DNA from: Armatimonadia bacterium
GTDB taxonomy: Bacteria > Armatimonadota > Zipacnadia > Zipacnadales > UBA11051
Length of the DNA: 64,000 bases
NCBI GenBank assembly: GCA_039683575.1
Contig: JBDKRC010000137.1
Span: 1-64,000, forward strand
Direction of reading: 5' to 3'
Part shown: positions 1 to 64,000 of the stretch, in pieces
How positions within the stretch are numbered: position 1 is the stretch's first letter
Layout of the letters: the number at the start of each line of letters is the position of its first letter
Translations under genes and position numbers: made by a program
Notes under the pieces: model-generated
What the model was told of the DNA's origin: nothing
The model's input: the letters and a program-made list of their open reading frames with translations, nothing else
The model's database searches: none

Positions 1-126
1 GGCCCCCCAGCCAAGGGTGCACAAGCCGACAGGCCACCAACCCGCCTCCGACCACCCCTGGCGCAAGTCCTACAAAGGGACATTTCTAGCTGGCAGATAG
101 AGGGACATTTCTACTTTGCGTTGACA
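1..126 (+). mobile_element. Right end of an IS1202/ISNCY-type (IS481-related) insertion sequence, partial
   Basis: Two copies of AGGGACATTTCTA (76-88, 101-113) followed by a terminus ...TTGACA (TGT-ended on the other strand); upstream frame ends in the PxxDHPWR tail typical of these transposases. Confidence 0.8.
2..100 (+). CDS. C-terminal fragment of transposase (5' truncated by window)
   Basis: Frame 2 reads APQPRVHKPTGHQPASDHPWRKSYKGTFLAGR*; absent from the ORF track because it has no start in the window. Confidence 0.75.
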   Translation, partial: APQPRVHKPTGHQPASDHPWRKSYKGTFLAGR

Positions 127-148
127 GACACAAGATGCTACTGATAGT
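121..148 (+). promoter_or_regulatory. Possible hybrid sigma-70 promoter formed at the IS junction
   Basis: TTGACA (121-126, IS end), 16 bp spacer, GATAGT (143-148), facing metF. Confidence 0.35.
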
Positions 149-286
149 AGATTGGTGGGGTACCGGCCTCGGTTGTGCACCGTCGGGGAAGGTATGTGAG
201 GGCAGAGCGGGGAACATCGCTTATTAGGTAAGTAGTCAAAGCATCCTCCATGCGCGGATGCCATCTTGGTTCAGCAGGAGAACACC

Positions 287-1207
287 GTGGGATTGCGTGA
301 AGCCATTGCCAGCGGAGAGTTTTTGATCACCGGAGAAGTGGCCCCGCCGAAAGGGTGTCATCTCGAGCACATGGTCGAAGAGGCCGAGTACTACCGGGGG
401 CGCGCCCATGCAGTGAATGTGACCGACATCCAGTCGGCCGTCATGCGGGCGTCGAGCCTGGTAGGGTGCGTAAAGCTGAAGGAAGCGGGGATTGCACCGA
501 TCCTGCAGATGGTGTGTCGCGACCGGAACCGGCTCGCATTACAGAGCGAGCTTTTGTCGGCGGCGGCGATGGGGGTTAGCGAGGTGCTGTGTCTGACCGG
601 CGATTACACCACCCTGGGCGATCACCCGCAGGCCAAGCCAGTATTTGATCTGGACTCGGTGCAGCTTCTGAAGGCGGCAAAGCGCCTGACCGAAGGCCGG
701 GACATGGCCTACTACCCGGACCGCAAGAACCCCGACCAGATGGTCGACGGAGAGCCGCTGGAGGGCGACCCGCCGCAGTTCCTGCTCGGCTGTGTGGTTA
801 ACCCGGGCGCCGAGCCCCTGGAGCCGCAGATCATGAAGCTGCGCAAGAAAATCGACGCGGGCGCGCAGTTCTGCCAGACGCAGGCTGTCTACGACGCGGA
901 CGTGTTCGCGCGCTTCATGGAGCGACTGGGCGACTGCCCGATCCCGATCCTGGCGGGCGTCGTGGTCTTGAAGAGTCCGATGATGGCCAAGTACATGAAT
1001 GCAAACGTGGCGGGCGTGACGGTGCCGGAGCATATGATCGAAGCGCTGGCGGACAAAGAGACCCGCGTGGCAAAGAGCATTGAGATGCATTCGCAGCTCA
1101 TTGCGGAGCTCAAGCCGCTGTGTCAGGGCATCCACATGATGCCGCTGGGTTGGGACAAGCACGTACCGGCGATTCTGGATGGCGCGGGAATCGGGCCCAT
1201 CGCATAG
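287..1207 (+). CDS. metF: Methylenetetrahydrofolate reductase, flavin subunit
   Basis: GEVAPPKG, QMVCRDRNRLALQS, LTGD, PVFDLDS, KKIDAGAQFCQTQ motifs; GTG at 287 follows AGGAG. Confidence 0.93.
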   Translation: MGLREAIASGEFLITGEVAPPKGCHLEHMVEEAEYYRGRAHAVNVTDIQSAVMRASSLVGCVKLKEAGIAPILQMVCRDRNRLALQSELLSAAAMGVSEVLCLTGDYTTLGDHPQAKPVFDLDSVQLLKAAKRLTEGRDMAYYPDRKNPDQMVDGEPLEGDPPQFLLGCVVNPGAEPLEPQIMKLRKKIDAGAQFCQTQAVYDADVFARFMERLGDCPIPILAGVVVLKSPMMAKYMNANVAGVTVPEHMIEALADKETRVAKSIEMHSQLIAELKPLCQGIHMMPLGWDKHVPAILDGAGIGPIA

Positions 1208-1219
1208 ATAACAGAACCA

Positions 1220-1269
1220 GCAGGGCAGGCGGTTCGCCTGTCCGCGCGCGGGCGAGCCGCCCGCGCCAC
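1220..1269. repeat. REP-like doublet of GC hairpins
   Basis: GGGCAGGCG-gtt-CGCCTGTCC (1223-1243) and GCGCGGGCG-agc-CGCCCGCGC-CAC (1246-1269). Confidence 0.6.
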
Positions 1270-1271
1270 TG

Positions 1272-1336
1272 TTTCAAGACGGGCCATCGTCCGCGCTGCT
1301 GATTTCAGGACGGGCCATGGCACCCCCGGCTGATTT
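1272..1336. repeat. Imperfect tandem repeat with 31-bp period
   Basis: TTTCARGACGGGCCAT at 1272 and 1303; GCTGATTT at 1298 and 1329. Confidence 0.7.
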
Positions 1337-1368
1337 AGAGGGGCACAAGCCTTAGAAAGGTTGAAGAG

Positions 1369-2034
1369 ATGACCACAACTGAGCAGAAAGCTCGTGAAGA
1401 GATACTGGCGACAATCGGAGATGACCAGAAGGTCTTCATCGTCGGATGCGGCGACTGCGCGACGCTCTGCCAGACCGGAGGGGAGACAGAAGTCGCCGAG
1501 ATGACTGCCTTCCTCCAGGAGTCTGGCAAGACAGTGACCGGCAGCGTGATTCCCGACTCAACCTGCCAGGTACTTGATCTGGGGCGGCTCTTGCGGCAGA
1601 ACAAGGAAGCCGTGCAGCAAGCGGACGCGGTGCTGGTGCTGGCCTGCGGCGCGGGCGTGCAATCCGCGACAGCGAACCTCGCAGACAAGACCGTGTATTC
1701 CGGCTGCGACTCGCTGTTCATCGGCAATACTCAGCGCATGGGCAACCTGCACGAGTGGTGCTCGACGTGCGGCGACTGTGTGATCAACGAGTATGGCGGC
1801 ATCTGCCCCGTCACGCGCTGCCCCAAGAGTCAAGTCAATGGCCCCTGCGGCGGGACGGATCAGGGCAAGTGCGAGGTGGACGGCGAACAGGACTGCGTGT
1901 GGACGCTGATCTACCAGAGGCTGGAGAAGGTGCCGGGCAAGGAGAAGGTAGAGAGTACGTTCTTTGGTCCCAAGAACTTCCAGAAGTCCAAGCATCCGGG
2001 CAAGCGGGTCTTTGAGCCGCGACGCGGCAAGTAG
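1369..2034 (+). CDS. metV: MTHFR C-terminal-domain Cys-rich (Fe-S/Zn) subunit
   Basis: GCGDCATLCQTGG, LACGAGVQ, CSTCGDC, CPVTRCPKSQVNGPCGG, CEVD...CVW; adjacent to metF. Confidence 0.9.
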   Translation: MTTTEQKAREEILATIGDDQKVFIVGCGDCATLCQTGGETEVAEMTAFLQESGKTVTGSVIPDSTCQVLDLGRLLRQNKEAVQQADAVLVLACGAGVQSATANLADKTVYSGCDSLFIGNTQRMGNLHEWCSTCGDCVINEYGGICPVTRCPKSQVNGPCGGTDQGKCEVDGEQDCVWTLIYQRLEKVPGKEKVESTFFGPKNFQKSKHPGKRVFEPRRGK

Positions 2035-2048
2035 TCTGAGCCGAAACG

Positions 2049-2075
2049 AAGCCCCCTCGTCTGAGGGGGCTTTTT
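2049..2075 (+). terminator. Intrinsic terminator after metV
   Basis: AAGCCCCCTC-gtct-GAGGGGGCTT ending in a T run. Confidence 0.8.
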
Positions 2076-2095
2076 GTATCTGGAGGAGGCAGCCC

Positions 2096-5000
2096 ATGAA
2101 GCGTTTGGCTACTGTCGGTATCTTTGTCCTGATGGCAGTGGCAGCGATGGCGGCGCCAGAGGTTCAGCTATACGTTGCCCCGACCGGTGACGATGCCTCC
2201 CCTGGCACCCTTCAGAAACCCTTCGCCACCCTCACCCACGCCCGCGATGAGGCGCGCAAGCTCAAGGGCACCGCACCGACCAAGGTCATACTCCGCGGTG
2301 GCCGCTATTTGCTTCCCGAAACCTTCGCCCTGGGTCCTGATGACGCCGGCACCGCCGCGGCGCCGATCACCTACATCGCCTTCAAGGGCGAAAAGCCGCT
2401 GCTCGCCGGCGCGAGAGCGATCACCGGCTTCAAGCCCTGGCGGGGCGACATTCTGCAGGCCGACCTGAAGGGCACGCCGCTTGAGAAGGTTGCCTTCCGG
2501 CAGCTATTCTGTAACGGCGAGCGGCAGGTCATGGCGCGCTACCCGAATGCTGATCCCGCCGACCCGCATGGCGGCAAGTGGGCGCATATCATGTCGGTTG
2601 ACGGGGACGCGATCAAGGACGCTTTCCATTACTCGCCGGATGTGGAGAAGAACTGGACGAAGGTGGACAGGGCGGAGATCGGCATTCATCCGCAGCATGA
2701 TTGGGCGTGGAATATCGTGGGGGTCAAGTCCGTGGACCGCAAGGAGGCGCTGATCACGCTGAAGGGCAACGTGTCGTATGACCTGCGGGTGGGCGATCGT
2801 TACTTCGTGCAGAACCTCCTGGAGGAACTGGACGCGCCGGGGGAGTGGTACCTGGACCGCGACCAGTCGGTGCTCTACTTCTGGCCGCCCAAGGGGACGC
2901 TCGGGCCGCAGGATGAAGTCATGGCGGCGACGATGGCCAGTGTGGTCACCCTGAAAGACACTGCGAACCTCACGGTCAGGGGCTTCACGATTGAGGCATG
3001 CGATGGCACGGCGGTGACGCTGGACAACTGCGAGAGTTGCCTGCTGGCCGGGAACGTGATCCGCAACTGCGGCGGGTGGGCCGTGCAGATCAACGGCGGG
3101 CACGACACGGGCGCGCGAGGAAATGACATCTATGCGACGGGCGCGGGCGGGATCGGCCTGACCGGCGGCGACCGCAAGACGCTGGAGCCGGGCAACAACT
3201 ACGCCTCGAACAACTACATCCACCACATCGCGCAGTTCGCCAAGACCTACAACACAGGGATCAACATCGGCGGCGTCGGCAACCGGGCCGATCACAATCT
3301 GATCCACGACACCTACCATGCGGGGATGACGCTGAACGGGAATGACAATGTGGTGGAGTACAACGTGGTCCACCACACGAACCTCGGTTCGGCGGACACG
3401 GGCGGCATCTACTTCTGTTCGCGCGACTTCACCCAACGCGGCAACAAGATCCAGTACAACATCTTCCACCACTGCGGCGGCTATGGGAAGAGCAACTCGT
3501 GGGCGCCGGTGCAGAACGGCAAGGTGGAGTTCAGCTACCCGCACTTCACCTGGGGCATCTACCTCGACGACCCGACCACGGGGACGCTCGTGTATGGCAA
3601 CATCCTCTACGCGGTCCCCATCTGCGGGCTGCACAACCACGGCGGGCGTGACAACACGTGGGAGAACAACATTGTGGTGGACGCCCCGGCGGCGAACGCC
3701 GGGATGCTGTGGGACGGCTGGGGCGAGTACCCGGCGATTCTGCAGAAGCTCAAGGCCGTGCAGTACGAGGGCTCGCCATACCTGAAGAAGTACCCGGAGT
3801 TGGCCCAGTACAACGAGAACCGGCCGTCCGCAATGACGGGGCTGAAGTTCGTGCGCAACATCTTCTACTACACTCCCGAGGGGAGCCGGTGGCTGCGTGA
3901 GAAGAACAAGCAGGGGTGGCAGGGCGGGCAGCTTCTGTACTCCTATAGCACCCACGTCGAGGACTTCCCCAAGAACGTCTTCGACTACAATCTGGTCTCA
4001 CCGGCGGCGGGAGTTGACCTGAAGATCAGCCTGCGACGCCAGCCAGAGAGCGGGAAGCTGATGAGTTGGACGGAGTGGCAGGGCACGGGCATGGACACGC
4101 ACTCGGTGGTGGCTGACCCGCTATTCGTGAACCCGGCCAGGAACGACTACCGGCTGCGGCCAGACTCGCCGGCGCTGAAGCTGGGGTTCAAGCAGATCCC
4201 GGTGGAGAAGATCGGGCTGCAGGCGGATGAGATGCGCGCCTCGTGGCCGGTCGTGGAGGCGCCGGGCGCGAGCGCGCTCGGGGATTTCACCACGACCGAG
4301 TACTTCAAGCTGCCGGGCTACGAGCCGGTGAAGGCGCAGGAGTTTGTGGCGCGCGACGGGGCGCCGAACTTCTTTGCGAAGCTGACAGCCAAACAGCCGG
4401 TCAAGGTGGCGTATTTCGGCGGGGGCATCCACCCCGCTGACGGGTGGCGCAAGCAGGTCCTGACATGGCTGCGCGAACAGAACCCGGGCGTGGATATCAC
4501 CGAGATCGATGCCTCGATCTGCGACTGCTCGCGCGGATCGGGCTTCAGCGCCTACCGCTTCGAGCAGGACGTGCTGTCGAAGAAGCCGGACCTGGTGCTG
4601 GTGGATTTCGCTTCAGACGATTTCCAGACGAATGTGGACGACATCTGGAATGCGGTCGAGGGGCCACTGCGACAGGCTCGCAAGGCTGACCCGAACCTGG
4701 ATGTCATGTTCGTCTACGCGTTCCGGCAGGGGTATGAGGAAGCCTTCGCGGGGGGCGTGTCGCCTTCCACAATCTCGGCCTATGAGAAGCTGGCCGAGCG
4801 GTATGGCGTGCCCTCGGTGAACATGGCGTACCGCGTGGCGCAGATGGCGCAGGAGGGCAAGCTCGTCATCAAGGCGACGCAGGAGGAAGCGAAGACGCTC
4901 AAGGTGCCAGTGTTCTCAACTGATGGCGTGCGGCCGTCGGCGGCAGCGAACACGGTCTATGCCGAAGCGATCATCCAGGGGCTGAAGGAGCTCAGCGGGA

Positions 5001-5527
5001 AGGCTTCCGCCCAACCACATGCACTGCCGGAGAAGCCGCTGTCACGAAACAACCTCGAGCGCGCCAAGCTGGTCGCGATCACCGAGGGGATGCTGCAGGG
5101 CAAGTGGGAGAAGCTGCCACCGGACAATGTCGGCGGCCGGAACTTCGCCAACCACTTCAATGAAGTGTGGTTTACGAACACGCCGGGAGCGAAGCTGACC
5201 TTCCGCTTCAAGGGCACGGACGCCAGCATCTTCAACCTGATGGGGCCCGACACAGGGATCGCCAAGGTGATGGTTGACGGCAAGGACACGGGGACGCGCC
5301 AGCAGGTGGACCCGTGGGCGTATTACCAGCGGCTGACGGCGCTGCCGTTAGCCTCGGGCCTGCCGGACGCGGAGCACACGATCACGGTGGAGTTGCTGTC
5401 GACTGTGCCGGACCGGGCGCTGCCCATAGCGGAGGCCAGGAAGACCAACCAGTACAAGCCGGAGCAGTTCGAGGGAGTGGCGCTGCGGTTCGGGTGGCTG
5501 CGGCTGAGAGGGGAACTGCTGCAGTAG
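2096..5527 (+). CDS. Secreted right-handed beta-helix protein (GH141-like) fused to a C-terminal SGNH-fold domain
   Basis: Signal peptide after GGAGG; YVAPTGDD..GT..KPFATL, ARYPN, NLLEELDAPGEWY, GIYLDD, ADPLFV..DYRL..SPA; C-terminal VAYFGGGI/PDLVLVDFA/DGVRP. Confidence 0.8.
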   Translation: MKRLATVGIFVLMAVAAMAAPEVQLYVAPTGDDASPGTLQKPFATLTHARDEARKLKGTAPTKVILRGGRYLLPETFALGPDDAGTAAAPITYIAFKGEKPLLAGARAITGFKPWRGDILQADLKGTPLEKVAFRQLFCNGERQVMARYPNADPADPHGGKWAHIMSVDGDAIKDAFHYSPDVEKNWTKVDRAEIGIHPQHDWAWNIVGVKSVDRKEALITLKGNVSYDLRVGDRYFVQNLLEELDAPGEWYLDRDQSVLYFWPPKGTLGPQDEVMAATMASVVTLKDTANLTVRGFTIEACDGTAVTLDNCESCLLAGNVIRNCGGWAVQINGGHDTGARGNDIYATGAGGIGLTGGDRKTLEPGNNYASNNYIHHIAQFAKTYNTGINIGGVGNRADHNLIHDTYHAGMTLNGNDNVVEYNVVHHTNLGSADTGGIYFCSRDFTQRGNKIQYNIFHHCGGYGKSNSWAPVQNGKVEFSYPHFTWGIYLDDPTTGTLVYGNILYAVPICGLHNHGGRDNTWENNIVVDAPAANAGMLWDGWGEYPAILQKLKAVQYEGSPYLKKYPELAQYNENRPSAMTGLKFVRNIFYYTPEGSRWLREKNKQGWQGGQLLYSYSTHVEDFPKNVFDYNLVSPAAGVDLKISLRRQPESGKLMSWTEWQGTGMDTHSVVADPLFVNPARNDYRLRPDSPALKLGFKQIPVEKIGLQADEMRASWPVVEAPGASALGDFTTTEYFKLPGYEPVKAQEFVARDGAPNFFAKLTAKQPVKVAYFGGGIHPADGWRKQVLTWLREQNPGVDITEIDASICDCSRGSGFSAYRFEQDVLSKKPDLVLVDFASDDFQTNVDDIWNAVEGPLRQARKADPNLDVMFVYAFRQGYEEAFAGGVSPSTISAYEKLAERYGVPSVNMAYRVAQMAQEGKLVIKATQEEAKTLKVPVFSTDGVRPSAAANTVYAEAIIQGLKELSGKASAQPHALPEKPLSRNNLERAKLVAITEGMLQGKWEKLPPDNVGGRNFANHFNEVWFTNTPGAKLTFRFKGTDASIFNLMGPDTGIAKVMVDGKDTGTRQQVDPWAYYQRLTALPLASGLPDAEHTITVELLSTVPDRALPIAEARKTNQYKPEQFEGVALRFGWLRLRGELLQ

Positions 5528-5551
5528 CGAGATCGCCTACAGGAGATCGGA

Positions 5552-5580
5552 AACAAGCCCCCTCAATGAGGGGGCTTGTT
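5552..5580. terminator. Hairpin between convergent genes, probable bidirectional terminator
   Basis: AACAAGCCCCCTC-aat-GAGGGGGCTTGTT. Confidence 0.75.
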
Positions 5581-5611
5581 CGTTTTCCTGCATCAGCCTG
5601 ACAGCTCGAAC

Positions 5612-6769
5612 TCAGGCGTTCAGCTTCTCTGCGAGTTCCGCCATCTTCTCCATGTACTCGGGGATGGGCAGATTCTGGGGGCACTTCTCTACACACGTGC
5701 CGCAGGCCGTGCAGCGCGTCGGGTCGCTGCGCTCGCTCTTGTACATGGCCTTGACCGCCTCGCGGCCGCTGTCCACGCCGAAGACCTCGGCAAGCTGGTA
5801 GTAGCCCATCATGGACCACACCGGCAGGCCCTCGGGGCAGGCGCCGCCGCAGTAGCGGCAGCCGGAGCAGAGCGGCTGGCCGTGGCTGAACTCCTGGAAG
5901 GCAGCGATGAAGCGCTGCCGCTGGTCCTTGGTCATCGTGTCGGAGGCGTCGGCCACCGCGGCGTTCGCGTCCATGTGCGCGATCTCATTCATCCCGGAGA
6001 TGACGGTGCTGACCGCTGGGGTGCCCCACAGGAAGCGCAGGGCAATCTCCTGCACGGGCATACCGGCGAACTCGGGCAGGGCATTCTCGAAAGCTTCCGA
6101 GTGCCCCACCAGCAGCCCGCCGCGCAGCGGACCCATGATGCACGTGCCGATGCCATGCTCGTAGGCATAGTCCAGCACGCGCTCGGGCGAGCGGTCGTTG
6201 AAGTTGTAGTAGACGGTCACGATCTTGAAGTCCGGAACCTGTTTGAGCCAGTTGATGACTTCCTCAGGCAGGGGATTGTGGCTGGTGAAGCCCAGGTGCT
6301 TGATGAGCCCCTGGTCGCGGGCCTCGCGGACAGCCTGCAGGGGAGCATCTTTGCTGTCGCGGCAGGCGGCCTCGAAATCGGCCGCCGAACTCATGTCCCA
6401 GAACTGATAGAAGTCGAGACTCTGCACGCCCAGGCGCTTGAGCGAACCCTCGATGCACTGCCACATGCCGTCGCGGGTGTTGATACCCAGCCCGCGCTCG
6501 CGCTTTTCCTCACCCAGCCGTGGCTGAGCCTTGGCCGACAGCACCATCTGCTCCCGCGGCACGCCGGCAATCGCCGCGCCGACCCATGCCTCTGCATTGT
6601 CCTCGGGAGACTTGAAGCCGTATGCGGTGCCGCAGTCGAAGTAATTCAGCCCAAGCGAAAGCCCGTGCTGGATCATCTCCGCCGCGTTTTCGGCCCCCTT
6701 GTAACGCATGGTGCCATGCCCGAGTACTGACACCTTGATGCCTGTGTCTCCGACCTCGCGATATTGCAT
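5612..6769 (-). CDS. Aldo/keto reductase with C-terminal 4Fe-4S dicluster domain
   Basis: VSVLGHGTMR, NYFDCGTAYG, IKHLGFTSH, MGPLRGGLL; CSGCRYC..CP and CTACGTCVEKCPQ. Confidence 0.9.
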   Translation of the reverse strand: MQYREVGDTGIKVSVLGHGTMRYKGAENAAEMIQHGLSLGLNYFDCGTAYGFKSPEDNAEAWVGAAIAGVPREQMVLSAKAQPRLGEEKRERGLGINTRDGMWQCIEGSLKRLGVQSLDFYQFWDMSSAADFEAACRDSKDAPLQAVREARDQGLIKHLGFTSHNPLPEEVINWLKQVPDFKIVTVYYNFNDRSPERVLDYAYEHGIGTCIMGPLRGGLLVGHSEAFENALPEFAGMPVQEIALRFLWGTPAVSTVISGMNEIAHMDANAAVADASDTMTKDQRQRFIAAFQEFSHGQPLCSGCRYCGGACPEGLPVWSMMGYYQLAEVFGVDSGREAVKAMYKSERSDPTRCTACGTCVEKCPQNLPIPEYMEKMAELAEKLNA

Positions 6770-6821
6770 GCTTGCCTCCGTGCGATGGTGGTGCGGCTAT
6801 GTCAGATGAACAGAACAGATA

Positions 6822-8249
6822 TCACTGTCCAATCGGCTGGAGCATCTGCCGCTCGACCGTGAGCGTCTCAGGCTGGCCGATGTAGCGCGTCTTTTCGAGC
6901 CAGCCGACCAGCCCCTCGCGGAACTTGAGGGTGCTGGTGCGGCTCCAGGTGGCAGCGGTCTGACCGGCGATGCCGATATTGATGTGGCCGCCCGCGGTAT
7001 CCCCAACGGGTGTGCCGGCAGAGAGACGCCCGATCAGGCCGGACTGGCTGCCAGTATTCTGCACCTCGGCGATGATGCCCTCCGGAGTGCGCAGAATCCG
7101 GCGGACCGTGAAGCATCCCTTGAGCGTGCTCCACACCGGCTCGACGATATTGCCCATCACATCACGCTGCAGCTTCCCCACAACCCATACGCGAGTGTCG
7201 GCCTTCACGGGGGCATCCTTGGGGAAGACGAAGCGGGCGCTGATGCGCTCCTGCCCCAGCGAGGCGCGCCAGGCACGGCCGCCCGAACCGGCTGCGCCCC
7301 AGTAGGCCACCGAGACCCCGTCAGGCGCCCAGGCGCAGCCGCGTAGGAAGACATTCGCATCCTGCGAGCCCAGCTTAGCCAGCACGTGCGGATCGGTACC
7401 TGAAGGCCCCACCAGGAGCACTTCCTGGTCCTTCACATACAGGATCGCGGTGCCGTCCGGACGCCACCGCGCGGCGCGGACGCCGCGGTCCACCACCACG
7501 CCCTCGGTATCGGACAGGCCGAGGATGAGTGAGCCCTGAGCATCAATCTCAAGCGTCTTCTTGCTGCCATCCGGCGCCGCGTTGACCACAGCACTCCCCA
7601 CAGGTGGGGCGGTCTCTCCGGGCAGGCAGTTGACCACGTAGCCGGTGACGGAGCTTCCCGCCCACTGCGCCGTGACCTGCCCCGCGCCAGGGCCGGGCCG
7701 CAAGTCGTGCCATTGGCCATCGTGGAGTTCCAGCAGCTTCCGTGGCCCTCCACCTGCGAGATCGAGGGCATATAGTATCCCGACCGGGCGCTGCGGGTCT
7801 TCGGTGGCATAGACGATAGGGCCATTGGGCAGCCACGCGAGGTGCATGGACTCGCTGATCGGCACCGGCTCGCCCAGGGTCGTAACCATCTGGTTGTCGA
7901 GGTGTGCGACGGTCAGTTCGCCGCGGTCCTGCTGACCCACTTTCACGCGCTTCCAGAAAGCCACGCGCTGGCCGTCGGGGGATACCGTAAAGCGCGGGGA
8001 GCAGGCTTGCGCCGCCGCCTGCATCACCTGCACATCGTTGGGCAGGAGCGCCACGAGCGGCGCGTTGGGCCATTCCAGCCAGCCGCCGGCAATGACGTGA
8101 ACGCCGTCGGGCATGAAGGCGATGCGATCCACCATCATGCGCGGCAACTCAGTCTGCTCCACGAACACCATCTGCGCCACATCGGCATCTGTCAGCCCGA
8201 AACAGACACCGCACAGCAGGCAAGTTGTCAACAGGGTCATATTTCGCAT
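6822..8249 (-). CDS. Secreted TolB/WD40-like beta-propeller protein
   Basis: Signal peptide; repeated SPDG/WRPDG/WAPDG blades; C-terminal region unrecognised. Confidence 0.65.
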   Translation of the reverse strand: MRNMTLLTTCLLCGVCFGLTDADVAQMVFVEQTELPRMMVDRIAFMPDGVHVIAGGWLEWPNAPLVALLPNDVQVMQAAAQACSPRFTVSPDGQRVAFWKRVKVGQQDRGELTVAHLDNQMVTTLGEPVPISESMHLAWLPNGPIVYATEDPQRPVGILYALDLAGGGPRKLLELHDGQWHDLRPGPGAGQVTAQWAGSSVTGYVVNCLPGETAPPVGSAVVNAAPDGSKKTLEIDAQGSLILGLSDTEGVVVDRGVRAARWRPDGTAILYVKDQEVLLVGPSGTDPHVLAKLGSQDANVFLRGCAWAPDGVSVAYWGAAGSGGRAWRASLGQERISARFVFPKDAPVKADTRVWVVGKLQRDVMGNIVEPVWSTLKGCFTVRRILRTPEGIIAEVQNTGSQSGLIGRLSAGTPVGDTAGGHINIGIAGQTAATWSRTSTLKFREGLVGWLEKTRYIGQPETLTVERQMLQPIGQ

Positions 8250-8255
8250 GAGTAC

Positions 8256-11200
8256 TTAGTACCTGGCATAGCCCGAGGGGATGATTTCAATCTCGTCGCC
8301 AATTCCGACATCACACACGACGTATGCGCCTCCTGCAGGGAAGTCCTGCAGAGCCTTCGCGTCAAGCGGCGTGAAGGCCGCTTCCGTGGCAGACTTCAGA
8401 CGCCACTCTCTGCCCGACGGAGACTTGCGCACCGGCTTCCCATCGAAAAGACCCGCATTGACGCGCAGTTTCATTACCGGAGTCTGGCTGGCGAAACTCC
8501 CGGCCGTCCCGCTCTCAGCGACCACTCCGCGCGCAACGATCAGCGGCATGTTCAACACGAAGCGGCACGAACCTCCCGCAAGGCGTTCAGCTTTCTCGAT
8601 TGTGTACACCGATGTGTAGCCGTAAGCCTTGTTGCGCACGAGCAGCTTGTTGCCCACGAAACTGCTGGTCGGGTCGAGACTGCCCTCGGCGGTCTTGACC
8701 GCGACGGCGGACTTCTCTGCATTTGCCGCAGTCACCGTACCGTGATAGGTGCCCGGAAGCTCCAGCCGCCCAGCCTCCGACGCCAGCTCTCCCCCACCCA
8801 CCAGCATCGCCGCGATGGGCTTGCCTTGCTTCAGCGTCAAGAGCGCAAACCGCCCCTCAAAGTACACATCCCTATCCCCCACCTTCAGATGCCGTCCTCG
8901 CCAGTCTTCCTGGCTCGCGCTGCTGATCAGGATATCCTGCCGGACCGCCCCCGCGGCGTTCACGGTCTCAACCAGCACAGCCGTCAACTCGCCCGGCTTG
9001 ATCGGATCATCTTCCTCGGTGGTGACCGGCAGCGCCCGAACTGCCCGCACCCGCGACGGCTCCCGGTGTGCTTCGATGATGGACACAAACGCGCTCACCT
9101 GCCGCGAATCAGCGGGCCGGTCGCGCACGATCAGGTGCCCCTCCAGCGGCGCCTGCCCGCGCACCCCATAGCCTTCGCTGACCGCCCTGATGACCTCGCG
9201 GCCCGGCTGTCCGAGCATGTGGAGGGTGAGCATCACAGGCTCCGTATCACGAGCCTTCAAGACGCCATCCGCTACCGAGTACGTCCCATCGTTGCGCGCC
9301 CAGAACTTCTCGTCGAGAGGCTTCGTGAAGTCCGCCCTGATCGGCGCGCCGCCCTCGGGCGTGATCGTGAAGTCGCTGTAGTCGTACGCGTAGTTGTAGT
9401 AATGTAGCAATCCCACCGAGCCGCTCTTAGCGGGCGCGCCGGCCACGTCTACGCTGCCTGTCGCCTTGCCATCAACCGTCATCGTCGCCTGATCCTCGCG
9501 AACCTGCACTTTCACTGCCACGGGCTTGCCAATCGGCAAGCTGCCGGCAGGCATCATGATCACGCGGCGGTTGTTGACCTGCTGCGGATCAGTTGCGAAG
9601 ACAAATACACATCGTTCCTGTGGGCCGCCAGCCTGCCCGACGCGGGTGATATTGAACTCGACCGTGCAGTTGGTGAAGCTCTGCTTCGTGAGCAGGTAGC
9701 GGTCGCCCTGCGACCCACCGCTCTTCGGCGACCAGACAGCCTTCACGAGGCCCTCACCTGGCGCGCGTTGCACGTCCCACAGCCACCCATATCCCGCCTT
9801 GGTAGTCGGCTCCACGTCCTCCCCTGCCAGCGAACCGCGCGCTTGTTTCACCCACGGTGGCTGCTGGCCCTCGATTGTGACCGCCATGTCCTCTGGTTTA
9901 CCGAAGGAGTGGAAGAGATAGTCGCGCGTCTTGCCCCCCGCGACCCGGAACAGGTCGAACGTGTACAGCGGCTCCCCGGCATCATCGCGCACCAGCGCGA
10001 CTGTGCGGCGGTACAGGCTGCACTGCGGATACGCATCCTCTGCCGAGGCCTCAACGACATCGCACGAAGGGCTGGTGGCGTAATAATGCAGGTCGCCGAT
10101 GACGTTCCAGGCCTGTCCGGCTTCATCAACCATTACCGTGCAATGACTGGCAGTGTTCATCTCCCAGCCACCCGCCTTGCGGTCGGTCCACGTCGTCGGA
10201 TATCCCAGGTCGGCGCTGAAGTCCCAGCCGTAGCGGAAGATGTTGATCGCCAGCTTGTCCGGATGCCCATGCCCGTATTGGCCCTTGCTGAAGGTCATGG
10301 CGACATGTTGCCGGGTCGCGGCCTTGTCGCCGGCGCGCAAGATCGCGATGCCGCCGTCATCAAACATGTACGAGCGCGAGGGAGGGAGCTTGGCATCGGC
10401 AGGCTTGGCCGGAGGCGCGGGCTGAATATGGAAGACGCGCCAACAGTCGCCGGACTCGGCTCTTGCAGCTTCCATGTCACCGCCGCCTGCCGCCATGATC
10501 TTGCTTTGGTAGTAGCCGCGCTGCGCCGGCAGCCGCAGCAGCGCCCGCTCGTCGTTGAGGCCGTAGGCGACGCCCTCGCGCAGGTTTTGCGAACGTGACC
10601 CGCCGACGTCGCCGATCTGCGGCACGCGGCCATCGCAGTCTATGTAGCGAATGAAATCGAACAAGGCGCTCATGCGGTAATCGGGATCGTTGTACAGATC
10701 GAGAGGCTTGCCCTCGTAGGGGTAGCCATGAATCCACTCAGCAATCGCCAGTGGAGTCTGCGCATTGCCGAGGTTGTAGCCGGTGCTGTCGTAGATGAAC
10801 TTGCCATCGCGGAACCACGAATTCGTCAGCATCACCCGCAGCCCCACATCGCTCTCCAGCATCTCCCGCGCGATCTTGTCGTTGCCAAGGCACGAAGCCA
10901 GCCCGGAGAGCGCGGTCATCTCATACATGATGAAGTCGCCGTCAAAGTACGGCATGCAACGGTGGAGGTACTCGTAGATGTAGCCCAGGAGATTGCGCTG
11001 CAGGTTGTAAGTCAAGTCGTTGCCGTCGCACTTGCCGTCCGCGTTATAGTCAGCATCGCCCTTCGCCGCAAAGAAGTCTCGAAGCGCTGCGTCTTTGGGG
11101 ACCTCGTCCCAAATCAGGTCGCAGGCGAGGATTATGTTCTGGACGAGAAAGCGTTCGAAGGTGTTGCCGATGTAGCCGTCCTGGCGCTGCGAGGGACCTT

Positions 11201-12449
11201 CGAGTCCGCCGTCATAGAAGCGGTACAACTCGGCCAGCCGGTTGAGCATCACGGCGCACTTGTGCGCATATTTCGCGTCGCCGGTGAAGGCGTACGCCTC
11301 CGCAAGCATCATCACCGGCGTGCCGCCCTTGTACTTCGATCCTCCGTCGCCCTCATACGGGCCTGAGAAGAGCTTGCCGAGCAGGAAGTACCGGTATGCT
11401 GCCACAAAGTAGTAGCGCCGGCCCGCCTTCGGGAAGCCCGCCGGGGCCAACCAGCCGCTGCCATCATCGTGGACGGTCACGTTCTCACCCGTGCCGGGGT
11501 TCTTCACGACTGCGCCGTCATACCACTCCTCGTCGCCCTGCTTGCACTTCCAGCGGTTGGGCTGCTCAAGGGTCGCGGTGTAGCTTCCGCGCGCACCGCC
11601 GTGGATCGGACAGCCGTGCTCAAACGAGGGGCAGAGAGCGCGGGGGTTACCCTCGGGGATCAGGCTGTAGATGTAGTCGTCCGCCTGCCCCACCCACCAG
11701 TCCGCGTCCCTGATGATCATACCGGCATACGACTTGGCCCACTGCCGGGTCGCGAGGTTCTTGCGCCCGAGCGCGAGGTCCTGGCGGTCAATGATCCCCA
11801 TGAAGCCGCTCGTTTTGGGCTTGCTCATGACCACGGCAAGCTGTGGCGCCACGCGCTGCTCATCCTCCGCCAGCCGCAGCTTGCGCAGATCCTGCGCCAA
11901 GGTCTGCTTCAGAGCCCCCGTATCCACAGCCGCACCGGTCGGCTCGCCGTTCACCTGCACCTCATTGACCTGCAGACGGTTACTGGTTGCCGTGTTGGCC
12001 GACCCCGCCGGCTGCCTCACGCACAGCGCCGACACGGGCGTTGCCGGGAGATCAACCGTGGTCGTCGGCTCCAGCCCCGGCTCCGTTGCCTTAAGTTCGA
12101 CCCACTTGCCCTCGCTCCAGCCCAGCACCACCAGCTTCTGCGGCGCCTGCGGCCCGCCCCAGCTGATCACGACCTGCGCCGGCTTGACCTGCTTGGGGAA
12201 GATGAGCACGAGGCTGTGAGTGACTTCCCAGTCATCGGAGAGCCACGCGGTATCGAGTCTGCCATCAAAGGCGAGCCAGGGGTGCCAGCCATCAAGGCCC
12301 CAGCGGTCACGATGCTGCGAATCAGCAATTGCGACCACGCCCGGAAGCTGCGCCAGATCGGCGGCTTGCGCGCCGAGGCACGCCAACAGCGTAACGCCGC
12401 AGGTGAAGATGATCACAAAGCGCCGCAAAGAGCCCAATAGTTGCTCCAT
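8256..12449 (-). CDS. Heparinase II/III-family polysaccharide lyase-like protein with N-terminal discoidin (F5/8) domain
   Basis: Signal peptide; AFDGRLDTAW discoidin motif; helical core; HGHPDKL, ADLGY, TASHCTVMVD, YRRTV, DLFRVAGG motifs. Confidence 0.78.
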   Translation of the reverse strand: MEQLLGSLRRFVIIFTCGVTLLACLGAQAADLAQLPGVVAIADSQHRDRWGLDGWHPWLAFDGRLDTAWLSDDWEVTHSLVLIFPKQVKPAQVVISWGGPQAPQKLVVLGWSEGKWVELKATEPGLEPTTTVDLPATPVSALCVRQPAGSANTATSNRLQVNEVQVNGEPTGAAVDTGALKQTLAQDLRKLRLAEDEQRVAPQLAVVMSKPKTSGFMGIIDRQDLALGRKNLATRQWAKSYAGMIIRDADWWVGQADDYIYSLIPEGNPRALCPSFEHGCPIHGGARGSYTATLEQPNRWKCKQGDEEWYDGAVVKNPGTGENVTVHDDGSGWLAPAGFPKAGRRYYFVAAYRYFLLGKLFSGPYEGDGGSKYKGGTPVMMLAEAYAFTGDAKYAHKCAVMLNRLAELYRFYDGGLEGPSQRQDGYIGNTFERFLVQNIILACDLIWDEVPKDAALRDFFAAKGDADYNADGKCDGNDLTYNLQRNLLGYIYEYLHRCMPYFDGDFIMYEMTALSGLASCLGNDKIAREMLESDVGLRVMLTNSWFRDGKFIYDSTGYNLGNAQTPLAIAEWIHGYPYEGKPLDLYNDPDYRMSALFDFIRYIDCDGRVPQIGDVGGSRSQNLREGVAYGLNDERALLRLPAQRGYYQSKIMAAGGGDMEAARAESGDCWRVFHIQPAPPAKPADAKLPPSRSYMFDDGGIAILRAGDKAATRQHVAMTFSKGQYGHGHPDKLAINIFRYGWDFSADLGYPTTWTDRKAGGWEMNTASHCTVMVDEAGQAWNVIGDLHYYATSPSCDVVEASAEDAYPQCSLYRRTVALVRDDAGEPLYTFDLFRVAGGKTRDYLFHSFGKPEDMAVTIEGQQPPWVKQARGSLAGEDVEPTTKAGYGWLWDVQRAPGEGLVKAVWSPKSGGSQGDRYLLTKQSFTNCTVEFNITRVGQAGGPQERCVFVFATDPQQVNNRRVIMMPAGSLPIGKPVAVKVQVREDQATMTVDGKATGSVDVAGAPAKSGSVGLLHYYNYAYDYSDFTITPEGGAPIRADFTKPLDEKFWARNDGTYSVADGVLKARDTEPVMLTLHMLGQPGREVIRAVSEGYGVRGQAPLEGHLIVRDRPADSRQVSAFVSIIEAHREPSRVRAVRALPVTTEEDDPIKPGELTAVLVETVNAAGAVRQDILISSASQEDWRGRHLKVGDRDVYFEGRFALLTLKQGKPIAAMLVGGGELASEAGRLELPGTYHGTVTAANAEKSAVAVKTAEGSLDPTSSFVGNKLLVRNKAYGYTSVYTIEKAERLAGGSCRFVLNMPLIVARGVVAESGTAGSFASQTPVMKLRVNAGLFDGKPVRKSPSGREWRLKSATEAAFTPLDAKALQDFPAGGAYVVCDVGIGDEIEIIPSGYARY

Positions 12450-12556
12450 AGTGAGAACTGAATTTCCCTTCAGGTGTCAATCATACCTGCTGCTGCAGGT
12501 CTGGCGCGGTGCGTGCGAGAAGTGGCAGGTAACCGCCTTGGAAGGATCTCTGTACC

Positions 12557-15500
12557 ATGCGATTCACGCTCTTGCTCCTGCCCCTCGTCATCGCCATCTC
12601 AGCCTTTGCTGCCGAGGACATCCCGCTCAAGAACGCCTCGTTCGACGCCGGCGTCGACGCCAAAGGCACTCCCGAGGGCTGGAGTCGCTATGGCGGCACC
12701 CTCGCTGAGCAGAAACTCAGTCTGGTGCCCGCCCCGCAAGGCAAGGCACTGCTTATTGACGACGGCAGCCCCACCGAGGAGATCGGCGTCACCCAGGCCG
12801 TGCCCATCAAGGCCGGCGAGACCTACCGCGTCACTGTCATGGTCGCTGCGGTGCCCGGGGCCGAGGCTGCCGGAGCCTACCTGCAAATGCGCTTCCAGCC
12901 CACCGACAAGTTCACCCAGGTAGCACTGACCCCGAAGGCCGAGGATGGTTTCACCGAGATTGCTGCGACCATGACGGCCCCCGAGGGTTCCGAACGGCTG
13001 ACAATCTATCTCTACAGTCACAAGGAGACCACTCCGAAAGTCCTGGTGGATAACGTGAAAGTGCAAACCGCCGAACCCGTCGCCGCATCTGCCACGATTC
13101 CCGAACCGAAGGTCCCGCAGTACGCCAAGCTCAAGGACCTGCACCTCGCCACGCCGCTGGTCCAGGGCGGTAAGCCCATGGTCACGATTGTTGCGCCCCC
13201 TCCATATAAGCAGGTCGGCGAATCGCTAAAATCGGCCATAAAAGATTCCACCGGCGTCGAAGTTCCGGTGGTTAGCGACGACGCCCCCGCCGCTGCACTG
13301 CCCCTGCAGGGCCATCTGATCGTCCTGGGCAACCGCTCGACCAACAAGACAATCAGCGCCCTCTACGACCGCGCCTACACCTTCCTCGACCTCAAGTACC
13401 CCGGCCCCGGCGGCTATGTCCTGCGCAGCCTCCACAGCCCCTTCGGCGACGGGCGAAACGTGATCTTTGTCGGCGGCAGCGATGACGCCGGAGTAGCCAC
13501 CGCCGCGCGAGCGCTCGTAAAGAAGCTCTCTGGCAAGCCCGGGGAGTTGGCGGTCGGCTGGCTCAGCGACCTCAAGCTCAGCCCCGACTACGCCCTGCCC
13601 GCGGACCTCAAGCAGGCCGAAATCTGGGAAGCGTCCGAGATGTACGGCTCCTCTGGCTACTTCGGCTGGAACATGATCAGCAAGCTCATGGCGCTGTACT
13701 ACATGTCGGGTGATGAGAAGTACCTCAAGGAATTCATGCGTCTCTCCTTCCCCGATGCTGCGGCCATCAAGGAGATCGAGGACGGAGACGGCGAGCGCAT
13801 CGAAAACAAAACTGACCCGCTGGCCGGGCCCTACCACTACTCGGCGCACATGATGATCGTGCTCTGGGACCTGATCGAGGAGAGCCCCTTCTTCACCGAC
13901 GCGCAACGCCTGACCATCACGAATGCCTTTGCCCGGCAGTTGACCCACCGCGTTGTCGAGGGCGTGTATGGCCGCACGGAGCCGCAGGCAGGCATCGGCG
14001 ACCGCCATGGCGACTGGGCAGCCTTCTCGCTCTACGTGCTGGGGCGCTACTTCAACAAGGACTACCCTGAGCCGGTCTGGCAGCGCTCCCTGCAGGCTGC
14101 CGATCAGTACTTCAACGTCCTCAAGCGCACCTACTGGATGGCCGGCAATAACGACCATCTCTTCTGGTTCACCTCGTACTACGACCCGATGCTGAACTAC
14201 CTTCTCATGACCGGCCGGCGTGACCCCGACATGCTGGCCAACCTCCGCCGCGCCTTCGAGACCCAGGAGATACTCTTCACCGGCAGAGAGCGCGACACGG
14301 GCCTCAAGGCCTCGGCTCTGAGCATGCTCAACAAGGCGGCCTACATCCTGGGCGATGGGCGCTGGCTGTGGTACAGAGGCCGTATCGGCGTCAACCAGGA
14401 TTGCCTGCGTCTCGGGCAATCATTCTGGCCCGGTCCCGATCTCAAGCCTGTCGCCCCGACTGACCAGATCGGCAAGTGGAACCTCCACTGGATGTCCGAG
14501 GACATGTGGAAAAGCCGGGCCACAGGCTTCCCGATGGACCAGTCGTTCCGCTGGGGCGCCTACCGCAGCGAGCTTGGCCCCGGCGGCGACTACCTCATGA
14601 TCGACGGCTACAACGGCGCTGGCCGCAATCCCTACCACACCTTCGACATCCTCGAACTCCGTCTGAATGGCGCGACGCTGCTCAGCGGCTACAACAACCA
14701 GGTGCTCTCCAGCGCCGACGGCATGGTTGAGCCGCAAGTCGCGATGGATGGCCGGCTGCTGCACCACGACGTTCTGGGCCAGACCGCCAGCTTCGTCGGC
14801 GAGGTGCCGAAGCTGGCCTTCGCCAACTGGCAGCGCTCGTTAGCCCAGCGCGTAGGCCGCTACGCCGTGGTCGTGGACGATCTGGCCTTCCGCACCGATA
14901 GCGAGAACATCAAGGCGCAGACCACATGGCAGATGCCCTCGGCGACGTGGCTGCCGGCCCTGAACCTGGCGCGGGTGAAGGCCTATGGCGCCATCTCCAT
15001 GCCTGAGGGCTGGCTCAACTTCCCTGCCATTGATGCCACCTGCGCCTGTGGCCCCGGCACTCCCGCCGATCTGCTGTCGCGGCTCGCCTCGATAGACATC
15101 ATGCTCCTCAAAGCGCAGGGGCCGGGAACCTGGATCGAGATGCCCTTTGAGCTCAAGCAGAAGTTGACCGGCGAGGTCTTCGCGGACTTGCTCAACTACG
15201 AGGACCGTGGCATCGTGCGCCTCTACCTCGATGGCAAGCAAGTGGGGGACGATGTGAATCACTACGCGGGCGCGGTGGCCACTACCCGCGTTTCTCTCGG
15301 TATCCATGACCTCGCCGCGGGCACGCACCGCCTGAAGGTCGAGGTCGTCGGCAAGCGCCCCGAGGCGAAGAAGTACTTCGTGGGGCTGACCGGCGTGAAG
15401 ATCCGCCCCGAGGGAGCGGCGACCGCTGCCCCGCAGGTGACTTACGAGTTGCATAGTTCGGAGCTGATGGACGTCTCGGGCGGCGGCATCATCACGATGG

Positions 15501-17236
15501 AGTGGCGCGGCGCGGCCAGGAACGGCCAGCACCGCCGCTTCTTCCACCTGCTCGGGGCCAATCCCACCGGCAGTGACGATGGCCTCGCCTGCCTGCAGGT
15601 GGCCGAGAACGCCGCCGCACTCGCCGTGCCCGAGGCGGGCATCGTGTCGTGTGGCGACTACAAGTCAAACCGGGCGCAACTGGCCATATTGACCGAGAAG
15701 AGCGCCTACGCCCAGGCCGCGCGTACCCTTGGGTTGGAGGAGACGCTGCTAGACTCCGATGTGCCGGTTGACGTGGACTGGGACTTCGAGAAGGGCGTGC
15801 TCAACCTAAGCGGCGGCGGTGGCAAGCTCTGGCTCGCTCTTCAGAGCCCCGACGTCAAGATAGACGGCAACCCGGTGAAGCTCAAGCCGGAAGGCAAAAT
15901 GACGCTCATCACGCTGGCAAATGGGCAACTGCTCCCGGCCGGCCGCCACGTCATCACGGGTGCCACGCCCTCTACCGCCGCCTGGAAACCCCTCACCGCC
16001 AGCCTCCCTGCCCTCCTGGCGCAAGCCCGCCAGAAGCGCTCCGAGCAGGTCGTGGCCCGCGCGGCGAAGACTGCCGACGTCGTGGCCGGAATGAAGCCCG
16101 CGAGCCAGGCGCAACTGGGCGGCAAGCCTCTCGAAACCATAGTGATCCCCTCCCCCGCAGGTGACCAACTCTGCACAGCGGTCGGCAAAGACGTCATTAT
16201 CCTCGACGCAACAGGCAAGGAGGTCCGGCGCCTGAGCGTTGCCGGCAACGTCATGGCCCTGCGCTGGTGGGCCGAGCCCAAGCTCCTGCTCGTAGGCTGC
16301 GCGGATGAGAAGGTCGTGGCCTTCGACGAGCAGGGCGCCCGCAAGTGGGACTTCACCTCGGTCATGGACCACGCCGTCTACGAGGCCGGCAAGCAGTACT
16401 GGTTCAAGTCCGCCGACCCCGGCGTACATGGTCTGTACAGCGGCCCGTTTGACGAGGGGAAGAGCCGGGCCTTCGTCGGCAGCGCCTGCACGCTGGAGAT
16501 CCTCGACGAAACCGGACAGTTGGTCAAGCGCCTGCCGGTATTCTGGGGTCCCGGAACCAAGTTCATGCTCACCGACGCCGCCGACGGCAGCAAAAACCTG
16601 CTGGTCGCGCGCTGGCCCAACGACGGCCACAGCCTCGCCATCATCAACAGCAAGCAGATGGGCGAGACGGGGCGCGGGTTCGACGGCGTCCCCAGCGGCC
16701 ATACCTATGTCGGCGGCTGGGACTGCATGAACCGCGAGGACAACTACTATGTTGACCTCGACGGCGACGGCAAGCGCGAGGTAGTCTCGGCGATCAACGG
16801 GACTTGGAACCGCATCACGGTCTTCAGCGAGGCCGGGGCGCCACTCTACAACGCCCAGTTCGGCTCCGGCGTCCCCACAGCCCGCGAGAACCTGCGCATG
16901 ATGGACGTCGCAGACCTCAATGGCGACGGCAAGCAGGAGATCGTGGTGGGCATCTCGGCAGGATTGGTAGTCTGCCTGGACAGCCAGACGAAGAAGCTGT
17001 GGTCCCGCCAGTTGGCGAGCCCACCGACCGTGGTACGTCCGGTGCCGGGAGGGACGCCCTGGCTGCTGATAGGATGTCAGGACGGCACCACGTACGCACT
17101 CGATGGCAAGGGCCAGGTGCTGCGGCAGGGGAAGATGAGCGGGCGGGCGGTTGACGCACGGGTGCTGCAGACCCCGTCAGGCCCGCTGGGCGTCATTGTG
17201 ACTGACAGCGGAGCGATGGCGGGTTTCCGGCTCTAG
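12557..17236 (+). CDS. Large secreted multidomain carbohydrate-active protein (CBM-like N-terminus, helical core, CBM-like insert, FG-GAP/PQQ-type propeller)
   Basis: Signal peptide; NASFD..PEGW CBM4/9-like start; LIVLGN..N..GGSDDAG domain; DLDGDGKREVV and DLNGDGKQEIV repeats. Confidence 0.7.
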   Translation: MRFTLLLLPLVIAISAFAAEDIPLKNASFDAGVDAKGTPEGWSRYGGTLAEQKLSLVPAPQGKALLIDDGSPTEEIGVTQAVPIKAGETYRVTVMVAAVPGAEAAGAYLQMRFQPTDKFTQVALTPKAEDGFTEIAATMTAPEGSERLTIYLYSHKETTPKVLVDNVKVQTAEPVAASATIPEPKVPQYAKLKDLHLATPLVQGGKPMVTIVAPPPYKQVGESLKSAIKDSTGVEVPVVSDDAPAAALPLQGHLIVLGNRSTNKTISALYDRAYTFLDLKYPGPGGYVLRSLHSPFGDGRNVIFVGGSDDAGVATAARALVKKLSGKPGELAVGWLSDLKLSPDYALPADLKQAEIWEASEMYGSSGYFGWNMISKLMALYYMSGDEKYLKEFMRLSFPDAAAIKEIEDGDGERIENKTDPLAGPYHYSAHMMIVLWDLIEESPFFTDAQRLTITNAFARQLTHRVVEGVYGRTEPQAGIGDRHGDWAAFSLYVLGRYFNKDYPEPVWQRSLQAADQYFNVLKRTYWMAGNNDHLFWFTSYYDPMLNYLLMTGRRDPDMLANLRRAFETQEILFTGRERDTGLKASALSMLNKAAYILGDGRWLWYRGRIGVNQDCLRLGQSFWPGPDLKPVAPTDQIGKWNLHWMSEDMWKSRATGFPMDQSFRWGAYRSELGPGGDYLMIDGYNGAGRNPYHTFDILELRLNGATLLSGYNNQVLSSADGMVEPQVAMDGRLLHHDVLGQTASFVGEVPKLAFANWQRSLAQRVGRYAVVVDDLAFRTDSENIKAQTTWQMPSATWLPALNLARVKAYGAISMPEGWLNFPAIDATCACGPGTPADLLSRLASIDIMLLKAQGPGTWIEMPFELKQKLTGEVFADLLNYEDRGIVRLYLDGKQVGDDVNHYAGAVATTRVSLGIHDLAAGTHRLKVEVVGKRPEAKKYFVGLTGVKIRPEGAATAAPQVTYELHSSELMDVSGGGIITMEWRGAARNGQHRRFFHLLGANPTGSDDGLACLQVAENAAALAVPEAGIVSCGDYKSNRAQLAILTEKSAYAQAARTLGLEETLLDSDVPVDVDWDFEKGVLNLSGGGGKLWLALQSPDVKIDGNPVKLKPEGKMTLITLANGQLLPAGRHVITGATPSTAAWKPLTASLPALLAQARQKRSEQVVARAAKTADVVAGMKPASQAQLGGKPLETIVIPSPAGDQLCTAVGKDVIILDATGKEVRRLSVAGNVMALRWWAEPKLLLVGCADEKVVAFDEQGARKWDFTSVMDHAVYEAGKQYWFKSADPGVHGLYSGPFDEGKSRAFVGSACTLEILDETGQLVKRLPVFWGPGTKFMLTDAADGSKNLLVARWPNDGHSLAIINSKQMGETGRGFDGVPSGHTYVGGWDCMNREDNYYVDLDGDGKREVVSAINGTWNRITVFSEAGAPLYNAQFGSGVPTARENLRMMDVADLNGDGKQEIVVGISAGLVVCLDSQTKKLWSRQLASPPTVVRPVPGGTPWLLIGCQDGTTYALDGKGQVLRQGKMSGRAVDARVLQTPSGPLGVIVTDSGAMAGFRL

Positions 17237-17257
17237 ACTACCGAGGAGGCGCAGTGG

Positions 17258-18628
17258 ATGATCCAGGCGGCACGACTGCAGGCGCTCAACTCCCTGCCCG
17301 TGCGCAAGGGACGCTACGTGCTGTACTGGATGCAGGCCTCGCAGCGTGCCGAGTGCAACCACGCGCTCGAATACGCCGTCCGCGAGGCCAACCGCCTGCA
17401 ACTGCCGGTCCTGGTGGTCTTCGGACTGACCCACGACTACCCCAGCGCCAACGAGCGTCACTACCGCTTCATGCTCGAGGGCCTGTGCGAGACGCAGCAG
17501 GCGCTCAGCAAGCGGGGGATGCGCCTGGTGGCACTGGATGCGGACCCACCACAGGCTGCTCTCCACCTGTCGCGCGACGCTGCGCTGCTGGTCTGCGACC
17601 GCGGCTATACGCGGGTCCAGACACAGTGGCGAGAGCAAGTGGCGGCTGAGTCGCAATGCCCCGTCGTGCAGGTCGAGACGGACGTGGTCGTCCCGGTTGA
17701 AGCGGCGTCAGACAAAGAGGAATTCGCCGCCCGCACCATCCGTCCGAAGCTGCACCGTCTGCTGCCCGAGTACCTCGTTCCACTCAAGCAGCAGCGTCCG
17801 CACCTCCCGTCACTTGACCTGCCGCTGCCGGGGCGGCTGCGGGAGCTTGACCTATCTGATCCAGCCGCGCTGCTCAAGCGCCTCAAGCTCCCGCAACTAC
17901 GAGGCTACGGCGCTGCTTCACGCTTCACTGGCGGCACAGCCGCCGCCCGGAAGGCTCTCAGCGCATTCCTACAGAACCGGCTGGACCACTATGATGAGCT
18001 TCAGAGCGACCCCTCGCGCGATGCCACGTCACACGTCAGCCCGTTCCTGCACTTCGGCCAACTCTCGCCGCTGGAGGTGGCCTTGGCGGTGCAGGGTCAT
18101 GGCGGACCGGGCGTGGAGCCGTTCCTGGAGCAACTGATCGTCCGGCGTGAGTTGGCGATGAACTTCGTGCGCCACAACCCACAGTACGACCAATACGCCT
18201 CGATCCCACAGTGGGCCGCTGTCTCGCTGCGGGAGCACGCCGCCGACCCTCGCCCGGTACTGTACACACTCGAGCAACTCGAACAGGCCGCGACCGCCGA
18301 CGAATACTGGAACGCAGCCATGCAGGAGACGCTCCTGACGGGTTTCATGCACAACTACATGCGGATGTACTGGGGGAAGAAGGTGCTGGAGTGGAGCCGG
18401 ACGCCGCAAGAGGCCTTCGAGCGGCTGGTGTACTTGAATGACAAGTACTTCGTGGATGGCCGCGATCCGGCCTCGTACATGAACATCGCCTGGTGCTTCG
18501 GTAAGCACGACCGCCCCTTCGCCGAGCGTCCGATCTTCGGCAAGATCCGCTACATGAACGCGGCGGGCCTCAAGCGCAAGTTCAACATGAAGGCCTACCT
18601 CGAACGCGTCGCGACATACAAGCGATAG
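17258..18628 (+). CDS. phr: Class II CPD DNA photolyase
   Basis: YVLYWMQASQR..NHAL, SPFLHFGQLS, VRRELA.NF, GFMHNYMRMYWGKK, DGRDP, ERPIFGKIRYM. Confidence 0.93.
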   Translation: MIQAARLQALNSLPVRKGRYVLYWMQASQRAECNHALEYAVREANRLQLPVLVVFGLTHDYPSANERHYRFMLEGLCETQQALSKRGMRLVALDADPPQAALHLSRDAALLVCDRGYTRVQTQWREQVAAESQCPVVQVETDVVVPVEAASDKEEFAARTIRPKLHRLLPEYLVPLKQQRPHLPSLDLPLPGRLRELDLSDPAALLKRLKLPQLRGYGAASRFTGGTAAARKALSAFLQNRLDHYDELQSDPSRDATSHVSPFLHFGQLSPLEVALAVQGHGGPGVEPFLEQLIVRRELAMNFVRHNPQYDQYASIPQWAAVSLREHAADPRPVLYTLEQLEQAATADEYWNAAMQETLLTGFMHNYMRMYWGKKVLEWSRTPQEAFERLVYLNDKYFVDGRDPASYMNIAWCFGKHDRPFAERPIFGKIRYMNAAGLKRKFNMKAYLERVATYKR

Positions 18629-18684
18629 CTCGCGGTGGGTTCGTCCCGAACCCACACGCCCCCCAATAACCACCGGAGACACAC

Positions 18685-19380
18685 ATGACAAACCCCAAGC
18701 TGTGGCTGTGTATTGCGCTGACACTCTCGTGCGCGGCTTTGGCGGTGGCGCAAGACCAGCCGGTCACGACTGCCGCTAGCGTTAAGGCGCTCGAGGCGGC
18801 GGTCGCGGCGAAGGACCTCGCCACCGTCTATCAGCAGGCGCACGTGATCGTGGACGCCTCTGCGGCGCGAACAACGCCGGCGACGCCAGCGGACGAATAC
18901 GCGCTGGCCCTCGCCCAGTATTACCTCTCCGCCGAGCGCCTCCAGCAGGCCATGGCGAAGGGTCTCGACCCGGCGCAGATGCGGCGCGCCATCGCCACTC
19001 TGGCCACCATGGGCATCACCGCTCCCCCACCTGGCGTGCCGGATGTCAAGCTCATCAGGACCGGCGGCCAGGAGTTGGACATCAAGGAGTTCCTGGTCCC
19101 GGGCAAAACCACGATCGTGGACCTGTTCAGCGTCTACTGCGGCTGGTGTGTCAAGTACGCGCCAAAGCTGGCCGCTCTCGCGACGACCCGCCCCGATCTC
19201 GCTATCGTCGCCTTCGACCTCAACCGCCCCGAGGTCAAGCGGATAGATACCGCCTCGCCGTTCGGGAAGCAGTACAAAGTCGTCGGCGTTCCCCTGCTGA
19301 AGGCCTTCGGACCGGACGGCAACCTGATCTGCGAGGGCTCGGCCGTCCCCAAGCTGATCGGTGTGCCGATCAAGCCCTAG
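18685..19380 (+). CDS. Secreted thioredoxin-fold (TlpA-like) protein
   Basis: Signal peptide, helical N-domain, GKTTIVDLFSVYCGWC CxxC motif, GVP cis-Pro loop. Confidence 0.8.
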   Translation: MTNPKLWLCIALTLSCAALAVAQDQPVTTAASVKALEAAVAAKDLATVYQQAHVIVDASAARTTPATPADEYALALAQYYLSAERLQQAMAKGLDPAQMRRAIATLATMGITAPPPGVPDVKLIRTGGQELDIKEFLVPGKTTIVDLFSVYCGWCVKYAPKLAALATTRPDLAIVAFDLNRPEVKRIDTASPFGKQYKVVGVPLLKAFGPDGNLICEGSAVPKLIGVPIKP

Positions 19381-19435
19381 GCTTTCACGCGTATAAATCG
19401 GCTGGCGGCGAACTTGCCCCCTGTTAGTGTAGCCC

Positions 19436-20194
19436 ATGAAGATCGACAACGTCCTGCAATCACTACTCGACCTGATCTACCCTCCCCGCTGCGAGGTCTG
19501 CGGGGTGCTGGGGCCCTCGGCCCTGTGCGACACCTGCGCGAGCGACATGGTCTTGGTCGAAGCGCCGTACTGCCAGCGCTGTGGGTTGCTGCAGCCGGTC
19601 GGTACGCCCCAGTCCACCTGCCCGGACTGCCGTGACCATCGCCTGCACTACGACGCCGCACGCTGCGTCGGCCTGCATACCGGCAGCCTCCGCCGGGCTA
19701 TCCTGAACTTCAAGTTCGAGAACCGCCGACGGCTGCAGGAACCGCTGGGCGCGCTTCTGGCGCAGCGCATCGAAGAGGAGCCTGAGCTCCCGTTGCGGCA
19801 GGTTGACTGCCTCGTGCCGGTGCCGCTGCACAGCAGCCGGCGGGATTGGCGCGGCTTCGATCAGGCGCTGTACCTGGCGCGGGGGGTCGAGAAGCGGCTG
19901 GGGCTGCCCGTGCTGTCCGACGGGTTGATACGAACGCGCCCCACGACTCCGCAAGTGCAACTGAGCCCCACCCAGCGCCACGAGAACATCAAGGGCGCCT
20001 TCGCCGGACGCCCGTCGCTTCAGGGAAAGAAGATACTGCTGCTGGACGACGTCTTCACGACCGGTGCCACGGTCAACGAGGCGGCCAAGGCCGCCCGCCA
20101 GAGCGGAGCTACGCGCGTCTACGTGCTGACGATCAGCCGCCCGGCCCCGCCATGGCATCCCGCCGCGCTCGTGGGCCAGGTAGGCGACCAATGA
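19436..20194 (+). CDS. comF: ComF-family phosphoribosyltransferase-like protein with zinc ribbons
   Basis: YPPRCEVC, C..C repeats, VPVPLH..RGFDQ, LLLDDVFTTGAT. Confidence 0.92.
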   Translation: MKIDNVLQSLLDLIYPPRCEVCGVLGPSALCDTCASDMVLVEAPYCQRCGLLQPVGTPQSTCPDCRDHRLHYDAARCVGLHTGSLRRAILNFKFENRRRLQEPLGALLAQRIEEEPELPLRQVDCLVPVPLHSSRRDWRGFDQALYLARGVEKRLGLPVLSDGLIRTRPTTPQVQLSPTQRHENIKGAFAGRPSLQGKKILLLDDVFTTGATVNEAAKAARQSGATRVYVLTISRPAPPWHPAALVGQVGDQ

Positions 20195-20195
20195 C

Positions 20196-21452
20196 ATGCG
20201 ACACCTCTATGCCCTCATCATCCTGATGGTGCCCTCGGCGGTGTCCGCCCAGCACCTGCTCGTGCCCATGGACAAGGCGCAGACCGACCACCTGCGCGCC
20301 TATGGCCTCACCTACTGGTGCCTCCAGGCTCCGCGGGCGTACGAGTGCGAGTGGCTGCTGAACTACCGCGGCGGCAGCTTCCTCCTCCCTGACCTGCCCG
20401 ATGTCACCGCGAGGGCCCAGGTCCTCGGCGTGGCTGTGCAACCGCTCGATGCTGCCGCCCGCCACCGCCTCAACCAGACCATCGCCGATAACAACATGGA
20501 GCGGGTGCAACTCACCCGCGCACCCAAGATAGCGGTCTACGTCCCGCCCGACAACGAGCCGTGGGACGACGCGGTCCGCATGGCGCTCAACTACGCGCAG
20601 ATCGAATATCACACGCTGTGGGATCGCGAGGTATTATCGGGGAAGCTGTCCGACTATGAGTGGCTGCACCTGCACCACGAGGACTTCAGCGGGCAGTTCG
20701 GGCGCTTTCACACGAGCTTCAGCAATCAGCCGTGGTTCCGGCGGCAGGTGCAGAGTTCGACCGAGATGGCGAAGTCCTGCGGCTTCGCCTCGGTGGGCGC
20801 GCTCAAGCAAGCCGTCGCGGCGAAGATCGCCGACTGGACTCATCGCGGCGGCCTGCTCTTCGCCATGTGCAGCGCTCCCGACAGCCTCGACGTGGCGCTC
20901 GCAGCGCAGGGCCTGGACATTGTCCCCGCGGCCATTGATGGCACGCCGATGGACCCGAATGCCAACAGTAGGCTCAACTACGCGGTCACGATGGCCTTCC
21001 GCGACTTCAAGCTGGTCATGGACCCAAACGTGGTCGAGATCTCCGACATCGACGTCCAGCCGCCCGACACCAGCGTGGTGTCACAGGGCCAGACCTTTGA
21101 GCTCTTCGAGTTCTCAGCCAAACAGGACCCCATCGCGACGATGCTCACACAGGACCACGTCTCCCACGTGCCCGACTTCATGGGCCTGACCAGTGGCTTC
21201 CGCCGCAAGCTCCTCAAGGACAGCGCCATCGTGCTGGGGGACTTCCCGGGGACCGACCGCGTCAAGTACATCCACGGCGACTACGGGCAGGGGACGTACA
21301 CTTTCCTGGGGGGACACGATCCCGAGGATTTCGCGCACTTCGTAGGGGAGCCAGCCACCGACCTGACCTTCCACCCGCACTCGCCGGGCTACCGGCTGAT
21401 ACTCAACAACGTGCTCTTCCCGGCGGCAAAGACGAAACAGCGAAAGACGTGA
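20196..21452 (+). CDS. Conserved secreted GATase-like-fold protein of the family often auto-annotated asparagine synthetase B in Bacteroidota
   Basis: LVPMD..Q..HLRAYG, WLLNYRGGSF, PWDDAV, WLHLHHEDFSGQ, FAMCSA.DS.D, GGHDPED, SPGYRLILNNVLFPAAK; signal peptide; no AsnB motifs. Confidence 0.75.
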   Translation: MRHLYALIILMVPSAVSAQHLLVPMDKAQTDHLRAYGLTYWCLQAPRAYECEWLLNYRGGSFLLPDLPDVTARAQVLGVAVQPLDAAARHRLNQTIADNNMERVQLTRAPKIAVYVPPDNEPWDDAVRMALNYAQIEYHTLWDREVLSGKLSDYEWLHLHHEDFSGQFGRFHTSFSNQPWFRRQVQSSTEMAKSCGFASVGALKQAVAAKIADWTHRGGLLFAMCSAPDSLDVALAAQGLDIVPAAIDGTPMDPNANSRLNYAVTMAFRDFKLVMDPNVVEISDIDVQPPDTSVVSQGQTFELFEFSAKQDPIATMLTQDHVSHVPDFMGLTSGFRRKLLKDSAIVLGDFPGTDRVKYIHGDYGQGTYTFLGGHDPEDFAHFVGEPATDLTFHPHSPGYRLILNNVLFPAAKTKQRKT

Positions 21453-21458
21453 GTGAGG

Positions 21459-21526
21459 CAGGGGTCAGGTTTCAGGTTTCAGGGATCAGGGACGGGGTCA
21501 GGGGTCAGGGGTCAGGGGTCAGGGAC
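21459..21526. repeat. Heptamer tandem repeat (CAGGKNY) x9-10
   Basis: CAGGGGT CAGGTTT CAGGTTT CAGGGAT CAGGGAC GGGGT CAGGGGT x3 CAGGGAC. Confidence 0.9.
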
Positions 21527-21542
21527 GGCCTGCGTACAAGGT

Positions 21543-21626
21543 TGTCATCCTGAACGAAGTGAAGGATCTCGGGGCTGGGTGGGGGCCGGAGATTCTTCGT
21601 CGCAAACGACGCTCATCAGAATGACA
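21543..21626. repeat. Palindromic MITE/REP-like element (TGTCATCCTGA...TCAGAATGACA)
   Basis: Terminal inverted repeats 21543-21553 and 21616-21626; inner pair GAAGGATCTC / GAGATTCTTC. Confidence 0.8.
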
Positions 21627-21673
21627 CGCGTGTTGGGGGGGCGTCGGGGGCGGTGCCCCCCAAATGGCAGGGA

Positions 21674-24088
21674 TCAGGTAGGGCGGCGCTTGCCGGCCGT
21701 GCGCTTCAGTCGCAACGAATTGCTCACCACCGAAACGCTGCTCGCAGCCATGGCCCCCGCGGCGATCATGGGATTGAGCACACCGGCAATCGCCAGCGGT
21801 ATCGCCGCCACGTTGTAGAAGAACGCGAAGAACAGGTTCTGCTTGATGTGCCGCAAGGTCGCGCGACTGATCTGGATCGCCCGCACGACCGCCAGCGGAT
21901 CGCCGCTCACCAGCGTGATGTCCCCCGCCTCAATCGCCACATCCGTACCCGTTCCGAGCGCGATCCCCACATCCGACTGCGCCAGCGCCGGGGCGTCGTT
22001 GATGCCATCCCCCACCATCGCCACCCGTAGCCCCTGCGCCTGCAGCGCCTTCACCCGCTCCGCCTTCTGGTCGGGCAGCACCTGCGCCAGCACCTCGTCG
22101 ATCCCCACCTGCGCCGCGATAGCCCGCGCCGTCTGCTCGTTATCGCCGGTCAGCAGGTACAGCCGCAGCCCCATGCGACGCAATCGCCCCACGGCCTCGG
22201 CCGCTGTCGGCTTGATCGTGTCCGCCAGGGCAAGCATCCCCGCCGGCCTGCCCTCCACGGCCACCAGCAGCACAGTTTTCCCCTGCTGCTGAAGCGCCGC
22301 GTAGTCCAGCCCCTGCACCGCAACGCCCGTCTCCTCCAGGTAGCCGGCCGTGCCAACCAGCACCTGTTGCCCCTCGACCTGCGCCTGCACGCCCTTCCCC
22401 GTCACCGCCGCGAACCCCACCGCCTCCGGCAACTCAAGCCCCCTCTCCCCCGCCCGCTTGACCACTGCCTGCCCCAGCGGGTGCTCCGACCCCTGCTCCA
22501 CCGCCGCCACCAGTCGCAGCAGCGCGCTCTCATCACCGTCCACGGCCACAACATCCGTCACCTCGGGCTCACCCTTGGTCAACGTCCCTGTCTTGTCGAA
22601 GATGATCGCCTGCAGCGCCCCCACGGCCTCCAACGCCGCCGCTTCACGGATCAGCACGCCCTGCTCAGCGCCCAGCCCGGTGCCGACCATCACCGCGGTC
22701 GGCGTGGCCAGACCCAGCGCACACGGGCACGCGATGACCAGCACCGAAACGGCATTCACGAGCGCACGACTGTACTCCACGTGTCCCACGAACAACCAGC
22801 CGAGGAAGGTCAGCAGCGCAATCCCGATGATGACCGGCACAAAGATGCCCGCGATCACATCCGCCAGCCGCTGGATCGGTGGCTTGGTCGCCTGCGCCTG
22901 CTGCACCAGCCGCACGATCTCCTGCAGCACCGTATCGCGTCCCACCCGCGTCGCCCGGAACTGAAAGCTCCCGCTGCGGTTGATCGTCCCACCGATGACC
23001 TCACTCTCCGGCCGCTTCTCCACCGGCAGGCTCTCACCGGTCAGCATCGACTCATCAACGACAGACTCGCCCTGCGTCACGGTACCGTCCACCGGCAGCT
23101 TCTCCCCCGGCCGGATGATGACGATGTCATCCACCACGATCTGCTCGATCGGCAGGGACACTTCCTGCCCGTCGCGCAGCACCGCCGCCTCGCGTGGAGC
23201 CAGTTCCAGCAGCCGCCGTACCGCCTCCGACGTTCGGCCCCGCGCCCGCGCCTCCAAATACCGCCCCAGCGTGATCAGCGTGAGAATCATTGCCGCCGAA
23301 TCATAGTAGAGCCCGTATTCATGGGGACCGACCATGTGCGTGTGCAGCCCAGGCAACGGCTTGAGGGTATGATACAGGCTGAGCAGGTATGCCGCCGTCG
23401 AACCCATCGCGATCAGCACGTCCATGTTCGCCGAACCATGCCGCAGCGCGTTCCACGAATTACGGTAGTACTGCCAGCCGAGCAGCAACTGCACCGGCGT
23501 CGCGAGCACCGGCAGCAGAATCCACCAGTACCACATCGGCCACATGCTGAAGATCATCAGCGGGACAGACACGATGGCGCCAAACAAAAAGAGCCGCCAC
23601 TGGTGGCGACTCTCTGCTTCACGCTCCCGTTGGCGCTCATCGGGCTCGACCTCCCCCGCGACTTCCGCCTCATATCCCGCCGACTGCACGGCCACAAGCA
23701 GTTCAGGCACACTCACTCGGGCCGGATCGAAGCTCACCTCAGCGCGCTCGCTCGCGAGGTTCACCGTGACATCATTTACCCCGTCCACTTTCTGCAGCGC
23801 CTGCTCGACGCGGTTCACGCAGGCGGCGCAGTGCAGGCCCTTGACCGCCAGCGAGATCCTGCGCCCCAGGGCTACAGCCACGGACGCCTCATAGCCCGAA
23901 GCCTCGACTGCGCTGATCAGCCTCTCCGTCGGCAGTTCGTCCACCAGCCGCACCGTGGCGGTCTCGTCCCCGAGGTTCACAACCGCCTCAGTAACCCCGT
24001 CCACGCCCCGCAGTGCTTTCTCCACCCGCGCCACGCACGCGGCACAATGCATGCCCTTGATGTCCAGGCGGGTCGTTTTCTCTGCCAT
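21674..24088 (-). CDS. copA: Cu(I)-translocating P1B-type ATPase
   Basis: Two HMA domains (HCAAC), TGES, CPC, DKTGT, SEHP, GDGIND, YN and MAASS motifs. Confidence 0.95.
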
Positions 24089-24109
24089 TCAGGGCCTCAC
24101 AAGGTGGCA

Positions 24110-24340
24110 CTATTTCGCATGCTGGGCGATCCGCGCCTCGTAGCCGGCCTTCTCTACCGCTCTGGTCAGGTCTTCCTCGATCACCCACTTCTCCGCCGTC
24201 ACCATTGCCCACTGCGAATCCAGGTCCACTGTCGCCTTCCTGACCCCGGAGACGCTCTTCAAGGCCTGTTCCACGGTGTTGGCGCAGTGCGTGCACGACA
24301 TGCCGTGGATCTCTATCTCAATTGTCACCAGATTCTCCAT
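24110..24340 (-). CDS. copZ: Copper chaperone (HMA domain)
   Basis: GMSCTHC; start moved to ATG 24340 after GGAGG. Confidence 0.88.
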   Translation of the reverse strand: MENLVTIEIEIHGMSCTHCANTVEQALKSVSGVRKATVDLDSQWAMVTAEKWVIEEDLTRAVEKAGYEARIAQHAK

Positions 24341-24659
24341 CTGTATCCTCCACATGCTCTGGTTCCGCCGCTGGTTTGCCTTTGACGGTCTGGCGGCATT
24401 CCTCATAGACGTCTTTCGGCACCAGTTTGAGCGATAGATAGACCAGCAGCGGGAGGATTATGACATCATCGAGCAGGCCAAGCACCGGAATCCAGTCTGG
24501 TATCAGGTCAAAGGGCATCATGGCATAGCCAATCGCCAGTAGCAGCAGCCACCTCGCGATCCGCGGCGTGCGCGGATGGCAGGCCACGAGCCGGTACAGT
24601 TGCACCTGCCGCTTGAACCCGCGTCCCAACTCTCGCAGTCGCTGCGTCACGCGTGCCAT
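24318..24659 (-). CDS. DUF1232/YkvA-family membrane protein
   Basis: HPRTP..AR, Y..PFDLIPDWIPVLGLLDD motif. Confidence 0.88.
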   Translation of the reverse strand: MARVTQRLRELGRGFKRQVQLYRLVACHPRTPRIARWLLLLAIGYAMMPFDLIPDWIPVLGLLDDVIILPLLVYLSLKLVPKDVYEECRQTVKGKPAAEPEHVEDTDGESGDN

Positions 24660-24746
24660 GGTTTCTGCCTTCGCCGTTGTCCGTCTGAACCCTCCGCGCC
24701 CGTAGCGCGTATGAACCACTGGACAACCTGGCGAGGAGGAATGAGG

Positions 24747-25211
24747 ATGTTACCCAAGACCACAACTCGGGTGCAGGAGAACACCGCGCCCGAGATCAAC
24801 GAGCGCATCCAGCAGGAGATCCGAGATAACGTGCGCATGTACTCGTGCGCTTGCCCGGAGTTGATCGAGAGGCGGCTGCAGGAACTGGACGCCGAGTGGG
24901 ATATCGAGCGAACACTGGAAGCCGGCGCCGGAGCCGTTGGCTTCACCAGCCTTTTGCTCGGCCTGACCGGGAAGCGTGCCTTCCTGGCTCTGCCGGTGCT
25001 CATCACCGGGTTCCTACTGGTGCATGCCGTGCAGGGCTGGTGCCCGCCGCTGCTATTCCTCCGCCATCTGGGTGTTCGCACCCCCGGCGAGATTGAGCAG
25101 GAGCGTCAGGCGCTCAAGGCCTTGCGCGGGGACTACAAGGGCTTGAAGCCTGTCGGCGAGTGCCACTGCATGGAGGACGTCTCCGCCTATGTTGAGGCCG
25201 CCCAACGCTAG
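24747..25211 (+). CDS. DUF2892/YgaP-like membrane protein
   Basis: RLQELDAEWDIERTLE, HAVQGWCPP, GVRT..EIEQER.ALKALRGD; RBS GAGGAGG. Confidence 0.75.
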   Translation: MLPKTTTRVQENTAPEINERIQQEIRDNVRMYSCACPELIERRLQELDAEWDIERTLEAGAGAVGFTSLLLGLTGKRAFLALPVLITGFLLVHAVQGWCPPLLFLRHLGVRTPGEIEQERQALKALRGDYKGLKPVGECHCMEDVSAYVEAAQR

Positions 25212-25224
25212 TGTCAGAACCATA

Positions 25225-25252
25225 CATGGGAGGGGCAGCCGCCCCTCCCATG
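25225..25252. terminator. Hairpin between convergent genes
   Basis: CATGGGAGGGGC-agcc-GCCCCTCCCATG perfect 12-bp stem. Confidence 0.7.
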
Positions 25253-25276
25253 GTGTTGTCCGTTGATTGTCCGTCG

Positions 25277-27781
<2,505 letters not shown>

Positions 27782-27791
27782 ATGTCATCAC

Positions 27792-28466
27792 TCAGTTGAT
27801 TATTCTCGGTCTCCTCCCGCCAAAGCCACCGCGCGACTGGAGCAGGACCATACGTGCCACCATCACGGCCATGGCAAAGACCAGGAGGTTGATAACTACT
27901 TGGTGCTTTTCCTGAAGCCACGGCAACGGCCACAGGATCAGGCTCAGCGCGATCCAGACCAGGGCTGCTACTGCCAGTACCTGTCGTCGGGGGAAACACA
28001 CCCTCGTCCGATGCAACCACTGCGCAAGCTCAACGCCACGCCATAGCAGGCCGATGCTTATACCGATACCTATAGCTCCAGTCAGGCGTGCTGAGTGCTC
28101 GCTGGCGCCCATCAGGTACGTAAACGCGCCCCCGATGAGCATCACGCTCGCCTTCAGAAGCCAATACCACTGAGCCACGGCCCGCACCGGCTGGGGGACC
28201 TCGATGTGCTCCTGTGCGCGCAAGATCTCCGCTGCCTCGTCCGCGCCGTCCGGGGAGGTCCAGACCACTATCGGCAGCACCCCGGGCACGCCCACCTTCA
28301 ACACCGCCGTCTGCGGCTCAAGAGGGACCCGCATTGCCGGCAATCCCGCACCTTTCAAAGTACACACCGCCAGATCGGCCTCAAGCTCCTGAAACAGCCC
28401 GTGGTAGCTGGCTACTGGAACCCACTGGCTGGGTAGACCGGGCGTCATGGCTTGCTCGGCGCTCAT
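27792..28466 (-). CDS. DUF2007-like domain fused to about four transmembrane helices
   Basis: WVPV..LEADLAVCTLKGAGLPAMR...V....ADEAAEIL followed by hydrophobic segments. Confidence 0.65.
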   Translation of the reverse strand: MSAEQAMTPGLPSQWVPVASYHGLFQELEADLAVCTLKGAGLPAMRVPLEPQTAVLKVGVPGVLPIVVWTSPDGADEAAEILRAQEHIEVPQPVRAVAQWYWLLKASVMLIGGAFTYLMGASEHSARLTGAIGIGISIGLLWRGVELAQWLHRTRVCFPRRQVLAVAALVWIALSLILWPLPWLQEKHQVVINLLVFAMAVMVARMVLLQSRGGFGGRRPRIIN

Positions 28467-28496
28467 CGGAGCACCCCCTGCGCGACAGATGCACAC

Positions 28497-28724
28497 CTAC
28501 TCCTTTAGCAACTCCGCCGCCTCTTCCGCCCGGTCCGGCGGCACCAGCACCCTGATCGTCTCAGGGAATTGGGCGAAAGTGGACTGCATCACCGGGAACC
28601 GCACCACTGGAATCCCTGCCCCCTCAAGGAAGCTGACGCATGCGTTCGCGGCGCCGTCCGTCCCGAAGTCCGCCACCACCACCCAATCGTCATTCCTGGT
28701 GCGCGGTGATGTCGATTTCGGCAT
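28497..28724 (-). CDS. Small DUF2007-like (putative signal-transducing) protein
   Basis: WVVV...A...SFLEGAGIPVVR...IRVLVPPDRAEEAAELL; AAGGAG upstream of ATG. Confidence 0.75.
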   Translation of the reverse strand: MPKSTSPRTRNDDWVVVADFGTDGAANACVSFLEGAGIPVVRFPVMQSTFAQFPETIRVLVPPDRAEEAAELLKE

Positions 28725-28959
28725 CGCTCAGCAGCTCCTTGGCGTCGGCTTCCCGGTCCGGCGGCACGAGCACCTTCACCGGCATCATCGGCCCGCCGAA
28801 CCCGTCGAACACCACGGGCGCCCCAGACGGTGGGATGCGAACCACCGGAATGGCACTGCCCTCAAGCAGCGATACAACCAGGTCGGCCTCAATATCAGCC
28901 TCATGCCCCGCGCGGTGCCACACCACGACCCAATCCTCAGTCCGAGCTTCATCCGCCAT
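28690..28959 (-). CDS. Small DUF2007-like protein
   Basis: WVVV...IEADLVVSLLEGSAIPVVR...VKVLVPPDREADAKELL; GGAGG RBS. Confidence 0.8.
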   Translation of the reverse strand: MADEARTEDWVVVWHRAGHEADIEADLVVSLLEGSAIPVVRIPPSGAPVVFDGFGGPMMPVKVLVPPDREADAKELLSDAEIDITAHQE

Positions 28960-28977
28960 GTCGGGCCTCCTCTGCGC

Positions 28978-29343
28978 TTACTCGTCCTCCGCCTGGATTC
29001 TGATCTCCACCCGTTGCCGCTCAGGTGCTGCCTTGAGCCGCAGGGGACCATGGTCCCTCTCATATTTCAGACGCTCGATCTGCCCCTGCAGGTCTGCGAT
29101 CTGGTCCAGCAGCTTCAGCACCACATCCACGCCTGCTAGATTGACGCCCAGCTCCTGCGTCAGCCGCTGAATCTGTCGCAGCCGCTCGATGTCGCGCTCC
29201 GAGTACAGCCGCAAGCCCTGAGGCGTCCTCCGTGGCTGCACGAGCCCCGCGCGCTCATACATCCGCAAGGTCTGCGGGTGCGCCGAAATCAGCCGCGCCG
29301 CAATGCTTATGTAGTAGACCGGTTCGTCTTGAGTATGCTTCAT
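28978..29343 (-). CDS. hspR: MerR-family heat-shock repressor
   Basis: PVYYISIAARL..HPQTLRMYER.GLV.PRRT..RLYS..DIERLR.IQRLTQELGVNLAG; directly after dnaJ. Confidence 0.92.
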   Translation of the reverse strand: MKHTQDEPVYYISIAARLISAHPQTLRMYERAGLVQPRRTPQGLRLYSERDIERLRQIQRLTQELGVNLAGVDVVLKLLDQIADLQGQIERLKYERDHGPLRLKAAPERQRVEIRIQAEDE

Positions 29344-29391
29344 CTATGTCATCCTCCGCCAAGTGACGGAACAATCAACTCTCGAACTCAT

Positions 29392-29477
29392 CTGTACGAG
29401 CGATCACTGATCGCGACGCCTGCCGCTATCCGTCGCTGGCCCCACCCACTGATCGCGACCGGTGATCGCTCGTACAG
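29392..29477. repeat. REPIN-like element with perfect 16-bp terminal inverted repeats
   Basis: CTGTACGAGCGATCAC (29392-29407) / GTGATCGCTCGTACAG (29462-29477); internal direct repeat CACTGATCGCGAC. Confidence 0.8.
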
Positions 29478-29492
29478 GGAGGGGCAAGTGGG

Positions 29493-30608
29493 CTACTCCA
29501 ATCCCTCCCGCACGTCCTCCTCCCAGGTCTGCCCAAACTCTTCCAGCAGTTCCTTCTGCCGCTTGTTCAGCTTCTTGGGCGCCACCAGGTACACCTCGAC
29601 GTACTGGTCTCCCCTGTCCTGGCCGCCCAGTTTCGGCGCGCCCTGCCCGCGCAGGCGGAACCGTTGCCCGCTCTGCGTCCCGGCCGGGATGCTCAGCGAC
29701 ACCTTGCCATGCACCGTCGGCACGCTAATCTTCGCCCCCAGCGCCGCTTCCACGAAGCTGACCGGAATCTTCACATGGATGTCGTCGCCCTCGCGCTCAA
29801 ACAACTTGTGTGGGTGAACGCGAATTGACATGATCAGATCACCATCCGGTCCTCCGCGCGCGCCTTTGCCGCCCTCTCCTGCCAGCCTGATCTTGCTGCC
29901 CGTGGTCACCCCCGGCGGGATCTTCACATTGATCCGCCGGTTGCGCACCACTTCCCCACCTCCGGCGCACTTCGCGCAGCGGCTCTTGATCTGCTGACCT
30001 GTCCCCTGGCACGACGGGCAAGCCTGCCCCATGCCAAAGAACCCGCCCTCGGTCACGCCCTGGCCCCGGCACGCGGTGCAAGTCGCCACCTGCCCGCCGA
30101 CGCCGCCACAATCCGGACAGCGGTCGGCAATACTCAGCGACAGGCCCTTCTGCGCCCCGGTGATCGCTTCCATGAAATCTACAGCGATCTCATGAGTGAT
30201 ATCCTGACCACGCTCCGGCCCCGTGCGCGTCCCGGCCCGTGCGCGTCCCACGCCACCGCCTTGCCCGGTGCGCATCTGCCCGAACAGGTCCCCAAACAGG
30301 TCTGCAAAGCTCCCCGCGCCATGCTGCTGGTAGACGAAGTTGCCAAAGTCCCCGCCCTGCCACTGCCCGGTCTGCTGGGCCTGCTGCCACTCCTGACCAT
30401 ACTGGTCATACTTCGCGCGCTTCTCAGAGTCGCTCAGCACCTCATAGGCCTGGCTGATACGCTTGAACCGCTCCTCGGCCTCAGCATTACCAGGATTCAC
30501 GTCCGGGTGATGCTTCCGCGCCAGCTTGCGGTAAGCACTCTTAATCTCTTTATCCGAGGCCCCCCGGCTAACGCCGAGCACCTCGTAAAAATCTGGTTCT
30601 TTGGCCAT
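29493..30608 (-). CDS. dnaJ: Chaperone DnaJ
   Basis: HPD J-domain, G/F region, four CxxCxGxG repeats, C-terminal domain. Confidence 0.95.
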
Positions 30609-30616
30609 GTCTGCCT

Positions 30617-31126
30617 TCAGTAAAGTGTCATCCCGCCGGCTACTCCGAGGTGCTTGCGCAGTGATTTGTAGTGCTGCGAATCCGCTGTCCTAAGAACCTC
30701 TTTCAGGGCGTCTTCACTACCACTCAGGAATGTGTTGACTTCCTGCTCCACCTTGTCGCGGTCAAACGTGGGACGGGCTAGAGCATCATCGATTGCAGCA
30801 CACATCTGGGCAATTGTAGCGTCGGTAATGCCTGCTTGCTTCGCCGTGCTGCGGTAGGCCGGCCACTCAAAATCGGGTATTTGTGACTTGTGGCGAAGGT
30901 AATCCCGCAGTGTCGCGTGTGTCTGAAGAGTTGCCCGCAGTGTATTCGCCTGGTGCACCGACTGTGCAGTCTCTTCAAGGTCAATCTGCTGCTTAACGAG
31001 GCGATTCTGCTCCCGCATCTCTTCCACTTGCTCCGCAGAGTGCCGAGCCTGTTTTGATGTGGCCAGCCATGAAAGAAGTGCGAAGCCAGCGCTGAATATG
31101 CTGATAACCAAGGCAGCGGTAGCCAT
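30617..31126 (-). CDS. Hypothetical protein with N-terminal membrane anchor and coiled coil
   Basis: AGGAGG RBS, hydrophobic N-terminus, more A/T-ending codons than its neighbours. Confidence 0.65.
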
Positions 31127-31146
31127 GTTCCCCTCCTAAGTTGTCG

Positions 31147-31584
31147 CTACTCCACCACAACCTCAACCTTCCGCGGTGCCGCCTCTGCCAACCTCGGTAT
31201 CCGCACCTCAAGCTCCCCCTGACGCAGCTTCGCCGACACTTGCGACAGATCCGCCTCGTCCGGCAGTGGGATCGTGCGGCTGAACGTCCCGTAGGTCCGT
31301 TCCCGCCGCAATACCACCGGGTTCTCGTCCCCCTCTTCCATCTGCTTCGTGCCGCTGATGACCAGCGCCCCGCGCTCCACCTGCACCTCCACGTCGTCCT
31401 TCGCCACCCCCGGCAGGTCCACCAGGACCACCAGCCCCCGCTCGTCGCTCATCAAATCAACCACCGGCGCCAGCATCCCCGCCGGCCTGCACACCCGCTC
31501 CTGCTGCTGCGCCGCGCGGAAGGCCTGCTCCACCCTCGCCCGAAGCTCCCTGATCTCACGCCTCGTGTCCCAGTAGTAGGTCAT
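31147..31584 (-). CDS. Hsp20/alpha-crystallin small heat-shock protein
   Basis: PVVDL, DLPGV..DDVEV, ERTYGTFSRTIPLP, AKLRQGELEVRIP. Confidence 0.92.
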   Translation of the reverse strand: MTYYWDTRREIRELRARVEQAFRAAQQQERVCRPAGMLAPVVDLMSDERGLVVLVDLPGVAKDDVEVQVERGALVISGTKQMEEGDENPVVLRRERTYGTFSRTIPLPDEADLSQVSAKLRQGELEVRIPRLAEAAPRKVEVVVE

Positions 31585-31976
31585 CGCTGCTCCTCCCCCG
31601 CCTGCGCCTTCTTCACCCGCACAGTCAGCACCCCGTCACGCAAACTCGCCGACAGGACCCAGTTCCCCTCTGGCAGCGCCAGCGACCGCTGGAAGCGCCC
31701 TGCGAGCCTCTCGCGCCGGTGATACCGCCCCTCGCGCACCTTCCGTTCGCCGCTGATGCTGAGCGTGCTGCCCTCAAGCTCCACATTCACATCATCCCGC
31801 GCCACGCCCGGCAGTTCCACCGTCACCACCATGCCCTCCCCCAGCGCGACGATGTCCAGCGCCGGCATGAAGCCCATCCCTGCCTGCCCAGCCCCCGCCG
31901 CCTCGCTCTCCAGCGCGCGATAGAGCCGCCGCCGCAGGTCCAGCAGCGCGTCAAGTTGTTCGGTCATCCCCAGCAT
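31581..31976 (-). CDS. Hsp20/alpha-crystallin small heat-shock protein
   Basis: PALDI, ELPGV..DDV, ISGER, GRFQRSLALP, ASLRDGVLTV; ATGA overlap with the next gene. Confidence 0.92.
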   Translation of the reverse strand: MLGMTEQLDALLDLRRRLYRALESEAAGAGQAGMGFMPALDIVALGEGMVVTVELPGVARDDVNVELEGSTLSISGERKVREGRYHRRERLAGRFQRSLALPEGNWVLSASLRDGVLTVRVKKAQAGEEQR

Positions 31977-32016
31977 GGCCTGCTCCTTCAGCTAACTCTT
32001 CATCCGACCCGCGGGT

Positions 32017-32055
32017 GGGCCGGATACCGGCGATGAGACTGCCGGTATTCGGCCC
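32017..32055. other. Strong intergenic hairpin after dnaK (stabiliser or partial terminator)
   Basis: GGGCCGGATACCGGC-9 nt-GCCGGTATTCGGCCC; no clear U tract. Confidence 0.6.
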
Positions 32056-32069
32056 CTCCGTTCGTTCGC

Positions 32070-34031
<1,962 letters not shown>

Positions 34032-34047
34032 TCATTTACTGAAACCG

Positions 34048-34077
34048 AGTATAAGACTTGAGTGTATTACTGTCAAG
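34048..34077 (-). promoter_or_regulatory. Sigma-70 promoter of the dnaK operon overlapped by a HAIR (HspR) operator
   Basis: Minus strand TTGACA-N17-TATACT; plus strand CTTGAGT-N7-TGTCAAG (34057-34077) versus the HAIR consensus CTTGAGT-N7-ACTCAAG. Confidence 0.9.
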
Positions 34078-34159
34078 TGTCTGAACGAAATAATGTAGCG
34101 CTCTCCAGTCCCTTCCCTGCTTCTTTGTGACGAATACTTCCCCCCCGGGTTCTAACACT

Positions 34160-34183
34160 CGGGCAAGGATGCCCGCGCTCCAC
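34160..34183. repeat. Single REP-like hairpin
   Basis: CGGGCA-agga-TGCCCG-CGCTCCAC, similar in form to 1246-1269. Confidence 0.5.
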
Positions 34184-34231
34184 ACGGCAATAAGGCAGGT
34201 CCCACCCCCTCACACGCCGAACCCACACCCC

Positions 34232-36325
34232 ATGAACAACCTCCTGTGTCTTCTCGCCGCCGCGGTAGTCATCAGCCTGGCCGCGCCTGCCCGCGCCGCC
34301 ACCATTCGCGTGGACGTCAACTCCATGCCGCGCATCGTCTTCACCGGCGACTCCCAGACCTGCGGCCGCGTCGGCGCCCTCGACTATCCCCAGATGCTCT
34401 CGTGGGAAGTCCCCCTGAGGGTCTTCAACACTGGCGTCGGCGGCACCAGCATCACCCACCTGATCAGGGAGAAGAGCGGCGGCACAGCCACCCTCAAAGC
34501 CGGCGAGAAGGTTGCCCATGGCGAGAAGGTCGGCTGGGGCAGCGGCCCCTATCCCGGTCAGAAGATCCGCTTTGGGACGCAAAACTACGTCGTAGACCGC
34601 ATCGAGATGGTCGACTACAAGGCCGCGCTCTACAACGTCTACCTCACCGAGCCGGCCCGCGAGGACTTCACCGGCACCGACTTCTCCGTCGAAGAGGGCT
34701 GGCGCGTCCGCATTGCCGAGATCAAGCCCCAGTACGCCGTCTTCATGTACTCGGTGAACGATCCGAGCTGGACTTCCGAGCAGTTCAAGGGCTACCTCGC
34801 CGAGATCACCCGCCGCTGCCGCGAAAGCAACATCACCCCCATCTTCCTGAGCGGCTTCCCGCTCATGGAAGCCCCCAGCGGGGGCTCCCACCCCGGCACG
34901 AACGACAATGTGCTCAAGCGCCCCCAGGACATGCTCGAATTCTGCCAGGCCGAGAAGCTCGCCTTCGGCGACGTCTTCCGCACCCTCATGCTCCTCGACG
35001 AGCAGCGCACCTCGGTCTGGGTAGACACCGTCCACCCGACCACCGACGGCTCGCTGCCTGCCATCCAGGCGATGCGATACCTTCTCAAGCAACTGGGCGC
35101 GGTCAGCGGCCCGTTCGTCCGAGGCTACCGCGTGCCCGGTTCCGAACTGCCCTGCACCTTCGACAATCTCTCCCCCATCACGCCCAGCCAGCCCGACTAC
35201 AACGCCAGGAACGAGCCGAGGGACAACGAGTTCGATCTCGAGTCCATCCGCGTCCGCGACGAGTACGGGTTGCTGGCAACGGCTGACGGGCAATGCCTGA
35301 AGAGCGAGCAGCCGCTGGTGCTCGAATTCGGACAGCTTCCGGCGGGAATGCTCGACCAGGCCGCGGTCGAACTGGTGTCGCCGGAGCAAGTACTCGTCTC
35401 CTATTTCGATCCTGAGAAGAACCAGTGGGTGAAGCTCTGTGAGGGTAGTGGGAAGCTTCGCGGCGAGGTGCCTGCGAAGCTGGCGCAGACAGGGCTTTTG
35501 CGCGTAGCAGTGCAGGGCAAGCCCGTCCTGCTGGACTATGCAGGGCTTGAGTTGAAGGGTGATTTCCCCCCTCCGCCGCCCGCAGCCGCCACGCCGCAAC
35601 CCCTCATCTGGCCTGAGCCGGGCCGGTACGCATGGCCCGCGAGCGGCAACCTGATCGCCAACGGCGACCTGACCAGGGCCGCCAGTGGCACTCCCGACTG
35701 CTGGGTGAGGCGCGGAAACGCCGCCTACCAGCCAGCGGGCACGATTGCGAAGGGGACAGGGGATTTCAGAGAGGAGCGTCTCGACCAGTTCCAGGCCGCA
35801 GGGCAGGCCTTCAACAGTTCCGTTCGCCCCTTGGACATGGTAGTCATTGAGAAGGGCCCGGAGGGCGTCACCGGCAACTTTCTCATTCAGAGTATCATAG
35901 ATGACGAAACGCTGGACTTCCGCCGGTTTGCCAAGGCGCCAACCAATGGACTGGCCTTCACGGTCCAGCGCAAGTCAGGCCTTCCGGCGGTGCCAGGGGG
36001 TTGTCTGATTGAGACTGCATCGGGTGGCGAGTGGGAAACGCGGCTGGAACTTGCTCCCGGAACGTATGATCTGACCTTCTACCACCGTGTGTTTGACCCG
36101 ACCTCCATGACCGCCAGAAGCCGCCCAGACCGTGTGGCTAAGGTAGAGGTCCTCGACGCCAAGGGCAAAGTTCTGCACACTGCCGTCCCCCGGGAGTGCA
36201 GCTACTCCTGGCAGCGAGACAGCCTGAGCTTCGATCTGCCGAAGGCTCAGGCTGTCGTAATTCAGGCCACAACGGCTAGTCTCGTGAAGGTTCAGTACAC
36301 GGGCTTCGCCCTGCTCAAGCGGTAG
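34232..36325 (+). CDS. Secreted SGNH/GDSL hydrolase with accessory beta domains
   Basis: Signal peptide; FTGDSQT, GVGGT, YSVND, DTVHP catalytic blocks intact; C-terminal NLIANGD CBM-like start. Confidence 0.75.
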   Translation: MNNLLCLLAAAVVISLAAPARAATIRVDVNSMPRIVFTGDSQTCGRVGALDYPQMLSWEVPLRVFNTGVGGTSITHLIREKSGGTATLKAGEKVAHGEKVGWGSGPYPGQKIRFGTQNYVVDRIEMVDYKAALYNVYLTEPAREDFTGTDFSVEEGWRVRIAEIKPQYAVFMYSVNDPSWTSEQFKGYLAEITRRCRESNITPIFLSGFPLMEAPSGGSHPGTNDNVLKRPQDMLEFCQAEKLAFGDVFRTLMLLDEQRTSVWVDTVHPTTDGSLPAIQAMRYLLKQLGAVSGPFVRGYRVPGSELPCTFDNLSPITPSQPDYNARNEPRDNEFDLESIRVRDEYGLLATADGQCLKSEQPLVLEFGQLPAGMLDQAAVELVSPEQVLVSYFDPEKNQWVKLCEGSGKLRGEVPAKLAQTGLLRVAVQGKPVLLDYAGLELKGDFPPPPPAAATPQPLIWPEPGRYAWPASGNLIANGDLTRAASGTPDCWVRRGNAAYQPAGTIAKGTGDFREERLDQFQAAGQAFNSSVRPLDMVVIEKGPEGVTGNFLIQSIIDDETLDFRRFAKAPTNGLAFTVQRKSGLPAVPGGCLIETASGGEWETRLELAPGTYDLTFYHRVFDPTSMTARSRPDRVAKVEVLDAKGKVLHTAVPRECSYSWQRDSLSFDLPKAQAVVIQATTASLVKVQYTGFALLKR

Positions 36326-36328
36326 GGG

Positions 36329-39300
36329 TCACAGGCCCTTTGCGAAACTCTCGCAGATCGGCGCCGCGTGTGGCTCGGGAAACAGCAACTGCGGCGCCGG
36401 TTTGCCGTCTGCCAGTAGCTGCATCGTTCCGACGTTGCCCGCCAGGATGATCTCCCAGCACTGTCCCGCCTGCCCCACGGGAGCCAGCGTCAGGACCTGC
36501 TGCTGCTTCTCGGGCACAGCGACCGACACCAGGCGCTGCTTCCTGTCGGGCGAGGTCGCCTGCGCCGAAGGAATGTCTCCGTTGACGCCGCCGAACTCGA
36601 TCTTCATCTCGCGCGTGCCGGCAGGGATGTAGACGTAGTACTTCGCCCCATTCGCCGGCACCAGCCGTCCCGCCAGGGGGAACGCTGACGGCAGCTTCGG
36701 CGTCACGGTCACCGGATCGCAAACCCGCCCCATACTGCCCTCAGCGGCCACTGTGAAGCGGTAGAGGCCCGTCTGACCGTCCGCGGGCACCTTCAGCGAT
36801 AGCACCTTCTCGCCTTTCGGGTACGTCTCATCGTGTTGCGCCACCTGCTTGCCATCCGGCGCCACGGCCGTCAGCGAATAGGTGCGGGTCTCGTAGGTAT
36901 GCGTGGTCGGGAAGCTGACGCTGAACTCCTGGTCCTTGTCTTCGAGGACCCAGAAGTCCACCGTCTCAATCTTCCTGGTCTTACCATCCACCTCCGGGCG
37001 AGTCCGAGTGAAGAGTAGCTGATAACCCGGCACTCCCACCATCAGCGGGTCTGGGGCCACCGGCTTGCCATACTCCGCCAGCGCTTTCATGAAAGCCGGG
37101 AGCCGCTGGATGATGTAGCCTCCCAACGACACCTGCCCCGACTGCATGAACCCCGCCAGCAGCGGGTCATCCCCGGCATAGACCGACGCGACCGCCTTGT
37201 CACACTCCCACACGCCGCGCCCCAGATACTTCGGGTCCTTCGTCACGAGGTAGGCATAGGCGAGGATGTTCATGTACTCCCGCGTCCCCCACAGCGACGA
37301 CATGTCGCCATAGCCTTCCATATAAGAGTCCGTCCACGCCACCAGCGCCTTCTTCGCCGCCTCGCTGTGGGTCAGGTCCCAGTACCGCTCGATCCACGGC
37401 GCATAGTTCTCCCATTCGGGGAACGAGCCCAGCGGCGTGACCTTGTCCTTGTAGTGCGGCCAGTATGACAGTACATGGGCGGAGTACTTGACCGTCCCGT
37501 CCACATTCTGCACCTTGGTCGTCAGGTGGGTGAAGAACGCCTCGATGATCGGCCGGTAGCTCTCATCCCAGGTGTCGGTGTACAGGTCAATGAGCGCTGA
37601 CATCGTCCCCGTGCCGGAGCGGCTCCCGAAGGGCGCGGTGTACTTCGCCTTCACCGCCTCGCCCCAGTCCTTGGCGACCTCAAGCCCCACCTGTCCCCTG
37701 TCATGTGCCAGTACCACAGCGCGAAGTCCGTCATAGAGTTGTAGTCGGTCAGCCGATTGCCCGAATGCCAGTGCACGATGCCCTTGTAGTCGTTCAAGGC
37801 GCCCTTCAGCTTGCCCTGGGGGTACTCCAGCGCCTCGAACTCGGGCGTGCTGTAGTGGCAGAAGTCCACATCGAGCACGTGCCGGGTGTTGCGGATGGCA
37901 TAGTCCAGGTACTTTGTATCTCCTGAGCGCAGGTACAGCAGCCACGGCACCCGCGGCGCCCCGTGGTGGGTGTTGCGCCAGCAGCGGTAGGCATCGCTCC
38001 ACCGGCGCTTGCCCATGTCCCACGAGGTGTGGCTGTCTCCATAGTTCCACAGGCCATAGTCGCGCGTGAAAGCCTGCATGCGTCGCTCAGCATCGAAGTT
38101 GTCTGAGATCAGCTTCTCATACTTCGGAAACAGATCGGGGCTATAGGGCTGCATGGCCCCAAAGACGCCGGAGTCGCACATCCACTTCACATCGGCGAGC
38201 GCCGCAGGCGGATTCTGCCGTACGCGAGCCGTAATGAGGTCCACCTGCGTGCCGGGAGCGCTGAAGGTGAGCCAGAATTCGTGGGTCTTGGCGACGCCCA
38301 TCCCATTGGCGTTTTTGGAGGACCGCAGGTAGCGGTAGTCGTTGTCGCTCAAGCCCTCCTGGTGGCTGTAGAAGGCCTCTGGAGCCTGGAAATCGAGCAC
38401 CTCACCCTCATGGGCATACCAGGCATATTGCAGATTCGCGTCCTCGATCTTCCGGTCGGGGTTCTTGACGCCATGGGCCGGCCAGACGTGGAAATTCAGG
38501 CTCGTAGGGGTGACAGTGAACTCCTTGGGAAAGAGTTGGCGGAAGTCGCGCACCTGCAGCGTGCAGTTGGCCCTGGGGCCCGTAGTCGTCACCAGACCCA
38601 GTGGCTGTGCGGACGGGCCACACGGGCCGGAGAGCAGTTTGAACTTGTCGAAGTCATACTGCACGAGCCCCACGGGATTGTCGCCCACCGCTGCCTCAAG
38701 CGCTTTGCCATCCTCCATCACAAATCCCGCCCGCGTGCTCTCTACGGGCACTGAGAAGCCGATATCGCGGAATCGCAGCTTCCGGGAGTCCTCGGTCATG
38801 AGCCACGTATACATGACCCGCACGGTGGGCTGCCCGGCATAGAAATGGTACCGGATGATGAACTGGCACTTGCGGTCACCAGTGTCGCTGACATACCAGC
38901 CGCGGGTGGCAACAACCGTCCGCAGCGGCCCCTCTTCCTCGACTTGGACGGACGGCTTGTCGTCCCTTGAGGCACGGAAGATCTGTCCGCCATCGGTGAC
39001 GAAATACGCTCCAGAAGTGGGGTCAATTGCACAAACGGAGTTAACCGATGTAACGATTTGGCCGATTCCTGAGCACCTCGTTCTGCTCATTGAAACCTGC
39101 ATCGGCCCGGTATCAATGTCAACCAAATCCGCCGTCTGCTTCACCCGTAAAGCCTTCGCCACCGGCGCCCGTCTGACACCCTCGCCGAACTCCAACCCCA
39201 GCTTCCTCCCGGTCGCCGAGAGGTCGCTCTGGAAGTCGAGCAGCAGCCATCTGACGGACCCATCCCGGTGCTTGCCGGTACAGAGGGCCTGCAGCGGCAG

Positions 39301-39495
39301 TTCCCGCCCCTGCTCGTCCAGCAGACGCACGTTGTCCGCGGATTTGAGGGCACCCTCGGGAAAGGGCACCCCGGTGGTCACCGGCCACGCGGTGACAGCT
39401 TGCCCGGCGGGGTTGCTGACGTTGAGGTCTATTCTCGCCGCAAACGTGCCAGCAGCCAGCAGGAGCGCGCTCAGGAAGCAGGTCAGGCGGATCAT
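36329..39495 (-). pseudogene. YetA/exo-rhamnogalacturonan-lyase-like large secreted protein, split by a single-base frameshift (possibly sequencing error)
   Basis: WPVTTGVPFPEGAL, DGSVRWLLLDF, EEEGPLR, GVAKTHE, YGLWNYGD; ORFs 37651-39600 and 36329-38050 join if the C4 run at 37685-37688 is C5. Confidence 0.75.
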
Positions 39496-39520
39496 CCGGA
39501 TACTACCTCGCGACGTGGTA

Positions 39521-42038
39521 TTACAGCGTTGGCATCTCGGCTGGGGCCAGGGGCGCGGTCTTGAGCGCCTCGGCCATCTCCCGCCGCCAGCGGTATACAT
39601 CCGCCGGATCGCTGGTGTATTCGGTCATACTCCTGCAGAGCGAGGAGGGCACGCTGAGGGCCGCTTTGGCCCTCTCAAGCCATTTTGCGTCCGCGGCGGG
39701 GCCGGCTTCGACGCTGGCAATGGCCTTCTCAAGCAGCCGCGCGTAGGCGTAATCTTCCAGCCCGTCGCGGAAGTTCTCGAGGCGGATGGTGGGCAGCGGC
39801 GTGCCGTCGGGCCCGGCGCAGAGCCATGAGCCATCGCCGTGGTAGGTGGTCCAACTCCGCGGGTCCCAGTCGGTGAAGGGCCCGCCGGTGATGGGCTTTT
39901 GGGAGTTCCAGATGCTGGTCTGGTAGTAGAGGAAGCCGTCGGGCCGGTACTTGGCCGTCTGCGCCCCCATCAGCACCCGGCCCTCGATGGCGGGGTACTC
40001 AACGAACATATTAGCGAAGGGGTGGTGCGGACCGCAGCAGATGTACCACCAGACCTGCTGGCCCTTGGCCCGCACCTGGTCGGCCAGCGCCCGATCATAC
40101 TTGGGCGTCAGCGGGCAGAAGGCGTCCATGGACTTGATGACCGAGTTGGTGCCGAAGCTGTGGTCATACGTCGTGGTCATCACCGCCACACCGGGGCATT
40201 CCTGCTTGAAGACCTCCGCCGCGCGCTGGACACCCGGGAAGAGCTCGGCAGGGTTCTCGTCGCAACCATAGATATAGGCATGGTCGAGGAGGCCGAGAGC
40301 CTTGGTCTGCTCGTAGGCCGCCTTGATGCGGGCGAGGGTCTTCTCGCGCCAGACTTCCTGCTCGGCTGGCTTGTCGCCGAGAATGGCGTAGTAGCCCAGG
40401 TTGAAGCGCCCAAGCTGCCCGCGCTCGTGCAGGCGCTTCAGAATCTCGAAGTCGGGACTGCCGCTGTGGTAGAGGCTGTCGTAGGTCAGGTAGTAATCGG
40501 CCAGGAAGTCGCCCCACTGCAGGCGGTGCTTCTTCCAGGCGTTCATCGGGTAGTCTTCGGACTTGCGCCATTCGGCCTGCTGAGCCTTCGTCAGTTCGGT
40601 CGGATGGTCGTGAGGCGAGAAGGTAACCGCCAGGTCCAGCGGGGAGCGATCGGGCAAGGTGAAGGGATATACCTCAACGCGCAGGTTAAAGGCGTAGAGG
40701 GGGTTTGCCGGCGGCAAGGACCTCCAGCTTGCCGCGGTAGACGCCGGGCTGCTGGTCTTTCGGGGCGCGGAAGCGAACCCAGAAGGCCTGTGCGTCGCCG
40801 GGTTGCACGTCAGCGGCATCCATGAAGTCGAGTATCGGGTCGGGCCACCAGCCGATGTGAGAGGTACCGTAGGGCGGCCGGGCCTTGGTCTCGACGTAGC
40901 CCACTGGTACAGGCTCGATGTAGCGGTCCGCAAAGGCGGCACCCCCGGGAATCTGCAGGTCGCGCACCCGCACCTGAACCCGCTTGAGTGGTTGCTCGCA
41001 GGGCAGCACAACGACCTGGAGCGATTCCTTCTCGTTGCGTGCGAGCGCCAAAGAGGCATCGGGAGCGAGGCGGAAGGTCGGCGGAACCCCGCGCGGCAGG
41101 ACCTTCTCCATTGAGGTGGCAAAGCCGACGACAACATCGCTGGGACCGGCCTGCGTGGTCTGTGTCTGCAGGCGCACCGGCTCGAATTCGGCGCGCAAGG
41201 CGCTGCGGGCTTTGACGGTGGCAATCTCGGACTGCAGGTTCAGGCTGAGTTCATCGCCTTTGAGCATGGCAGGATCTCCCTGCGCGACGAGTTTGGCAAA
41301 CTGCTCGACCTGCCGCTCGCAGTCGGCCAGGCGGGCGTTGGCCCAGGCGGCTACGCGGGGCAGCCGGGAAACGGTGTCGCGCACGCTATCACGAGCTTCC
41401 TGCAGCATCTGCCGGAGCAGCGGAAGGTGGCGCTCCTGCAGAGCTGCGAACTGCCTGATGTAGTCGGCAGACACTTCGGGAGCTTTCTCACCTGGCTTGA
41501 GAAGCTGCAGCGCGTCCAGGCAGATCTCCATGTCGCCGACGGGGCGCTGAGTGAAGAAGTGCAGGATGGAGATGTCCTTCGCATCGACGTTCTGCGTCGC
41601 CAAGCCCGCCAGAGGCACCTGCACTGGCACGTAACTGTTGGCCGGAATGGTTACGTTGAAGCTCAAGCCCTTACGGACGGGCAGCTTCGAGTCGGAGATG
41701 AAGAGACTCAGGCCGTGGTTGTAGGGGGTGGGGTTGGTGACCGCAAAGAAGAGGCGGTCATAGCCCGTCCAGTCTTTGAGGGCGGGGTTAGCCTCGACTG
41801 CCGGCCATTCGCCCATGCCCTGTTTCCACTGCGGCGTCCGCAGGCATAGCGCGTGCGTCCCCGAGGTCGCGAAGCGGGCCTCGCACGCGACGGGGAAGCT
41901 GCGGTTGGTCGTGCGGCCCTCATCATGCCACGCTTTGACGTCGGCCTCATTCTCGAAGTCAAAGAGCATGGTGCCCGCCTGACCCGGCAGGGCCGAGAGC
42001 AGGCACAATGCGGCCAGCCATAGGACGATGTGTTTCAC
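39521..42038 (-). pseudogene. DUF4091/GH123-like glycoside hydrolase with N-terminal CBM-like domain, split by a single-base frameshift (possibly sequencing error)
   Basis: LARNEKESLQ, WWPDPI, YGCDE, WWYICC, GFLYY, GDG, IRLENFRDGLEDY; ORFs join if the G5 run at 40699-40703 is G4. Confidence 0.78.
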
Positions 42039-42065
42039 GGTGATCACCTCGAAGGATAGTTCGCG

Positions 42066-45065
42066 CTAGCGCGGAGCGGCTTCAAGCAGACTCTCGGCTT
42101 GCGTGATGATACGCTCAAGTTCCTCTGCATTGGTGTTGAATTCGCTATAGCTTGTCACGACCGCGTCGGCGGCGGTGAGCACGGCCTGCGCTTGACGCCG
42201 CCACTCGCCCCCTTGTTGGTTGCCCTGTGAGGCGGCGAGTTCCTCAGTTAGGAGGGCCAAGGTATCGTAGTCGTTGAGCCCCTCACGGAATAGCTCCCAG
42301 CGGATCGAGTTCAGGATGCCATCCCTGTTCGGAGTGGGATACAGCATCCAGCCATCCCCGTGGCGGCGAGGCTTGCCGTCAAGGCCCTCGGTCCAGGGGT
42401 CGAGTTCGTTGACTCCCCCGGTGCCGCCCCAGTAATTGATAGACCACCAGATCAGACCGTCGAGACCGACTTTGCGCGCCACCCATGGAAGGATGCGAGC
42501 ATTGATAGCCGGGAGGTCTATGAGAGCGAGCTCATTGTGGTAGGCCCAGAGCTTGCCGCCTGCGGCGTGTATGGCCTGCACCGCACCGGGGCTGAGGTCG
42601 GGGGCACCGAAGTACAGGGCGGGACACCAGAGGTCCACGAGGCCCTGAAGCTCCGGCAGGGGGGAGTTGGAGATGAAGATGGGCAGGTCGGGGGCGGCCT
42701 GCCGGACTAGGCGCGCGAGTTTGGGGAGTTTGTCGCGCAGGACGGCGTCTTTGGCCCAGAACGGCTCGTCCCACAGCCAGAGGGCCGTGCGGTCCATCCA
42801 GCCCTCGCGGCGGAAGACCTCGGCTATCTCCCGGATCCTCGCCTGGAAGCTGGCGGCAAAGGCGGGGTCGTCGGGGTCAAGGTCGAGGTCGCCCCACTTG
42901 CGACGGCCGTCCCAGCCGCCCGCGCCGAGGAACTGCACGGGAAACCACGCGAAGCGCAGGCCGGTGGCGAAGTAGCGCTTACCGGCGGCGGCGATGTCGC
43001 CATCTTCGCCGATCCGGAAGCGCCCGGTGCTGGCGCAGCGGTGGGCGGCAGCGTTTTGGGCGAACTGCTCCCAGGGAATGTTGCCGTACTTGGTCTGATA
43101 TATGCCCCAGCCGTACCAGACATCGGCGGCGACGCGGAGGCGGCTAAGGTCAGGAAGCTCGTACTTGAGCACCCGCAGGCGCAAATCGAAGTCTTCACTG
43201 ACGCCCTCGCCGAGAAGATGGGCTTTGCTCTGATAGACGCCGGGCTTTGCATCGCGTGGGACTGCGACCGTCAGCCAGAAGACAACGTGCGCGGGGCCTG
43301 TGGCGTCCACGGGCGTCGGGGGCAGCAGCGGGTCGGGCCAGTCCCCCGCAAAGGTGGTCTGGTCGGAAGGGGTCTTGATGGTGACGTAGCCGACGTTATT
43401 GAGGCGCAGGCACTGGGCGGACAGCTTGCCCTGTGCCGAGGTGAGCTCGTCGAATTGCAGCCGCAGGCCGCGCAGGGGCATCTGGCGGGGCGTCAGGCCG
43501 ATCTGCAAGGCGCGGGTCTGGTTGCGAGCGGCCTGCAGCTCAAGGACAGGGCGCGGCGCGGTGGGCTCGATGCGATCCGAGGGCAGGACCTTGTAGGTGG
43601 GGCTGAGCGACCAGAGCAGGAAGCGGGGCGTGGCGGCGAGGACCTGGGGGCGCAGCACCTGCACGTCGGCAGTCTGCGGGAGGGCGTAACGGCACTGTGA
43701 GACGGGGCTGCCGGCGGCGAGCAGCTTGACGTAGAGGTCCTGCTTGCCGGTTTCGGCCAGCTTGAGGGGCATCACGAAGGGGGCAGTGCTGACGGACTGT
43801 TCGGTGGTAGTTGTCTCGCCGCTACGCTTGACGGCGCTGCAACGGAGAGTCGTCTGGGCAGCGCCGGTGACGGTACCGCGAAGCTCCTGGCCTTGCAGAG
43901 AGGCGATGGTTAGGCCCGGCGGCTGCTCGCCGAAGATCAGCAGGCCCCATTCGGCGGGATTGCACCAGTCCTTCTGGCGCGCGAAGAGCGAGCAACTGGT
44001 CCCGTGCGGTCGATTCCGACCGACTTGCAGGGCCCATGCGCCGCTCGGGCCGCGGCCGAGGTCGGCGAAGGGAACGGCCATCTCGGCGCTCCAGCCGGTG
44101 GACGTGCGCACGGCGCGCACCTGCCACTTGGGCTCCCACGACAGGTCGAGCTTAGCGGTCCCGTTCTTGTCCCGCGTACCGCGCTGGCTGTACGGCGTCC
44201 CGAGGGGATTGGCGGCGAGTTGGAGGTAGCCGGTCCCGGAACGGTCGGGGTCGAGGAAGACTTCGAAGGAATCGTCGCCCCATACCGGGCCGTCGGGCTG
44301 GGTCTCGCGGGCGATGAGCTTGGCGGGATCGTCGGTGCTCTGCATGGCGAGGTAGAGGCGGGTTGCATCATAGCCTACGCGGAGGGCCACGGGCTGGGCG
44401 CATGGCCGGGCGTCGAAGTCGGCGAAACTGCCGAGGGGCGCAACGGATTTCCAGGCGGGGTCATCGAGTTGGCCGTCAATCGTGGGCGCGGCGGGGAGGC
44501 GGCTGGCGGTGATGAACAGGTCGCGTTCCTGGACCTGTGGCACGTTGTCGGTGAGGGTCACGTTGTCGAGCAGTAGTGCGTGGGCGCGCCCTTCGGAACC
44601 CTCGGCGCGCTTCTGGCCGATCCACAGTCGCGTGATCTGGGCACCGCTGACGGCCTGGCGGAAGCTGCGGGCCAACGGGAGGTCCACGTGGACCCACTGG
44701 TTGAGCTTGGGGCGCAGGGAGGGCATCGCGCCATACTCTTTGCCGTCGGCGGTCGTGACGAGTACCTGGATATAGTACGGCTCGGCGGGGCCGAGGGAGC
44801 AGAAGTCGAAGCTGAGGCAGGAGTCGCGGTCAGTGAACTGCCAGCCTGGGCTGACATAGAGGACGCCTGAGGTGGACTCTGCCTGAAGAGCGGCGCCGGT
44901 CGGACCTGCGGCGAGGCGGTGGGTGAGTTTGACGGCGGCGGGCGAGGAGGTGACCCAACCATCGAGGCCAGTCTCGAAGTCGCAGGTTTTTGCAGGGGCT
45001 GCAAGGGCCGCCACACACGGCAAGATTGCGAGCAGGCTGAACCAGTAGCGGAAGGCTGAGGGCAT
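42066..45065 (-). CDS. DUF4091/GH123-like glycoside hydrolase with CBM9-like domain
   Basis: PTIDGQLDDPAW, DDSFEVFLDP, WSAEMAVPFADL; AARNQ, WPDPL, WDEP, GDGWMLYP, SIRWELFREGLNDY. Confidence 0.8.
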   Translation of the reverse strand: MPSAFRYWFSLLAILPCVAALAAPAKTCDFETGLDGWVTSSPAAVKLTHRLAAGPTGAALQAESTSGVLYVSPGWQFTDRDSCLSFDFCSLGPAEPYYIQVLVTTADGKEYGAMPSLRPKLNQWVHVDLPLARSFRQAVSGAQITRLWIGQKRAEGSEGRAHALLLDNVTLTDNVPQVQERDLFITASRLPAAPTIDGQLDDPAWKSVAPLGSFADFDARPCAQPVALRVGYDATRLYLAMQSTDDPAKLIARETQPDGPVWGDDSFEVFLDPDRSGTGYLQLAANPLGTPYSQRGTRDKNGTAKLDLSWEPKWQVRAVRTSTGWSAEMAVPFADLGRGPSGAWALQVGRNRPHGTSCSLFARQKDWCNPAEWGLLIFGEQPPGLTIASLQGQELRGTVTGAAQTTLRCSAVKRSGETTTTEQSVSTAPFVMPLKLAETGKQDLYVKLLAAGSPVSQCRYALPQTADVQVLRPQVLAATPRFLLWSLSPTYKVLPSDRIEPTAPRPVLELQAARNQTRALQIGLTPRQMPLRGLRLQFDELTSAQGKLSAQCLRLNNVGYVTIKTPSDQTTFAGDWPDPLLPPTPVDATGPAHVVFWLTVAVPRDAKPGVYQSKAHLLGEGVSEDFDLRLRVLKYELPDLSRLRVAADVWYGWGIYQTKYGNIPWEQFAQNAAAHRCASTGRFRIGEDGDIAAAGKRYFATGLRFAWFPVQFLGAGGWDGRRKWGDLDLDPDDPAFAASFQARIREIAEVFRREGWMDRTALWLWDEPFWAKDAVLRDKLPKLARLVRQAAPDLPIFISNSPLPELQGLVDLWCPALYFGAPDLSPGAVQAIHAAGGKLWAYHNELALIDLPAINARILPWVARKVGLDGLIWWSINYWGGTGGVNELDPWTEGLDGKPRRHGDGWMLYPTPNRDGILNSIRWELFREGLNDYDTLALLTEELAASQGNQQGGEWRRQAQAVLTAADAVVTSYSEFNTNAEELERIITQAESLLEAAPR

Positions 45066-45088
45066 CAGGACGTGGCTCCAGTGAGTCT

Positions 45089-46048
45089 TCAGTTGCAGAG
45101 TTCCAGCAGTGTCAGGATGTTCTCGTGCGGTGTCTCGTACGGGATCGCGCCGGTGCCGAGCAGCAGGTTGGGGCGGGTTGAGGCAAGGTGTATGACTTCA
45201 TCTACAGCCTCGCGCATCTGCTCGCGGGTACCGGTGGTGTACAGGCGCGGGTCGAGATTGATGCGAACGCGGACTTCGGGATGTGACTGCATTGCCGCGA
45301 GGAACTGCGCGCGGTTCGTTTCGGCGGGGCAGATGAGGAAGTCAGTGCCAGTCTGCAGCAGGTCCTCGACGATCGGCGCGGTGTCGCCGCCGATGATGCA
45401 CGGGATGGGTACCCCGGCGATGGAGGAGACCTGCTGGATGAGCTGCTTGAGCACCGGAAGCTCTATCTCGCGGAACTGTGACGGCGACAGCAGAGGCGGG
45501 GCGGCGGCGGATTCGAAGAAGGCGACCTGCAGGCCTGCTTCGAGGATTGCTTCACAGTAGCGTATCTGGGCGGGAACGAGGGCCTGAAGGAAACTGGCAA
45601 CCGCTGCCGGTTCGAGAGCGGCGCCCATGACAAGCGTCTCGAGCCCGAGCAGGCTCTGGGCGATGGAGAAGGGGCCACTGACAGGCAGGCGGACGTCAGC
45701 GTCGGGGAACTCGTCCTGCAGCCTACGAGCCACCTTGAGCATCATGGGGACGCGTCCGGCGGTCTGGGGATCGAAGGGGCTCAGGGCGGAGGCGTCGGCA
45801 AGGGACATGATTGGCCGGGTGACGGCAGGGATGCCCGTGCCGGCGGGGCGAGGGATCTCGGCCCCGTAGGCCTCGGCCTCGAGGTTGTAGATGTCTATGC
45901 CGACGACGAGGGGGAAGTGATGGTAGGCGAGGTAGGCAGCGCGATGGGCCCGGTAGATGAGGTCACCGTCCCGGCAGACCTCCCAGGGGGTCAGGCCCAG
46001 GAAGCTGGCGGCATGCTCATAGACTGATAGGGACAGAGGAATTCGCAT
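45089..46048 (-). CDS. Uroporphyrinogen decarboxylase-superfamily protein
   Basis: DIYNLEAEAYG, GRVP, SGPFSIA..L.G.E, LSP..FRE..LP, IPYETP.EN. Confidence 0.8.
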   Translation of the reverse strand: MRIPLSLSVYEHAASFLGLTPWEVCRDGDLIYRAHRAAYLAYHHFPLVVGIDIYNLEAEAYGAEIPRPAGTGIPAVTRPIMSLADASALSPFDPQTAGRVPMMLKVARRLQDEFPDADVRLPVSGPFSIAQSLLGLETLVMGAALEPAAVASFLQALVPAQIRYCEAILEAGLQVAFFESAAAPPLLSPSQFREIELPVLKQLIQQVSSIAGVPIPCIIGGDTAPIVEDLLQTGTDFLICPAETNRAQFLAAMQSHPEVRVRINLDPRLYTTGTREQMREAVDEVIHLASTRPNLLLGTGAIPYETPHENILTLLELCN

Positions 46049-46156
46049 GCTGGGCAATGGTCCGCCAATAATCTGAATCAGCCTGCAAATGCAGCAGGAC
46101 ACTACCTTACTCTAGGCGAAGCAGTTTAGTAACAAGTGTACCAGGAGGGAGATCAG

Positions 46157-46759
46157 ATGAGACGCGGCTTCACGTTGATAGAGTTGCTGGTTGTGATTGC
46201 CATTATCGCCATCCTCGCAGCGATCCTGTTCCCGGTATTCGCCAAGGCGCGAGAGAAGGCGCGGCAGGCATCGTGTCTATCGAACGTTCGCCAACTGCTG
46301 ACCGCAATCCTGTCTTACTCGCAGGACTATGACGAGCGCCTGCCACTCACCCCCGATCCGGGAGCACTCTCCTACCTGTGGTGGGACATCACGCTTCAGC
46401 CGTATATCAAGAACACGCAGATTCTCAAATGCCCAAGCGCGGTAGACCGCCCGGTGGGGTATGGCTTCAACTACCGGCATACACGCGTTGATGGCTGGGG
46501 TGGCGGAATTTCGCTGGGAGAATGCAAGGAGCCTGCGAGCCAGTATATGCTCATGGATGGCTACACACACTGTGTGTACTGCGTCTATTGCTGGCCGACG
46601 GTTGCCAGTGAAGGGCCGTACGGCAACAACTGGTATATCGGCAAGCGCCACAATGACGGGTCAAATGTGGGCTTCATAGATGGTCATGCCAAGTGGCTTA
46701 GCAACAACACCCTGGTCAGTTGGACCTCGGCCAGCCAGGTGGCGTGGATGCATCCGTAG
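46157..46759 (+). CDS. DUF1559 prepilin-type N-terminal cleavage/methylation protein with H-X9-DG motif
   Basis: [72 protein letters not shown]. Confidence 0.93.
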
Positions 46760-46765
46760 GGGCAA

Positions 46766-47545
46766 TCAGCCCTTGCGGCGGGCGATGAGGAGGCAGTTGT
46801 AGGCCCAGCGGGCGGCGCCGGGGAGGCGGGTGAAGAGGTGGCTGAGGGCGATGGTGAGGGCTGGGGGCAGTACGCGCCCGAGCGGCAGGCGATCAGACAT
46901 CACCGCGCTGCCCTCGTAGCGCGCGTGGAGGGGCTGAAAGCCGGCGCCGGCGACGAGTTCACGTAGTCCTCGCAGAGTGAATGCGAACAGGTGCCCGGCG
47001 GCATCGGCCTCCGGGCGCGCTTGTTTCTGGGTGTCATGCGCCGAGTAGCAGGGGAGGGTCTCGCCGCTGCGGGTGGCGTTGGGAGTGGTGACTATCAGGA
47101 GGCCGTTGGGTTTGAGCACCCGGCGGGCCTCGGCGAGGGCCTGCAATGGCTCCGGCAAGTGCTCGAGGAGTTCGAGGAGCAGGACCGCGTCCATCGTCTC
47201 TGAAGCGAAGGGTAGAGCCACAGCGTCACCACAGACAGCGGCGAATGAGCCGGTGGTGTGCTTTTTGAGAGCATAGCCGAGGGCTCTCGGCTCACGGTCG
47301 AGGGCAATCGCTTGCAGGCCGCGCTCGGCAGCGTGGAGGCCGGCATTGGCCTGGGAGGAGCCGACCTCCAACACCCGCGCGCCGGTGGGCAGATGGCGAA
47401 GTGGCTCAAGGGCGGAGTGCAGGCGGCTGCGGTACTTCAGCGCCCACATCGTCCGTGGGTCAGCCGCGTCCAGGTCGCGCAGGTCAAACTCCCTGAGCCA
47501 GGCTTCATAGTCGCTGGCGGGGGTGAGGTCGCGGCTGCTCTTCAT
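46766..47545 (-). CDS. Class I SAM-dependent methyltransferase
   Basis: RVLEVGS, GDAVALPF, LEHLPEP, RVLKPNG.LIVTTPN; start uncertain (47545 or 47554). Confidence 0.85.
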   Translation of the reverse strand: MKSSRDLTPASDYEAWLREFDLRDLDAADPRTMWALKYRSRLHSALEPLRHLPTGARVLEVGSSQANAGLHAAERGLQAIALDREPRALGYALKKHTTGSFAAVCGDAVALPFASETMDAVLLLELLEHLPEPLQALAEARRVLKPNGLLIVTTPNATRSGETLPCYSAHDTQKQARPEADAAGHLFAFTLRGLRELVAGAGFQPLHARYEGSAVMSDRLPLGRVLPPALTIALSHLFTRLPGAARWAYNCLLIARRKG

Positions 47546-47586
47546 GTGACGCATCTTCGCCGCAGGCCGGCGCGCTCCTGCCGCTC

Positions 47587-47615
47587 TTGTAGTAATTGGC
47601 CAAGTGAAATATACT
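47587..47615 (+). promoter_or_regulatory. Sigma-70-type promoter
   Basis: TTGTAG-N17-TATACT, about 135 bp upstream of the ATG at 47751. Confidence 0.55.
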
Positions 47616-47750
47616 GTGACACCGTAGTTTTCGCAGAGAGGTTTCGCCGTGGCCCCGGCGAAGATGTCATTCTCCGGGCGCCCGCGCCGGGACCAGCCGC
47701 GGTGGTAACTCTCTTGCGGTGGATTTTTCGTACCTAGGAGACTGGCTTCC

Positions 47751-48749
47751 ATGGAGATACGCAGTTACCGTCAGGCTGTAGTCAACGGCCTGAAGTGGAT
47801 TTTGACTCAGCAGGATCCCGATGGGTCATTCAAGCCGATCGAGCATGGCATCAACACCTTCCACAAGGTCCCGTACGCTCTGGCTCTGACCGGACAGATG
47901 GAGAGGGGCTCGCGGCTGTGTGCCTGGATTCAGCAGCAGGTCATGGACGAGGAGGGGGACTTCACCCGGCGCTTTGACCGGGAGGGCCCGCTCGCTTCCT
48001 TCTACCATTACGGCAATTCCTGGCTGGTCATGGGCGCGCATCGGCTGGGTCAGTACGGCATGTCCATGCGGGCGGCGGACTTTCTGTCCACCATGCAGCA
48101 CCCGCAGACCGGGGGCTTTCTGACGCTTGGGCCGGAGTCTTCGCTCGACGGCATGCAGGACATGATGAGCAGCGCGCTGGCCGGGCTGGCCATGCTGACC
48201 ACCGGCCGGCTGGCCGAGGCCGAGGCCACGGGCGGGTTCCTGGTGTCAATGTATGACCGGCAGCCGAAGCTGGGCAGCCAGCTGCTGTTTGTGCAGCAGA
48301 AGGGTGACCGGCTGGTGAATGAGTGGCCGGAGGATCAGGCGCAGGCGTTCTCGCTGACGCTTCGCGGCCCGGATCAGTGGTATTTCGTGCCGGGCCTGGC
48401 GGCCGGCTTCCTGGCCAAGCTTTACGATGTAACCGGCAATGAAGACTACCTGCGCGCGGCCCAGGGCTACGTGCAGTTCGCCGACTCGTCGGGTGCCGAC
48501 CGGTATTCCAGCCCCAACTCCTGGTGGCTGGGCTGGGGAGCCGCGATGCTCTATGCGACCACCGGCGTAGCGGCCCACCGCGCAATAGCAGAAGCTGTGT
48601 GTGACCAGATCGTGGAGAGCCAGATGTCGAGTGGCTCGTGGGCAGCAGGCAGCATGGGCTATGAGCCCCCGGCACCGATCATCGACGCTACGGCGGAGGC
48701 GATGGTGGCGCTGGCCGAGATCCTGCAGGCCCTGGTAGTCGGCGAGTAA
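47751..48749 (+). CDS. Hypothetical alpha/alpha-toroid protein (prenyltransferase/squalene cyclase-like repeats)
   Basis: WILTQQDPDGSF, FLSTMQHPQTGGF, LYDVTGNEDYL, SQMSSGSW QW-type repeats. Confidence 0.65.
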   Translation: MEIRSYRQAVVNGLKWILTQQDPDGSFKPIEHGINTFHKVPYALALTGQMERGSRLCAWIQQQVMDEEGDFTRRFDREGPLASFYHYGNSWLVMGAHRLGQYGMSMRAADFLSTMQHPQTGGFLTLGPESSLDGMQDMMSSALAGLAMLTTGRLAEAEATGGFLVSMYDRQPKLGSQLLFVQQKGDRLVNEWPEDQAQAFSLTLRGPDQWYFVPGLAAGFLAKLYDVTGNEDYLRAAQGYVQFADSSGADRYSSPNSWWLGWGAAMLYATTGVAAHRAIAEAVCDQIVESQMSSGSWAAGSMGYEPPAPIIDATAEAMVALAEILQALVVGE

Positions 48750-48877
48750 ACCCATACGGCGGATACTGGCGCTTTTCACGCGCTTGATCACAATGGCGAA
48801 CGGGCGGCCACCACGGCCGCCCCAATGCCGTGCCGGGCGAGAGTCCCGGTCTGCGAAGATTACGGAGGAATAGTCTC

Positions 48878-49981
48878 ATGCCACCCAAGAAGACCGCTGC
48901 CAAGAAGTCCGGCGCCAAGAGCGACCGCCTCGGCTGGGGCATCATCGGCTGCGGAGTGATCGCGCCGACTCACGCCAACGCCGTCCGCGACTCCGGAACT
49001 GCCAACGTCGTCGCCTGCTGTGACGTAGTCCCGGGGCTGGCCAAGCAGTTTGCCGAGAAGTATGCGCCAGGCGCTCGCACCTACACGTCGATGGACGAGA
49101 TGCTGAACGACCCGGAGATCCAGGCCGTGTCCATCTGCACGCCGAGCGGCATGCACTCTCAGTGCTGCATCGCCGCCGCGCAGGCCGGCAAGCACATCCT
49201 GTGCGAAAAGCCGTTGGACATCTCCTTGCAGGCCATTGACGCTGCCATCGCCGCGTGCAAGGAGTATGACGTCAAGCTCTCCGGCGTCTTCCAGCGCCGC
49301 ACGTACGCGTCATCGAAGAAGGTCCGAGAGGCCGTAAAGAGCGGCAAGCTTGGCAAGCTCGTCATCGGCGACGCGTATCAGAAGTACTTCCGCTCACATG
49401 CGTACTACGCGAGCGGTTCGTGGCGCGCCACATGGGAACTGGACGGCGGCGGCGCACTGATGAACCAGGGCGTGCACGGCATTGACCTGTTGCTCTACCT
49501 GATGGGCGACGTCAAGCGCCTGAGCGCATACGCCCGCCGGCTGGTGCGCAATATCGAAGTGGAAGACACCGCAGTGGCGATCGTCGAGTTTGTGAATGGC
49601 GCGGTAGGCGTCATCGAGGGCACGACCTCCGTCACCCCTGGCTATGGCTGCCGCATCGAGATCAGCGGCGACAACGGCACGATCGTCCTGAACGAGGACA
49701 AGATCACGACCTGGGATATCCCGGGCGAGGACAGCGAGGCCGAAGGTGGCGCTGCGAGCAAGAGCACAGCGGCCGACCCGACTGCCCTGACCGCGAGCGG
49801 CCACACCGCGCATGTTATTGACTTGTGTGGCGCGATCCGCGACAACCGTGAGCCGGAGATCCCCGGCAGCGAGGCCCGGCGGGCCGTACAGGTCATCAAG
49901 GCCATCTATAAGTCATCCCGTGAGGGTGGCGCGACGGTTGAGTTCCCGCTGTCGTACTGCGACGATGGTCCTGGGATCTAG
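48878..49981 (+). CDS. Gfo/Idh/MocA-family oxidoreductase
   Basis: GIIGCGVIA, ICTPSGMH, AGKHILCEKP, GGGALMNQGVHGID, VEDT. Confidence 0.93.
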   Translation: MPPKKTAAKKSGAKSDRLGWGIIGCGVIAPTHANAVRDSGTANVVACCDVVPGLAKQFAEKYAPGARTYTSMDEMLNDPEIQAVSICTPSGMHSQCCIAAAQAGKHILCEKPLDISLQAIDAAIAACKEYDVKLSGVFQRRTYASSKKVREAVKSGKLGKLVIGDAYQKYFRSHAYYASGSWRATWELDGGGALMNQGVHGIDLLLYLMGDVKRLSAYARRLVRNIEVEDTAVAIVEFVNGAVGVIEGTTSVTPGYGCRIEISGDNGTIVLNEDKITTWDIPGEDSEAEGGAASKSTAADPTALTASGHTAHVIDLCGAIRDNREPEIPGSEARRAVQVIKAIYKSSREGGATVEFPLSYCDDGPGI

Positions 49982-50001
49982 CTGCGTAGGCAAGTCTACA
50001 G

Positions 50002-50033
50002 ACAGGGCCGGCACCAGAAGGTGCCGGCCCTGT
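50002..50033 (+). terminator. Hairpin/terminator after the oxidoreductase
   Basis: ACAGGGCCGGCACC-agaa-GGTGCCGGCCCTGT. Confidence 0.7.
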
Positions 50034-50060
50034 TGCTTTCCCCGACCAGGCTGGACGGGC

Positions 50061-50095
50061 AAAAAAAAAGGCTCCGGCGGATGCCGGAGCCTTTT
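50061..50095 (-). terminator. Intrinsic terminator of the SLH-porin gene
   Basis: A9-GGCTCCGGC-ggat-GCCGGAGCC-TTTT (U9 tail on the minus strand). Confidence 0.9.
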
Positions 50096-50119
50096 CGTTA
50101 CGTCAGGTCTTCGAAGTGC

Positions 50120-51871
50120 CTAGAAGCCAACGGTGACGCTGGCCTGCAGCAGCTTCTGGTCCTCGGGGCGGGCGACGCTGATCGCGTCAGCGGCGTCCTC
50201 GATCTCGCTGCTCACGTTCTGCTGAGCATAAACGAGGTTGGCGGTGATGCCGTCAGCCAGCTGCTTGCTGGTGCCGATGGCCCACAGCTTGTCGTAGAAG
50301 ACCGGGCCTTCCTTGGCGTCGACGTCAAAGTAGGCGACGGTGAAGGGCATTGAGCCCATCCGGAAGTCCAAGTGACCACCGAGTACGCGATGGTTCGTCA
50401 TGGCCAGCGGGTTGCGCAGCCACTGCTCGAAAGCGGTGGCGGTGACGCCGAGGGCGTTCGCAGCCGCGACGATCTCGCGCTCGTTAGCACCGCGGAACTC
50501 GTAGTACGGGTGCAGGATCGAGTAGACAGCGTCATAGTTTGCATCAACGCTGCTGTAGAAGCCGGTCAGGCGCCAGTCGGTGCCGCGCCAGATGTCGGCC
50601 GAGCCCATGAAGGCGTTGGCACTATCGGGATCGTCACCGAAGATGCCATTGGTCAGCTTCGCGTACTCCATGCGGATGTCGCGACCCCAGATCTGAGCGG
50701 ACAGGTCAGCGCTCCACGCCTCTTCCCTACCCACGCCGTCGGCGAGCCAGTTGACGCCGACATTCCAGGTCGGGCGGGCATAGGCGAGACGAACGCTGCC
50801 ATAGCCATCGTTGTCGCCGTAGAACGAGTTGAAGTTCTCGTCCACGTTGAAGCTAAAGTCGTCGCTCGCCATAGGGGTGAAGACCCCGTCGACGCCGCCA
50901 GCGAACAGATCGAGATCGAAGTTGCTGCCGAAGATGTCGTTGACCTGCATGCGGACGCCCTGCTGGGACTTCCGCTCATTGTCAACGAGCAGGCCCATGC
51001 CGTAGCTCTGGAACTGGCGGCCGATGGTCCACGTCGCGGGCAGCAGGAACTTGCTGTTGACCACTACGTTGGCTTCGTCGATCCACAGGGTCTCGGCGAG
51101 GTTGCCATCAACTGCGGGCATCGAGGTGTCGAACGTACCGGTCTGGGTGGTGTCGATACCGTCGAAGCCGCCCAGCCACTGGTCATCGGTGTCGCGCATC
51201 TTGATCGCGATCCGGCCGGAGACGGAGTCGCTGATCTTGCCCTGCACGCCAACCATCGCGGTGAGGTTGTCGAACTCGTTGTCGAAGTCGACCTTCTCAC
51301 CAGCGGTGCCGATGCGGTAGTCGAGCCAACCAAAGACCTTCGGGCCCTTGGCCTGCTCTTCGAGGTACGCTACGCGCTCGCCGAGCTCAGCAACATCGTC
51401 GCCGAGCAGGTCGAGGTCGCCGCGCAGGTCCTTGAGCTCGTTCTTGAATTCGTCACAGAGCTTGTTGACCAGAGCAGCGATCTTGGCTTCGTCAACGACC
51501 CCTGCGGGTCCCTGATCGCCCTTGTCACCCTTAGCGCCAGGAGCGCCGGGGGCGCCAGGAGCGCCGGGGGCGCCGGGGGCGCCGGGAGCGCCAGCAGCGC
51601 CGATAGCGCCAGTGTCGCCCTTCTCGCCCTTGGCCTGCTGCACGACGTCGAGCAGCCGGCTGATGGCCATCGCGAACTCGTAGCGAGTCATCGCGCGGTC
51701 ACCCTTGAAGGTGCCATCGGGATACCCGATGATGATGCCCCGCTCGACCAGCTGGTTGACGGCGTCATACGCCCAGTGGTCGAAGGGCACGGTCTGCGCC
51801 GGATTGGCCTGCGCGAAGCAGGGGGCCACGGCGATTACGGCCAGGATTGCAACCAGAATCAGTTTACGCAT
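50120..51871 (-). CDS. SLH-domain outer-membrane protein (OmpM/SlpA/SomA-like) with collagen-like stalk
   Basis: Signal peptide; VPFDHWAYDAV..GIIIGYPDGTFKGDRAMTRYEFA SLH; (Gly-X-Y)14; coiled coil EFKNEL..RVAYLE; beta-strand C-domain ending in Phe. Confidence 0.88.
   Translation of the reverse strand: MRKLILVAILAVIAVAPCFAQANPAQTVPFDHWAYDAVNQLVERGIIIGYPDGTFKGDRAMTRYEFAMAISRLLDVVQQAKGEKGDTGAIGAAGAPGAPGAPGAPGAPGAPGAKGDKGDQGPAGVVDEAKIAALVNKLCDEFKNELKDLRGDLDLLGDDVAELGERVAYLEEQAKGPKVFGWLDYRIGTAGEKVDFDNEFDNLTAMVGVQGKISDSVSGRIAIKMRDTDDQWLGGFDGIDTTQTGTFDTSMPAVDGNLAETLWIDEANVVVNSKFLLPATWTIGRQFQSYGMGLLVDNERKSQQGVRMQVNDIFGSNFDLDLFAGGVDGVFTPMASDDFSFNVDENFNSFYGDNDGYGSVRLAYARPTWNVGVNWLADGVGREEAWSADLSAQIWGRDIRMEYAKLTNGIFGDDPDSANAFMGSADIWRGTDWRLTGFYSSVDANYDAVYSILHPYYEFRGANEREIVAAANALGVTATAFEQWLRNPLAMTNHRVLGGHLDFRMGSMPFTVAYFDVDAKEGPVFYDKLWAIGTSKQLADGITANLVYAQQNVSSEIEDAADAISVARPEDQKLLQASVTVGF
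51500..51628 (-). repeat. Collagen-like Gly-X-Y coding repeat (14 triplets, 6 x GAP)
   Basis: GEK GDT GAI GAA (GAP)6 GAK GDK GDQ GPA G. Confidence 0.92.
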
Positions 51872-52185
51872 TTGCTTTCTCCTCCATATTATTCCCTTCG
51901 GAACTGGCCATGGTGAGATACCTCATCACATGGCTGTCCCGCGGGAGCCGCGCCCTGGGGAGAAGCTCGCTGAAGTATCCATGTTCCCTTCAGGCTGTTC
52001 TCGATTCGGGCCGTGCTTCCGCTCTCCAAGCGTTGGGACCTGACGATCTGGCAGGAGTCCCTCCCTTCGTTGCCGATTTGGACCGTCAGAACGCGAGAAT
52101 ACTGATCTGTTTGCGACTGCGGAAGGGAAGGCTCCCTTCCGGTACGGCCTTGCGAATAGACGCAGCCTGAACTCCTCTGCGCCAT
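51872..52185 (-). promoter_or_regulatory. Long structured 5' leader of the SLH-porin mRNA
   Basis: About 310 nt between predicted promoter and ATG; nested inverted repeats 51989-51997/52163-52171 and 52009-52014/52144-52149 plus local hairpins. Confidence 0.55.
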
Positions 52186-52190
52186 GAAAT

Positions 52191-52219
52191 AGACTAACAC
52201 CGCGCTATGGGCGAGTCAA
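52191..52219 (-). promoter_or_regulatory. Sigma-70 promoter for the SLH-porin gene
   Basis: TTGACT-N17-TAGTCT with TGn extension. Confidence 0.7.
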
Positions 52220-52230
52220 TAAGCATCGTC

Positions 52231-52803
52231 TTAATCTTCTACTCCGCCTTTGGGCGACGCAGTTGACTTACCCGTATGATACGTGGCTGACTTGCCGTCG
52301 GTTGTTCCCTTAGACAGGTCTGTGGGCCTGTCGTTGCAGACTTTGGGTGGCTGATCTAATGGTCGAAGTTTGAAGAAACACAGCAGCACCTCACCCAGGC
52401 AATGCAGGTTGCGTGCGCTGGAGACGCGCTGCTGGTTGATCCAGTTCCGGAAGCGATGGGGTTGGTCGGGGGGGGTAACAGGCGGCGCCGGCTCCACAAC
52501 CACTTGCCCCACGCTCTGGCCAGGCTTGACCATGCCGGTGTACTTATAGACGGCCCACTCAGTGCCTTGTGCGGTCTTGAGATACGCGACTTCGGCCGCA
52601 AGCGCCTCATTGTTATTGATCCGGCGCTGATACTCACAGGAATCAGCGACGATGCTCCGGGAAACCTGTATCCCGTGAGCCACCGGGCGGAAGAAACGCG
52701 TGCCCAGGCTGAGCCCCAGGCCGATCACGCCAACCAAGGCCCAGGTCAAGGCGGTTCTGCCCAGCGGAGGGGTTCGACCCTCTACGGCCGCCGGTGCAAC
52801 CAT
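52231..52803 (-). CDS. Divergent FtsB/DivIC-like bitopic membrane protein
   Basis: One TM helix then N..L..EV.YLKT..G.E......GMVKPG; lies downstream of eno, as ftsB often does. Confidence 0.55.
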   Translation of the reverse strand: MVAPAAVEGRTPPLGRTALTWALVGVIGLGLSLGTRFFRPVAHGIQVSRSIVADSCEYQRRINNNEALAAEVAYLKTAQGTEWAVYKYTGMVKPGQSVGQVVVEPAPPVTPPDQPHRFRNWINQQRVSSARNLHCLGEVLLCFFKLRPLDQPPKVCNDRPTDLSKGTTDGKSATYHTGKSTASPKGGVED

Positions 52804-52863
52804 CCACTACTCCTCTATGTCATCAACTGGGCTGCAACAGAGAAGCGCCTGCGTCGTGACGAG

Positions 52864-52892
52864 ATTATATCCTGTTGAAGAACAGGAAGCAA
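52864..52892 (-). promoter_or_regulatory. Sigma-70 promoter with palindromic spacer
   Basis: TTGCTT-N17-TATAAT; TCCTGTT-gaag-AACAGGA at 52870-52887. Confidence 0.65.
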
Positions 52893-52946
52893 CCCATCAA
52901 GGGTGCTTTCTTCCAGAAACACCTGAAATTGCGGATAGACAAACGC

Positions 52947-52975
52947 AAAAGCGGGAGGGGCCAAGCCCCTCCCGC
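52947..52975 (-). terminator. Intrinsic terminator after eno
   Basis: GCGGGAGGGGC-3 nt-GCCCCTCCCGC followed by U4 on the minus strand. Confidence 0.8.
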
Positions 52976-52997
52976 GGGTGTGACTCAGGGGTCGAGA

Positions 52998-54356
<1,359 letters not shown>

Positions 54357-55430
54357 TTAGCGCCTGCACTCGCTGATGGCGTCGGTAAAGACCATTACCA
54401 GGTCCTCCGCGGCGCCCTGCGGGCTGAAATCTCTCTCAATCAGCGGCGGGGCCCACTGGCACGTTGGCTCCTGCTTCCAGGCGTCATAGGCTTCGAGCAG
54501 ATTGCCCGTGTAGTCTTCCGCCGTTCCCTGGCCCGGCGCCGCATGGTCGCCGAAGTTGGCGTCACGGGCTGCGATGAAGTTGCTCTCGCGCAGATAGCCG
54601 ATCAGACCCATGCTACCCGCGGCGATCACGTGCCGCCCGCAGGCCAGTGCCTCCAGGGCCACGTAGCCTGTTCCGACCACGACCGCCGCATTGTGGTAGA
54701 CGTCCTCGACATCGAAGCGCGGCCCAGTGACCTCGACGGCCTGCCGACCCAGCATTGAGTTGATCTCAGCCGCTCTCTGCCGGACTTTGCCAACCTGTGA
54801 ACGTCCCCCGACAATCTGAAGCTTCAGACCCGGGATCTGCTCATTCAGCGCCAACACCGCTTCCATGAGCGCGTAGGCGGGGCGGGACTTCACTTTCGAG
54901 AGCCGCGCCACGTAGGCCACCGTGAAGCCTTCACCCGGTGCCGCGTCGCGCTGCTGAAAGCGCGTGACATCGACGGGCAGGTACGATACTACAGTCTTCT
55001 CGGCCACACCGGGGACCTGTGACACCCAGCGGCCGGTCGTGACATTGAGCGCCACCACGCGCGTAGCCGCCTCCAGGCCCGGCGTCGCCTCCTGCAGGTT
55101 TATGAGGCCATGGACGTGTGACACCAGAGGTATGCCAAGGCGCTGGCACACTGTCGCCGCCGCGTTTGTGGCGCTGATCCCGTGGGCATTGACTACATCG
55201 ATACCAAGCGCGCGCACCAGACCCGGCAACTGGCTGCGCACGAGTACCGAACCTGGGAGGTTGAGGAACACTTTTCCCGCGCAGGCTTGCCTCATGGCCT
55301 TGCGATATGGCCCCAGGCCTACCATCAGATGCACGCGGTGCCCGAGTGCTTCCAGGGCAGGCATCACGGTGCACTTGTAGGTGTTGCCGCCGCCAATCTG
55401 GGCGTTGCGGCCAAGCATGAGGACATTCAT
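54357..55430 (-). CDS. Glycosyltransferase family 4 (GT-B)
   Basis: GG N-terminal motif, DVVNAH, SHVHG, VDVTRF, YVARL, VALEALACGR. Confidence 0.85.
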   Translation of the reverse strand: MNVLMLGRNAQIGGGNTYKCTVMPALEALGHRVHLMVGLGPYRKAMRQACAGKVFLNLPGSVLVRSQLPGLVRALGIDVVNAHGISATNAAATVCQRLGIPLVSHVHGLINLQEATPGLEAATRVVALNVTTGRWVSQVPGVAEKTVVSYLPVDVTRFQQRDAAPGEGFTVAYVARLSKVKSRPAYALMEAVLALNEQIPGLKLQIVGGRSQVGKVRQRAAEINSMLGRQAVEVTGPRFDVEDVYHNAAVVVGTGYVALEALACGRHVIAAGSMGLIGYLRESNFIAARDANFGDHAAPGQGTAEDYTGNLLEAYDAWKQEPTCQWAPPLIERDFSPQGAAEDLVMVFTDAISECRR

Positions 55431-55552
55431 CAGCCGGTTTTCCTTCGTCAGCACATGGGCCGGGAGGGACACAGGCGTCACCACCTGGCGCCTTCCCGGC
55501 CCTGTGTGCGAGCCGAACGTTACGTCGCGTTCAGCGCTTGTGCTTATTCAGG

Positions 55553-58267
55553 CTACTCGCCGAGGCTGCCGGCGCCGCCGATGTTGGCCTGAGCGGCCGC
55601 GAGGCGTGCGATGGGCACACGCAGCGGGCTGCAGCTCACGTAGTTCAGGCCGACCTTGTGGCAGAACTCGACGGACTTGGGGTCGCCGCCGTGCTCGCCG
55701 CAGATGCCGAGCTCGAGCTTCGCGTTCGAAGCGCGGCCCTTCTTGCAGGCCATGTCCACGAGACCGCCAACGCCACGGGTGTCCAGGGTCTCGAAGGGGC
55801 TGACCTGGAAGATCCGCTGCGTGACGTAGGAGGGGAAGAACTTGCCCTCGACGTCGTCGCGGGAGAACCCGAACGCGGTCTGCGTGAGGTCGTTGGTGCC
55901 GAAGGACACGAACTGCGCGATCTGAGCGATCTCGTCAGCGATGACGCACGCGCGCGGCAGCTCGATCATCGTGCCGATCATGTACTCGACTTCGACCTTC
56001 TTGGCAGCCATGACTTCCTTGGCCACGCGGTTGGTGTACTCGAAGCAGATCTCGAGCTCGCCCAGGAGGCTGACCAGCGGGATCATGACTTCGGGGATGG
56101 GGTTGAGGCCCTTCTTCTTCAGGTCGCAAGCGGCCTCGAAGATCGCGCGGACCTGCATCTCGTAGATCTCGGGGAAGGTGACGCCGAGGCGGCAGCCGCG
56201 GTGGCCGAGCATCGGGTTGAGCTCGTGCAGGCTGGCGGCCTTGTCCTGGATCTCCTTGACCGTCTTGCCAGTGGCAGCGGCACACTCCTTGAGCGTGTCA
56301 GGGGTGTTGGGCAGGAACTCATGCAGCGGCGGGTCCAGCAGGCGGATGATGACGGGCTTGCCGTCCATGGCCTTGAGGATGCCCAGGAAGTCCTTCTTCT
56401 GGAAGGGCAGGAGCTCCTTGGCCGCGGCGGTCCGCTCTTCGACGGTGTCGGACAGGATCATCTTGCGGAACGTGAGGATCCGGTCTTCGCCAAAGAACAT
56501 GTGCTCGGTGCGGGTCAGGCCGATGCCCTCAGCGCCCAGAGCGATTGCCAGCGCGCTGTCTTCGGGGGTGTCAGCGTTGGTGCGCACGCCCAGCCTGCGG
56601 TTCTCGTCGGCCCACTGCATCAGACGCGAGAAGTAGCCATACAGCGGGTCCTTCTGCGCCTTCTTGTTGCCCTTGAGGGCGAGGATGACGGGGCTGTCGC
56701 CGGTCGGTACGTCGCCCGCCATGACTTCGCCGGTGGCGCCGTCAATGGAGATGTACTCGCCCTGCTTGACGACTTTGCCGCCGACGGTGAACTGCTTCTT
56801 CTTGTAGTCGATCTCGATCGCGCTGCAGCCGACGACGCACGGCTTGCCCATCTGGCGGCCCACAACGGCGGCGTGGGAGGTCTTGCCACCGAACTGGGTC
56901 AGAATGCCCTGCGCGGCCGCCATGCCACGGATGTCCTCGGGGGAGGTCTCCGTGCGGACCAGCACTACGCGGTTGCCCTTCTCGGCTTCCTTGACGGCGT
57001 CGGCGGCGAGGAATACGACTTCGCCAGCGGCAGCGCCGGGAGAGGCCGGAACGCCCTTGCCCATGGCCTTCGGCTTGGCCTTGGAGTCAAACTGCGGGTG
57101 CAGGACCTGGTCGAGCTGGTCCGGCGGTACGAGCATGACAGCGTCCTGCGGGGTGATTGCGCCCTCGTCAACGAGGTCCACAGCGATCTTCAACGCGGCC
57201 TGCGCGGTGCGCTTGCCGTTGCGGGTCTGCAGCATGTAGAGCGTGCCCTTTTCGACCGTGAACTCTACGTCCTGCATGTTCTTGTAGTGCTTCTCGAGCT
57301 TCTGGGTGATGGCGATGAACTGGTCGTAGACCTTCTTGTTCAGCTTCGCCAGCTCGGAGATGGGCATGGGGGTGCGGATGCCGGCCACGACGTCCTCGCC
57401 CTGCGCATTCTGCAGGTACTCGCCGTACATGACCTTCTCGCCGGTTGCGGGGTCGCGGGTGAACGCAACGCCGGTGCCGGAGTCGTCGCCCATGTTGCCA
57501 AAGACCATCGTCTGCACGTTGACCGCGGTGCCCCAGTCGTGCGGGATCTTGTTCATGTTGCGGTACGCGATGGCGCGGTCATTGTTCCACGAGCCAAAAA
57601 CGGCGCTGACGCCGGCCATGAGCTGCGTGCGGGCATCCTGCGGGAAGTCCTTGCCGAGGGCCTTCTTGTAGGTGGCCTTCTCGAGTTCGACAACCTTGCG
57701 CAGGCCGGCGGCGGAGACTTCGGTGTCTTCCTTGACGCCCTCTTCCTTCTTGACCTGATCCAGGCAGGCCTCGAAGTCGTGGCGCTTGACGCCCATGACA
57801 ACGTCACCGAACATCATGATCAGGCGGCGATAGGCGTCGAAGACGAACCGCTCGTTGCCGGTGGCCTTAACCATGGCCTCGGCGACGACGTCATTCATGC
57901 CAACGTTGAGCACGGTGTCCATCATGCCGGGCATGGACTCGCGGGCGCCGGAGCGAACCGAGACCAGCAGCGGGTTCTTGGGGTCGCCAAACTTCTTGCC
58001 CGTCTGCTTCTCGAGCTCAGCGGTGCACTTGTCGATCTCTTTCTCGAGGCCGGCGGGAAACTGGTTGCCGTTCTTGGTGTAGGCGATGCACTCGGCAGTG
58101 GTCACGGTGAACCCGGGCGGCACGGGCACGCCAAGGGTCATCATGATGTTCAGGTTGGCACCCTTGCCGCCAAGCAGGTCCTTGAGCGCCTGACCGTCTT
58201 TCTTCAGCTCAGCGGCCAATGCATTGGCATCGTCTGTAAACATGTAAACCGGCTTATACTTGCCCAT
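55553..58267 (-). CDS. ppdK: Pyruvate phosphate dikinase
   Basis: LLGGKGANL, VSVRSGA..SMPGMMDT, GGKTSHAAVV, TRTEHMF, NPMLGHRGCR, GTNDLTQ, CGEHGG. Confidence 0.98.
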   Translation of the reverse strand: MGKYKPVYMFTDDANALAAELKKDGQALKDLLGGKGANLNIMMTLGVPVPPGFTVTTAECIAYTKNGNQFPAGLEKEIDKCTAELEKQTGKKFGDPKNPLLVSVRSGARESMPGMMDTVLNVGMNDVVAEAMVKATGNERFVFDAYRRLIMMFGDVVMGVKRHDFEACLDQVKKEEGVKEDTEVSAAGLRKVVELEKATYKKALGKDFPQDARTQLMAGVSAVFGSWNNDRAIAYRNMNKIPHDWGTAVNVQTMVFGNMGDDSGTGVAFTRDPATGEKVMYGEYLQNAQGEDVVAGIRTPMPISELAKLNKKVYDQFIAITQKLEKHYKNMQDVEFTVEKGTLYMLQTRNGKRTAQAALKIAVDLVDEGAITPQDAVMLVPPDQLDQVLHPQFDSKAKPKAMGKGVPASPGAAAGEVVFLAADAVKEAEKGNRVVLVRTETSPEDIRGMAAAQGILTQFGGKTSHAAVVGRQMGKPCVVGCSAIEIDYKKKQFTVGGKVVKQGEYISIDGATGEVMAGDVPTGDSPVILALKGNKKAQKDPLYGYFSRLMQWADENRRLGVRTNADTPEDSALAIALGAEGIGLTRTEHMFFGEDRILTFRKMILSDTVEERTAAAKELLPFQKKDFLGILKAMDGKPVIIRLLDPPLHEFLPNTPDTLKECAAATGKTVKEIQDKAASLHELNPMLGHRGCRLGVTFPEIYEMQVRAIFEAACDLKKKGLNPIPEVMIPLVSLLGELEICFEYTNRVAKEVMAAKKVEVEYMIGTMIELPRACVIADEIAQIAQFVSFGTNDLTQTAFGFSRDDVEGKFFPSYVTQRIFQVSPFETLDTRGVGGLVDMACKKGRASNAKLELGICGEHGGDPKSVEFCHKVGLNYVSCSPLRVPIARLAAAQANIGGAGSLGE

Positions 58268-58343
58268 CGACACAAACCTCCCAAGTTATCTCTAACACTG
58301 CGCGGCTATGGCGCTTGTGTTGGTTCCGACCAAGACTCTCTGT

Positions 58344-58613
58344 CTACAACTCCACCTCGACCCGCTCTTCCCTTAGCAGCCGCCGGTAGTCATCGCGCTT
58401 GTCTCGCGCCACCGGCCGCTCTGGGAGCCCCAGCACCTCCCACTCGGCCACCTTCAGTCCCAGCTTCAGCGTGATCTTCTGCCCCACTCGCACCTCAGCG
58501 CTGGGCTTGGCCCGCTTGCCATCAATCTCCACGAGCCCCGCGTCGGATGCTTGCTTGGCCCGCTCGCGACGAGGTACGAGGCCCGTGTTCTGAAGGAACT
58601 TATCAAGTCTCAT
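58344..58613 (-). CDS. S4-domain RNA-binding protein (YabO/RqcP/Hsp15-like)
   Basis: MRLDKFL...LV.RR..AK....G.V.IDG..AKPS.EVRVG. Confidence 0.88.
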   Translation of the reverse strand: MRLDKFLQNTGLVPRRERAKQASDAGLVEIDGKRAKPSAEVRVGQKITLKLGLKVAEWEVLGLPERPVARDKRDDYRRLLREERVEVEL

Positions 58614-59388
58614 GTGCATTCCGCCGCTCGTCGGCCTTTGCCTGCTCCCAAAGCACGTCCATCTCTGGCAGAGTCATCTGCGCGAGCTTTCGGCCCTGTG
58701 CTTTGGCCTGCGCCTCGACGTTGCGGAAGCGCCGCGAGAAACGCGCATTGGCCTGGCGCAGCGCGCTCTCGGGGTCCACTTTCAGGAAGCGGGCATAGTT
58801 GCAGACGGCGAAGAGCAGGTCGCCAATCTCATGTATGGCTTCGGCGGGGGATGCGGCTGCTTGCGCCTCTTGAAGCTCTTCCTCAATCTTGGCCAGGGGG
58901 CCCTGATAGTCTTCCCAGTCGAAGCCTACCTTAGCCGCCTTCTTCTGCAACTTATCCGCCTGCTGCAACGCCGGCAGGTTGTGCGGCACGCCATCGAGTG
59001 CCGACTCCCGATCCTGATGCTCGTCTTCAGCCCGCTTAAGTCGCTCCCAGTTCGTCAGCACCTCGTCAGCGCCGCTCACCGTCACCTCGCCAAAGACGTG
59101 CGGGTGGCGGTATTCAAGCTTGTCACTGATCTTGCGGCACACATCCTGAATATCAAAGAGACCGGTCTCGGCAGCCAGTTGGGCATGGAAGACCACCTGC
59201 AGAAGCAGGTCACCAAGCTCGCCCGGAAGCCGCTCCAGGTCGCCTTCATCTATTGCTTCGAGGACTTCGTACGCTTCTTCGAGCAGATACGGCCGTAGCG
59301 ATTCGTGGGTCTGCTGCGCATCCCAGGGGCACCCATCCGGGCCCCGCAGACGCGCCATGATGTCTATCAGGCGGTCAAATTCGCTCAT
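58603..59388 (-). CDS. mazG: Nucleoside triphosphate pyrophosphohydrolase
   Basis: LRGPDGCPWD..QTH.SL..YLLEEAYEV, ELGDLLLQVVFH, RHPHVF, EIGDLLF. Confidence 0.95.
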   Translation of the reverse strand: MSEFDRLIDIMARLRGPDGCPWDAQQTHESLRPYLLEEAYEVLEAIDEGDLERLPGELGDLLLQVVFHAQLAAETGLFDIQDVCRKISDKLEYRHPHVFGEVTVSGADEVLTNWERLKRAEDEHQDRESALDGVPHNLPALQQADKLQKKAAKVGFDWEDYQGPLAKIEEELQEAQAAASPAEAIHEIGDLLFAVCNYARFLKVDPESALRQANARFSRRFRNVEAQAKAQGRKLAQMTLPEMDVLWEQAKADERRNAHET

Positions 59389-59438
59389 TTTACTGCCAGC
59401 ACGCAACGACCGCCGGGGGTCCGGCGGATCGGGCGGTT

Positions 59439-59447
59439 ATCATACCA
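59439..59447 (-). promoter_or_regulatory. Extended -10 element upstream of mazG
   Basis: TGGTATGAT on the minus strand, about 50 bp before the ATG. Confidence 0.45.
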
Positions 59448-59514
59448 CATCAGAGACAGCGAAGGCTACACCCTATGCCGCTGCGGGCTCAGGAGCCCTG
59501 CGCAGACACCCCAA

Positions 59515-59542
59515 TAGGGCAGGCGTATGGTGCCTGCCCTAC
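59515..59542. repeat. GTAG-type REP-like hairpin
   Basis: Minus strand GTAGGGCAGGC-accatac-GCCTGCCCTA; shares AGGGCAGGCG with 1222-1231. Confidence 0.6.
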
Positions 59543-59576
59543 TGGTTCGGTGCAGAGTTTGCGGGTTGTGATGAGC

Positions 59577-60623
59577 CTAGCTCGCCGGAACGGCGGGCGC
59601 AGCGGGCTGCTGGCCGGCCGGCGGGGCTGGGGCAGCGGGCTGCCCGGCCGGGGCCGGAGCAGCCGCGGGAGCCTTTGCACCCTCAGGCCGCTGCTCGCCA
59701 AAGGACGGCAGCGCCTGCTGCGGCTTGCCAAACATCTTCTCCATGTCCTTGTACTTCGGATCCAGGATCTGAACGCGAGCCGTATTGCGGGCTTCCTCGA
59801 TGATATCCTGAACCTGGCGCGCGTTCTGCAGCACATACTGCTCCTTCACGCGCTCCTTGATCTTCGGGTTGCTGAAGTCGGCCTTCTCCGCCGGGTTCTT
59901 GGCATCCAGCTTGACGATATACCATTGGCTGTCAGCCTTGATCGGCTGGCTGATCTGCCCGACTGTCATGTTGGCAACGATGCCGCGCAGTCCCTCAGGC
60001 ATGACCTGCGTGATCGGCTCTTCAGGGCGAACGCCGCCGCGCTCACGGGTGTAGCCGGAAAGGGAATTCTGCCGGGCCAGTGTCGCAAAGGAGGCCTTCG
60101 GATCGTTGAGTTGCTGCCTGATCTGGTCGGCCTTGGCCTTGTCAGCTACCACGATCTCGGAGAGAGTGACCGTCGCCGGGCGACCGAACTGCATTCGGTA
60201 CTTCTCAAAGAACTTCTGCAGGTCCTGATCGGTGTACTTGACGTCCTTCTCAGCCAGCTTTTTGACCTTGAGTTGGAACGTCACGAAATCCTTGAACTGG
60301 ACTTCAGTCATGCCCTGCTGCTTGAGAAAGCCCTGCCACGCCGCATCGTCCGGGGCGCGCTCACGCAGCTTCTGAATCTCGCCATTGATCTCGGCATCCG
60401 TAACCTGCAGCTTGGCCGCGTCGAACTGTGACTGCAGCATACGCCGTGCGATCAGGTCCGCCAGCACCTGCTGGCCGCCCGTCTGCTCCAGCCGATCGTA
60501 GAATTCCTTCTTGCTGATCCGGCTGCCATTGACGATGGCAACAGGCTGATTGCTGCAGCCGATGACCGTCAAGGTCGCCACCGCTGCCAAGAGCACCGAC
60601 AACGACCGGCATAGCTTGCGCAA
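59577..60623 (-). CDS. prsA: PrsA/SurA-like parvulin peptidyl-prolyl isomerase lipoprotein
   Basis: Lipobox VIGC, VAIVNG, FATLARQNS..RGG, VGQISQPI; TTG start; Pro/Ala-rich tail. Confidence 0.8.
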   Translation of the reverse strand: MRKLCRSLSVLLAAVATLTVIGCSNQPVAIVNGSRISKKEFYDRLEQTGGQQVLADLIARRMLQSQFDAAKLQVTDAEINGEIQKLRERAPDDAAWQGFLKQQGMTEVQFKDFVTFQLKVKKLAEKDVKYTDQDLQKFFEKYRMQFGRPATVTLSEIVVADKAKADQIRQQLNDPKASFATLARQNSLSGYTRERGGVRPEEPITQVMPEGLRGIVANMTVGQISQPIKADSQWYIVKLDAKNPAEKADFSNPKIKERVKEQYVLQNARQVQDIIEEARNTARVQILDPKYKDMEKMFGKPQQALPSFGEQRPEGAKAPAAAPAPAGQPAAPAPPAGQQPAAPAVPAS

Positions 60624-60662
60624 AAGAATCGCCTCTTTCCTGTGAATGGGCCGTCCACCATG

Positions 60663-60695
60663 CAGGCCATTGATGGCCTACAGGCCATTGATGGC
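60663..60695. repeat. Tandem palindromic direct repeat
   Basis: CAGGCCATTGATGGC at 60663 and 60681 (18-bp period); each contains GCCAT-tg-ATGGC. Confidence 0.8.
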
Positions 60696-60771
60696 TCAAG
60701 CGCGCCCAGAACGCACGACAGCAGCGCGAGGACAGGCAACAACGTGCCTGCTCGCCCTGCACGTTCGCCGC

Positions 60772-60800
60772 ATTATAGCAGAAGACTCTGGAAAACTAAA
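60772..60800 (-). promoter_or_regulatory. Extended -10 promoter upstream of prsA
   Basis: TTTAGT-N17-TATAAT with TGc extension. Confidence 0.65.
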
Positions 60801-60833
60801 CAAGCAAATAGTGGGAAGAAGTGCCCGGCCGGG

Positions 60834-61595
60834 CTAATCAAGCCGCAATTCCCGCTGCACCGAGGCTCGCAGCCGGGCCGTGGCCTGAGTGTGGATCTGG
60901 CAGATCCGGGACTCGGTGACGCCCATGATCTCGCCAATCTCCTTGAGGGTCAGTTCCTGCTCATAGTAGAGGCTTATTACCGTCCGTTCACGGTCTGGCA
61001 GAGCCAGGACCGCCGCTGCCACGAGCCGCCGCAACTCCACCTTCTCCATCACCGCCAGTGGGTCTGCGAACTCTTCGGAGACCTCGATACCGGCATAGTC
61101 AGCGATCTCATGCGGCTCATCCCCCAGCAGCAACTCCTCGATCGAGCCGATGGTAGCGATGCTTGCCGCGGACAGGAAACGATGATACTCCGGCAATTCC
61201 ATCCCCATTGCCTCGGCGACTTCCTCCTCCTCCGGAGCACGCAGTAGCCGCCCTTCCAACTCGTTGATGACTTCCGCCAGTTGCCGCAGCTTGCGGCGCA
61301 TGCTCCGCGGGGCCCAATCCTTGGCTCTCAGCGACTCCATGACCTCGCCCCGCACTACCGTGGTGGCATAGGTCTCAAACTTCACTCCGCGGTCCGGGTC
61401 GAAGCGATCCACGGCCTTGATCAGGCCGAGAATGCCCGCTGACACCAGGTCCTCGCGGTCCACGTTGTTCGGCAGATGGGTGGTGATGCGGCCGACAACA
61501 TACTTCACAATCCTGACGTGGTCACGGATCACCTGCTCGCGCTCTGCAGGCGTCTGGCACCACTCAGCAACTATCTGCCGAACCGTAGCGCTCAG
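60834..61595 (-). CDS. fliA: FliA/WhiG-family sigma factor (sigma-28), probable CTG start
   Basis: EDLVSAGILGLIKAVDRFDPDRGVKFETYA, DWAPRS, LYYEQELTLKEIGEIMGVTESRICQIH; AAAGGAGG 7 nt before the CTG at 61595. Confidence 0.88.
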   Translation of the reverse strand: MSATVRQIVAEWCQTPAEREQVIRDHVRIVKYVVGRITTHLPNNVDREDLVSAGILGLIKAVDRFDPDRGVKFETYATTVVRGEVMESLRAKDWAPRSMRRKLRQLAEVINELEGRLLRAPEEEEVAEAMGMELPEYHRFLSAASIATIGSIEELLLGDEPHEIADYAGIEVSEEFADPLAVMEKVELRRLVAAAVLALPDRERTVISLYYEQELTLKEIGEIMGVTESRICQIHTQATARLRASVQRELRLD

Positions 61596-63595
61596 ATTGC
61601 TCCCTCCTTTATCACGGTCGCGACCGGGTCGGCCATGGGCACCTGGGCGGTGTGGATCGTGTGAACTTCAGTCAGCGGCAGCAGTTCCGCGGCCTGCACG
61701 GCGCGAAGGGCCGCGCCTGACTCTGCGATGAGTTGTGCCACCGCTCCGCGAGTCCGGGCGGTGCATAGTACGGTCGCCGGGTGCCCCGGGGCGCCGAGAC
61801 GCTCTGCCAACTGCCTCAACATCGCGAACCATAGCGCTGCACGCTGAGGAGCCAAGGCCAGCGGCAGCCCCGAACGGTCCACGGCCGTTGCCAGTTCCTG
61901 CTCCAGTTCGCGCGCGAGTTCAACCACTTCGACGAAGCCACCGGGCGCCACCAGCCGCGTAATCGTCTGCGCCAGCGCGGGTCGCGCTGCCTCTGCCAGG
62001 TCGGCCGCTGTTCGGCCCTGCGCGGTTGCCAGCGCCTCCAGGAGCGATATCCGTTCAGTCAGGGGCACGCCCTCCGCCAACAGGCATCTGCCCACCTCAC
62101 GCACGTCGCTCAGCGTTACCCCTGCCTGCCTGACCGCCGCCACTGTCGCCGGATGCGTTACCTCCGCCATCTGCAGCAGTTCGGTCGCCCGCTGCAGGTC
62201 AAACAGCTCGGCGGCATGGCTGGTCACTGACGCCCGCACGTGCAACACCAACACCGCCAGCGGGTCCAGGACATGGTAGCTCGCTGCGTCCAAAGGCTGG
62301 GCATCGGTGTCTCGCAGCCAAGTCGCCTGCGCCCCATCCGGAAGGGCGGTTTCCAGCCCACCGCCCGGTAGCACCGCCTCCGCTACCGGAGCCACGAGCA
62401 AGCGCCCCGGGCGCAGTGTCGCCTCGGTGACCGTGCTGCCGCCCAACACGATGCGAAAACTGTTGCCCTGCAGGCCCTGCTCATCAGTCACGGCAAAAGG
62501 TGGCACCGCGAAGCCCAATTCGTCCGATAGCGCCCCGCGTGTCTTCGCCAGCAGCCCTGGCAAGTCGTGTCCGGCCACCAGGCCGATCAAGCCGAGGCCC
62601 AGCCGCAGTTCCAGTTGTCCTGCAGGCTGCTCCTCAGGCGGAGGGGGTTGCGACCACTGTGCACGGTGCAAGTACAAGCCGCAGGCGCCCACAAGCGCCG
62701 CCGACAGCAGCAGTGGAGCCTTCGCTATCCCCGGAGCCAGTCCCACCAACAACAGGGCCATCGCCACTGCCCCGATCAGCGCGGGACGCGCCACCAGTTC
62801 GCGCAGGAACGGTCCGCCTTCCGGCTGCTCCGCTGTCCGCGCCAGCAGCAGCGCCGCCGCGGCCCCCATCAGGATCGCCGAGATCATCAGGATCGTCGCC
62901 TGTCCCAGGGCGGGAATGGCCTGATCGGCCACCGGCATCCCGTTTGCCATGCCGGCCAGCGGAATGGCAACGGTGATCACCACTATGGCGATGGCGTCCC
63001 CCTTAAGAAACCGGGCCACCCCATCCATCGCGCCAAAGAAGCTCTGCTGGGCCTCCATCCGCCGCGCCTCGGCCGCTCCGGCTTCAGGAGTGAGACGTCC
63101 CGCCGAGAGCGCCGCCTCAAGTGCCATCTGCTTGCCTGGCATGGCGTCGAGCGCAAAGCGCGCAGCAACTTCGGCAAGGCGCATGACACCGAGGTTGATC
63201 ACTATGAAGGTGACAATTACCAGCAAGGCCAGCAGCACCACGGCGCTGAGAATCTGGCTCCCGCCGCCGGTCATCTGCATCCCGAGACTCTGTGCCAGCG
63301 AGCCCGCAGCGCCTCCGGTCGTGACTGCCCGCAGCGCCCCGAGGCACAGCCCCACCCGGAGCAGGCTCGCCGTCACCATCACCACGGGCAGCGAAGCAAA
63401 CCGCTCGACGCTTGCGGCCGAGGCCGCCAGAATCAGTACGGCCACCGCCAGCGCCAGATTAGCCGCGAATAGCGCGTCGAGCACCACGCCCGGCAGCGGC
63501 ATCACCAGCAACGCGAGCGCGACCAGCACGGCCAGCATTACCACGTGTTCACGTGTCAGCTTGAGCCTGGTTATTGGGCCGAGCAACTCAGCCAC
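61592..63595 (-). CDS. flhA: Divergent FlhA/SctV (FHIPEP) export-gate protein
   Basis: RLAEVAARFALDAMPGKQM, FFGAMDG.ARFLKGDAIA, ELGF..P; GTG 63595 after GGAGG. Confidence 0.85.
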   Translation of the reverse strand: MAELLGPITRLKLTREHVVMLAVLVALALLVMPLPGVVLDALFAANLALAVAVLILAASAASVERFASLPVVMVTASLLRVGLCLGALRAVTTGGAAGSLAQSLGMQMTGGGSQILSAVVLLALLVIVTFIVINLGVMRLAEVAARFALDAMPGKQMALEAALSAGRLTPEAGAAEARRMEAQQSFFGAMDGVARFLKGDAIAIVVITVAIPLAGMANGMPVADQAIPALGQATILMISAILMGAAAALLLARTAEQPEGGPFLRELVARPALIGAVAMALLLVGLAPGIAKAPLLLSAALVGACGLYLHRAQWSQPPPPEEQPAGQLELRLGLGLIGLVAGHDLPGLLAKTRGALSDELGFAVPPFAVTDEQGLQGNSFRIVLGGSTVTEATLRPGRLLVAPVAEAVLPGGGLETALPDGAQATWLRDTDAQPLDAASYHVLDPLAVLVLHVRASVTSHAAELFDLQRATELLQMAEVTHPATVAAVRQAGVTLSDVREVGRCLLAEGVPLTERISLLEALATAQGRTAADLAEAARPALAQTITRLVAPGGFVEVVELARELEQELATAVDRSGLPLALAPQRAALWFAMLRQLAERLGAPGHPATVLCTARTRGAVAQLIAESGAALRAVQAAELLPLTEVHTIHTAQVPMADPVATVIKEGAI

Positions 63596-63614
63596 GTAGC
63601 CCCTCCGTAATCGA

Positions 63615-64000
63615 TCATGAGCTTCTGCCCTTCCTTGCCCGCCGCTTCGCGAGCCCCGGCCCCTCCGTCTCCTTCTGCTCATCAAGAAGCTCCCGGTGTG
63701 ACAGACGCGCCTGTTGCATGTATGCCGCCCGCGTCCACAGCAGGTGTAGCAGCGCCATGCCAACGAGCACCGCGAGCCATCTCCCCCACGCCTGCGCCAG
63801 CGCCGGCCGCGCCCAGAGTTCCTGCCAACTCTCCGCCCGGCCCCACGCTCCCAACAGCCCCGCCAGCACTACTCCTCCACCAGCAAGTGCCACCGTCCCC
63901 AGCATCAGCCCCGGCCACTGCACTCCTCCACGCTTGGCCCGCCGCAAGCTTTTTCGCATCAGCCCCACGCTCTCTCCACTCCCTGCCTCACCCGTCTGCA
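63615..64000 (-). CDS. flhB: FlhB/SctU-like protein, 3' part, ending before the NPTH cytoplasmic domain (5' truncated by window)
   Basis: Two TM segments then Y....RLS.REL.DEQKETEG.....RR, the FlhB linker motif, followed by a stop. Confidence 0.72.
   Translation of the reverse strand, partial: QTGEAGSGESVGLMRKSLRRAKRGGVQWPGLMLGTVALAGGGVVLAGLLGAWGRAESWQELWARPALAQAWGRWLAVLVGMALLHLLWTRAAYMQQARLSHRELLDEQKETEGPGLAKRRARKGRSS

Follow-up and report, generated by a model that had tools for sequence, protein, structure and literature searches.

A conserved, probably flagellum-derived export gene cluster with a truncated FlhB in an order-level clade of Armatimonadota

Gene content of the locus

The stretch of DNA analysed here (64,000 nt; the window) closes with three genes of flagellar type III export, all on the minus strand. 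These are a short flhB, of which the 3' part (63615..64000) lies in the window and specifies the transmembrane N-domain and a linker stub without the NPTH-bearing C-domain, flhA2 (61592-63595), whose 667-aa product is a divergent FlhA (FHIPEP), a subunit of the export gate, and a sigma-28 gene of the FliA/WhiG type (60834..61595). The whole short flhB (63615-64316; 233 aa) extends past the window end. Its product terminates with ...DEQKETEGPGLAKRRARKGRSS, 14 residues from KETEG to the end, at a TGA stop (63615-63617), and the GTG start of flhA2 (nt 63595), preceded by GGAGGGG, follows after a gap of 19 nt, so that there is no room for an NPTH domain. The Pfam match to PF01312 covers profile positions 3-108 and 179-235 of 335. 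Aligned short FlhBs (11/11) terminate 14-20 residues past RETEG, a truncation point common to all of them. The original prediction for this region had FlhB stopping 14 residues after KETEG and 19 bp before flhA, with which the coordinates agree, and had argued that a frameshift could not explain the loss. The latter can be ruled out as the cause of the short FlhB, since flhA begins 19 nt past the stop and the end point is conserved.

Only the 3' end of the operon, about 14 kb long in all, falls within the window; it continues on the same contig (C137; coordinates run on from the window numbering past 64,000). Apart from a lipoprotein gene without Pfam match (65428-66273, plus strand), the genes that follow all lie on the minus strand: fliR2 (64309-65040; Pfam FliR, 2.3e-26), fliQ2 (65049-65321; Pfam FliQ, 24.2 bits, just below the cut-off of 25), fliP2 (66339-67055; Pfam FliP, 9e-61), fliO2 (67070-67429; Pfam FliO, 1.3e-8), fliN2 (67426-67698), a fliM-like gene (67692-68507; FliMN_C matches in the cluster are 8e-21 and 1.4e-14), a fliJ-like gene without Pfam match (68507-68938), fliI2 (68942 to about 70312; Pfam ATPase, 3e-82), fliH2 (70306-70863; Pfam FliH, 1.3e-23) and a short fliF (70885-71700; YscJ_FliF profile positions 92-178). 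Thus fliP, fliQ, fliR, fliO, a short fliF and fliI2, for which the original prediction had pointed to the upstream contig, are all present. Beyond them are genes for a GAF and HD-GYP protein (71856-73322), a response regulator (73350-73742) and a HisKA-only kinase-like protein (73739-74482). The HisKA-only protein stands at the head of the cluster in two families, while the response regulator and the GAF-HD-GYP protein are additions within the genus.

All gate, ATPase and platform families of the canonical flagellar export apparatus are therefore found in the cluster, as is the flhB-flhA-fliA order. Unlike a canonical flagellum, the cluster carries no genes for FliE, rod, hook, filament, L and P rings, MotAB, FlhF, FlhG, FliG or its C-domain, nor any other Mot or secretin gene.

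A canonical flagellar set is also present, in full, in this genome (G000): a full-length, NPTH-bearing FlhB is encoded on contig C239 and a canonical FlhA on C44, and other contigs encode FliF, FliG, rods, hook, L and P rings, MotAB, flagellins, FliD and FliS. The cluster is therefore a paralogue, i.e. a second system, and not a split or decayed flhB. Of the two things to be sought elsewhere in the genome, the flagellar set was recovered in full and a stand-alone FlhB-C gene was not: no FlhB C-domain besides that of the canonical FlhB was detected in G000 (PF01312, E<=1). The same search recovered none in the five flagellum-less carriers examined (0/5; carriers are described below), in each of which (5/5) the sole PF01312 match spans profile positions 3 to about 240. 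With no separate C-domain gene in G000 or these five relatives, an ordinary split flhB is ruled out. Natural rearrangements of FlhB domains include the stand-alone FlhB-C paralogues FlhX and YlqH and FliR-FlhB fusions, but these keep the C-domain, in trans or fused, and so represent the opposite of the cluster.

FlhA2 and the ring protein

FlhA2 matches PF00771 (FHIPEP) at 1.8e-104 with 351 bits, versus 838 bits for the canonical FlhA of contig C44. The motifs RLAEVAARFALDAMPGKQM and GAMDGVARFLKGD are retained, and the canonical IDADL is replaced by LEAAL, as had been noticed in the sequence beforehand. The second Asp of IDADL is missing from all FlhA2 proteins, which otherwise retain the key FlhA residues and motifs. 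In a tree of 56 FlhA/SctV sequences, for which 55 of about 111 FlhA/SctV ORFs were chosen for taxon spread, the FlhA2 proteins of this genome and its relatives form one group (starred support of 100) that is nested in the flagellar clade (again 100, starred), and a starred branch parts them from five SctVs and two Archangium sequences. The sister of the group is the order's canonical FlhAs (support 82 in a quick search, not starred); the stem of FlhA2 measures 1.98 changes per site and its composition is skewed. A sister relationship of FlhA2 to the phylum's own FlhA is thus weakly supported. A scan of the genome contigs collection with FlhA2 returned only canonical FlhAs (25-33% identity), which became references in the tree, and no close relatives; a tblastn search of plasmids (E<=1e-10) matched FlhA, not SctV, and the top solved-structure matches are also FlhAs. 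Phylogeny had been proposed as a check, and it places FlhA2 inside the flagellar FlhAs and not with SctV; judged from its sequence, FlhA2 is probably flagellar in origin and not SctV-type.

The short FliF (271 aa) appears to consist of a single RBM (PF01514 positions 92-178), a membrane helix and a tail. FliF proteins have RBM1-3 and a collar, and SctJ has RBM1-2; in the short FliF, neither RBM1 nor RBM3 nor a collar was seen. The fold of its RBM is nearer to FliF RBM2 (E 2e-7) than to EscJ or PrgK (4e-4). When the tail was compared by fold with 48,161 chains, the top six matches were all FliG (Z 5.9-7.5, the next unrelated chain scoring 4.5), VIA Z values below 8 being middling for helical domains. 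Comparison of the tail with FliG by sequence gave BLASTP E values of 1.9 or worse and an hhalign probability of 1.9%; the Pfam FliG profile had no match at E<=10, and Foldseek gave E>1. The tail has a conserved ERPE motif, and the middle ARM domain of FliG has the motif EHPQR. A predicted complex of the tail with the FliM-like protein scored 0.80, against 0.00 for the best of three controls. Of 157 solved complexes 116 attained this mark, as did 2 of 215 mismatched pairs, counts that are only rough here because self-made alignments were used. The model runs share at least 98% of contacts, partner pLDDT is at least 82, and the ERPE motif lies within the predicted interface. The score may also stem from solved FliG-FliM complexes that the model had memorised. 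The models support a ring protein made of one FliF RBM2, a membrane helix and a FliG-middle-like tail, on which the FliM-like protein is predicted to dock via the ERPE motif. FliF would thereby be cut to RBM2 and FliG to one fused ARM-like domain, unlike in the canonical flagellum.

The short FliF is SctJ-like in size, and the parts list as a whole resembles that of the 'Myxo' loci of Myxococcales, described by Abby & Rocha (2012; PMC3459982) as having gate, ATPase and small ring, and no secretin, needle, Flg or Mot. This non-flagellar system, alias the needle-less T3SS, is conserved and reduced, and was initially taken for a relic (PMC3459982, PMC12075869). Like it, the cluster is reduced to gate, ATPase and a small inner ring, and might accordingly be regarded as a non-flagellar, contact-dependent T3SS, either an injectisome or of the Myxococcus needle-less type, with outer parts encoded elsewhere or unrecognisable. 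This reading appears very unlikely. The 'Myxo' lineage is separate, with the Archangium sequences outside the flagellar clade, together with SctV, whereas FlhA2 falls inside it; the RBM is closer to that of FliF; and FliO and sigma-28 are flagellar traits, which, along with a truncated FlhB, set the cluster apart from the 'Myxo' T3SS. The Archangium SctU (about 343 aa) retains its C-domain, with NPDH. Among the 15 cluster ORFs there is no Pfam match to SctD, SctF or secretin.

Sigma-28 and its promoters

The first canonical start of the sigma-28 gene is GTG at nt 61532, but the probable start is the CTG at nt 61595, which overlaps the flhA stop (ATCTGA) and has AAGGAGG 7 nt upstream. This start is supported because the N-termini of relatives (e.g. 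MNAAARSQATNWCLTPAMREQ in G001) match LSATVRQIVAEWCQTPAEREQ from CTG 61595, residue for residue. The overlap of fliA with the flhA stop that was originally described therefore holds if translation begins at the CTG, with which the relatives align, and fails if it begins at GTG 61532. As also predicted, neither flhF nor flhG lies between flhA2 and the sigma-28 gene, which directly follows. The product scores 249.7 bits against TIGR02479 (cut-off 189.6), placing it in FliA/WhiG, contains sigma-70 regions r2, r3 and r4 (Pfam), and is the sole gene above that cut-off genome-wide (runner-up 127.8 bits). It is syntenic in every full cluster and, with 50-79% identity among relatives, is the best-conserved cluster gene. 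In family f6, five genomes have two FliA genes, one adjoining each FlhA.

The motif T[CT]AAGT-N12-14-[GC]CCGAT, resembling a sigma-28-type promoter, occurs seven times in 171 kb of cluster loci, where 200 shuffles averaged 0.07 and never exceeded 2, and only three times in the whole 6.2-Mb genome. It stands ahead of the kinase-like leader gene in G000 (nt 74479-74505), G002 and G033, of the sigma-28 gene in G020 and of fliR in G035. A motif search in G000 also placed sigma-28-type promoters ahead of flgF, fliC and the rpoN-flgB operon, with a pattern looser than the E. coli-type consensus; the strict consensus has three genome matches, none at flagellar genes. In five flagellum-less genomes the sigma-28 pattern gave 14 matches versus four for the reversed control, and the sole interpretable one is ahead of the G002 cluster. 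A putative FlgM-like ORF on contig C162 also carries a sigma-28-type promoter. In three RNA-library contig sets, most of the cluster is without cover.

Sigma-28 thus appears to regulate itself, and from the positions of these motifs it probably also serves the flagellar genes of G000. The claim that the export gate has its own sigma factor is correct as regards synteny and the promoters ahead of the cluster; it does not extend to exclusive use, the gene being the only FliA of this genome and probably also flagellar. Since flagellar promoters of G000 probably share this sigma factor, regulation of the system there would not be separate from that of the flagellum.

The conservation and apparent self-regulation of sigma-28 raise the question of whether the cluster is strictly a secretion system. 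It could instead be an inner-membrane scaffold (like the nanotube 'CORE', or hat-like) or a signalling device with a regulator, such as an anti-sigma-28, as its sole cargo; in the signalling variant, c-di-GMP or two-component input would be linked to sigma-28. The HisKA-only head gene of two families, the response regulator and GAF-HD-GYP genes of the genus and the FlgM-like ORF would all suit such a role, and inner-membrane structures related to the fT3SS, of unknown function, are described by Kaplan (2022; PMC9380563). Active protein export is favoured, however, by the complete ATPase complex, the sorting platform and the conservation of the gate, and this alternative is considered unlikely.

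Distribution among relatives and proposed function

Short FlhBs in open frames of 229-308 aa were found in 22 of 41 genomes, G000 included, and FlhA2 matches together with a profile search raise the number of carriers to 26. Gene order is retained in all six whole loci examined (G001, G002, G006, G012, G020 and G035). The closer relatives have FlhA2 identities of 98% and 84%. A profile survey of 301 genomes of the phylum gave strong short-FlhB matches in 18 and partial matches in three more; all 21 carriers are among the order's 28 genomes, with none in the 273 genomes elsewhere in the phylum. Against 1.84 billion representatives (clusters at 50% identity), the best 45 matches of the short FlhB (121-252 bits) are all 208-252 aa in length.

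Several features could suggest a relic in decay, left from a second flagellar system that was duplicated or acquired, much like a Flag-2-type remnant and functionless today: FlhB-C, FliG, most of FliF, rods, hook and Mot are lost, evolution is fast (the FlhA2 stem of 1.98; FlhB identity of only 39% within the genus), and in genus g12 the cluster is divided over three loci. Such a relic is nevertheless very unlikely. The frames are intact, with one truncation point in 22 genomes and the best 45 clusters, the gene order and key FlhA residues and motifs are kept, a conserved promoter motif lies ahead of the cluster, and the latter persists in genomes in which searches for flagellar genes came up empty. 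The comparison of related genomes that had been called for thus shows the short FlhB and its gene order to be conserved across an order-level clade, and bears out the view that random decay is not responsible.

Seven carriers with FlhA2 (G002, G005, G006, G013, G023, G033 and G037; 87-96% complete) are here called flagellum-less, since no canonical FlhA, flagellin or rod/hook C-domain turned up in their genomes. Many of the genomes are incomplete bins, for which 'not found' does not equal 'absent'. In each of five flagellum-less genomes there is one T3SS ATPase, and G012 has four rod-type matches without flagellin. A canonical FlhA or flagellin accompanies the cluster in 18 of the 26 carriers, which, with a sigma-28 that is the only FliA of G000 and sigma-28-type promoters ahead of flagellar genes, would fit an accessory or alternative gate that uses the axial parts of the canonical flagellum to build or regulate it, the switch being supplied by the canonical FlhB. 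The seven carriers argue against this, as do the five in which no FlhB-C was found anywhere, the short FliF without the RBM3 and collar that a rod-bearing MS ring rests on, and the lack of a FliG C-domain for stators; the proposal is rather improbable.

The comparative data are best explained, with a probability of about 0.6, by a self-regulated, switch-less, inner-membrane exporter, i.e. a second, paralogous system derived from the flagellum. The original reading, a repurposed, switch-less and non-flagellar export gate, is supported by this comparison, with function deduced from parts lists: the cluster persists in the seven genomes without detectable flagellar matches, and an FlhB C-domain was recovered from none of the five searched. 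A different export job is probable, because relatives keep the cluster where no flagellum genes were found.

Such an exporter probably arose when the flagellar core operon (fliF ... flhA-fliA) was duplicated within an Armatimonadota clade of order level, the copy then being pared down to the parts in and under the inner membrane. The gate would comprise FliPQR, FlhB(N) and FlhA with FliO, and would be completed by the minimal ring protein, a FliM-like/FliN platform, a FliH/I/J ATPase complex and sigma-28, parts that are all evident in the sequence. Because FlhB-C is missing, NPTH autocleavage should not occur and the substrate class should not be switched, so that a single class of cargo would be exported. 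Lacking rod, hook, ring, secretin and stator, the machine would not rotate and would let its cargo go in the periplasm or at the inner membrane. Transcription of the cluster by sigma-28 from the promoter ahead of the kinase-like leader gene would form a positive loop, and the same factor would serve flagellar genes too in G000. Whether the cluster amounts to a third working type III lineage besides flagellum and injectisome, a switch-less, inner-membrane-only exporter with a FliF(RBM2)-FliG(M) fusion ring, a sigma-28 loop of its own and one periplasmic cargo class (possibly a regulator, e.g. an anti-sigma factor), is doubtful, and the suggestion is made tentatively.

To our knowledge, the FlhB/SctU C-domain and NPTH cleavage are regarded as core and essential to every type III machine. 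A family conserved without FlhB-C would show that a gate with no substrate switch is able to function, or to serve another purpose, and the cluster would be a natural minimal system, indicating what FlhB-N, FlhA and the ATPase need for export. The modelled FliF(RBM2)-FliG(M) fusion suggests a route for rotor-less docking of the sorting platform. There is a further parallel with the first step proposed for injectisome evolution, in which motility parts were lost before new outer parts were gained; here this step appears independently, in a lineage whose phylum has been little studied. Because some genomes keep the cluster although searches for flagellum genes came up empty in them, its function is open to genetic testing.

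In non-flagellated bacteria, flagellar export genes that are said to work without a flagellum are reported for the FT3SS-like system of Lysobacter enzymogenes (PMC7688988) and the nanotube CORE (PMC6456723). The cluster resembles these fT3SS remnants in that flagellar export genes are retained. There, however, the remnants are the sole export genes surviving from the flagellum of the organism, whereas the cluster is a diverged paralogue beside a full flagellum in many genomes, with a ring fusion and a truncated FlhB.

In 201 sampled Planctomycetota genomes, FlhBs are almost only full-length. Among the best 150 representatives there are 32 further complete short FlhBs, and a separate search gave two relatives of one of these that bear the name Phycisphaerae. 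Clusters of a similar kind, without FlhB-C, thus seem to have arisen in one other phylum at least. A metagenome contig (L172) carries fliN-P-Q-R, a short flhB, flhA and sigma-28.

Gene content of the second cluster

The short flhB frame (minus strand) crosses the end of the window and stops at nt 63615–63617, 14 residues past KETEG; the flhA2 gene begins 19 nt after that stop, at a GTG (nt 63595) preceded by GGAGGGG. The FlhB-like product covers only positions 3–108 and 179–235 of the 335-position FlhB/YscU profile of Pfam, and since coverage ends at position 235, the entire cytoplasmic C-domain with its NPTH site is absent. The original observation that this ORF ends 14 residues after KETEG and 19 nt before flhA is thus borne out by both the frame and the profile coverage. 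FlhA2 (667 aa; Pfam FHIPEP match, 1.8e-104) retains the core FlhA motifs and reads LEAAL in place of the canonical IDADL, again as originally noted. Neither flhF nor flhG is present between flhA2 and the sigma-28 gene, which are direct neighbours. The first canonical start of the latter is GTG 61532, with the frame open further upstream, and an alternative start, CTG 61595, overlaps the flhA2 stop and has AAGGAGG 7 nt ahead of it. When read from CTG 61595, the window frame aligns exactly with the N-termini of the sigma-28 proteins of relatives, and it is from this start that the overlap with the flhA stop noted at the outset holds.

The contig, C137, is 87,703 bases long (genome, 6.2 Mb in 352 contigs); its first 64,000 bases are the window, and beyond that it carries the rest of what is, from the leader genes through sigma-28, one minus-strand cluster except for a single lipoprotein gene. 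At its head are a HisKA-only kinase-like gene (nt 73739–74482), a response regulator gene (nt 73350–73742) and a GAF plus HD-GYP gene (nt 71856–73322). These are followed by genes for a short FliF (FliF/YscJ-like, 271 aa; nt 70885–71700), FliH (nt 70306–70863), FliI (nt 68942 to about 70312), a FliJ-sized protein without a Pfam match (nt 68507–68938), a 271-aa FliM-like protein whose sole domain is a C-terminal SpoA (nt 67692–68507), FliN (nt 67426–67698), FliO (nt 67070–67429), FliP (nt 66339–67055), FliQ (nt 65049–65321), FliR (nt 64309–65040) and the 233-aa short FlhB (nt 63615–64316), and then by FlhA2 and sigma-28. All of the genes sought upstream (fliP, fliQ, fliR, fliO, fliF and fliI) are therefore present, fliF in its short form. 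No Pfam match to rod, hook, filament, FliE, FliG, Mot, ring or secretin families was found among the cluster ORFs. The gene set is a conserved paralogue encoding gate, ATPase, platform, mini-ring and sigma-28, without the FlhB C-domain and without axial or outer parts.

The lipoprotein gene (nt 65428–66273, plus strand; no Pfam match) lies between fliP and fliQ, and is kept at the same place in G002, G006 and G012 (L112:7189–8004, L117:10680–11366 and L118:7615–8367). It is covered by contigs, at least 95% alike, from three RNA libraries (L001:5324–6293), where DNA carry-over is possible, and it gives a weak, DUF3108-like Atlas lead. RNA-library contigs also join L001:13301–13329 to 14536–14607 (C137:73301–73329 and 74536–74607), omitting the roughly 1.2 kb where the response-regulator and kinase-like genes lie; the joined stretches match over just 24–28 letters per side, and may be a short repeat or the sequence of a foreign organism.

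A canonical flagellar set is present on other contigs of the same genome. Its FlhB is 357 aa with NPTH present, its FlhA scores 838 bits (vs 350 bits for the window FlhA2), and it is accompanied by FliF with both Pfam domains, FliG, FlgB, FlgC, FliE, FlgF, FlgG, FlgA, FlgH, FlgI, FlgK, FlgL, flagellin, FliD, FliS, FliK, FlgD, FlgE, MotA, MotB, FliL, FliN, FliP, FliQ, FliR and sigma-54. What the window carries is therefore another, divergent set rather than the sole export apparatus. This modifies the original proposal of a gate repurposed for a non-flagellar role, as flagellin, hook, rod and mot genes all occur in this genome; yet carriers without a detected flagellum do exist among the relatives (see below). 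A search of the genome for a stand-alone FlhB C-domain, also suggested at the outset, gave none at E≤1, and this result, together with the separate full-length FlhB, rules out an flhB simply split in two. In the region C44:42300–44630, none of flhF, flhG and fliA comes after the canonical flhA; a 70-aa ORF is next, and in the approximately 2 kb from there to flgF, GC3-based ORF picking retained only a 60-aa minus-strand ORF.

Conservation with and without a detected flagellum

Among the source genome and 40 relatives, short FlhB occurs in open frames of 229–308 aa in 22 genomes, a count that leaves out G022, where a 602-aa frame matched only in part, and carriers of the second system number 26 of 41 once FlhA2-class and profile matches are added. 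All 11 aligned short FlhBs stop 14–20 residues past RETEG, a point beyond which the canonical FlhB of the source genome extends by about 110 residues. All six loci examined in full (G001, G002, G006, G012, G020 and G035) have an identical gene order. Within the genus of the source genome the leader genes (kinase-like, response-regulator and HD-GYP) are found as a group, and a HisKA-only gene is also at the locus head in genus g12. Closer relatives, 98% and 84% identical in FlhA, also exist. Against 1.84 billion representatives, the short-FlhB profile recovered 44 proteins at E≤1e-30; the best 45 matches are all 208–252 aa, and full-length FlhBs appear from match 46 on (107 bits). Across 301 sampled genomes of the phylum, 28 from the same order and 273 from outside it, strong matches (at least 157 bits) turned up in 18 genomes and partial matches in three, all 21 of which sit within the 28 same-order genomes, while in the remaining 273 no match exceeded 90 bits and all matches lay in frames of at least 345 aa. 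The short FlhB is a real and conserved feature, and the second cluster, rather than being a product of decay, is most probably a working version of an already known type of machine.

Scores against PF00771 form two classes, canonical FlhA at 694–873 bits and FlhA2 at 271–418 bits. In seven FlhA2 carriers, canonical FlhA, flagellin and the rod/hook C-domain were not found, which, these being incomplete bins, does not amount to absence: G002 (96% complete, of the same genus as the source genome), G005 (87%), G006 (96%), G013 (89%), G023 (93%), G033 (92%) and G037 (93%). The pattern is seen in four genera of two families. In the five such carriers searched for FlhB, the C-domain was not found at E≤1 and the only FlhB-family match was the short form; a search of five such carriers for the T3SS ATPase gave exactly one in each. 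G016 resembles these genomes but is fragmentary, and G012 has FlhA2 only, with flagellin not found, yet shows four rod-type matches. Seven relatives hold the canonical set only. Two others (G028 and G040) lack flagellin and both kinds of FlhA, yet carry a sigma factor of the FliA/WhiG class that clears the cut-off (230 and 209 bits).

Ancestry and predicted architecture

An FlhA/SctV tree was built from 56 sequences chosen for taxon spread from about 111 ORFs (IQ-TREE, LG+C20 PMSF, quick search, SH-aLRT support). All FlhA2 sequences come together in a single group (100*) whose stem measures 1.98 changes per site; it is nested within the flagellar clade (100*), with five SctVs and two Archangium sequences outside. 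Long-branch attraction would draw FlhA2 to the outgroup, the opposite of the placement observed. The sister group of FlhA2 is the canonical FlhAs of the same order (support 82, not starred). In agreement, tblastn against plasmids recovered FlhAs at E≤1e-10 with no SctV among them, and the nearest solved structures by sequence are also FlhAs. Two FliA genes, each adjoining one FlhA, are present in family f6, while in family f1, the source genome included, the sole FliA gene is the one adjoining FlhA2. This fits a history, as we infer it, in which the fliF ... flhA-fliA block was duplicated and one sigma gene was then lost in f1.

No FlhA2 member retains the TVGD motif or the second Asp of IDADL, and the acidic residue of QMA-x-D is kept (D in most members, E in the window and in g12). 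The short FliF was modelled from 11 sequences (pLDDT 75) as an alpha-beta-beta-alpha-beta-beta domain, one membrane helix and a five-helix tail. The domain is nearest to FliF RBM2 (E 2e-7, TMt 0.82), with EscJ and PrgK weaker (E about 4e-4). The tail carries a conserved motif, GP-x-x-FL ... L-x-x-ERPE, which we take to resemble the EHPQR region of the FliG middle domain (LREERLQTVAAVL in the FliG of the source genome). Homology of the tail to FliG was unsupported by sequence tests, and the three top Foldseek matches were FliG, but with E-values above 1. In a structural all-against-all comparison with 48,161 chains, the first six were FliG (Z 7.5–5.9; four middle-domain matches, one C-domain, and one in a middle-plus-C-domain chain), and the next, unrelated chain had Z 4.5.

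A complex predicted for the FliM-like protein (7-row alignment) and the tail (6 rows) scored 0.80, against 0.00 for the best of three controls. Of 157 solved complexes, 116 attain that mark, as do 2 of 215 mismatched pairs; these counts are approximate here, as our own alignments were used. The runs share at least 98% of contacts, partner pLDDT is at least 82, and the predicted interface sets the ERPE stretch against residues 94–117 of the FliM-like protein. As solved FliG–FliM complexes exist, this pass may reflect likeness and is not proof of binding. In the machine we envisage, a ring of RBM2 domains would enclose FliPQR and the FlhB N-domain, with FlhA2 surrounding the gate, and the FliG middle domain-like tails would carry a platform of FliM-like protein and FliN that recruits FliH, FliI, FliJ and cargo. 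Lacking the FlhB C-domain, it would make no class switch and would export a single kind of substrate, which, with no rod or channel, would end at the membrane or in the periplasm. An anti-sigma-28 factor is a candidate cargo, in which case the export machine would be a signalling device.

Related systems and probable sigma-28 regulation

The closest described analogue in kind is the 'Myxo' T3SS of Myxococcales (Abby & Rocha 2012, PMC3459982), a conserved system with gate, ATPase and small ring that lacks genes for secretin, needle, Flg and Mot. Unlike that system, the second cluster descends from the flagellar and not the NF-T3SS line according to the FlhA/SctV tree, includes FliO and sigma-28, and has no SctU/FlhB C-domain, whereas the Archangium SctU keeps this domain with NPDH. 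Other published work deals with fT3SS remnants in non-flagellated Lysobacter (PMC7688988), with the nanotube CORE (PMC6456723) and with a hat-shaped structure at the inner membrane (PMC9380563). No description of a T3SS family without the FlhB C-domain, or of a second T3SS in Armatimonadota, was found in open-access papers and bioRxiv.

Among the best 150 representatives, 82 FlhB-like proteins are shorter than 300 aa and none of these has an NPxH site; the same 150 include 32 complete short FlhBs from outside the Armatimonadota family (225–283 aa, no NPxH; within P0049–P0148), 22 of which are linked at 35% identity or more. A separate search with one of these short FlhBs, P0051, gave two relatives named as Phycisphaerae bins by their source. 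On metagenome contigs, a 265-aa FlhB lies inside fliN-P-Q-R-flhB-flhA ... sigma-28 (L172), FliR is fused to a short FlhB (L205), and a 361-aa FlhB without NPxH belongs to a fliF-G-H-I-N-P-Q-R-flhB-flhA-sigma-28 block (L171) with no rod or hook genes near it. Locus L168 was grouped with these three. In 201 sampled Planctomycetota genomes FlhBs are almost all full-length. Loss of the FlhB C-domain may be recurrent across lineages.

The sigma-28 of the window is the only match in its genome over the FliA/WhiG cut-off. Sigma-28-type promoter sites (plus strand) precede the likely true start of rpoN (sigma-54), which is followed by flgB-flgC-fliE-fliF (C44:8638–8664), as well as flgF (C44:44654–44680) and fliC (C44:55023–55049), these flagellar sites having the pattern TCAAG-N14-GCCGATAA or GCCAATAA. 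Another such site, at C137:74479–74505, lies ahead of the kinase-like gene that heads the cluster. A tight motif, T[CT]AAGT-N12-14-[GC]CCGAT, occurs seven times in the cluster loci of 10 genomes (171 kb in all); 200 triplet-block shuffles gave 0.07 occurrences on average and never more than 2, and the 6.2-Mb source genome has only three. It stands ahead of the leader gene in G000 (the source genome), G002 and G033, the last two without detected flagellar genes, ahead of the sigma-28 gene in G020, ahead of fliR in G035, and within flhB in G001 and G002. These positions suggest that the cluster is activated by its own sigma factor.

The motif within the short flhB, T[CT]AAGTAA...TGCCGATGA, is near-identical in G002 (L112:5650–5677, minus strand) and G001 (L114:13472–13499, plus strand) and stands about 300 nt before flhA, a place where the window has none; it may be an internal promoter or mere coding conservation. 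Downstream of a further sigma-28-type site in the source genome, on C162 from about nt 31080 onwards (plus strand), is a 108-aa ORF (MSDWLYQERRRMHIDPVRLQKL...) that could be a candidate FlgM-like anti-sigma factor.
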